DNA of 64,000 bases, from NCBI RefSeq assembly GCF_009914755.1, contig NC_060925.1; one strand, written 5' to 3'. Source of the stretch: the human T2T-CHM13v2.0 reference genome, Homo sapiens. Below are positions 1-64,000 of the stretch, in pieces. Position 1 is the stretch's first letter. Each line of letters starts with the position of its first letter. Both the position numbers and the translations under genes were made by a program. The notes beneath the pieces were generated by a model. It was given only the letters and a program-made list of their open reading frames with translations, had not been told where the DNA came from and searched no databases.

Positions 1-627
1 CAGTTAAGTACCCCTAAAAACTAAAGCATTTGCCAAATGAGCAACTTCCTTGGGAGCATTTGCTACCCATTGTTTGTAACAAGCCTCTGGAAGCCAGAAC
101 TGGCTTCTCCATCAGATACAGAGATCATGGCCTTTGGCTCAGTATTCCCAGAGTTCCCAAGAGGAAAAAAAGACACCACGAGTAACATTGGGGAAGTGGG
201 AGCCTAGAGTAAATGCTGGCTGGGCCACCTGCTATCCATGTGATTTGGGAAAGTCACCATACCTTCTGGAACCCCAGATTCCTCCTTTGTAAATTGGCAG
301 AGCTCTAGAAGTTCTCTCACTCAATGGGATCGACACTAGTGGTAAGTAGTTTATTTTAAAAAATTAGTTAAAGCCAGACATCATAAAAAATGATATATAT
401 TTACTTTAAACCTTGAGTTTCAACTTAAAATAGCTAAATGCACATGAATACAGGTCAATCCTTTGATGTAAGGCTGGGCCTTTTGGGTTTGCTGATTAGA
501 ATCCAAGATGGTTTCCTTCCACAAGCCATGCCAGCAATGCATAGTCAATGATTTCCTCAAAATGAAACCAGAGCTTAAAGACTCTTAAAAATAAATAGAA
601 AAGTAAAATTCTTTTAGATGCTTATGA

Positions 628-1006
<379 letters not shown>

Positions 1007-1099
1007 TCCACACCTAATTTAATTGTGAATTTTGAGGGACTCACTTTTACAAGTATTTCCAAAACTTTCAACCCTGTTGTGTTTTTTTTTTTAAGAAAA

Positions 1100-1543
1100 C
1101 ACTATTTACTCTAACAATCAAACCCAGAAATGTATAGCAATTCAAGAACAATGGAAGTTTCTTATTCACATAGAGGCCAAAGCAGGTGCTCCTAATTGAT
1201 GAGTGGCTCTCCTCCAAGCATGATTCAGGGATGTGTAGGCCCTTCATTTTTGGCTCTGCAATCTTCCATATGTGGCTTCCAAGGTTACTGCTTTTGAATG
1301 CATCAAGTGAGAAGAAGGGGAAAGAAAGAGGCGAAGGACGATGAAGGCACACTCGCTCTTAACTAACTACCTCAGCCTGGAAGATAAGAAGTGGAAGCAT
1401 ACCACTTCTGCTCACAGTCCCTTGGTAAGAAAAGTAGAGACATAGTCCCATCCAATGCAAAGGGTTCTGGGAAATGTAGTCCAACTCTGTGCCCAGCAAT
1501 TAGAGGAGACAGGTTTGTGAGGACATAGCCAGTCTCTGCCACA
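1100..1543 (-). mobile_element. Old MaLR LTR (MLT1J/K-like)
   Basis: Motifs ctgggaaatgtagtcc and cacttctgctcaca, terminal tctctgccaca; recalled consensus. Confidence 0.65.
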
Positions 1544-1593
1544 TGAGACTATGCTATCATAGAAAAACTCTCTTTATCTTTGCACTCATTTCA

Positions 1594-1960
<367 letters not shown>

Positions 1961-2254
1961 TTACAATAATAAAAAATTACAAGGTCCATTACTAAAAGCA
2001 ACTTGGTAAGTACAGTTCTAGTGATGAAGCAGAAGTGCACAGGCATCCCAGAGAGTGGCCAGCCTTGAACATTTTGTGACCATAAACATCACTGCATATG
2101 TTTTATGGAAGAGGCAGCGAACATCCGTTAATTTGATTAATAAGTTGAGTTAGTGAAAGTCTATTAAAGAGATTTTCTATTGTTCCTACCTCATAGAGTC
2201 ATTGCAACTATTAATAAAATAATCCATGTAAGGTGCTTTGCATCACCTTATATC

Positions 2255-2463
2255 AGTCATCAATTTTAGTACTATTGTTATCCTGGGCTGGATAATTCTT
2301 TGTTGTGGGGAGATGTCCTGTGCATTGTAGGATACTTAGCAACATCCCTGGCCTCTACCAACTAGATGCCAATAACAGCCTCTTAGTTGTGACAACCCGA
2401 AACTTCCTCAGGTATGACCAAATGTCTCCTAGGGAGTAAAATATCCCACAGTGTGATCTACTG
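2255..2463 (-). mobile_element. MER20 hAT DNA transposon
   Basis: ataattctttgttgtgggg...gtcctgtgcattgtagga...catccctggcctctacc...tagatgcca...gttgtgacaac is the reverse complement of MER20. Confidence 0.85.
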
Positions 2464-3294
2464 CTTTTTATGATGATGAGCACTTACTAGTAACTCCTAT
2501 TTTGGTTCCCTTCTCCTCTGCATCCCCAACATCCGTACCTTGCATTCAGGATCCCTCTTCCTCGACAATTTGGTCATGAGTCCATAAGAGCAACAGCCCT
2601 TTAGTCTCTAAAGTGGGGAAGGAAAGTTGGTAACATTGAACCCACATGGCATTTTACCAGTTTTCTAATTGCTAATACATGAGTCCTAGAAAATAAGATT
2701 GTCCTCTGAGAAGTAAAGCAGTAAAACTCATACACAGTGAATGTGGGAATAAACTGAGATATTTTCTGGAAAGTGTGACTGAAGAGTTTGGAAATGCCTT
2801 AGACTCCAATCAAAGTAAGTAATTTCTGAAAGAAGAATTGTAATTTGTGGAGTGTAAACTTAATCAATTGTACCTTGTTCAAAGAAAGAAACAGAAATAG
2901 GAAATGATCTAGTTTTATTTTATTTTATTTTTTGTCGTTGTTCTCATAAGCTGCTAAAGGAGACATCCTTGTACCCACACATTACTCATGACTGTACGTG
3001 TGTAAGTTTTTCTATAGAATAAATTCCTGGAAATTGAATGAAAATGGAATACATACTACACATTGCCTTCCAAAAACTTGGTACCAATTTAGATTTCCAC
3101 TCCTATCAAGGATATATGTGCATCTGGAGACAGGATAGTATAAAAAACAGATATACGTGCATAACCGTTTCCCAAAAGCCTTGATATATTATTTTGTGTT
3201 TTAACTTTAGCCAATGTGATGGGTAGAAAGTAGTAAGTTGGTCTTATTTTATTTTGCTGGTATGCTATACTTCTAAGTTGTTTGTATTCTGTTA

Positions 3295-3953
<659 letters not shown>

Positions 3954-4336
3954 ACACTGTTTTTCTTGTCAGTTTGTTGAAATTAACAGCAGTTGATTAT
4001 ATGTTCCAAGTATTTTATTTCAGTCTGTTACTTGCCTTTTGATTTTGTTTATAACATATTTCCTCCAAAAGAAGTATAACATTTCCATAATCTCAAATCT
4101 AGTAATCTTTTCTTTTATGGCTTCTGGTATTCATGGCTCACTTTTTTAAAAACTTTGCCTGTTATAATGTTATTTTTTATATAACCTTTTTATTTTTTTC
4201 CTTATGTTTAGATCTTTAATTCATCTGGAATTTTATTTTTTGATATAATGTAAGGTATAAATCTAAGTTTATTTTCAAATTAAAATCTAATAATTCCAAT
4301 ACCTCATCCCCAATAATTTAAAATGCCACCATGATA

Positions 4337-4638
4337 ATTTTGTTTGTTTTTTCTTTTTTTTGAGACGGAGTCTCGCTCTATCGCCCAGGCTGGAGTTCAG
4401 TGGCGCCATCTCGGCTCACTGCAAGCTCCGCCTCCCGGGCTCACGCCATTCTCCTGCCTCAGCCTCCCGAGCAGCCTCCCAGGCGCCTGCCACCACGCCC
4501 AGCTAATTTTTTGTATTTTTAGTAGATACGGGGTTTCACCATGTTAGCCAGGATGTTCTTGATCTCCTGACCTTGTGATCCACCAGCCTCGGCCTCCCAA
4601 AGTGCTGGGATTACAGGTCTGAGCCACCGCACCCGGCC
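4337..4638 (-). mobile_element. Alu (Y/Sc-like)
   Basis: Diagnostic gcaagctccgcctcccgg...cacgccattctcc; CpG-rich. Confidence 0.9.
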
Positions 4639-4640
4639 GA

Positions 4641-4935
4641 TTTTTTTTTTTTTTTTTTTTTTTTTTTTGAGACAGAATCTTGCGCTGTTGACAGGTTGGA
4701 GTGCAGTGGTGCGACCTCGGCTCACTGCAACCTCTGCCTCCCAGGTTCTGCCTCAGCCTCCTGAGTAGCTGGGACTACAGGTGCATGCCACCATGCCCAG
4801 CTAATTTTTGTATTTTTAGTAGAAATGGGGTTTCACTATGTTGGTCAGGATGGTCTCAATCTCTTGACCTCATGATCCGCCCACCTCAGCCTCCCGAAGT
4901 GCTAGGATTACAGGCGTGAGCCACCACACCCCACC
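4641..4935 (-). mobile_element. Alu (Sc-like), tandem with previous
   Basis: Reverse Alu; TSD ccaccatga(t/c)aattt flanks the pair. Confidence 0.9.
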
Positions 4936-5043
4936 CCACCATGACAATTTACTAAGTTTCCATTTACATAGAGTTTCTGGACTCTGTTTTGTTGCATTGA
5001 TTTATTTATTCCTATGCTAATACCATACTATTTTAATTACTGA

Positions 5044-5400
<357 letters not shown>

Positions 5401-6003
5401 TTCTTGGGTATTCTTGCGCGTTTTCTTCCACAAACTTTAAAGTTTAGCATAGTATTTCACATTGTACATGAATAAATTGATGTTCTGCTTCCAGAACACG
5501 GCAGTGCACTTTTGCTTGGTGCCTGGCAGCTGTTGCAGAGGTAAGACTCCCTGACATGTTCATTTGAATCGAGTACAGGGGCATCTTCTTTCCATAGAGA
5601 CCTGGTGGACTGTTTGTCAATTTTATTTTAAGGAACTCTACTGGTTATAAGCAATAAATAACCTGCGAGTTATTTAGAAACAGCACCTTAATTGGTCTGC
5701 AGTGACCACTGCTGCAAGGTCTCTTCTGCTTAGCAGCAACTTGGGCTACACCCAACTCTACCTTTTTTTTCTTAGTTATTCTACTTCAGGGGAAAAAATG
5801 GGCTGGGTCTCCTTTGTCATGTTTATTCTCAAGTCTGACACCCAGACCTCCCTACATTCCTGTCCGAATCAAAGAATGCATTTTACGATGTAATATATCT
5901 GACATTATTTATAGGGCATGCAGTGGGGAGTGCTCTGGAGGGGCCCAGAGCCCAGGTTCCCCATTTCTCAGTTATGCACATTTTTAGTTATCAGGATCTC
6001 GAT

Positions 6004-6349
6004 CTCTCTCTCTCTCTTTTTTTTTTTTTTTTTTTTTTTGAGGCAAAGTCTTGCTCTGTCACCCAGGCTGGAGTGCAGAAGCACAAACATGGCTCACTGC
6101 AGCCTTGACCTTCTGGGCTCAAGCAATAATCCAATCCTCAAGCAATCCAATCCAATTCTCAGCATCCTGAGTAGCTGGAACCACAGGATGGTGCCACTAT
6201 GCCTGGCTAAGCATTTTTTTTTTTTTTTGGCACAGACAGGGTCTCACCATGTTGCCCAGGCTGGTCTTGAATTCCTGGGCTCAAGTGATTCCCCCTGCCT
6301 CTGCCTCCCAAAGTGCTGGGGTTACAGGCATGAGCCACCATGCCCAGCC
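6004..6349 (-). mobile_element. Alu (J-like) with small internal duplication
   Basis: Reverse Alu; ctcaagcaat...ccaatcc duplicated at about 6118-6158. Confidence 0.9.
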
Positions 6350-6950
6350 AAGAATCTCTCTCTTTTCTAATTAAGGCATTAACTTGAGCCAAAGAAAGGG
6401 CATGGCAGAGAATTCAACTGTTGCTGTCTGGCAAGATGAATTCATAATTTCTCGATGTGGTCTCTCGCAGCTCTGAGAGTTGATACTGGCAGAGGAAAAA
6501 GGGCGTCCCACAAAGGGATTAACTATATAATTGCCCTAAATGCTTTCAACTGGGCAACCTAGACTGGAGTTTGTCCCTTTTTTGCTGTACTCTAGGACAC
6601 AAGGCTGCAAGAAAGAACCAGCACAGTCAGTCTAGAGTTTTGCAGCTAGAGTCCCCCAAAGCTTTGACCTCAGTGAACCAAACCATGGCTAGGTTCCAAG
6701 AGGCTGAGGTGTCTTGTACTAAAAGCCACTGGTTACCTGTCCTGGAAGGAGGAAATCTTCACACCCACATTCCACCTCAGCATGAACCCATATTCTATCT
6801 CAACTCCACAGCCTACTTCGTATTTTCTCTGGCAGTCTACTGATTACAAACCTTCTTCCTTATCCTATTTTATGTTGTAGTAAAGTGAAACTCCCCAAAT
6901 GTGGTACCATGAATGGTACAAGTGTGCTTATACCATAGTAAAATTTGTTA

Positions 6951-7325
<375 letters not shown>

Positions 7326-7977
7326 TTACTTTAGCAAAAAAAAGATGGATTTATTGAAAGACTTACAGAGGTGTTTCATAACCAAGAACAGAAAACAAAT
7401 GAGCACAGAATAAAACAGAAACTGGCAACTTTCTCTGTCCCTCTCCCAATGCTACACCCCAATAGACTTTTTCTGTTTCATTTGCTTATAAAACCAGACA
7501 TATCTGCCTCAGACCTTAATTCACATAATTTTCCAGCTCCAGACAGTTTAAGGTCTCTGAGCCTCCTTATTTTAAAACCCAAGAGACAATTTAATTGACC
7601 TAGGATGAGTCAGGTGGCCACTCTACCCATGCCTGACCTAAAATACAATGACAAGTGTCACAGGGTTTCATATCCCACCAGCTTCCTGTTGACAAAGGGG
7701 GTTAGGCTAACCTAAGCCTGGCAGAAAAAATGACCCACATATCTGCCATGAAGGTTGAGGAAACTGCAAGGCTGAGGTCCCTTCCTGGTCCTCAGTGGAC
7801 TCACCAGGGTGAAGGCCACTTTATGAAGCCTCTGAGTAGAGAGCCACTGGCCTTCCCGAGGGACTCCTCCATGAAAGCCCAAGAGAGGCATCTGGTTTTT
7901 AAAACTCCAGCTATCCTAATTGTGTCAATGTAGAGTAGGAAGGGGACAAGGACAATCATCTTAGAAACCTTCTGCCA

Positions 7978-8108
7978 GGCCAGGCATGGAGGCACGCACC
8001 TGTAATCCCAGCTACTTGGGAGGCCGAGGCTCGAGGATCACTTGAGCCAAGGAATTCAAGGCCAGACCAGCAACACAGTGAGACCTTGTCTCTAAAAACA
8101 AACAAAAT
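7978..8108 (+). mobile_element. Alu monomer (FLAM-like)
   Basis: Single ~130-bp Alu arm with A-rich end. Confidence 0.8.
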
Positions 8109-8262
8109 CCCTCTGCTGGGGGCAGAGTGAGAATTAATATTGAGTAGGTAGTATGTGTTGATGGCATCAGTCCTGGAGTATCCAGCAATTTGAGTATTTC
8201 CATTAGGGAGAATTTGTTGCAATTCCTCTTGATTTGTCCTAATATTTTGAATTTTCTCTTTC

Positions 8263-8417
8263 TTATGTATTATTATTGTTGTAGGTATTAGCATTTGGTG
8301 GAGTTGGGGGTCTCCCTATGTTACCCAGGCTGGTCTTGAACTCCTGGGCTCAAGCAATCCTCCCGACTTGCCCTCCCAAAGTGATTGGATTACAGGCATG
8401 AGCCACTGCGCCTGGCC
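8263..8417 (-). mobile_element. Alu left monomer (FLAM_C-like)
   Basis: Reverse left arm; TSD attttctct(t/g)tct. Confidence 0.8.
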
Positions 8418-8619
8418 GATTTTCTCTGTCTGTGGAGCACAACCCTAATAGTCACTACTAATAGGGTTAAGAATCTGTCATAGGAGAAGTGGAAAATGCC
8501 TGGATCCATTTCAAATAAATCACTACAGTTAAGTGGTGGGGTAACTCAAGAATCCAGGATCACCAGGGACTGAGTAAGTACTATTGAGTAACTTGTCATG
8601 GAGAATAATCCATTCTCCT

Positions 8620-8797
8620 AAGGAGGCATGTGTCCCACATCTATGGTATCACATGCAACTGAGGCGCTTATTAAAATGCAGATTCCTGGTCTGGCCCCAG
8701 ATCTACCAAATAAGTCAATGGGGGTGAGACAGAACATTTGCATTTTAACAAGCTTCCTGGGTAAGACTAATGCACACTCACATTTGGGAACCTCTGT
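8620..8797. mobile_element. MER5A/B hAT MITE
   Basis: ttaaaatgcagattcctgg...tttgcattttaacaagc...tttgggaacctctg. Confidence 0.75.
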
Positions 8798-8844
8798 CCT
8801 AAACCTTGAAGCTTGAGATCCTTGGAACGAGCCACCCCACACCA

Positions 8845-9003
8845 ACACTCAGAGTCCAATAACCATTTGAGAATGTGATAAAAGTGGTGGTACCTCATTC
8901 AGAAACATGTATACAAATGGCTACATATAGCAGGTGCTTACAATTTCAGGGGGCTCACTGATTCCCTGAAGCTCTTCTGCAAACCCAAATGAAGATTCCC
9001 TGC
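8845..9003. mobile_element. MER103C-like hAT MITE
   Basis: tttgagaatgtgataaaag...tacaatttcaggggg...ccctgaagc; recalled consensus. Confidence 0.55.
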
Positions 9004-9117
9004 ACTGGAAAATACAGACTCTGAAATGTCTTGAGGGAAGAGAAAGAGGATGATATTAACAGTTTAGGGAAAGGGGGCAGGGAAAGGAACCAGTTATACA
9101 AACTCATTAAGATTCTG

Positions 9118-9316
9118 AGCTGGGCGTGGTAACCCGTGCTTGTGGTCCCAGCTACAGGTTGAGGATGAGGTGGGAGGATCGCTTGAGCCCAGGAGGTCAA
9201 GGCTGCAATGAGCAGCCTCTGCTCTCCAGCCTGGGCCACAGATCAGATAGACCTTGTCTCTAAAAAAAAAGAAAAAAAGAAAGAAAGAGAAACAAGAAAA
9301 GAGAAGAAAAAAGAAA
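9118..9316 (+). mobile_element. Alu right monomer (FRAM-like)
   Basis: Single arm with gaggtcaaggctgcaatgag; A/G-rich tail; TSD aagattctg. Confidence 0.8.
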
Positions 9317-9319
9317 GAT

Positions 9320-9820
<501 letters not shown>

Positions 9821-10825
9821 TGAGAGAGAGAAGTGATATGGAATTTATTTTTAGGTCAACATGTCAGTAAATGATCAGGTTATTATTCAAGGAACAGAAG
9901 ACAAGAAGACACACTCCCTAGGAAGTCCCAGCAAGAATATTCATGCAGGTAAGATAGCTGTGAGGAAACATTTCTACAAATCACAACTGTCCTGTCCACC
10001 CATTGTGCTATCAAAATTTCCGTTCAGAGAGAGACTTTCCTTATCATTGTTAGAAAAATCAGCATGCAAATGTGATGAGCATAGAAGAAACAAAGCTGGT
10101 GAAATAAACACATGCGATAAAAGGACAGAGAAAGCAGAATAAATGTAGGAAAGAATCTAATTCTCCAGAACTTCAGAGCCAAAAGGGGCCTCGGGGATCA
10201 GCTGACAAACCCCTTAGTAACAGAACCTTCCCAGCAGCCTTTATTTCCCCACATCTCTCTTACATTTTGCCAAAGATAATATTCACTTTGATGTTGCAAA
10301 AGCTTTAGTTTGCTTGTTGTGTTTCCTCTCTCCATAATGGTATGTTAGGCCATCCTTTTGTATTGGCAAATTGGTCTGACAAAAAGAGCATTATAAATTG
10401 TGAAAATACAAACAAATTCTCCCAGCTCTGAAATTCTCCTTGGACTTCAGTGGTTGACACAAATAATTTAGAGGTGATGGAGTTCCTTGAGTGCAGAGGG
10501 TGACAGAAGTTCATTCTTCCTCTGGCAAAGAGAGAGAGAGAGAGCTGTCTCCCTGCAGTTTGGGAGACTGGGCAACCACTCTCTAGGGATGCTACAGAGC
10601 TTGCTGTCCTCCCTCCTTCCAGACAGGTTGGCAGTCCTGCTGAAAGCTGACTCCTCTTTCCTGAAAGTCTATGGGGTGGGGGTGGGGTGGAGGAGTGCTA
10701 TGCATCCAGGTGCCCCGCTCTGGTGTAACCTGAGACTAGAAGGCAACTATATTCCAGGCTTTTGAGAATACTGAGTCAGGGTAATGGGGATGACAGGACA
10801 AAGGCCAGGCAGGACATGCTGGAAT

Positions 10826-11233
<408 letters not shown>

Positions 11234-11344
11234 TAGACAAACAGAGCCAGTGCCATCTTCCCAGAGCCTCTTTAGAAGGACCCAACAGGATTTGCTCATA
11301 TTTCATTCTCATCTGTTTAGAAAGGAAATCAAAACAACTGCACA

Positions 11345-11660
11345 GGCCACGTGCAATGGTTCACACCTGTAATTCCAGCACTTTGGAAAGCTAAGGCAGA
11401 GGAATCCCTTGAGCCTAGGAGTTCAAGACTAGCCTAGGTAACATAGCAGAACCCTGTCTCTACAAAAAACTTGAAAATGAGCTGGGCATGGTGGTGTGTG
11501 CCTGTGGTCCCGACTACTTGGGAGGCTGAGGCAGGAGTATCACTTGAGCCCAGGAGTTCAAGGAGGCAGTGAGATATAGTCATGCCACTACACTCCAGCC
11601 TGAGCAACAGAGTGAGATCCTGTCTCTAAGAAATAACTAAAAATAAAGTTTTTTTTAAAA
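11345..11660 (+). mobile_element. Alu (J-like)
   Basis: Diverged dimer with gagcccaggagttcaag. Confidence 0.9.
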
Positions 11661-11900
11661 AAACTGCATAATGCAAGGAGGCTACTTTTGAAGCAACCAT
11701 GGTTGTTTCAGCGACCATGATCCTTATCATAAAGGCTCCCTTACTTTCCTACCTGGGCAAAAACCAGTAACCCAACCACAACCTTGCCTTCCATTCCGGC
11801 CAGCTGTGGAGTGAGAGATTCTCTAAGTTTCAGGATTTTCCAGTGAGCTGGTGGAAAAGATTCCTGATGTTTGGTGAGTTTCTGTCAAGAAATCAAATCA

Positions 11901-12060
<160 letters not shown>

Positions 12061-12109
12061 AAGAAATCAGATCAGTCAAATGTGCACTACATTGCTCATC
12101 TCCATGCCC

Positions 12110-12270
12110 AGGGAGTCATTTATTAATTTTTTGAAAACATGATTGAGGTCCTACTCTATGCCAGTTGCTGGGTTAGATGCTGAGGAGACCAAGATGAGTA
12201 AGACACTGCTCCTCCTCACATCTTGGGAACAGAAACTTAACAGCTGACTCCAATATGATAAAGTGTTGCG
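12110..12270 (-). mobile_element. L2 3' end fragment
   Basis: attgaggtcctactctatgccag...gctgaggagaccaagatgagtaagaca. Confidence 0.55.
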
Positions 12271-12347
12271 ACTTGTATTTGGTTTCAACCCTTGGGCAAA
12301 AAGAACTTAGTAGTTCATGTAAACTAAAAAAGCATAAATAATCAAAA

Positions 12348-13710
<1,363 letters not shown>

Positions 13711-14062
13711 TCAGCACTCTCTGCTTCCGCCTGCGCGTCTACCTCATTCTCTCTCAATAGAGGCCAGTCCTGTCCATGTGTTGGAAATCAAGGCTGCCAC
13801 CAGTCCCTGAGCTTAATGTCTCAAACTCCAACACCTGAAAGCACTTAATTCTTTCTTACTGTTTGAAAAATTCTTAGGAAGCTGCACTGGTTGGTCCATC
13901 TTTTGTCAGATGTAACCCTTGGTCGAACCATCTGGCGAATAATACGGCCACTCTTACAGAAGCCATTTGCTTGTGGGGGAGAAGGGACAGCAGAATCGGG
14001 TAAAGGAGGGTGAGTGTTTGTAAGTCAACCCCAAGAGACGAAACATCATTTTCTTCCCTGAG

Positions 14063-14203
14063 TAGGGTTGCCAGACATAATACAGGATGCCCAAATATTG
14101 CATGGGACATAATTACACTAAAAAAAGTATTCATTTATGTTTATCTAAAATTCGAATGTAACCGGGTATCCTGTATTTGTATTTATTAAATCTAGTAACT
14201 CTA
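14063..14203. mobile_element. MER53 palindromic hAT MITE, left arm partly deleted
   Basis: TIRs tagggttgccaga/tctagtaactcta; core aaatattgcatgggacata; imperfect 8-bp TSD tccctgag/ttcctggg. Confidence 0.85.
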
Positions 14204-14569
14204 TTCCTGGGGCACTTTAAGGAAAAAGGAAATATCTGGTTTCTGGATGGTATGAAGGCAGTGCTGCGCAGTGGCTACATTTTCCAGTTTAGATTCCTAA
14301 ACTGGAAGATTTGGACAGCCATGCTTTGGAAGGACAGGACCCCAGGCCACAGCTATCATGCAGGTGACATACAATTTCCTACCTATTAGGGATAGTGCAA
14401 GCTTTCTCTCACCTCTTCAAGAAAGTATATTAAAATCAAGAGAAAGTGACAGTATTTTAGGGCTAACTTTGAGCTTGCTCTAATTTATTATTTATGTAAA
14501 CCCTGCTCAAAATTCAGAGTAGTAAGAATTCATGGGTCAAGAGCACTCTGACCTAACTGCTATCTATCT

Positions 14570-14765
14570 TGTTGCCGGGGCCACAACCCTGGGTTCTCAG
14601 GAAAGACACTCTAGTCTGATTGGGTCACATGCCTAAGCTTTGGAGAGGGCAGACATTAGTGCAATGGAACAGGCAGTAGGCACTCCCAGAAGGGAAGCAA
14701 GATGCTGCGAGCAGAAAAAGGCAGAAAGGATGCTTGGGGAGGCAAAACCGGCAGACATCCCTTCT
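14570..14765 (-). mobile_element. Old MaLR LTR fragment (MLT1K/L-like)
   Basis: ttgggtcacatgcc...ggatgcttggggaggcaaaacc. Confidence 0.45.
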
Positions 14766-15028
14766 GATGATGTCGGAGAGTTCTGTTCACATTGAAGAAT
14801 TGGTGCTCTCCTGTCCCTGCCCTGTGGTGCTCCAGACCATAGAAGGGAAAGCTGGTCAGCTGAAGGCTTGACTGATCACCAAGCAGTCCCCCAGGTGGTT
14901 GCTTTCCACAGTGATGTCATGACAACCAGGCCTACCCCAGTCAGGTGTAAAGGTGAAGAAAGAGAATTGCTGTTGCTAAGAATGTTCAAAACACTTCTGG
15001 AGCAATTCACCTTTTAAAAATAAATTAG

Positions 15029-15353
<325 letters not shown>

Positions 15354-15780
15354 TTAATAATGTCATTCTGATTTCCTTGCATTGCAATAGGCATTCCTGA
15401 GTGGGAAGGAAGGGTGAGGAGACAGCCAGTGCACAGACTGTTGCAAACAACTGGCCACCACAGCCAGCAGGAAGTGGCCGCCACTCCTACTCCACATGAA
15501 TTATTGTATTGCTTTACTTCCCTGCAAAACTGGGGTGGGTGGGGTTGTGTCTTCATCTGAGTAGACTCATAGGTGTGGGTCTTTTGTGTGTGCATCATCC
15601 ATCACCTGGTGTGTGACAGAGACAACGAGAGGCTTGAGGGCAGGTACCTGGACTTGGCCCCAACCACCTGACCTCGCCTGAATTGAGGATAGCGAAGATA
15701 AAGGAGACGAGCCTGGGTCTAGGATATTTAGAGTCAGGACGACCATCCTGCTTACTGACTCATTGGGTAGCAGTCTCTGT

Positions 15781-15930
15781 ACTAGGGAGGCTGAGGCTGG
15801 AGAATCACTTGAGCCCAGGAGTTGGAGGCTGCAGTGAGCCGTGATCGCATCATTGCACTCCAGTCTGGGTGACAGGGAGAGACCCTGTATCAAAAAGAGA
15901 AATAAAATAAATAAATAAATAAACAAATAA
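15781..15930 (+). mobile_element. 5'-truncated Alu right arm
   Basis: Starts at gggaggctgagg; A-rich tail. Confidence 0.85.
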
Positions 15931-16247
15931 GGCTGGGTGCTGTGGGTCAAGCCTGTAATCCCAGCACTTTGGGAGGCCGAGGAGGGTGGATCACCTGAGG
16001 TCAGGAGTTGGAGACCAGCCTGGCCAACATGGTGAAACCTCATTTCTACTAAAAAATACAAAAATTAGCCGGGCATGCTGGTGCCTGCCTGTAGTCCCAG
16101 CTACTCAGGAGGCTGAGGCAGGAGAATCACTTGAACTGGGAGGCGGAGGTTGCAGTGAGCTGAGATCACGCCATTGCACTCCAGCCTGGGTGACAGTGCG
16201 AGACTCCATCTCAAAAAATAAATAAATAAATAAAACAAAATAAATAA
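15931..16247 (+). mobile_element. Alu (S-type) inserted in the tail of the previous Alu
   Basis: Alu consensus. Confidence 0.95.
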
Positions 16248-16530
16248 GATGACTGCTCCAGCTCCCGCCATCACATCCACAGTCCGGTCAGTGAGAAGGG
16301 TACAGGGAAGGTGGAGCATCTGCCTCGGCCTTTAGGGAACTACCCAGAAGTGGCATTCGTCCCTTCCACTCATATTGCATCGGCTAAAACTCCATCACAA
16401 GGCCACAGCTCGCCTCACAGGAAGCTGGGAAGTGTAGTTTTGAGCCAAGAAGCCAGATGCCTTGCTGAGCTTTGAGCTTCATTATAAAGGAAGAAGGAAT
16501 GGGTGTGTGTCTAGGAGCTGTAACCATGCC
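16246..16530 (-). mobile_element. Old MaLR LTR fragment (MLT1J-like)
   Basis: agatgactgctccagctcccgccatcacatcc...gctgggaagtgtagt. Confidence 0.6.
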
Positions 16531-18529
16531 CTGTTATGTTGTTGTTTCTGCGTTTCCCCTGCATGCAAAGCCAGGACTTACTTCCCAGAGTTCATGCCTG
16601 AAGACTCTCAGATCTCCAAAGGCAGCGCAGGAAGGTAGTGCAGGAATGTGGAAAGGCTTGCAGCGTTTGGACGGAGACAGGACCCTGCGCTGGAGTGGGC
16701 GAGGAGGTGGGAAACACCCTCCCGTCATGCTCTTCTCGCTCAGCTTTGGGAGGCTGAGCTTTGACACCTCCTTCCCTCCCTCTCACCCCAGCCTCTGCGG
16801 CCCCCAATTCAGCTGACTCCCATCCAGTCTTCTTCTTTCTTCTCCCACCTCAGGTGCACCTTCCTGGGCCACACCCCCAGCCCCCTCACACTGTGGGAAA
16901 ATCCAGGTATCCAAAATGGCAAGCCAGATTTTCCTGCGGTGGCGTGGCAGCTGCCCCTTGGAAAAGAGGCAGCCCCCTTCAGCTACTGAGAGAAAGCTGT
17001 ACTCCCCAGCAGCTGGTCCCAGCAGGCCCCTCACAGATGCAGGTCCTCCTCCTCACAGTGGCACAGCTCCTTCCATTCCCTCAGCCCCGGGAGCAGGAGA
17101 GACGGAGAGGAGGGGGCAGTGGGCTGGGCCCCAGGATCTTCCCTAAGACATCAAGCCTGACTGGAACACTCATTTCTCTTTGACCTTCTCTTCTGGCCTG
17201 GCCCAACCTACAGACCATGTCACCTCCACACATTTTCCTTTCATAGCTACCCCTCTCCCACCTCTCCAGTCTCTCACCACCCTCTCAGAAAGCTCTCCCT
17301 GGCCCTGGCAGGCATCTGCCTGCTCTAGCAAACCCCACCCCCGCAACTTTCTGGCTGGGGCCAGCCAGGGCCAGTAACCCCCTCCCTGAGCCACGCCTTC
17401 TTAATATAACCCTCTGAAAGAGGAAAGCTAGCTAACAACCCTGTTCTGCTTTGATGAGCTGACCCCGCTTTTTCCAGTCACAAGGGCAGGCTGAGGCCAA
17501 ATTTTCCATCCATGGAGAAAGTCCAGGGTTGGGGGATGGGGGGTGGCCCCATAGGCCAATCCGCCTCCCACTTGCTTGGTTTGAATTAGTGGGTGCCTTA
17601 AAAAGGAGCAAATGCAGCCTGGTTCTCAGAGCTGGGCCAGGCGCAGCTCAGGGAGCCAGGCAGAAAGCCGAGAGGAGAACACATTTCATTTTAATGGGAA
17701 ACAGATTTGAGAGGGGAAAAAATGAGAATGAGAGAGGAATGAAACCCCGGCACTCCCAGGAGAGCAGCTGGAGGTCTGCCTGGTGTGACCTCCCATGACG
17801 ATCCTGCTCACCACCCTCCCGGCCCCACCTCCTGCATGCCACAGTGTTGCACGTCCATGTGCACAGCCCTCTCACTGCCCTGTCCCTCATCGGACCCCCA
17901 CAGTAGCCCTGAGCGGTAGGCTGAGCAGAGTCACTAGCCCAGCGGATCAACCAGATCCTGTTGTTCAAGGGCAGCGGCACGAGAGAGGAGGGGCACCAGA
18001 GGCCTGAGAATTAGAAACTCAGTGACGGGATCAGGTCTGCAAGAGATTTGCATGTATTTGCCTAAGTTATGCAGCAGCACAGACTCTTTGTCTATATTTA
18101 GATGTAATGAAATAATCGTATTCTTTTAAAAACTGAGATGGGGCTATTTTAAGGCAGCCAAAGATTACCTGTTTATGTATGATGCATGTAAAACTGTATG
18201 GAGAATTACGTGAACACCTATAATCACTCAGGACCCTGGAGAAAATTCTCTTTTCCATTTCCTCCACTAGTGGATTTCTCACCTTGTAAAGTGGGGAAGT
18301 GGGATACCTCCCCATTTGACAAGGCAAGAAAATGCCCCCTATCTCCCCAACAATTAAACCCTAAGGCTATTGTGTTTGCCATTAAGAGAAGCATTGGCCC
18401 CAGTCTAGGGATAAGGGAAATCAGGCAGGGTGCAGGAATACAAGAGAATCATGAGTTTAGTCTGCAAGAAGTGTATTTTCTCCTTTCCCCTTTCTAGTCC
18501 CACATGGAGCTTTCATGATGCCTGCAGGT

Positions 18530-19200
18530 GAGGGCCTTGTGGGTGCCAGGCACTGTATGGGGTGCAAGGGTTTCAGACATGAGTCTGAACATGGCCTCAG
18601 AGTCCTCAAAACAGGTGCGTAAAGTGATCCTATCAGTATAAAATAGTAAGACAGAATTATGTACAGAGGAGGAGTGCTTGGCCTGGGGAGTGGGGGTGGG
18701 AATTCCATGAGTGTTTCCAGGAGAAAAAAAGAAGCAAATGGAGCACAGTCTTGGCAGATGAGTAAGAGTTGGCGGGGTGGTGACAGCACGGAGGCATGGA
18801 AAAGCAAAGCAGGAGACTGTCCTGGAAATTCAGGCAGAGGCCGGTGGGGCAGAGGAGGGCCTTGTGTGTCTGCCAAGGGTTGGCTCACCATCCTGCAGGC
18901 CAAGGCAGCTTTCGGGTGAAGAGTGCTTCGGTCACCTTTAACATGGGTGTTTTGGGCTGCACGGTGGGCTGGAAGGCTGGAGAGAGGTCAGAAAGGAAGC
19001 TGCTGCAAACATCCAGAAGGTGATGATGGTCTGAGCAATGGTACCATTGGGAGGGCAGAGGAGGAGAGAGCAGGATTGAGAAAAATTGGAAAGGGAATCA
19101 ATAGGACCGAGTTAGTAGGTGACTCTAGAGGGCAACCGTAAGGAGGAGGAAAGAGGGGCATGAAGGAATCCAGCAGACTGACATTGTGTTCTCTGTTGGA
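18530..19200 (-). mobile_element. Decayed L2 fragment
   Basis: gtgccaggcactgt at left end; purine-rich L2 antisense texture; gaaggtgatgatggtctgagc. Confidence 0.45.
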
Positions 19201-19449
19201 GAGATCTGGAAGTCAGAGAGGATGAAGCTGTTCAGGAGACAGGAGAAGAGTAAAATCTTTTTTTTTTTAACCTTCCAATGGCCAGATAGAGCTGTTGGGC
19301 AACCCCTCAGCTGAGATGCTCCCCTGATTGGAGACTCCCTAGCTCCAGCTGCTTGCAAGCTCAGGCAACATCCTGCAGCCTCTGGAGGATTTAATTCAAT
19401 TCAACAAATGCTTATTGAACAGTTACTCCACATAGGGAAAGGAGAATCT

Positions 19450-19645
19450 AATGATGATTGAGTACTTAAATTGTGTTCACAGAGTGTTAAGTGCATTTAC
19501 ATGTAATCTCATCTCTAGTCACCATCCCCTCATCCCTGAGAGGCCAAGTCATTACCCTCCAGGGGCCTGAGAGGTCGAGTCATTTGTCCAAGTTTGGGTG
19601 GTAAGTAAGCGGCAGTGCCAGGAGGCAAACCCACAAGTAGTGCCT
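19450..19645 (-). mobile_element. MIR
   Basis: taagtgcatttacatgtaatctc...gagaggtcgagtcatttgtccaag. Confidence 0.55.
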
Positions 19646-19664
19646 TATCACTAAGTCACATTGT

Positions 19665-20478
19665 TACACAATGAAGCCAGGAGGTTGCAAGTGACGAATA
19701 CACTATTTTAAGCAAATCAAGGAATGCATTGGCTTATTTAACTAAAAAGCACATGAGTCAGCTGGCTCCAGGCACAGCTAGATCCAGGAGCTCAAAAGAT
19801 GCTGTCAGTTCTCTCTTGCACTTGCTCATAAATGAGTAAATCCATCTCACTCCCATTTATGTTCATCTTGGCTCATCCATAAGGCAGCATAGCACGCAGA
19901 GCATAGCATGACTGTTTTGGAGTCCCACAGCCTGGGTTCCAATCCGGACTCCACCACCTAACTAGCTGGATGATTTCAGATGAGCTGCTTAACTTCTCAG
20001 TGCCCCTGTTTCCTTGTCTCTAAAATTGATATAATAATATTACCTCTTAGGATTTTTGTGAGGAGTAAATTAGATCGTCCACACAGTGTGCTTGGAGCAG
20101 GGTCTGATACAAAATCCGCACCCCAACATATCAGCCATTGTTCTTTCCATCTCTGCCTCTTTTGAGGTGGGTCTCATTCTCTCCTATGTTAGATGCCTTC
20201 TTCCGTGTAGCCCAGAGAGATGGCCCCAAGCAACCCCACCTTACATCATCCTTTCAGCCTCTGGTCTCAGGAAAAGAGCTCTTTCTCTGTGTATGGAGGT
20301 AGCATGCCCATCCCTGCAGCCATCTCTGAGGCCAGGGGCTGCATCTTCTGTGCTGCTCTGTGGAGGTGGAGGTGGGGCACCATGACTCACAGCCCCCCGT
20401 GGGTCATATAGAAGTAGAAGAAGGAGGGTTCCTTAAAAGATGGGATGCTGTGAAGACAAAATAACATATGTCCACTGT
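19665..20478 (-). mobile_element. MLT1K-like LTR interrupted by a MIR
   Basis: ggttgcaagtgac...caggcacagctagatccaggagctcaaaagatg; end aaaataacatatgtccact. Confidence 0.5.
19880..20125 (+). mobile_element. MIR
   Basis: ttggagtccc...cctgggttccaatcc...cttaacttctcagtgccc...acctcttaggatttttgtgagga. Confidence 0.75.
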
Positions 20479-20986
20479 TCTGTGCTAGTTGCCGTTATGA
20501 CAGAGTGTGACAAAAAGTGAGTACGGCAGAGTCTCCTCTCCATGAAAACTTATATCAAAGTAGGAAAGACGAGACAAGGACACATTTATCCAGAAGGCAG
20601 ACTGTGACAAACTCCATGAGAGAAGGACTGTTAAGATCCCCTGCAATTTTCAGGAAAGAAAAAAATCACACATGGTTGGGTGAATCAGTAATGAGTTTGA
20701 TGAAGGAGTTTGGCTCCTGGGGATGGTGTCCATTCAGCAAGTACAATAGCGTAGGGGAAGAGGACCTTCTAGTTTGATAGCATAGGGTAGAAAAAGGAAT
20801 CCTGAGCAATGAGGCTGGAAGGCAGAGCTGGCAGCAGCACATGCACAGAAAGCAGGCGGAGGTCAAGGACTGTTAACTCAGGGGACTAGAAAAGAAACAG
20901 CCATACACAGATATTGAATTATCAAGACTGAAGGCAGGGGATGCATGATGTGGAAGAGGCTGTGAGTCAGATGCTGAGGTCATTTA

Positions 20987-21296
<310 letters not shown>

Positions 21297-21435
21297 GAAA
21301 GTTCTGGATTTATGAGCATCATCATTCAGGATGAGGAGAAGCCAGGAAAAGCAGATGGCCAGATGGCCAGATGGCAAAGATTTTAAAGAAAAATCTTAAT
21401 TCTTAATCCCCAGTGCCCTCCAGAGACTTCTTTAA

Positions 21436-21797
<362 letters not shown>

Positions 21798-22524
21798 TAA
21801 TCTAATTCAAGAGAAGTTAGCTTTCTAGAAGTAATTTTATATCTGTGATAGGTGTGCAATCATTCATTCATTTATACACTCATTTAACATTTGTTCAGCA
21901 TTGTGCTGGGCTCTGAGAACACAAATAAACAAGGCTTGGGCCCTGCCCTCAAGGATCTCTCTGTCCGGTGAAGCTAGCACTCTGTTTATACCTGCTGGCC
22001 ACACACCCTATACTGGTGATCTGTTATGTGCTCAGCTCCCCACCAGACTGGGCATTCCATTTTATAAATGTTCATTGACTGATTAATTCTATCTCTAGCC
22101 CCAGTCTCCACTTGGATTGAGAGACTAAATACAACAATTTCATTTCCATTGTGTCTGTTTTGTCCATAGTCCAGAAGTCATGGAGAGCAACAGGGAGAAA
22201 GCTGAGGCTTCTTCATGGGAATAGCTGCCCTTGGAAAGTGCTGGTTCTGTCGGAAGGAAAGTTATGCAGGGAAGGGAAGGGAAAGCATTATCTAAGGCAA
22301 AGCCAATGACAGAGGAGAGTCCAACGGGCCTGTGTAGGGGCAGGGAAAATGTGTGGGCACTGGTAGGGGATAATTGTGCTGGGGACTGAGAGCTCAAAGA
22401 CAGAGACCAGACAAGGGGTTTGTGCTTAAAGCAGTGAGAGGAAGACAGAGGCTGCAGGTGAGCAGCTGGCAATAGGGAAGCAGGGGAGAGAAAGGACTGA
22501 GAGGGAGAATTTTATAGTAGCACA

Positions 22525-22648
22525 CGTGGGAGGATAAAGATGACCAAGAACTCTGACATTCCCTCCATCAAGAAATGGGCTCTATCACCACTCCCATTGA
22601 CTCTGGGCTGGCCTGTGACTGCTTTGGCCAATAGAATATGACAGCAAT
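22525..22648 (+). mobile_element. MLT1F/G/H-like LTR 5' fragment
   Basis: ccatcaagaaatggg...ctgggctggcctgtgactgctttggccaatagaat. Confidence 0.65.
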
Positions 22649-22649
22649 T

Positions 22650-23083
<434 letters not shown>

Positions 23084-23101
23084 TGAGACCCTATCTTTAA
23101 C

Positions 23102-23271
23102 AAAGAAGAAGAAGAAGAAGAAGAAGAAGAAGAAGAAGAAGAAGAAGAAGAAGAAGAAGAAGAAGAAGAAGAAGAGAGGAAGAGGAAGAGGAAGAGGAAG
23201 AAGAAGAAAGAAGGAAGAAGAAGAACAAGAACAAGAACAAGAAAAAGAAGAGGAAGAGGAAGAAGAAGAAA
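23102..23271 (+). repeat. (GAA)23 followed by GAG/GAA/CAA-degenerate purine repeat
   Basis: Pure GAA run 23105-23173 read directly. Confidence 0.97.
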
Positions 23272-23639
23272 TGCTGCCTTTGAGGAGGCTGGCAGCTTTC
23301 TCCTGGGTCTCCTGGAGCATTGAGCAGGTCTATCTTCAACCCTGATCACCTGTAGTCTTGAGTCATGATATTGCCCTTCACCATTGGACTCCCAGCATTG
23401 CTTAGTGCTGAGCCCAAATAGGTTAGCACAGACCCCAGCATTGGTGTACTCTTTCCCTCACCCTTCTGCATTTCCCAAAGCAACTGACCTTTCTGCTGGG
23501 CTAGGCTTTACTTCCCAAACTCCTCCCAGTGGTGATTTTCTTGCATCCTATCTAGTCCTGCACTTGCCCTTGGAATCCCAAGGCAAGTTTAAATGTAGGT
23601 TAAGCTTCTTTTCTCTTTTGATTTTTTTTCTTTCTTTCT

Positions 23640-24020
23640 TGTATTGGTCCGTTCTCACACTGCTACAAAGAAATACCTGAGACTTGGTAATTTATAAAGG
23701 AGAGAGGTTTAATGGACTCACAGTTCCACATGGCTGGGGAGGCCTCAGGAAACTTACAATCATGGTGGAAGGTAAAGGGGAAGCAAGGTTGGACTTTCTC
23801 ACATGACCACAGGAGAGAGTAGTGCAAGGAGAAAAGGGGGAAGAACCCTTATAAAACCATCAGATCTCATGAGAACTCACTCAATATCATGAGAACTGCA
23901 TGGGGGAAACAGTCCCCATGATCCAAACACCTCCCATCAGGTCTCTCCCTAGACATGTGGAGATTATGGGGATTACAATTCAAGATGAGATTTGGGTAGG
24001 GACACAGTCAAACCATATAA
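23640..24020 (-). mobile_element. THE1 (THE1C/D-like) MaLR solo LTR, full length
   Basis: tgtattggtccgttctcacactgct...gagatttgggtagggacacagtcaaaccatat; 5-bp TSD tttct/tttcc. Confidence 0.9.
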
Positions 24021-24021
24021 T

Positions 24022-24074
24022 TTCCCTTCCTTCCTTCCTTCCTTCCTTCCTTCCTTCCTTCCTTCCTTCCTTTC
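24022..24074 (+). repeat. (TTCC)n microsatellite in Alu tail
   Basis: Read directly. Confidence 0.95.
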
Positions 24075-24363
24075 TTTTTTTGACAGAGTCTCGCTGTGTT
24101 GCCCAGGCTGGAGTACAGTAGCATGACCTCAGCTCACTGCAGCCTCAATCTCCCAAGCTCAAGTGATCCTCCAGCCTTAGCCTCCCTAATAGCTGAGACC
24201 ACAGGTGCACACCACCATACCTAGCTAATTTTTTAAATTTTTTTATAGAGATGGAGTCTCCCTATGTTACCTAGGCTGGTCTTGAACTCCTGGGCTCAAG
24301 CAATCCTCCAGCGCTGGCCTCCCAAAGTGTTGAGATTACAGATGTGAGCTACCACACCTGACC
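24071..24363 (-). mobile_element. Alu (J-like)
   Basis: Reverse Alu. Confidence 0.9.
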
Positions 24364-24944
24364 CCATTTGATTTTCTTAGGGTAATCTGAGTCCCTGTCA
24401 TTCTTCTCCCCTACCACCTTAACCCCTCCTTGAACAGGTATCTCCAGTGGGCACCAGCAGGGTCCACTGCATCAGTCCTGGTGCTCATGTTTCTAAGGTG
24501 ACAGTGTGCTCCAGGCTTGCCCTATTTCTTCTATCCCTGAGTCTGATTGCTCCTGAATCCCTTGGATTCCAGTTGTTGCCCCAGTTACTACTGCAGGCCT
24601 TTTATCTTCTGCAAGCTGCTCTCCACTCTTTTTCTCTTGACTCATATTCTGGATCTTCCCAAGAAAGTCCTAATCCCTGGGTGGAGCCCCATGTCATCAG
24701 TGATGAATATTCTGGAAATGGATCAAGGCAAACTGCATGGGATGATTCGAGGAACAAAGGAGAAAACCAAAGGGGGAAGGATGCTGCCACACCCAGCAGT
24801 GTGCCAGGCCCCATCCTCCCCTCAGCCCCCTTCTCCTCCTGGAAGACCAGCCCGACCCAGCAGGCTTCTCAAATGGGGATGGAACCATAACACTCCCTCA
24901 TCATCTTCCGGAATCCAGCTAGGAGCAAGAAGCCACTAAACCCC

Positions 24945-25363
<419 letters not shown>

Positions 25364-25789
25364 CCCATTTTGTTCTTAACGGTACTATTTTTCCATGTTT
25401 GAAAAGGTCATGAATCATGTCTTAGGAAGTCCTCTGGTGATATTTTGAATAGTTTAGAGTGCCAGATTCTGAACTCAGTTGAGATGAATGAAACACAGCT
25501 AATCTTGCTCTAAGGAAATATGCATTCCTGCAGGAAAGGATATGTTAGTTCAGTCTATTAAAAAATTGTTTTATGTAACACCAACTCTGGATAAGATGTA
25601 GATGAGAACCTGCAGAAAATGCAAAATGAAGGGAAACAGGGTCTCATTTTACACTTAGGGTGTAGCAGACGAGAGAAGATACGTACAACTGAGGCTATCG
25701 CCAACAATTAAAGGGCAGAACACAATGCTGAACATGGGTTACAGGGATTAATTGCCAGGAGGGGTTGAGAAGACTAGGATGTATCCAAA

Positions 25790-26640
<851 letters not shown>

Positions 26641-26777
26641 AGAGAAGTAAAGGGACCTTCACTTTGGGGAAAGGGTTGAGGCAGGAACCTCCATGAGGAA
26701 GACAGACCCTGACCCAGTCAACTACCACCTGATCTTTCCCTGCCAAACCCATGTTTCCAATGTCTGTCGGTTTCCAA

Positions 26778-26832
26778 CTCCAGCCTAGATGACAGAGCGA
26801 GACTCTGTCTCAAAACAAAACAAAACAAAAAA
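26778..26832 (+). mobile_element. Alu 3'-terminal fragment (~35 bp plus (AAAAC)n tail)
   Basis: ctccagcctagatgacagagcgagactctgtctc followed by aaaac repeats. Confidence 0.85.
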
Positions 26833-28215
26833 CATAGTGCAGAGCCTGGCACAAAATAATAGCTGTTTTTATTTAGTTGTTTGTCTTGAGGTGAAATTCA
26901 TGGCCCTGGAGGGGACACCCAGCAGTCTGGATCCTCACTGCAGCTTAGACACTGATCTATGGTGTGCCTGGGCCCTGCACCCTTCTCTTCCTGTGCCCCA
27001 GGGCCCATTTCAGTCTCCTCTATTTCCACTCACCCTTGGGATCTGCCTGGGCAGTACCTGCCCTTAGCACCAGATCCCCAAGCTCTATAACCTTGGAGGT
27101 CCTATACATTGAGACTAGGGTGAGAGCTGCTTGACCCTCAAATTACAGCGTCCCCTTCCCCTTCAACTGCTTGCCATCCTCATGTTCTAAAGAAGAAAAC
27201 CTAGCACTGCAAAGCTGGGCTCTTTTCTCCTTAAAATGCCAAAGGAGATGAGCACAGTGGGGGCTCCTGTCTAAATCTCTGTCTCCCCTCTGCAGCACTA
27301 TTTGTGATGGGAATTCTAAAGCAATTTATCACCGTAATGATTGCTGATTCCAGAACGTTATGGTGACTGATGGCCGTGCTAGCTGGAGCTTGTCTTCCCA
27401 GTTTTCTCTTTTACTAAAGAGTAATTGTGCAGAGTTGGTGGTAGATGATGGTGGCTCAGAGATGTGAGGTGAGAGAAGAAAGTCACAGCTCAGCTTGTCA
27501 CCAACACTGGCGCAGGAGGGGCAGAGGGAGGTGTGCAAACTAATAGCTGAGAAGGCTCATAAAGAAAATTCAAACTCTCTGCATTTAGGTGGGTTGTTTG
27601 ATCCCTGACTTTCCCAGTGCCTCTGACATACCCTCTCCAGGCAAAGACATCCCCTACTGAAATGGGGAAAGACATGACAAATGTTAGCTGAGCATTAGAA
27701 GAATGGTAGATCAGGAAGACGCTGTTCTACATCAACCTCATGGACAGACCAAGAGAAAATACAGCTGAGCCACTGCAAGATGGATTAAAGTTGGCTTAAG
27801 AAAGACACTCGTCCAGCTAAGAAGCAGTCCAAGGTGCAACTTATTATTCAAGGAAACACTCCAGACACCTCTTTTGAGTGGAGGAGACCATCCCTGCCAA
27901 TCCCTGGGGAATGGTGTCCGATCGTTTTTGCTTTGCAACTTTCTAGGAAGCTCAGGGTAACATGGAGGCGGGGGAGCTGGGTTAGAACTTCAGGGCCTGT
28001 GTGTCCTCTGAGCATCCTGCCCTTGGGACTGCTGATCAAACTTTGGGGGTCTCCTCACCCCTCCACAGCTCTGGCACGAGTGTGGGATTAAGGGCTGTTG
28101 TGGGTTGAATAGTGTCTCCCCCAAATTTATATCCAACTGGCACCTCAGGCTGTGACTTTATTTGGAAATAAGGTTGCTGCAGGTATAAGTAAGTCTCTCA
28201 AGAATAAATCATCCT

Positions 28216-28529
<314 letters not shown>

Positions 28530-28559
28530 TTAGGGTGGGCATGAAATCCAACAACTGGT

Positions 28560-28876
<317 letters not shown>

Positions 28877-29077
28877 GAACCACTGGTGTTCTTATAAAAA
28901 GAAGAGAAGACACATGGAGGAGAAAGCCATGTGAAGACAGAGGCTGGAATTGGAGTGACACATCTGTAATCCGAGGAATGCCACAGATGGCAGGTGGCAG
29001 CCAGAAGCTCGGAGAGCAGCATGGAACTGACTCTGCCTTAGAGCTTCCAGAAGGAGCCAACCCTGCCAACACTTTGA

Positions 29078-29426
<349 letters not shown>

Positions 29427-29642
29427 ACATTTTGTTACTTTAAGCCCCATGTTTCTGGTAAATTATTACGCCAACTTTAAGAAACTAATATAAGGGAGTT
29501 GGGCAAAGGGGCTGCAGAGAGACCCAGTCTTCTTGGTTGCAGAGAACCCTAACCATATCACCTAGTTCAGTGACCCGAGTGTTACTGTCTCCAGCGCTGC
29601 CCAGGAGAGCATCTTCAGAAGTCAGAGAGTCTATCAATGTCA

Positions 29643-30017
<375 letters not shown>

Positions 30018-31873
30018 TCAGTGGGGACTTCAGTCAGGCCAAGCCCGGGGACTGCCCACCTCCCCTTTGTGACACCACATCTGCTCAGCTCACATCTTCT
30101 GGTCTCAGTTTCCCTGGTACCTTCCCCAGGCTGCCTCCTCAGAGGCTCAGTCAAACAGATGAAGCCCAGACAGGGACCATCCTCTATGGACTCCTCCACT
30201 GCCTCACTTCTCAACCATGGCTACCAGTCACAGAAAACACCCATTGGCCTCTCTAGCCTGGGGGAAGCAGAGAATGGCTAGGTGCAAGGCTTAGAGAGGT
30301 CAAACCAGTGGAAACCAAGATCCCAGCCCTCAAGACAGGGACCTCAGGGAAACCCCCAGTCATGGCACCCATATAGAGAAGACACTCTTTTACCTATTTG
30401 CTTTTTCTTTTCCTTTTGGCTGAGTAGACATTCCAGTAGAGAAGGCATTGTTTTACCCATTGTCCTCATTTCCCACCGTCAAGGCATCTGGGAAATAATC
30501 CCTCCTTTAAAGGGGGTGGATGTGCCTATGTGATGTTCGGGAAGAACATTCAAGAGTAGACAAATGGCCAAATGCCAGGGCCTTTCTAAAGGCCACCTAC
30601 GTGATGCACTACCACTTAGGAACAAGCCGGGGTCTCCTGAGTCATTCTCCCTTCCCCATACGCTCTTCCCCTTGGTTGGACAGTTTGCCCCCCTCATAAT
30701 CAGTTCTTAGCCATTTATTGGGGCATCTTGTACTTATTTCATTCTCAAAGCTGCTTGACTTCTCCCTAGAGCTGGGGCCTGCAGGGCAGCGGGGAACAGC
30801 CCTTGAGACTCATTCTTCTCCTTCCTGCAGAAGAACGGGTGGACTCCCAGCTCTGTCGTCTGCCAGGGGAGCTCAGAGCCAGAGGAGTGGGTGGGCACTG
30901 TCCTCTCTTCCTGGGCATGGGCTGGGTGTGGGGATGTGGAGTCTAACGGAGGGCCTATTCTCCATGTATTGCTGCTGAGGCAGCTGAAGGTGGAGAAAAC
31001 TCCAGGGGAGGAAGAGGTGGGGCAATGACCATGTTGGAGAAGAGCTTTGAGAGACTGAGCAGATAAATGGACTCAAGATAAATGGACTCTCTCTCCCGAG
31101 TCACCATGCATCAGGGCAGCTGATGGGGAGGAGGCAGAGTGACCATACCCTGGAATCTTTGATTTCCTGTGGGTGGAAAGGCAAGTCGAGCTTGACAAAC
31201 TCGTCCTGGGAGGTATGGAGCACGCAGGCATAGGGGGACGGGAAGGGCCACACTCAGGAAGCTAGGGGGCCATGGTCCTGGCAACCATCTGTTTCACTGC
31301 AAATTTTCTGCTTCATGGTCCCTCACCACACCCCCAAGTGTCTGTCAGACTGTATGTCCCAAGCTTACTGCAGGAATGTGGCCACCGAAGCGTGGCTGTC
31401 TTCCTCCCACCCACAGCTGGTCAGAGCCTGAGCGAGACTAGAACTCTGGCCTCTTCACTCCCAGCCCAGCACCCCTTCCTCCACTGACTCATCCAGGAGA
31501 CTGTGAACACAGGGGCCCCACAGCCTCTCAGCTCTCTTCTCCTGCCTGTCTCCTGCTCCCTAAATACATTCAACACCCAGACAGGGAATGGCTGCTCCAA
31601 GAGCCCCCCAAGGTCCCCTTCCCTGGTGTCTGAGTTGTGCCAAGGGCAGGCTGCATGGCCACCACTAAAGTTCCGTTGCAGGACTGGGGTAGCATTAGGG
31701 TTGTTTGGTTTTAAAAATGTATGCAAAAATGTCTTCAGAACCTCCATATTCTCAGGTAAAAGAATTCCAGTGCCCAAGATAAGAGGGACCAGGGAAGGGG
31801 ATGGGTCTAATTAGATCCAGAGGCCTATGCTTTAGAAAAGGGCCAGGGGGCTGTCGAGAATTGCTGGGCATAG

Positions 31874-32183
31874 GGCTGGGCACAGTGGCTCACGCCTGTA
31901 GTCCCAGCACTTTGGGAGGCCGAGGTGCGCAGATCGCTTGAGTCCAGGAGTTTGAGACCAGCCTGGCCAACATGGCGAAACCCTGTCTCTACCAGAAAAA
32001 GAAGAAAAAATGCAAAAATTAGCTGGGCATGATGATGCATGCCTGTGGTCCCAGCTACCAGAGAGGCTGAGGTGGGGACATTACTTGAGCCTTGGAAGTC
32101 TAAGCTGCAGTGAGCCAAGATCTCACCACTGCACTCCAGCCTGTGTGACAGAGCGTGACCCTGTCCCAAGGAAAAAAAAAAAA
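31874..32183 (+). mobile_element. Alu (J-like)
   Basis: Alu dimer; flanked by gaattg(c/a)tgggcat. Confidence 0.9.
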
Positions 32184-32200
32184 GGAATTGATGGGCATAA

Positions 32201-32612
<412 letters not shown>

Positions 32613-32634
32613 TCACTAATTAGTAATAAACATC

Positions 32635-32958
<324 letters not shown>

Positions 32959-33089
32959 CAACGTCTTTATTCCTTAATGAACAGTCTCCGTCATCCACCT
33001 CCGACTTAGTTCAGTCTCCTGCTTTCTAGGAATGGAGCTGTCCCAAGGTTTCGTGGCTGGTGAGGGGAGGAGAGACACCCACTCCTTGC

Positions 33090-33969
33090 TTCCTTACCAG
33101 TCACGTCACTCTAAGGTAGAGAACCTGGGAGCGTGGGATTCTGGTTTTCCTTGGGTTAGTTTGGGGAAGGTGAGTCCTTAAAGCTGCCGGGATAACAAAA
33201 TAAGGGAGTGGAAGGTAGAGGAGACAAGTCAGCTTGATAAGAAAGAGAATAAGAGGCGTCAGAATCCTCTAGAAGGCAGATCTCTTGCTTCCCTTATCCG
33301 AGGGGCACCTCTGCGCCTTCCTTGCTGCTGAGTTCCTTCTCCATTCCTGTGGGCCAGGGACAGGAATGCTGAGAATGGTTCAACATTTTATCCTGAGCTA
33401 TTTTGAGGGAAAAAAGAGGGGGGACAGAGCTGAGTGGTGGAGCCCAATCACTCCCTTCTCTCTGGTTCCCACCATCCCCTCCCCCACCCATGTTTTCGAG
33501 TTGCCAAGGAAACCGCACAGCCTATCTGCATCTTCTGTTTTGTTCCTGTCAAAACCATGAAACTTTCTAAGGCCAAATCAGTGGGAGCTCTGTCAGAGTT
33601 GGTCAGCAAGGAGAGGCCGCTCCAGCGTGAAGCCTCCTGCACGGATGCCCTCCCACACAGCTGTGCATGCACACACGCACACGCGTGCACACACAAGCAC
33701 ACACCACCCCCACACACCCGCACCTCCAATCAGCCAGCCCAACCACCGGGAGGAGAGAAAAATGGAAAACAAATAGGGAAAAAAATCCACCCTGCCCACC
33801 CCACAGAGCCACACACCCACACTACTTCCATCCCCCTCTCCTCTGAGTCTTGCAGGGCTGGAGAAGTTTGGCACCCCAGGCAGCTCACCCACTCCAACAG
33901 CACCCTGCCACCTCCGGCGTGGTGGCTCCAGAGACAGCGTGCCAGTCAGGCTACCCTAGGAGGTGAGTC
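33090..33969 (+). promoter_or_regulatory. Candidate promoter/enhancer with possible first-exon donor
   Basis: Repeat-free ~900 bp; CRE-like gtcacgtca (~33100), CCAATCA at ~33445 and ~33726, CA/CG-rich tract, GAG|GTGAGT donor after 33963. Confidence 0.35.
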
Positions 33970-34109
33970 CTGGGAGCAGGAGGAGGCAGCAAGCAGAGAA
34001 AGGGATATGGAGGAATAGCCCCGTAGTTCCAGGCAGCAGTCACAGAGTGATGTGTGACCTTGCAAAGGTCACCTAAATACACTGCTCAATGTCACTGAGA
34101 CACAAGCTG

Positions 34110-34260
34110 CTACATCGAGTAGTGAGTCCTCCATCACTGGAGGTATTCAAGCAGGTGCTGAATGCCCATCTTTACAGGAGGCTCCTATAAAGAAGACTCC
34201 TACTTCAAGTGGGAGCTTAGGCCAAATAATCCCTGAGGTTCTGTTGGCAGGAAGATTCCA
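34110..34260 (+). mobile_element. L3/CR1 3' end fragment
   Basis: gtgagtcctccatcactggaggtattcaagcag. Confidence 0.55.
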
Positions 34261-34468
34261 GAATCCATGGTTTAGAGCCTTTGTGTGCCACAGGACCACT
34301 TAGCACATGATGGCCTAGGGGCTGAGGGCAGGGGGTCACCCCTTCCTCCATACACAAGCATTCACCTATGCAGCTGACCTTCCCACTTATCAGCCAGGAG
34401 CCTAGCCATTGCTTTTCCTGGAAGGCTTACGTGGGTTCAAGAGTAGATGCCTAAGGAAAACCCAGCAG

Positions 34469-34912
<444 letters not shown>

Positions 34913-35169
34913 TCAAAGATGAGGAACTGAGAGAGGTGGTCTCGCTGGCCAGGGGAGAAAGGGGTTGTCATCAGGAGAAGAAGGCAAAGTAGAGGCAATA
35001 ATGTAAGCTCCTTAGGATCAGGGAGAGTGCTGGGTCCTAGAATCCAGACCCCTGGGAACTATTGCCCCACCTGTGCTCTGCACAATGGTGCCCACGGAAG
35101 GGGTGAACTGGGGCTGAAATCCAGCCAACCAGTGCCTCCTGTAGGACAGAGGCTGCCTGGAGGAGGGTC

Positions 35170-35330
35170 ACCATCAGTTCTTTTTCCTGATCCTCTCCCT
35201 CCTACCACCCCACCCTCCGGTAGGCCCCAGTGTGTGTTGTTCCCCTCGACGTGTCCATGCGTTCTCTCATTTAGCTCCCACTTATAAGGGAGAACATGCA
35301 GTATTTTGTTTTCTGCTCCTGCGTTAGTTG
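35170..35330 (-). mobile_element. Internal L1PA/L1P 3'UTR fragment without poly(A)
   Basis: ttcctgatcctctccctcct...ggccccagtgtgtgttgttcccct...catttagctcccacttataagggagaacatgc. Confidence 0.85.
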
Positions 35331-35583
35331 GAGGCTCCTTTTTCTAAATCTCACCCAGGGTCAGTAGCGGCCCTGCTCACACCCATCGCACTGATCTTCC
35401 CATAGGAAGATCATCATCAGTACCCTATGATCTTCCTAAGGTACTAGCCTTACTGAGACCCTCCCTACTTAAACTCTTCAGTGGTTGCCCGTTTATCCTA
35501 ATGGGAAAAAGGCAAATTTCTTAGCCTGGTTGACAGGGCCCTTTATCTTGTACCTCTCCCTGCCCATCTCCATCTTCCCAGTC

Positions 35584-36378
<795 letters not shown>

Positions 36379-36930
36379 TTAAATTCTGTTAGCTCAAGAG
36401 TTGATGGGCAGCACCTGCCCTCAAAGTCGGGAACCAAGGGATGCTGGTGGCAGAGAACACTCCAAGATCACAAGACAGGGAGCACCTTGTTAGGGCACTG
36501 CTGCTGGTTCTGCCCCTCACCATCCACACCACCCCCAACACTAGATACTGTTCCTGAAGGAGTCCAAAATGACCACCACTGCTACGAATGACTGCTCCTG
36601 CCCAGGTCCCAAAGATCCCAATGGGAGCACCAGATTGGCTGAGCTCAGCTTCCAGGGCCCATCCTCACCCCACCCTCACTCTGCCCATGCCACATTTGTG
36701 GCGGGGGTTCGGGGGGAGCAGGGAGACACAAACCCTGCCCTCATCAGCATGTGGTCAAAGGTAGAATGCTTCCCCAACTAAGACTCCTATAATGAGGAAT
36801 TCCCTCCAAAATAGGAAAGTTGCTCAGTACTGGACAATCAAAAACATGACAAGTGTCAACTCCACTGTCCCTGTCTGCCTCATCAATTCCTATTCACTCC
36901 TCGAATGAACTCCTGTAAAACCTCCCTCCA

Positions 36931-37603
<673 letters not shown>

Positions 37604-37619
37604 AAAACCTTCCTCCTAC

Positions 37620-37862
37620 CTAAGCACGCTTCAGTGACCCCTCTATGTTTTCATAGTACCTGATATTTACCTCCACCAAGGCCTTCTTATTTTAGCAAAG
37701 TGGTTTTCAGATTTGTCTTCCTCACCAGACCGTGAGTTCCTTTGGGTCTTAGAGGGGGACATACTCATCTGTGACCCCTTGTCGGTATCCTCTGTCCCCA
37801 TCCCCATGGGCAGTGGTAGTGGGAGCTCAGTAAATGTGTGAGCGAATGACAGAATGAATATG
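37620..37862 (+). mobile_element. L2 3' end
   Basis: ccagaccgtgagttcctt...agctcagtaaatgtgtgagcgaatgacagaatgaat. Confidence 0.6.
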
Positions 37863-38544
37863 TTCATCCCTGAGGGTCCTCACATGAAAGAAGATCAGCT
37901 TAGAGCATCTTACGTGCCTGGTGGAGTATGATGAATGCGATCCTCACTACAGAGTTGGGGCGCAGAGAACTAAGGAACGAAGCTAAGTGCTTATGTTTAA
38001 AAGTACTAGACAGAAAAGCTGTTAGCAAGTGATCCTCTTTCTTAAAGAGCTGTAAGGTACATCTTCCAAAAGATACTCTAGAGAGGGACCTGGTGGGGTA
38101 TGCATCCAGCTGTAACCCGGAGGCCTTGGTGGCTGTAAATCTGGAATTGTGTGGGTTGAGATGAAAACGCTTTCCAGTCATTAGGCCCCATTGTGAAGGT
38201 AATTATATAAAGTCCTGATGCAGACACCTGGGCCAGGAGTGGGCTGGATCTGCCCTGAGTGGCCCCCACAGGGGAGAAGAGTGGGAGAGAAGCATCTGGA
38301 AAGATACAGGAGGGTAGCAAGAGCTGATCAAAATAGAAGGGAAGAAGCAGAAGAGAAGATGAGGGAGAGAAGTGCCAGGAGAAAGACCACATAGGAGCCA
38401 AACCCGTTGGACAGGGGTCTGCAACCAAGGAGCTGAGGCCTGGAATGTAACTACTGATGGGGAAACAGAGGGCATGGGATTGAGCTTGCTGCTGCCAGGG
38501 AAAAGAGGCAGAGAGGGGTGAATAAATAGTGAATGCCTACCTCA

Positions 38545-40060
38545 GTTAATCAAACATTTATTACATGTCTACTACATGCTAGGCACTGCACTAAGGCACT
38601 AAGGATACAAAGGTACAAGATGGTATACATAAGCACATGCAAACCCCGTTCATTCCGGGATTTACAGAGCAGTGAGAGAGACACAGACAAAGCCTGAGAC
38701 TATGAAAATTTGTTCGGCAGAGAGCAGTGGCTCGCGCCTGTAATCCCAGCACTTTGGGAAGCTAAGACTGGAAGATAGTTTGAGGCTAGGAGTTCAAGAC
38801 CAGCCTAGGCAATGTAGTGAGACCCCCATCTCAACAAAAATAAAAGTATTAGCCAGGCATAGTGGTGCACACCAGAAGGCCCACTTGAGCCTGGAAATAT
38901 CGAGGCTACAGTGAGCCATGATTGCGCCATTGCACTCCAGCCTTGACAACAAAGCAAAACCTTGTCTCAATAAATAAATAAAAATAAAAGCATGCCCTGG
39001 TCACCTTTCATGGCACAAAAGCATTATTTAAAAAAATTGTTAGATAGAAGTAAGAGAAGAAGAAGAATGCAATGGGAACACAATAAAGGGACACTTCCAG
39101 CTGGAGGAGACGCCCGTTGAGCTCAGTGTTGATGGATGGGTCAGTCAAGGGGAGAGAGGTGGGAGGGGGCTCCTGCTAAGGAGGCAGCATGAGCAAACAC
39201 ATGGACACACAGGCCAATGTGGAATGGGATGCAGAGGTGATGGGGACATGACAAGAGCCGGAGAAGCCAGGTGGAACCAGGTACAGCCACGTGTGCCAGA
39301 CTAACGGGCTTGACTTCAACCTGCAGGTAATGGAGACTCATTGACAGGTTTTCTCAGTGCCTGATGTGGTGAAATTTGCATTTTAGGGGTGTCACGTTGA
39401 CTATAGTGTGAGAGTGAATTTACGTAGAGGAAGACTGTAGTCAGGGAGACCAATTAGGAGTTGATTGCCATTGTCAAAGTGAAAGATGTGGTGCCATTAT
39501 CTGAGATGGAGGACACAGAAAGAGAATAGTTAGCAGGAGGGAGGGGTGATGATGATATGTTTGAGACAAGTTGAGTATAGAATGTTTGTGGACTACTTAA
39601 GAGCATGTGTCTAACAGGCATTTGAATATGAGCATAGGAAACTGAAGGGAGAGGTGGCAGCTGAAGACACGGATTTGGGCTTCATCAGCAAATGGATCAT
39701 AGCTTCAGTGGATGGAAGTGAACCAGCTCTCCCAGGAAGAAAACACACAAAGCCAAGCAGTGGGCTCAGGCTTGAACTTTGAGAAACTCCCATGTTTAAG
39801 GGGTGCTGAAAAAGCGGCCTCTAAGAAAGACAATGCTAGAGGGAAGTCAGAGAGTCAGAGAAGTAGAAGGAAAACCAGCGAAGACTCAGGGCCACAGAAG
39901 ACAAGAAATGGGAGGTTTCAGGAAGGAAGGAGAGGACAACAGGGTCAGAAGCAGCGGAGAGGCCCAAAAAGATAAACTGCAAGTGGCCACTGGGGTTTGC
40001 AAAAATGGAAGTAATGGATGATCTTTTTAAAAATGTATGTTGTGTGGTGTAGGGCAAGAT
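38545..40060 (-). mobile_element. Long decayed L2 with Alu insertion
   Basis: caaacatttattacatgtctactacatgctaggcactg; agggagaccaattaggag; gatttgggcttcatcagca. Confidence 0.7.
38716..38989 (+). mobile_element. Alu (J-like, internal deletion)
   Basis: Diverged Alu dimer. Confidence 0.85.
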
Positions 40061-40082
40061 ATTAGCAAGTGGTGAAGTCTAA

Positions 40083-40293
<211 letters not shown>

Positions 40294-40349
40294 TCTTGCA
40301 ACTTGTCTTTGGGTTTGAAATTGCATGAAAATAAATAGTTACCCCCTAG

Positions 40350-41020
<671 letters not shown>

Positions 41021-41032
41021 TCTGAAATTTAA

Positions 41033-41769
<737 letters not shown>

Positions 41770-42220
41770 TGATACCTGTTTTAGATTCTTTTTTGGACTA
41801 TAGTGGGCTTGCCTGGATGAGATATGATTGAAAAGCCCCAGGATGGCCAGAAGTTGCTTAAAAATACAGCCTGACCTCATCACACCCCTGCTTTAACCTT
41901 TTCAGTGGCTCCCATAGCCTCTAGGCTCAGTCCAAGCTCTTTAGTAAGGCATTCCTATGAGCCTCGGCCTGTGTCCACTTGCCTTCCTCTCCCCGACACA
42001 GCCAGGCACAGGTCCTTTCATTGTCCTTTCCTCAGGCTCATCTCTCTAGCTGGATTAATTCCCCATTCCACTCGGCTGCCCCACCACCATCCCACTTGGA
42101 GAATACTTAGTCATCTTTAGGACCCAGCTCAAGAGTCACTCGGGTGCCCCACCCCTGCCAGGTAGGACTGAACTCTTCCTATCCCCACTATTATGGCCTC
42201 CATCTGTTTCTATCATAGAA

Positions 42221-42406
42221 TTTTGCTTTGTTTGGGGTTTTGTTTTGTTCTGTTTTTGAGATGGAGTCTTGCTCTGTTGCTCAGGCTGGAGCGCAGTGAT
42301 GTGATCTTGGCTCACTGCAACCTCCACCTCCCAGGTTCAAGCAATTCTTGTGCCTCAGCCTCCTGAGTAGCTGGGACTACAGGCACGTACCACCACGCCC
42401 AGCTAG
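42221..42406 (-). mobile_element. Alu right arm
   Basis: Reverse right monomer. Confidence 0.85.
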
Positions 42407-42704
<298 letters not shown>

Positions 42705-44706
42705 TGTCGCAGAGCTCTTATCCTTGGCTCCCCTTTGTTGAACTGCCCATCACCCACCCTGGACTATAAGTCCCTTGAGGACAAGATCCTTGTCTTATTC
42801 TTCTCTGACTCCCCAGTGCCTGCACCATGACTGGCACACTCTGCAAATACTCTTTAAATAACCTTGTGGGCTCTGGAATCCCTGGTGGCAGAGCAAAGAG
42901 TTAGGTGGGCAGCCTGACTCCTTTCTGTTGGTCTCCAATAACAAGGTGCCCAGGAGCACTCTGGATCTCCATAATCACCAGGGTCCCCACCTGCAGGGGC
43001 CCTGCTCCACTTTCCCTGTGTCCTAACTAAGCCGAGCAGCCCCAGGTCTCCCTGCCCACTCGCTGGCTCTCCCGCCCACATTGCCCGCCAGATGCCCCTC
43101 TGTAGAGTCAGCAGGGAGCACTCAGAGGAGCTCATTACTTAATGGTCAATGGACCAGACTCCTGTCTCCCCAATGAGCCCACAAAGGCTGTTTGGAACAC
43201 GGCCCCAATTCCTGTAAATGGAAAGCGATTTGCACTCATTCCCAAGATGAATCATTTTGTTTTAATCGCCTGTCCTTTTGCTGGCACTGCCACTGTCACG
43301 GCTGCCTGCTCTGCCTTTTGGCCGTCTGTTGGAGGGATGCTCTTCCAGGCCCTGTTAATTACTGAGAAGGGAGGTGCATGAAGGAGGAAACAGAGGGAAC
43401 CCCCAGAAGGAGCAAGGTAATAGGCAGCAATGGGTCAACACTAATGAAAATGATATGACTGCCCTTCCAGAACCCAGGCAAATATCCCAAACAGGCAGAC
43501 AGCAGCTCCCAACTTGCGGCCCCTTGGGGGGCTTCTCTGGAGACCAGACAGAGCTAAAGTGAAGGGAGCATCCAGCCCTCTCATGCCCCTAGGGAAAGCT
43601 TCCCCATCTGAGCTCCTCTGAGCTGGATTAGCTGGGTGATAGACCCTAGGGAAGAGGGGGAACAGGAAAATTGTGGGGCACAGAATTAGTTCCTTGAATT
43701 TTGGTATACAATTGGTGGCATGAAGAGACAATAAAATTTACATGCATTTTTTTTTTCCTAAGGCAACAATTCCAGGAGTCCATGTAGGATGGCAGCCACG
43801 TTTTCTTCCCATCTATGGGAGGGCCGATCCTATAGATCTATTGGGGAGAGTCCAGCCTGCTGTCACAAAAGGGAGAGCTTCTGGCCCAGTGTCTGTCCTC
43901 TGCCCATGGTGCTGGCACTGGGGCCCAAGGGCTGTTCTGTGCCAAGGCCTATGGCCCAGACTTCAGGTTCTCCCTCTGCATAATGAAGGGCCCATGCCCA
44001 CTGGAAGTTTAGAAGTGTGCTCACTCCTCCACGGTGCAATGAACTTTTAGGCTTGCTCAAGTCCTGCCCTGGCTGGAAAGGGGAGTGGCAGGGGCCTTTG
44101 CAGGGGAAGTAGGAAGGCTGACCCTGGGAGGCTGACCACCCTTCCTGGCCAGCCTGCTGGTCAGGAGGCTCCCAGAGTGCCTGTGGTGGAGGCGGCTACA
44201 TGGCCCCTGGAGGACTCTTCCTGCCCAGGATCTCGGACTCCCAGAGGATCAATGAGCTCCACAATTCATAACCTGGGATAGGAGGATGAGGGGACTCTAG
44301 TCACTCCCCAGTGGGGGACTGAGCCTCTAGGAGTGGGGGTTTACTATATTCCAGCCTAGCCACCTCTGAAGATTTTGTGGGATTGAGTGGAAATATTTGT
44401 TTGTGATAACTTAAACCCTTCTTGGAGATGGCAGGCTTTCCTCGGTCCCTTTCTCTCTCACTGCCCTGCCTCTTTACCTCATGCAGTGTGATAACTCTCT
44501 CCCCCCAGGCCCCCTACTTCCTGTGACCTCACATTCTGAGACGCCCAGCCTCTGATGACCATGTGTGGAGTCTGCTGGAAACAACCCTCTCCTCAACCCT
44601 CCTCTGCTGCACCAGGGAAAGGGATAGGCTGGCATTGCTGCAGGAGGTTGCTGAGCCTGCTGGGAAGCAAGGACCCTAAGAACAATGTGCTAGAAAAGCC
44701 AAGGTG

Positions 44707-44984
44707 GGCCAGGTGTCATGGTTCACACCTGTAATCCCAACATTTGAGAGGCCGAGGCAGGAGGATCATTTGAGCCCAGAAGTTTGTCCAACATAGTGAG
44801 ACCCTATCTCCACAAAAAACAAACAAACAAACAAACAAACAGCTGGGTGTGGTGGTGTATGCCTATAATCCCCAGCTACTTCAAGTGGCTGAAGCCCAGG
44901 AGTTCAAAACTATGGATCGCACAATTTGCACTCCACTCCAGCCTGGGCATCGAAGTGATCTCATCTCTTAAAAAAAAAAAAAAA
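44707..44984 (+). mobile_element. Alu (J-like, diverged)
   Basis: Alu dimer with deletions. Confidence 0.85.
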
Positions 44985-45013
44985 GAGAGAGTGAGAGAGA
45001 GGAAGGTGGGAAC

Positions 45014-45310
45014 GGAGGGAGGGAGGGAGGGAGGGAAGGAGGGAAGGAAGGAAGGAGAGAGAGAAGGAGGAAGGGAGGGAGGAAGGAAGGAGAGAGAGAG
45101 AGGAAGGAAGGAAAGAGAGAAAGGGAGGGAGGGAGAGAGGGAGGGAGGAAGGAAGGAAGGAGAGAGAGAAGGAGGAAGGGAGGGAGGAAGGAAGGAGAGA
45201 GAGAGAGGAAGGAAGGAAAGAGAGAAAGGGAGGGAGGGAGAGAGGGAGGGAGGAAGGAAGGAAGGAAGGAAGGAAAGAAAGAAAGAAAGAAGGAAGGAAG
45301 GAGAGAAAAG
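45014..45310 (+). repeat. Purine-only GGAA/GA/GGGA tract with a 105-bp tandem duplication
   Basis: No pyrimidine from 45014 to 45310; units 45042-45146 and 45147-45251. Confidence 0.93.
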
Positions 45311-45429
45311 CCAAAACCCTCACTTCTCCATCTGGCTCCCCAGACTACTGCCAGGAACAAGTCCAAGAGCAGAGAAATGTGGGTTTCCTAAGAAAGGATG
45401 TGTCATGAAGGAAGAGAGGATAAGGAGGC

Positions 45430-45540
45430 TCATTCAATAAATATTTTTCAACTGCCTACTATGTGTCAGGCACTGTTCCAGGCACAGCTGTGTCCAAAAC
45501 AGGCAAAGTCTCTGCTCTGATGGAGCTTACACTCTACAGC
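45430..45540 (-). mobile_element. L2 3' end
   Basis: cattcaataaatattt...tgcctactatgtgtcaggcactgttc...ctgatggagcttacactcta. Confidence 0.75.
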
Positions 45541-46219
45541 TCATCATGGAAGGTTGGAATTGGCTGAGGCCTGAGAAACAGCTCCTGAATTTTTGGATAA
45601 AAGTGAGTGAGCAGCGGCTAAGCCAGGACCAGGGCTCAGGACCTCAGCCTGCCAAGCAGTGTCCAGGGGAGAGGAGAATGGCACAGGCTGTGACTGCAGC
45701 CCAGCACCTTCTCAGAGGCTCTATCAAGAGAGAGGGTCACTGTGCTGATTGAAAAAGATGATGTAAAGTGTCAAGTTCCCCTGCTCCCTTCTCCAAGCCT
45801 GTTCCACACGTCTCCAGCTGACTCTTGTCTGCTCCTTTCTGACTTGGTGGCTTGGGACAGAAAATCCTGAAAACCTGTTCCCTTGATCCAGCAGCTCCAA
45901 GACAGCCCCTGAGGACAAAAATTCCTAGGGAATACTGACCTGAGTTCCGTAGGCCCAGAGGGAGGAAAAGCAAACAGGAGGAAGCTGTGGGAGGCAAGGA
46001 GTTAAACCCAGGCTGCAACTCATTTAGGTTCAACTCCACTAGATAATGTGTGTAGAAGTCCAAGCAGAAAGCCTGATATATGTCGGTACTCAATAAATAT
46101 TAATCTTCCTCCTTCCCTCCTTCCTTGTCTCCACTGGACAATACCTCCAATTCAAATGCCTTATCAATCATTTATAACATCGCTGATAGTAATAAGATTC
46201 ATAAAAATTCAAATTGTAG

Positions 46220-46650
<431 letters not shown>

Positions 46651-48288
46651 TAATTCAGATCATCCCACTTCATTGGATGTCCTTCAGAAACAGGAGTGTC
46701 TCTTCTGCCAGGAACGTGGCTGAGCTAGGGATGAATAAGGTGGCCACGCCTAGCCTCCCTAATTCTCACTTTCCTCTGGTTGTGGTTCCGAGGGCCCCAC
46801 CTGGCAGGTGTTAGACCGGACGCTGAGGACCTCTCCCTGTGCCTGCCCTGAGTCCTGGCATCTGATCTCAGGCCGTGGCTCTGGCTGTCTTCCTCCCTAC
46901 TCCTTATCTGCCCTTACTTTACTGCTAATGGATCTCTCCCCCATGGATTCTTAGCACCTACAGTTACAGGCATTGATTTGAGTGGAGCTTTTTTGTATTG
47001 CCATTGATGTTAAAGATAACCAACAACAGCAAGCTTAAATTCTAATGTGATATAACAATAAGCTCCAGCTCACAAAACATGCCAGCCTCCCAGGAGAAGT
47101 CTGAGCACTTACCAAGTTATTTTCTGTGCAGGCAACAGTTTCCCCCAATCCCAGGGAAAGTAAGACAAAGCAAAGGCAATGGTTGTTGAAGTCGGGGGAG
47201 AATGGGAAAGAGGGTGTCCAGGAGATGCAGAAGGAGGCTTGCTTCCTTGAAAGGGTGGGAGAGAGGAGATAACATTTTGAAGTCATCAGGAAATGCATCT
47301 TCTTCCATTCTTAGGAGCCACCCACCATCCCGGCCCCCATTTGGGTCAGGAGTGAAGGTGAACACACAGTAAGAAGTGAGGAGTGGAACCCCCTGCCAGG
47401 GACGGGCTCACTCAGGGGACTCAATGACTGGAAGACCTGGGTGCAGAGCCTCCCCCACCCTCCCTGCTGCACATTCCAGACTTTTAGGAGTCTCCTGCCT
47501 GTCTCTGTCCCTTCCCTTCCACTCTTCCATCCTCTTCAGCACCCACTTACTTCTCCCGTTTCTGGTCCCCGACTCCTAGGAAACCTTAGGGCTGTCACTC
47601 TTAGGAGCTGAAGGCTGTGTGATCGAATACCCTTCCATCCCCTCCCCTACCCGCCCTTCTGGTCCTGCTCAGCCAAGGTCTTTCGTTTCTGCTTTGGAGG
47701 GTCCCTATCCCTCTTTCCACGCCAGGCCTCCCCGCCTGGGATGCATCAGACCCTATGAGTGGCTGCTCTCGCTGGCGGCTTTGCTTCATTATCTGACTCA
47801 GTATCAACAGGAGATGATCTGTCCATCCTTAGGCCCCACTGTAGCCTGTCCTCACCCCTGCAGACCTTTCCCTAGCATCCCCGCCTGCCACGCAGCATTG
47901 CTCCCCACTTCTCCTTTCATGCAATTTCCACATCTCCTGTGAGAGCATTTGGAAACCTGCTTTTGGTTAGAGCGGCGGCTGTCTTCTGCACATGTAGAGC
48001 CCCTTGTCTGATCTGTCTCACTATACAGCTAACCTGAATTATTCATTAGCGGGAGCGAGCAAACTGACTTCATAAAGATGCCAGTGAGGGTTTGCGGAGC
48101 TGTTTCGGTATCTCTTATTGATGCATTGAGCTATTTTTCCGGCTTGCTAAGAGCCCACCAAATAGGAGTGGGGGCCAAGCTGAGGACTGGAGAAAAAAGG
48201 CTGCGCATTTGAATCCTCACTTTGCTACTCCCAGATTTGTGTGTCTTGCTAAGACGATTGACTTCTCAGAGACTCCTTACTCCGATAA

Positions 48289-48998
<710 letters not shown>

Positions 48999-49508
48999 AG
49001 TTTCTTTGGAGTTTCTGGAGGAAGAAGCCTTCTGATGATTTTGCTCTATGCTCACTCCTAACCTTCCTGGTGGCCCAGGGACTTCTGGCAGAAAACAAGT
49101 TTCCTAATCAGCCAAAAGCATGTACAACACCTGAAGAGAGGACAGGATACATGGTCCTCAGCAGGCTTCATGTTTGGGAGACACCACGCCTTCTCTCAGG
49201 AAAGTTCCAGTCTGAAAGGGTGAACAGGTACAGAGAAGGATACATTCACAAAACGAAACAATAATAGCACGAAGACCCAGAAATGGCAAATAAAAACATG
49301 GTAACACTTCCTCTTCCATGGAGAATGTACAGAATCGTGACAGAGGACAAAATGCAGAGACAGTCACAGAAATAAGTACCCAGTCCTGCTCCCCTTGCCA
49401 GCACTGCTCCTGGGCCATCAATTCCCCACTCTGTGGGGTTTAACAGCTAAGAACCCACTGATACTGATCCCCTGGGCCACAGTTCTTCTCCTCCAAAGCA
49501 GCAGATGA

Positions 49509-49927
<419 letters not shown>

Positions 49928-51298
49928 ATTTGCTGCTTTCCGAGGCTGCTGTCTGCAGAGAACCAAGGACCACCAGGAAGGCAATGGGCCAGAACTTTGG
50001 CCCAGGCCATCTTCTCATCCAGAGCAGATAAGTCCTTTCTGAGAGAGACAGAGGAGGAGACACAGCCAGTGACCTGGGATGCTAGGTGTTGGTTTGCCAG
50101 CTTGCTATAGGATGTGACCCCTTCATTCCCATTCCAAAGTGCTTAAAGGGACCCGAAGGTCCATCCTGTTCTGTCCACCCCAGCCCAGGTTGCTGCAATA
50201 GGAGGGAGGGAAGGATGAGAAGACAAGGATGGCAGGGAAGTGGGGAAGGGGCAAGCCTGGCAATTCCAGCTTTAGCTACTGAGTTTCTCTGGAAAAAGAA
50301 AATTTCATGTGAAAGCAAGGGCATCATTGGATGTAAGGAGTTCTCTGCTATGTCATCACTCTATCCACAGCACCCAGCACAAAGGAAGCTTTTTAAAAAT
50401 GCATGCTGCATGAGCATCAGTGAATTAATCCCTAAACAACTGTCCATCCTTTTTTCCATCCTCTCCTGCAGGCCCAGCTGTCCCCAGCCTAGTCAGAGAG
50501 GAGAAAGGACTTTATCCTGATCCACTCTGGGCCTGGAGCTCTCTGTAGCCAATTTGTGGCATTACTGAGGAGAAAGATGCATTTGGGATCAGCCCACATC
50601 CCAGCCCCTGCTCGGCAGGAGGGCTGATGGGGCCTCAGGCTGTGAAAGAGAAAGTCTGAAAATGGCAGAAAGAGGCTGTTAATAAAAACAGGAGGGGTGT
50701 GGCTCAGGGGCTTGTGTACATAACACATTCATTCATGCAGATTCACAAAAGCCCATCTTTTTTCAGATACGAAGATACACACTCATAAAAGCAGAGACGC
50801 ACTTTAAGATCCTGATATGTGTTTCCTCCCTACCTTATCCCCAACATATATAATAAAGTCATGAAATCACACAATACCTTCCAACCTTGCTCTCCCTCCC
50901 ACAGAGTGGAGTTCTCCCAGAAAGCAATGTAGCCTGGGCCCAGAGCTTGGGGAGTAACTAACACCATTTGCATTTTTCCCAGGAAATGGGAAGAGCTGGT
51001 GTGGCATGTGGCAGCCCAAGCCCTCACACATCCCACTGACTGACATTTTGACATCCTTGAATTTGGCCGGGCTGCTCTGCGGAGACAAATCTTCCCCCTG
51101 TCCCTTCCCAGACAATCTCACTTCATTCTGACGGCTCTTGGCCCTAGCCTGTCAAACTAGGTCCTTGGTCCCTGAACACAGCACAACATGGGTACCTTCA
51201 CACTAGCCCCGCTTCAAGAGGAACCAGATCACTCTTCTCTGTCTCAGTACTCTCCCAACACCAGCCCCCCACCGCTTCTCTTTTTAAGAGACAGGAAG

Positions 51299-51823
<525 letters not shown>

Positions 51824-52472
51824 TAAATGATCTGGCTTCTCGGCACTCAGTAAGAAAATTGCTTTCTGTTTATTGCTTGTTGTCTGAGCTGTGTCAGGTC
51901 TGACTCATGAGCGTGCCATCTCCCCTACTAGATAAAGGCTTGTTGATCCTCCAAACAGCATCCCCTCCCTTCAGGGTCTGGTAGAATTCTGCCCTCAGGG
52001 TGGACTCAACAAAAGGAGTGCCCTCACATGACATAATTGTTAAGGTTTCAAGGCTGTTGGTTTGCAGAGGATCCTGATGGAGACCAGTGGCCTTAAGAAA
52101 TAGGAGCAATGACATAGAGCTGGAGCCATTTGGGTTCCAGAGCTGAGAGCCCTTCCCAGAAATGACTGTCTAATGATTAGCATGGCTTGAGTAGAGAGCA
52201 GCCCCTCATCTGGTTTCAAAGGCAGAATATGCCTCCTGCTTATTTCCTTGAATTCCCTAGAAGAGTCTCCTATGCCAGGGAGAGTGTGGGACAGAGCCAG
52301 CCAGGTGAGAGTGCAGGGGAGGCCCTGGAAGGCAGGAGCCAGAGGCAGAGGAACAGAGGGAAGAAGGGGGAGGAAGATGACAGAAAGAAAGTGGGCTTGG
52401 GAAAAAGAGTCATAACAAAGGAAGAGAAACGGAAAGGGAAGAAAGATAAAAACTGACAAGAAAAATAAAGGA

Positions 52473-52561
52473 GGCTGGGCGTGGTGGCTCACATCCATAA
52501 TCCTAGTGCTTTGGGAGGCCGAAGCGGGAGGAGGAGGATCGCTTGAGGCCAGGAGTTCAAA
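52473..52561 (+). mobile_element. 3'-truncated Alu left arm
   Basis: ggctgggcgtggtggctcac...caggagttcaa, then stops. Confidence 0.85.
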
Positions 52562-54699
52562 AGCAGAGAGAGGAATTGGGGGGCGGAGGGGATGGGGGTG
52601 ATGGTGTGGGGAAAGAGAGAGAGACATTTTCTTACGGAAATTCTTAGTCTGGTCTAAGTCCTAAGTCCTTCATAAGGGCATTTGTTTTGGGAAGAGAGGA
52701 ATGAGCAAGGAAAAGAGGATAGTGGAAAGGTTCTCTGGAGCCTGCTTCTCTCCCGAAGGCCTGATTTCCCCCAAAAGGCAACAGACATCTCTTCCCTGAC
52801 TGATGGCTCAGACAGTGGGGTCTGTGAGGAGGGTGGAAGGAGCAGGAACTATCCAACCAGAGCATAGAACACTGAGCAGGACATCAGGGCCATTGTCCAG
52901 ACCCCAAAGCCAGTGGTCTCCCTCCTGACACAGTCAGGACTTGTTAGCTGAACAAGGGAAAGAATGCCTTCTCCCTGACAAAGCTGGAGGAAGGGCTGGA
53001 AGCAGGATGGGGCCTGGGTTGTGTTGGCATCTTGGGAATCTCTCTTTAAAATTTCAGAGTTAGACCAGAGCAGCACCTTGTCCGGTAGATTACTGAAGTC
53101 TTGCCTAGAGGCTGGGGGAAGGAAGACAGGACCTCTACAGGTCACTAGGTACAAATGTATTATAAACGATTCAGACATACAAAGAGATACAAAGAATAGC
53201 ATTAATGAGTGTGAAGCCCTGCTTAAGTAAACCACTGCTGCCACCCCCGAAGGTCCTGCTTATGCTCCTCTTCCTCCCCAGGTGACCGCTATTCTGAACT
53301 TGGCATTTATCCCTCTTGGGGAATTCTCTACCCTAGGATTCCTGCCTCTCCTCTGTTAGCCTCTGGCATCCCCCCAGCTCCCTCACATCAGGACTCCATT
53401 CATCCAGTGCTGCCTGATCGGGCTCCCCCTCCTGCCTGGCCTCTCTCTCCCTGCCGGGATGGCTGAGTAGACAATCAATATTTATGTGAAGCCACCAGGC
53501 CTAGCTTCCACAGGGAGGCCCAGCAGACAGAGGCAGAGAGTTGCCATCCCCAGCGTGGGCGGGTTTCAACTCAGACACAAAGCAAGTGAGGAGCCGTGCC
53601 GGGCCCAGGTGCCTGGCGTCTCTGGCTGGGCTGAGGCTTACAGGAGCCGGGAGCTGGCCAGACCCTGAGACTCCAGCCCTCATGCCTGGGGCCTCACATC
53701 TCATTCTGACAGCTCCTCCCATTCCTGCCTGAGGTTCATAGCTCTTGCCTGTTGACTCTGGTGATTGACCAGGTGAAATCCCTAAGTAAGGCTGGGGGAT
53801 GGGGTGGGGGGCAGGGAAGTTGGGGGCTGGGAGGAGAATAAGAAGCAACTTATTCACTCCCAGGGTACAAGGCAGCACCACAGCTGTCTGGCTGGTGGGG
53901 ACTTTGGAGAGCAGTCTATTTGCATTCCAGGGCTCCAGGCCACCCACCAGCAGCCCCCTCCTCTCCAGATGTTTATACATCATGTTCCTGGAGACCCTGC
54001 TCTCCAGCATTCTACCTGGGTCACCCCTCCTCTTCTCAGAGTGGCCTCTTGCTTCTGGTCCAGGTTCCGTCTTCCTCAGGAAGTCTCTCTTGGTTAAGCC
54101 TCCCTGGCTCTTACTACTTATCCCCCTACATTCCGTCCATTCTCACATGATCAACTGGCACAATGGTCATTTCCTCTTATGAAATTTCAGCCTGTGTGCT
54201 GTGAAGTAGCTTTCCTTCCTCTACAAGCTTCTGGATAGCAGGGACCATGGCTGATCCATCTTGGGCGTCTCTCGCAGCCCTTTTCACAAGTGGCTCCGTA
54301 AGTGCTAAAGGACCAAATGACCTCTGAAGGTTTCTCAAGAATGGGGCTGCTCATGTCTTATCTTTTCTTGGAGCCAATAAAGGCATACCCATTCTTGATT
54401 GTTGAGTGAGTGGAGAAAACTCCCAGAAAAATCACTGCAGCTGACCACTCAATCTCCTTTTCCCACACACTGCTCACCTGCCCACCCCTAGGCCCCCCAA
54501 GCAGCAGAAGCACCCACCATGCTGGCATCACGCCGCTATGAAGCCCCTGGCTGATCTTGTTTGGGTTTCAGGAGACTGGTTTGAGGGCTTCTGTACTCAT
54601 TTATCAGTCTCCACAATGTTTGTAAAAACCACCCAGAATGACAAAGGCAAGATTTCTGCAGCTTTCCTGCTTCCACACTCACAGTTTTACCAGATATTT

Positions 54700-54815
54700 G
54701 ATCTTCACAGGTGGATCTCTATTATACAGGTGAGGAAACTGAGGCTTACAGATGGAGCAATTGATCTGGAGCTCCCAGTGTGGACGCAGGTCTTCTGACT
54801 CTAGTCTACCACACT
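54700..54815 (-). mobile_element. MIR core
   Basis: acaggtgaggaaactgaggctta...caggtcttctgactctagt. Confidence 0.7.
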
Positions 54816-55403
54816 GCCCCGACACCGCTCAGCCCCTCTCACCCTCTGACATAGCTCTCACAAACCATCACAGGAAAGGTATCTCCGCCTTTGGGCTGGA
54901 TACAAAGGTCTTTGAAGATGATTCAAAGCTGGATGCAAGAAAGGAGAAGACTGAGAAGGTCTTTAGGTCTGTGCAGGGCCGCGGCTGCCCTTGGGGTTTC
55001 TTGCCACCAGGTGGGGCATAGCAGTTCCTAATAGAGGCCAACTCTGTCAGGCAAGAGGGTTGCCACTAGTGAGCCAGTGATCTTTGCCTGGTGATCTCCA
55101 CACTTCCTTCCATCCACCAGTAACTAGGACAACGTCATAGACGGTCAAGCAGCACAGATACACTCTGGGAGGCCCTGAGGCCTTCAAGAATCAGCAAGGC
55201 CTCCCTAAGCTTAGTCAGACATGAGCAACACTCAGGCTTTCCTTCCCTTGGGTTTTTCCAGGGACCAGGTGGTTACAGCTGCCACATTCTGAGGACTTAG
55301 CACAGAGCCCCTCTGCTAAGCACACACCTACATCATCATATAACTTCCTCACTAAAAGAATTCATGAGGAAAGTGTATCCTTGTTTACAAATGAGCCAGT
55401 GGG

Positions 55404-55690
55404 GGCCAGGCACGATGGCTCATGCCTGTAATCTCAGCACTTCGGGAGGCCGAGGCGGGTGGATCACCTGAAGTCAGGAGTTCGAGACAAGCCTGGCTAA
55501 CATGGTAAAACCCTGTTTCTACTAAAAATATAAAAATTAGCTGGGTGTGGTGGGGTGGCACGTGCCTGTGATCCCAGCTACTCAGGAGGCTGAGGCAGGA
55601 GAATGCTTGAACCCGAGAGGCAGACGCTGCAATGAGCCAAGATTGTGCTATGGGTGACAAGGCAAGACTCCGACTCAAAAAAAAAAAAAA
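55404..55690 (+). mobile_element. Alu (S-type, small 3' deletion)
   Basis: TSD gagcca(g/a)tggg; sits in a minus-strand MIR. Confidence 0.92.
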
Positions 55691-55770
55691 GGAGCCAATG
55701 GGACACAACAAGGTTAAGTAACTTGTCTGAAGACTTGTAGCTAGTGAGTGGCAGTGTACCCAGGTCTTTC

Positions 55771-55771
<1 letters not shown>

Positions 55772-55817
<46 letters not shown>
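55772..55817 (+). repeat. (TG)23 microsatellite replacing an Alu tail
   Basis: Read directly. Confidence 0.97.
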
Positions 55818-55821
<4 letters not shown>

Positions 55822-56100
55822 GAGACAGAGTTTCGCTCTTGCTGCCCAGGCTGGAGTGCAATGGAGTGATCTAGGCTCACTGCAACCTCTACCTCCTGAA
55901 TTCAATTGATTCTCCTGCCTCAGCCTCCCGAATAGCTGGGATTACAGGCACACACCACCACGCTCGGCTAATTTTGCATTTTTCGTAGAGACAGGGTTTT
56001 TCCATGTTGGTCAGGCTGGTCTTGAACTCCCAACCTCAGGTGATCCACCCACCTCGGCCTCCCAAAGTGCTGGAATTACAGGCGTGAGCCACTGAGCCAG
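55818..56100 (-). mobile_element. Alu (S-type)
   Basis: TSD acccaggtctttct. Confidence 0.95.
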
Positions 56101-56258
56101 ATCCCAAACCCAGGTCTTTCTAAAGCTAATCTCTACAACCTCTCCACTATGCTGCTCCCTGTAAGCCTTCCTACTCATTAGGACTGCATTCCTTCTTGTG
56201 AATTAAATTAAAAACAAAACAAAACAGACTGCATCTTGACTAGGCCAGGAAATTTACA

Positions 56259-56471
56259 TTTTGTTTGGCTTTGTTTTTGTTTTAGATGGGGTCTTACTCT
56301 GTCACCGAAGCTGGAGTGCAGTGGCACGATCTCAGCTCACTGCAGCCTCTGCCTCCCATGCTCAAGTGATCCTCCCATTTCAGCCTCCTAGGACCACAGA
56401 TGCAAGCCACCATGCCTGGCTAATTGTTTGTATTTTTGGTAGAGACAGGGTTTTGCCATGTTGCCCAGGCT
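56259..56471 (-). mobile_element. Partial Alu (J-like)
   Basis: Reverse Alu lacking its 5' part. Confidence 0.85.
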
Positions 56472-56476
56472 GTTAC

Positions 56477-56781
<305 letters not shown>

Positions 56782-56841
56782 TAATAAGTCATATGTTCAA
56801 ATAATTTATAAGTTACCAAAAATTATCTTATTAAAAGTCTT

Positions 56842-57494
<653 letters not shown>

Positions 57495-57539
57495 TGATTC
57501 CCAAGCATATACTCACCCTTCCCAGAAGCAACTGATGTT

Positions 57540-57847
<308 letters not shown>

Positions 57848-57849
57848 GC

Positions 57850-58240
57850 AACTGATGTTACTATCTCCTGAATGTCCTTCCATATATACATTATGCAAAA
57901 CAAGTAATTCTGCATAAATATTCCTTCCCTCACTCTTTCTACACAGATGACAAGATATTATACACATCACTCTGTGCTTGAATTTTGTACTAAACAATGA
58001 GTTCTGGGGATTATCCCATATCCAGACATAAAGTGTCTTTCATTTCTCTTGATGACTGCAGAGTATTCCATTGTTGACAAATCCATTTAACCAGGCTTCT
58101 ATGATGGATGTTTAGGTTGTTTCCAATCTTTTGCTATTAAAAAGAATGTGACAGTGAGAAACTTTGTGTATAGTGTCATTTTGCACATGTGCAAGGCCAT
58201 CTGTAGGATAAATTTCTAGACATGAAACTGCTGAGTAAAT
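57850..58240 (-). mobile_element. Ancient L1ME 3' fragment
   Basis: tgatggatgtttaggttgtttccaatcttttgctatt...tctgtaggataaatttctag. Confidence 0.75.
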
Positions 58241-58314
58241 AGGCTCTGGAATTAAACACTCCCAAAGTGAGGCAGAATCAAATGGGGGAAGAATAGACTG
58301 GTGCCTTTTATCCT

Positions 58315-58490
58315 GTCTGTCACTTCCCAGCTGTGCGATCTCAAGCAAGGTAGCCTCTCTATGCCTTGGTTCCTAGTCTGTGAAAGTGCTTGCCTTCTTG
58401 GAAAGTAGCTGCCAGGGTTCAAGTCAAAGGGGTAATATATATATATAAAGTGCCCAGCATGAAGCCTGGCTTAGAGGGTTACTAAACGAT
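58315..58490 (+). mobile_element. MIR
   Basis: cacttcccagctgtgcgatctcaagcaag...taaagtgcccagcatgaagcctggc. Confidence 0.55.
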
Positions 58491-58629
58491 AGAGAAATGA
58501 TCATTTTCCTTGTTCCCCAATCCTGGGGAGGAGGTCTCCCACTGGCCTGTCCCTCTTTCCTTCCTTCCCCCTCCTCTATTGCTTTATTGCACTCCTAATG
58601 GCTCCTTATGCCATCTGCCTGGCAATCTA

Positions 58630-58775
58630 GTTCTTTGTGCGTGCATCCCTTACCCACCAGATAATAAGCTTCTGGAAAACAGACAGCCTGTCTCACTCAT
58701 TTCGGGAACACCCTCACCACCTATCGCAGGTCCTGGCACACAGCAGTTGCTTGGTAAAGGTCTGCTGAATTGAAA
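58630..58775 (+). mobile_element. L2 3' end
   Basis: cctggcacacagcagttgcttggtaaaggtctgctgaattgaa. Confidence 0.55.
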
Positions 58776-60356
58776 GCAGCTCTGGAAAGTGTCCCTCACA
58801 GCTCAGCCTCCTAGATTCTTGGTGCTTTAGCAAAGACACAAGGGTCACCTCCAGCCAGCAGGCTGAAGAGGCGGCCAGCCTCCCTTTCATCCGCACTGAG
58901 ATGGGATCATCAGTAAAGTGTTTTCATGCCATATTTGAAATCCCCAGCTTCTGCATCCACCCATGTCCCCACAGCCACCCCCACACACAGAGCTGGTATA
59001 AAACATTCAGATATTCTCCCTCTGGGGAGGTGGGTGGAGAATCTTCCCTGGCCCCTCTCCATCCCCCTCCTTCGTGTGTCCCCGGTTTGGACTGCACACC
59101 AGCAGGGAGATCATCGCTAGGGACCGTTGCCCAGAGAGCGTAGAGAAGTGGGAGGAAATCATTTCAATTTCTCTTTGGGAGCATAAATGCTTTTTTAATT
59201 GCTGTCAAAGGCGGCTCCTTGGGAATGTATTATTGATAGCGGTTGAAACGAAAAAGAAGAAAAAAAGCAGCAGTCTCTCCTTTGCTGGCATGAATGCCCT
59301 CCCTCTCTGGCCCTCTCACCTCCACTCTTCCCTCCCCTGCCAGATTCCAGGCCTGAGTTCCTTCTCCGTTCCCCTCTTCTCACCAGCCTGTGAGATTTTG
59401 TTGGCCCGTTGCTCCCTTCGTCTCTCTTTTCCTGCCTTGTAGGAGCTCTGTGGCCCCCACTTCCTGTCTCTGTCACCATCTTGTCCCTCTTGCTCTCCAA
59501 CCTCACCTTTAGCTTTGCTTGGCCTTGCTTTTTATCCCTGGAACCCCCTCCTCTGTCTTCAATGTCCACTGTTTAGCCATCGCTTTATTCTAGCTTCTCC
59601 CTTCCTTTCCCATCCAACTCTTCTAACTGCTGCTCCCTTCTAAACCTCTCTCAGCCCCTCCTTCTCCCCCTTTTCTGCCTGGGCTCCTTGTTTTGGGTCT
59701 TGGACCCTCAGCTATTGCCTCTCCAACCATAAATGAGGCTGGACCAGCCATAGGAACCCAAACCTGGGATATAGACATTTTTTATTTCCATTCTCCTTTC
59801 TCTCAGGCCTCCACCCATTCCCCATATTCCCAGCCTTTAATTCTTGGTATGTCCCCTGCTGGCTGTGTGGGGCCAGCACCAGGAGGGGTTCTGAAGCTCT
59901 GAGACAGTCTCTGAGGACTTCAGGTACACAGAAACCCCAAGTTCCTTCCTGCCTTCAAGCCAGTGTCTCAGGATCTTTCCCCATCATGGAGTTGGCTCTG
60001 CAGTAGGTCTGAGTTTCCTCTCTTTCCTTTACTTGGGAAGCTGCGCAGGCTTCAGGGTGGCTGGACGCCCCAGGCTCCCACAAGGGCCTCTGTGCCTTTA
60101 AGAAGGCACAAGCCTTCAGACAACACAAGCTCCTCCCAACACCCCCTCCCCAGCTGAGGGGAGAGGGAGCAAAGCTAGATATTCCAGCATAGCCCCCTCC
60201 AGACAAGCTCATAAATAATGGCTGATCTTCCCATAGGGCACAGGAGCTGTTCCGCTCTTGTGGAGCCTGGCAGAAGGGTGACAAGACTCATTTATCTCCT
60301 GTTCTCTCACTGGGTCTTCCTTTTTCTCTCTTTCCTTGTCCACTTCTCCCTCCCAG

Positions 60357-60391
60357 AGCCTAGGAGAAAGGGGGAATGGGATAAGGAAGAG
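60357..60391 (+). other. Candidate 35-nt microexon
   Basis: ~40-nt polypyrimidine tract, CCCAG acceptor, purine-rich body, GAG|GTGAGT donor. Confidence 0.35.
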
Positions 60392-60595
60392 GTGAGTTCA
60401 GTTTCTTGCTCTCCAGGCTCTCAACACACCTGCCCACATCACCACCCACAAATGTTTACTGAGCAGCTACTAAGTACTGCTGACTTACACAGCAAAGCAC
60501 ACCCAGCCCTTTCTCCTTCCCCTAGACCCTCCCACCCCACACAGTCAGTGGGGCTGATCAGAGCTTCGCCTCATATCTCAAAAGGGCCAGAGCTA

Positions 60596-61053
<458 letters not shown>

Positions 61054-61129
61054 TCACCACCTCCTCCCCTCTTTCCAGGGCTCCCCCATGTCCCATCAGT
61101 CCAACCAGCTCCCAGTCCAACCAGCTCTG

Positions 61130-61655
61130 GATCCAGATCCCAAGAGAGGGTTCTTAGATCTCACACAAGAAAGAATCCGAGGCAAATACATACAGTAAAG
61201 TGAAAGCAAATTTATTACGAAAGTAAAGGGGCTGTTCTGCCTATGGAGTAGCCATTCCTTTGCTTTCTTAATAAACTTGCTTTCACTTAAAAAAAAAAAA
61301 AGTAAAGGAATAAAGAATGGCTACTTTATAGGCTGAGCAGCCCCGAGGGCTGCTAGTTGCCCATTTTTATGACTATTTCATTTGTAAACTGTCATGGGAC
61401 TGGTGAGAGTGTAGCAGTGAGGATGACCAGAGGTCACTCTCTTCACCATCTTGTTTTGGTGGGTTTTAGCCAGCTTATTTACTGCAAACTGTTTTATCAG
61501 CAAGGTCTTTGTGACCTGTATCTTGTGCCAATCTCCTATCTCATCCTGTGACGTAGAATGCCTAACTATCTGGGAATGTAGCCCAGTAGGTCTCAGCCTT
61601 ATTTTACCCAGCTCCTAGTCAAAATGGAGTCACTCTGGTTCAAATACCTCTGACA
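61130..61655 (-). mobile_element. MER41 (ERV1) solo LTR with internal deletion and nested antisense insert
   Basis: gatccagatcccaagagagggttctt...; end ctctggttcaaatacctctgaca is the reverse complement of the MER41 5' end TGTCAGAGG. Confidence 0.9.
61230..61301 (+). mobile_element. Processed (polyadenylated) retrocopy of a MER41 LTR 3' end
   Basis: Sense MER41 segment, AATAAA 61270-61275, A13 tail 61289-61301, TSD aaagtaaagg 61220-61229 and 61299-61308. Confidence 0.8.
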
Positions 61656-63035
61656 CTAGGAGTCTGATTCAGTTCAGCTGGGTCTCACTTCCTGACCTGT
61701 TTCCACCTCAGTGCTCTAACCTGCCCATTGCCCCCTCAGCCTGAGGAAGCAGGTTTCTTTCAAGCACGTCTGAGGCTGCACTCTCACTATGCAGTACCAC
61801 ACTCCCACCCTCACTGAAAGGCAGGCCACCCCGCCCCCACAGCCCTGCCTCCATTACACAAAGATCCACCTCACCCCCACCAGAGGCCCCAGGCTAACTG
61901 GAAGGACCCTAGGCCGCATTATGGACTGTCTTGGGGACAGCTAGAGGCAGGCCTGCACCCAGATGAAGATGTGGGGAGGCAGAACAGAGTCTGGAGTCTG
62001 GAGAATTGGGCTGTCTCTTGGTTCCAATAGTGCTGTGGCAGATAAACAATTACCGAGGGCTTTCTGCAGGCCAGCCAGACAGGGGCCTAGCCTGGGACTA
62101 CTACTGTTCCCCCTCTAGGCTGCCCCCACCAGCTAGCTCTCTGCACCACACGGAACCGGAACCCGAACACTGAGCCGCACTCCCATGTCCAGCCACATCT
62201 GCTTGCTCTCCATCTCACCTTCTTCTTCATCTCCCTTTCCCTAAAACTTTTCTGAGCCTCTTCTTGTTTTCTCCCCATTTCTTCAATTTCTTCCCTGCCC
62301 TCTCCTTCTTTATTTCTCTTTCTTTTCCCCTCCTCTCTTCCCCTCTCCTGTTCTCCTCCAGAGTTCTTCCCTCCCCTCCCCATCCATCCCCCAAGTCCAC
62401 ACCCCATCCCTCCTGCCACTATATTTAGCTCCCAGCCGGGGCTTTAGAAAGGCGCCACTGCTGGAGCTGGCGTCTAGTCTTGAAGGGTCTGTCAGCATTT
62501 CCATAAGAGGCTCAGCTGGGATGAGTTTATGACTGAGCTATTTTCTTTCCTTGCCTCACCGGCCCTGGGCTGAGCATAAGCAGAAAGGGGACCTCCAGGT
62601 ACATTGGAGAGTTCTCCCCTGACATGGGCAAGCTCTTCCAAAGAAAAAGGAACTATGGGTTAAATCTTAGGTGAATCTGGGACCTAGGTAACTAGCAATT
62701 TGTGGGGCACAGCGAGTTAGGACTCTGCTATTGGTTAGGAACTCCCAGAGCCTGAGGGCAGAGCCTTCCTAGCCAGAGCGGGAGCAAATGTTTGCCCTCA
62801 GGATTCATCATATGACCTAAGCAACTTTGAAAGACTTCTTTCCCCAAAGTATTCACCAGCCTGCTATGGTCTCTGTAATCCCCACTGTTATAGCCATTTC
62901 TTTCTGTTAAACCAATGCCTCTAGAAGACCTCCTATAAAAATCATTTCCAATATTTGATGGACACATTACTAAGTGGTTTGAACACACCATTGCTTTTGA
63001 TCCTCACAATTTAGCACTTTGATGAAACTTGCTGA

Positions 63036-63348
<313 letters not shown>

Positions 63349-63484
63349 AACACCCAGCTTAGTAGCAGTCAAGCCTAAGCTTGAATGCAGGTCTTGCACC
63401 TCCGACTGTTGTACTTTCTTCACCACACTGAATGAAACTGCCGCCCTGGGTAGACCAAGAATTTACAGCTACAAGGCCAGAAGC

Positions 63485-63600
63485 TTCAGCAGCAGGTTCA
63501 GAGACCTGGCTGGAATCCTGGCTCTACTACTTAAGTGTTATGTGGCCTTGGGCAGGTCACTTCACTACAGTGAGTCCCTCAGAGGACCGTTATGAGGACA
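63485..63600 (+). mobile_element. MIR
   Basis: gaatcctggctctactactta...tgtggccttgggcaggtcacttcac. Confidence 0.7.
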
Positions 63601-63924
63601 TAATGACCTAAATGCTCAACAGATAGGTGTTAATAAAGGGTAAATAGTATCACTTTCATGTTAACAGAGCCAGATCCCTGAAAGTGGGGGATGTGGGACA
63701 ACCAAGTTCCATGGGACAGGATAGCAGGGATCTGGAGAGGTGTGGGCTGTGGCATGCGTGAGATGAGCAGCAGACCTGGCTAGCATGTGCAGGTGCAGGG
63801 GCATGGGGCAGCAAATGCCAACCACCATGTAGTCCCTTGAGTGGGATGATACATAAACACCATTCACATCTATCTGTTCATTTACTCCCAAAGGCTGAGG
63901 ATGGCTGTAAGTGGGAGACAGAGC

Positions 63925-64000
63925 CAGCATTATTATCCCCATTTTACAGGTATGGAGACCAAGGTCCAGAAGAGGAAAGTAATCTGCCCAAGGTCACAGC
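63925..64000 (-). mobile_element. MIR (runs off window)
   Basis: attattatccccattttacagg...ctgcccaaggtcacagc. Confidence 0.75.

What the first reader, a model, noticed from the sequence alone, without database searches (positions are those of the whole stretch)
61198..61344. MER41 transcript 3' end retro-inserted antisense into the exact homologous segment of a MER41 LTR
Seen: the minus-strand MER41 LTR is interrupted by ~60 bp (61230-61288) that is the reverse complement of the host sequence on both sides of the insertion point. The insert carries AATAAA (61270-61275) and, 13 nt later, an A13 run with no counterpart in the host copy. It is flanked by the direct repeat aaagtaaagg (61220-61229 and 61299-61308). 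It differs from the host at about 7 of 62 aligned positions and lacks the host's extra aataaag. Established: 5' truncation, poly(A) and a TSD at a TT|AAGA-type site are hallmarks of L1 target-primed reverse transcription. Inference: an RNA polyadenylated at a MER41 poly(A) signal landed in the middle of the ~60 bp it is complementary to, which is very unlikely by chance. One coherent model is an R-loop: the RNA (from this LTR in cis, or a paralogue in trans) pairs with the + strand, and the displaced strand is nicked just 5' of its AATAAA (recalled consensus TTCTT|AATAAA, an L1 endonuclease-like site) and primes on the poly(A). That would be homology-guided or self-targeted retrotransposition. 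I cannot tell whether this class has been described.
Basis: partly seen in the sequence, partly recalled or inferred. Interest (0 to 1): 0.85.

Follow-up and report, generated by a model that had tools for sequence, protein, structure and literature searches.

The report
MER41 R-region retrocopy inside MER41 LTR
A tiny RNA made from the start-to-poly(A) stretch of an ancient retroviral LTR was pasted by LINE-1, backwards, into the matching spot of another such LTR; that spot is a strong LINE-1 insertion hotspot, and the same thing happened twice in the human genome, which hints at but does not prove homology-assisted targeting.

Summary
Window 61230-61288 is an inverted copy of the host LTR sequence on both sides of it. 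It ends 13 nt after AATAAA in an A13 run and is flanked by a 10-nt direct repeat.

The insert is not a random 5'-truncated cDNA. It is a full-length member of a family of about 66-nt "R-only" retrocopies running from the LTR transcription start to the poly(A) site. At least 250 polyadenylated copies exist in this genome. Most sit at unrelated sites with their own target-site duplications.

The target, T-rich/AATAAA on the LTR sense strand, is a strong LINE-1 hotspot. About 6-9% of all copies of the site carry a poly(A) retroelement exactly there, nearly always an Alu. The hotspot alone explains the position and the antisense orientation.

A second composite lies on contig C17. It sits in a different MER41 subfamily and has a different duplication length and unrelated flanks, so it is an independent event.

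R-copies make up 2 of 41 insertions at this site. Between 0.01 and 0.13 would be expected from their genomic abundance. That is suggestive, with n=2, of coupling between RNA and target. Whether the RNA came from the host LTR or from another copy is unresolved.

The retrocopy-at-hotspot reading is near certain. Homology or transcription-assisted capture has roughly even odds.

The parts
61126..61656 (-). Host MER41 LTR. It is the only one in the window. U3 is about 61345-61656, R is 61198-61229 plus 61309-61344, and U5 is about 61126-61197.
Evidence: Homology to 24-35 other MER41 LTR loci starts at 61126/61130 and ends at 61655-61661. No second LTR copy is found in the 64-kb window. The U3 part gave 3415 first-look candidates genome-wide; the 40 scored were 87-100% identical, the top one being this locus itself. 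No repeat library was available to confirm it.
61363..61370 (-). TATA-like box of the host LTR, 26-28 nt upstream of the G run (61344-61341) where R and the retrocopy family begin.
   Evidence: Read directly from the sequence. Longer U3-R copies carry the same box.
61309..61344 (-). Host R, 5' part. It is complementary to the 5' half of the insert.
   Evidence: Inverted repeat I2, 33 nt, 85% complementary. Alignment.
61299..61308 (.). Right copy of the target-site duplication. A 13-nt reading, 61296-61308, is also possible.
   Evidence: Direct repeat D8, 10 of 10 identical. The 13-nt reading matches 11 of 13, counted from the sequence.
61289..61301 (+). Poly(A) tail of the retrocopy (A13). Its last 3-6 A overlap the duplication.
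   Evidence: Ordinary LTR copies have no counterpart; they continue into U5 after CACTT.
61230..61288 (+). R-only MER41 retrocopy of 59-61 nt. 61228-61229 (GG) is shared with the duplication as microhomology. The unit carries a 7-nt internal deletion relative to most family members.
   Evidence: It has the same start and end as 57 stand-alone units. Its mean identity to them is 92.7%, rank 7 of 57.
61270..61275 (+). AATAAA poly(A) signal of the inserted RNA copy.
   Evidence: The cleavage point lies 13 nt downstream, at the end of CACTT, as in all 250 pattern hits.
61220..61229 (.). Left copy of the target-site duplication (61217-61229 on the 13-nt reading). The first-strand nick is on the minus strand just 5' of the host AATAAA.
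   Evidence: D8. The same nick position is used by 38 Alu insertions in other copies.
61198..61229 (-). Host R, 3' part, with the host's own poly(A) signal (61211-61216 on the minus strand) and poly(A) site (61198). It is complementary to the 3' half of the insert.
   Evidence: Inverted repeat I1, 32 nt, 91% complementary. Sequence.

Best explanation
**What it is.** A MER41 LTR can make a very short RNA. It starts at the LTR's own transcription start, 26-28 nt below a TATA-like box. It is cleaved and polyadenylated about 66 nt later at the LTR's own poly(A) site. This is the R region alone.

LINE-1 copied such RNAs into the genome at least 250 times by target-primed reverse transcription. The window holds one of these copies.

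**Where it landed.** It sits in the R region of a solo-looking MER41 LTR. The L1 endonuclease nicked the LTR sense strand at the T-rich/AATAAA junction just 5' of the LTR's poly(A) signal. The T-rich 3' end primed on the poly(A) tail. The whole RNA was copied. The far end was joined with a 2-nt GG microhomology, leaving a 10-13-nt duplication.

**Why there and why antisense.** The junction is a strong insertion hotspot. About 6-9% of all genomic copies of the site carry a poly(A) retroelement there. Because the nick is on the sense strand, any insert must lie antisense. Position and orientation therefore need no homology.

**Shown:** the anatomy, the family, the hotspot, and a second independent case.

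**Inferred:** the L1 machinery, the transcription start, and the order of steps.

**Open:** why the inserted RNA matches the target. I put coincidence at about 50%. I put capture helped by complementarity to the un-nicked strand, or by transcription of the target LTR, at about 45%.
For: **Family.**
- The 26-mer spanning AATAAA, the R end and A7 has 250 hits with up to 2 mismatches. The reversed control has 0.
- Of 96 distinct places examined, 57 passed a crude R-only filter. Three of those 57 (L025, L026, L037) show U3 homology upstream, so they are really longer copies.
- 52 of the 57 measure 64-65 nt from CTGCTC to CACTT.
- 45 of the 57 have 1-6 G before that.
- 37 of the 57 have a flanking duplication of at least 8 nt.
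- 15 further places were classed as extending into U3.
- 94 of the 96 lie in non-MER41 DNA.

**Hotspot.**
- 630 intact copies of the 33-mer across the site were found.
- 46 hits show an A-run abutting the same 23 nt.
- All 46 were inspected. 42 are MER41 R targets and collapse to 41 events: 38 Alu, 2 R-only and 1 other.
- Independently, 9 of 96 R-poly(A) copies carry an antisense Alu whose duplication ends at this junction. The other half of R was found upstream in 6 of those 9.

**Target motif.** It fits the L1 preference quoted as 5'-TTTTT/AA (PMC12809410, abstract) and TT/AAAA (PMC5537654, passage seen).

**Second case.** C17:49939840-49939998 has the same architecture.
Against: - The window's host copy now reads CG-T rather than CT-T just 5' of its AATAAA. 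The local nick site matches the L1 motif less well than in most copies, and the duplication is unambiguous for only 10 nt.
- No empty orthologous site could be examined, because only this one genome is held.
- The transcription start is inferred from shared 5' ends and a TATA-like box. It does not rest on RNA data.
- Pure coincidence fits the counts poorly. 2 R-copies among 41 events compares with an expectation of 0.0095-0.127.
- Counts come from exact or near-exact patterns. DNA searches scored only the best 40 first-look candidates, so diverged copies are missed.
Confidence: 0.9

Rival explanations
1. Coupled capture, a sharpened form of the first reader's idea. The R RNA was chosen as template at this site because it is complementary to the un-nicked strand of the target.

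Two orders of events are possible:
- (a) An R-loop formed first. It exposed the sense strand as single-stranded DNA, which L1 ORF2p then nicked.
- (b) L1 nicked the non-template strand of a transcribed LTR first. The nick seeded an R-loop with the nascent R RNA. That RNA was polyadenylated 19 nt further on, so its tail sat next to the primer.

This adds to the hotspot explanation rather than replacing it.
For: - There are two independent events at one site, and only these two in the genome. Full-length composite matches number 2 of 40 scored in each, and the anchored pattern gives 2 hits.
- R-copies are 2 of 41 insertions at the site, against about 1 in 2000-4000 of L1-driven inserts genome-wide. 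The expectation is 0.0095-0.019 with 250-500 R-copies and about 1 million Alu, giving P(2 or more) of 4.5e-5 to 1.8e-4. A pessimistic setting gives an expectation of 0.127 and P of 7e-3.
- The Alu number comes from the introduction of PMC12809410.
- Published biochemistry makes both orders plausible. ORF2p needs upstream single-stranded DNA to nick (PMC10830416, abstract). Non-template-strand nicks raise R-loop formation up to 100-fold (PMC12478114, abstract). EN cutting is driven by DNA structure (PMC12809410, abstract).
Against: - n = 2.
- The first case was picked because it looked odd. The fair test is therefore the chance of one further case, which is 0.009-0.12.
- Neither insert shares a private variant with its host, so nothing supports an origin in the host LTR itself.
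- The C17 insert begins GGCTG while its host reads TGCTG there. That leans towards another copy as donor, although an untemplated cap G could explain it.
- None of the other 94 R-poly(A) copies examined lies in or within 480 nt of a MER41 LTR, so there is no sign of local reinsertion.
Confidence: 0.45
2. One event, inherited. The inverted insert arose once in an active MER41 element, or in a duplicated segment. The window and C17 loci are descendants, and the structure marks a rare subfamily.
For: - Both inserts start at the same base.
- Both are followed by 13 A.
- They are 96.5% identical to each other, 55 of 57 aligned positions.
Against: - The shared start is the start of the whole family.
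- The host LTRs belong to different subfamilies. The window U3 is 87-90% identical to the 39 other copies scored, and the C17 locus is not among them. The C17 U3 is 83-86% identical to 39 others, and the window is not among them.
- The two hosts align only in three blocks at 82-91% identity.
- The U3 sequence just upstream of R differs between them.
- Flanks beyond the LTRs share only Alu sequence.
- The duplications differ: 10-13 nt in the window, 17 nt on C17.
- Read with the same nick in both loci, the true tails are about 7 and 11 A (counted from the sequences).
Confidence: 0.03
3. A DNA-level inverted duplication (fold-back or template switch during replication or repair), or an assembly artefact, with the A run arising secondarily.
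For: The product is a strong palindrome-like structure.
Against: - A fold-back would place the inverted copy next to its source around one axis. Here the copy of both flanks sits inside their junction, with a target duplication.
- The insert's ends coincide with the ends of at least 250 dispersed poly(A)-tailed units.
- The insert differs from its host at 7 of 61 positions.
- A second locus has the same build.
- No reads were available to test the assembly.
Confidence: 0.01

Closest known systems
HERV-W (LTR17/HERV17) processed pseudogenes made by LINE-1
   Same: - An endogenous-retrovirus RNA is copied by L1.
- It ends at the R/poly(A) site and carries a poly(A) tail, a 5-15-nt duplication and a TT/AAAA-type site (PMC5537654, passage; PMC5016936, passages).
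- Very short copies (0-0.5 kb) were the commonest class in one data set (PMC5016936).
- MER41 is listed in the same HERVW9 supergroup table row block as HERV17 (PMC5753468).
   Different: - A different ERV group is involved. [quoted passage not shown]
- HERV-W pseudogenes are R-U5...U3-R copies of proviral RNA. Here the dominant form is R alone, an RNA that starts and ends within one LTR.
- My searches found no paper describing MER41 retrocopies. Subscription papers and repeat-library notes were not searchable.
Ordinary Alu insertions at L1 endonuclease sites
   Same: The nick, the antisense orientation and the duplication lengths are the same. The 17-nt duplication of the C17 case recurs in Alu hits L042, L090 and L099.
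   Different: The inserted RNA is a copy of the target itself, which creates an inverted repeat. Alu is about 2000-4000 times more abundant genome-wide but only 19 times more frequent at this site (38 to 2).
SINE-R / SVA 3' module (recalled; only a listing of PMC3287187 was seen)
   Same: LTR-derived sequence ending at an LTR poly(A) site is mobilised in trans by L1.
   Different: SVA is a composite, still-active element that includes U3 and env-derived sequence. The MER41 units are R only, old (about 90% mean pairwise identity) and not composite.
Site-specific non-LTR elements such as R2, whose RNA pairs with the target (recalled; not tested here)
   Same: If coupling is real, RNA-target complementarity would bias where, or which, RNA is reverse-transcribed.
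   Different: R2 has a sequence-specific endonuclease, and its homology is part of its life cycle. Here any effect would be an accidental by-product for a non-autonomous RNA using L1.
L1 twin priming / 5' inversion (recalled)
   Same: It yields inverted sequence at an L1-type insertion.
   Different: Twin priming inverts part of the inserted element itself. Here the inverted partner is the pre-existing target, and the insert is a single colinear copy.

Membership tests
L1-mediated (target-primed) retrocopy | 3' poly(A) tail that starts at the RNA's cleavage site and is absent from the source DNA | tested here: met
   A13 follows directly after CACTT, 13 nt past AATAAA. LTR copies continue into U5 at that point.
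L1-mediated (target-primed) retrocopy | Target-site duplication flanking the insert plus tail | tested here: met
   10 of 10 identical at 61220-61229 and 61299-61308. 37 of 57 family members have a duplication of at least 8 nt.
L1-mediated (target-primed) retrocopy | First-strand nick at a T-rich/A-rich L1 endonuclease motif | tested here: inconclusive
   Most copies read T-rich/AATAAA at this point; the 33-mer has 82 exact matches. The C17 case fits. The window's host copy now differs at two bases next to the nick, so the exact nick (10- or 13-nt duplication) cannot be fixed.
L1-mediated (target-primed) retrocopy | Colinear with a processed RNA and carrying no promoter of its own | tested here: met
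   The unit runs from the shared 5' end, 26-28 nt below a TATA-like box in LTR copies, to the poly(A) site. It lacks U3. The RNA itself was not observed.
L1-mediated (target-primed) retrocopy | Empty site in a related genome | not testable with these tools
   Only the window's own genome is held. There are no primate orthologues.
MER41 LTR (ERV1, HERVW9 supergroup) | Sequence match to the curated MER41 models | not testable with these tools
No Dfam or Repbase library is available. What was shown is an LTR-like repeat with thousands of first-look candidates: 3415 for the window U3 and 3904 for the C17 U3.
HERV-W-type processed pseudogene | R-U5 ... U3-R structure colinear with proviral RNA of the HERV-W group | tested here: not met
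   The insert is R only. The host and family are not LTR17, and no internal or U5/U3 sequence lies in the unit. It works like one but is not a member.
L1 twin-priming inversion | Two oppositely oriented parts of one inserted element within one duplication | tested here: not met
   The single insert is colinear. The inverted partner lies outside the duplication and belongs to the host LTR, which continues on both sides.

The most novel reading that the evidence does not exclude
L1 target-primed reverse transcription can be biased by complementarity between a poly(A) RNA and the un-nicked strand at the nick. One route is an R-loop that precedes the nick. Another is an R-loop seeded by the L1 nick in the non-template strand of a transcribed LTR. 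Either way, short LTR transcripts would be preferentially written back, antisense, into the poly(A)-signal region of their own kind. The two human MER41 composites would be the first footprints of such self-targeted retroposition.
Probability: 0.4. Interest if true: 0.75.

Novelty: new variant of a known kind. Interest (0 to 1): 0.5.

Why it matters
Three things come out of this locus.

1. MER41 LTRs, known mainly as interferon-responsive enhancers, also spawned a sizeable family of L1-made mini-retrocopies of their R region. This is a class that a review reserves for HERV-W. It implies that these LTRs were active germline promoters whose own poly(A) site was used at once.

2. The LTR poly(A) signal region is an unusually strong L1/Alu insertion hotspot. 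About 6-9% of copies are occupied, roughly 200-300 times the genome-average Alu density per base. That is a ready-made natural substrate for studying L1 target choice.

3. The same RNA hit the same site of its own family twice. This offers a concrete, testable handle on an open question: whether RNA-DNA pairing or transcription at the target influences which RNA L1 copies and where.

If no coupling exists, the locus is simply an ordinary retrocopy in a hotspot.

Tried and rejected
**Readings rejected**
- *Single event inherited, or segmental duplication:* rejected on host subfamily, flanks and duplication length.
- *Part of a MER41 subfamily:* rejected. Only 2 loci in the genome carry the structure.
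- *DNA-level fold-back:* rejected on geometry and on the dispersed poly(A) family.

**Analyses without a decisive result**
- *Host LTR versus another copy as donor.* I looked for private variants shared by insert and host. There are none in either locus.
- *Lineage markers.* Two variants in the window insert each recur in 4-5 other copies but never together. They are no lineage marker, so this test has no power.
- *More composites.* The other 94 R-poly(A) places examined have no antisense MER41 flank. The 150 pattern hits that one search did not list were not examined one by one. I rely on the two composite-query searches, which score only the best 40 candidates.

**Resources not available**
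"Solo" therefore rests only on the absence of a second LTR within the window, which shows just 2.3 kb to the right.
- No supplements were read.

**Literature**
- Searches for MER41 retrocopies found nothing specific.
- Three paper queries failed on term syntax. One search was re-sent without the barred term. Searches were not re-sent; one search was a separate MER41 query.

Full report
**1.

The plus strand of the window reads as follows:
- host sequence up to 61229;
- a 59-nt segment, 61230-61288;
- 13 A, 61289-61301;
- host sequence again.

The repeat finder reports two inverted pairs. 61198-61229 pairs with 61257-61288 (32 nt, 91% complementary). 61228-61260 pairs with 61312-61344 (33 nt, 85%). 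It also reports the direct repeat AAAGTAAAGG at 61220-61229 and 61299-61308.

I aligned the reverse complement of the insert to the two host flanks. There are 7 mismatches in 61 aligned positions and one 7-nt gap. AATAAA is at 61270-61275, and the A run begins 13 nt after it.

**2. The host**

Homology to other LTR copies runs from 61126/61130 to 61655-61661 on the minus strand. It is the only such LTR in the window.

On the minus strand a TATA-like box (61370-61363) lies 26-28 nt upstream of a G run (61344-61341). The host's own AATAAA is at 61216-61211. Its R/U5 boundary is at 61198.

No repeat library was available to check it. A review passage gives MER41 as a gammaretrovirus-derived family that entered the lineage 45-60 million years ago (PMC9963469). 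A Repbase overview lists MER41A, B, D, E, F and G in the same block as HERV17/LTR17, the HERV-W group (PMC5753468).

**3. The insert is a full-length member of a discrete family, not a truncated cDNA**

I searched the whole genome with the 147-nt composite. This returned many about 75-nt matches to the insert alone. Inspection showed stand-alone units that begin at GG(G)CTGCTCTGCC, end at CACTT, carry a poly(A) tail and have their own duplications in unrelated DNA.

The 26-mer made of AATAAA, the end of R and A7 has 250 hits with up to 2 mismatches (49 exact). Its reversed control has 0.

I examined 96 distinct places: the first 100 listed hits plus those already in hand.
- 57 passed a crude filter for R-only units. 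Three of these (L025, L026, L037) show U3 homology upstream and are really longer copies that slipped through.
- 15 were classed as U3-R.
- 21 lacked the 5' motif because they are split, truncated or diverged.

Of the 57 units:
- 52 measure 64-65 nt from CTGCTC to CACTT;
- 45 have 1-6 G in front;
- 37 have a flanking duplication of at least 8 nt with at most one mismatch, many starting A-rich.

Mean pairwise identity is 90%. The window's insert ranks 7th of 57 in mean identity to the others, and the C17 insert ranks 14th.

The common 5' end sits where a TATA-driven start would be. I therefore read the unit as the complete R region. It is an RNA that starts at the LTR's transcription start and is polyadenylated at that same LTR's poly(A) site. 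The start site is inferred, because no RNA data were available. The "missing aataaag" is a 7-nt deletion in the window's insert relative to most members. It is not an extra stretch in the host.

**4. The target is a hotspot that dictates position and orientation**

The minus-strand nick falls between a T-rich run and the host AATAAA. I searched for an A-run abutting the 23 nt on the other side of that nick. This gave 46 hits, against 0 for the control.

All 46 were inspected.
- 4 are not MER41 targets (L138, L140, L141, L145).
- L143 and L144 are one duplicated event.
- The remaining 41 events are 38 Alu, 2 R-only copies (the window and C17) and 1 unidentified poly(A) insert (L068).

The matching pattern for the uninterrupted site gave 630 hits (82 exact, control 0). 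About 6% of detectable copies of the site are therefore occupied.

An independent sample agrees. 9 of the 96 R-poly(A) copies carry an antisense Alu whose duplication ends exactly at this junction. In 6 of those 9 the other half of R was found about 300 nt upstream.

Assume about one million Alu (PMC12809410, introduction) in 3.117 Gb. The average is then about 3e-4 Alu per base, so the site is hit some 200-300 times more often than average.

The motif fits the published L1 preference (PMC12809410, abstract; PMC5537654, passage). A nick on the LTR sense strand forces any insert to lie antisense.

**5. A second, independent case**

C17:49939840-49939998 (locus L002) matches the composite over 144 of 147 nt at 84% identity. 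It has the same build:
- a minus-oriented LTR;
- an R-only unit that starts at GGCTG and ends at CACTT;
- an A run;
- a 17-nt duplication, 16 of 17 identical.

It is not the same event.
- The window's U3 is 87-90% identical to the 39 other copies scored, and C17 is not among them.
- The C17 U3 is 83-86% identical to 39 others, and the window is not among them.
- The two hosts align only in three blocks at 82-91% identity.
- The U3 just upstream of R differs, and both versions recur in other LTRs.
- Flanks share only Alu sequence.
- The duplications differ in length.

No third composite was found. Each composite query had only these two full-length matches among the 40 candidates scored. An anchored pattern across tail and duplication gave exactly these 2 hits. 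None of the other 94 R-poly(A) places has antisense MER41 sequence within 480 nt. The 150 hits that one search did not list were not examined one by one.

**6. Is the match between RNA and target more than chance?**

I scaled from the 38 Alu hits at the site.

| R-copies assumed | Alu pool assumed | Expected R-copy hits | P(2 or more) | P(at least 1) |
|---|---|---|---|---|
| 250 | 1 million | 0.0095 | 4.5e-5 | 0.009 |
| 500 | 1 million | 0.019 | 1.8e-4 | 0.019 |
| 1000 (pessimistic) | 300,000 contemporaneous | 0.127 | 7e-3 | 0.12 |

The first case was selected for its oddity. The fair figure is therefore the chance of at least one further case, which is 0.009-0.12. This is suggestive but rests on two events. 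I rate coupling at about 45% and coincidence at about 50%.

**7. How coupling could work (inference)**

The RNA has the same sequence as the nicked sense strand and is complementary to the intact strand. Two published facts make a link plausible.
- ORF2p needs single-stranded DNA upstream of the duplex it nicks (PMC10830416, abstract). An R-loop would provide this.
- Nicks in the non-template strand raise R-loop formation by up to two orders of magnitude (PMC12478114, abstract).

An L1 nick in a transcribed LTR could thus trap the nascent R RNA. That RNA is polyadenylated only 19 nt further on, so its tail would sit beside the primer.

Neither locus decides between the host LTR and another copy as donor. 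The inserts share no private variant with their hosts. The window insert's two minor variants recur separately in other copies and mark no lineage. The C17 insert's first base fits the other subfamily better, which is a weak hint at another copy as donor.

**8. Comparison with what is known**

The nearest described system is the HERV-W processed pseudogene (PMC5016936, passages; PMC5537654). A review abstract calls HERV-W the only HERV group mobilised by L1. My searches found no description of MER41 retrocopies. These searches cover open-access text only. Repeat-library notes and subscription papers could hold one.

The R-only form, the hotspot occupancy and the double self-hit are therefore, as far as I could check, undescribed variants of a known process. 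They are not a new kind of element.

**9. Present-day consequence**

The insertion sits inside R, between the host LTR's start site and its poly(A) signal. It creates a strong inverted repeat (DNA fold -33 kcal/mol, z -6.4). The hub's annotation places RefSeq enhancer features over 61448-61948, within the host U3. I did not test any functional effect.

Noticed in passing
L068 (G000:C23:47218599-47218631 and upstream): This is the one poly(A) insertion at the MER41 hotspot that is neither Alu nor R-copy. About 400 nt of unique-looking sequence end in A13 at the same nick. It may be a processed mRNA 3' end.
   Followed up: partly
L076, L131 (G000:C13:63458162, C7:129833178): Antisense Alu insertions at the same nick appear to have unusually long duplications of about 33 nt, reaching back to GGAGTAGC of R. 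By contrast, the 17-nt duplication recurs in L042, L090, L099 and the C17 composite, so the second-strand cut also seems to have preferred positions.
   Followed up: partly
G000:C1:120343001, 120934754, 144328438, 145845876, 146359687, 148743608: Six copies of one R-poly(A) unit share the same single variant (AATAAG...). They lie in the pericentromeric and 1q21 region. They look like one retrocopy carried along by segmental duplications, so the count of 250 contains a few non-independent places.
   Followed up: no
L024 (G000:C3:199097760 region): A U3-R-poly(A) copy whose U3 carries a 36-nt unit repeated about six times in tandem (window-U3 positions 181-215).
   Followed up: no
window 61097-61127: A perfect tandem duplication of CAGTCCAACCAGCTC (15 nt, spacing 16) lies immediately outside the detectable U5 edge of the host LTR. 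The C-rich stretch 61000-61125 matched none of the 31 MER41 LTR loci compared.
   Followed up: no
window 60619-60917: An Alu element with an A-rich tail lies about 200 nt from the LTR. It accounts for the only similarity between the flanks of the window and C17 loci.
   Followed up: partly
L002 1740-1785 (C17 host LTR U3): Two closely spaced TTCC-N-GGAA-like motifs lie in the U3 segment that the window's host LTR lacks. They recall the STAT1 sites described for one MER41 subfamily (PMC9963469, passage). The subfamily names could not be assigned.
   Followed up: no
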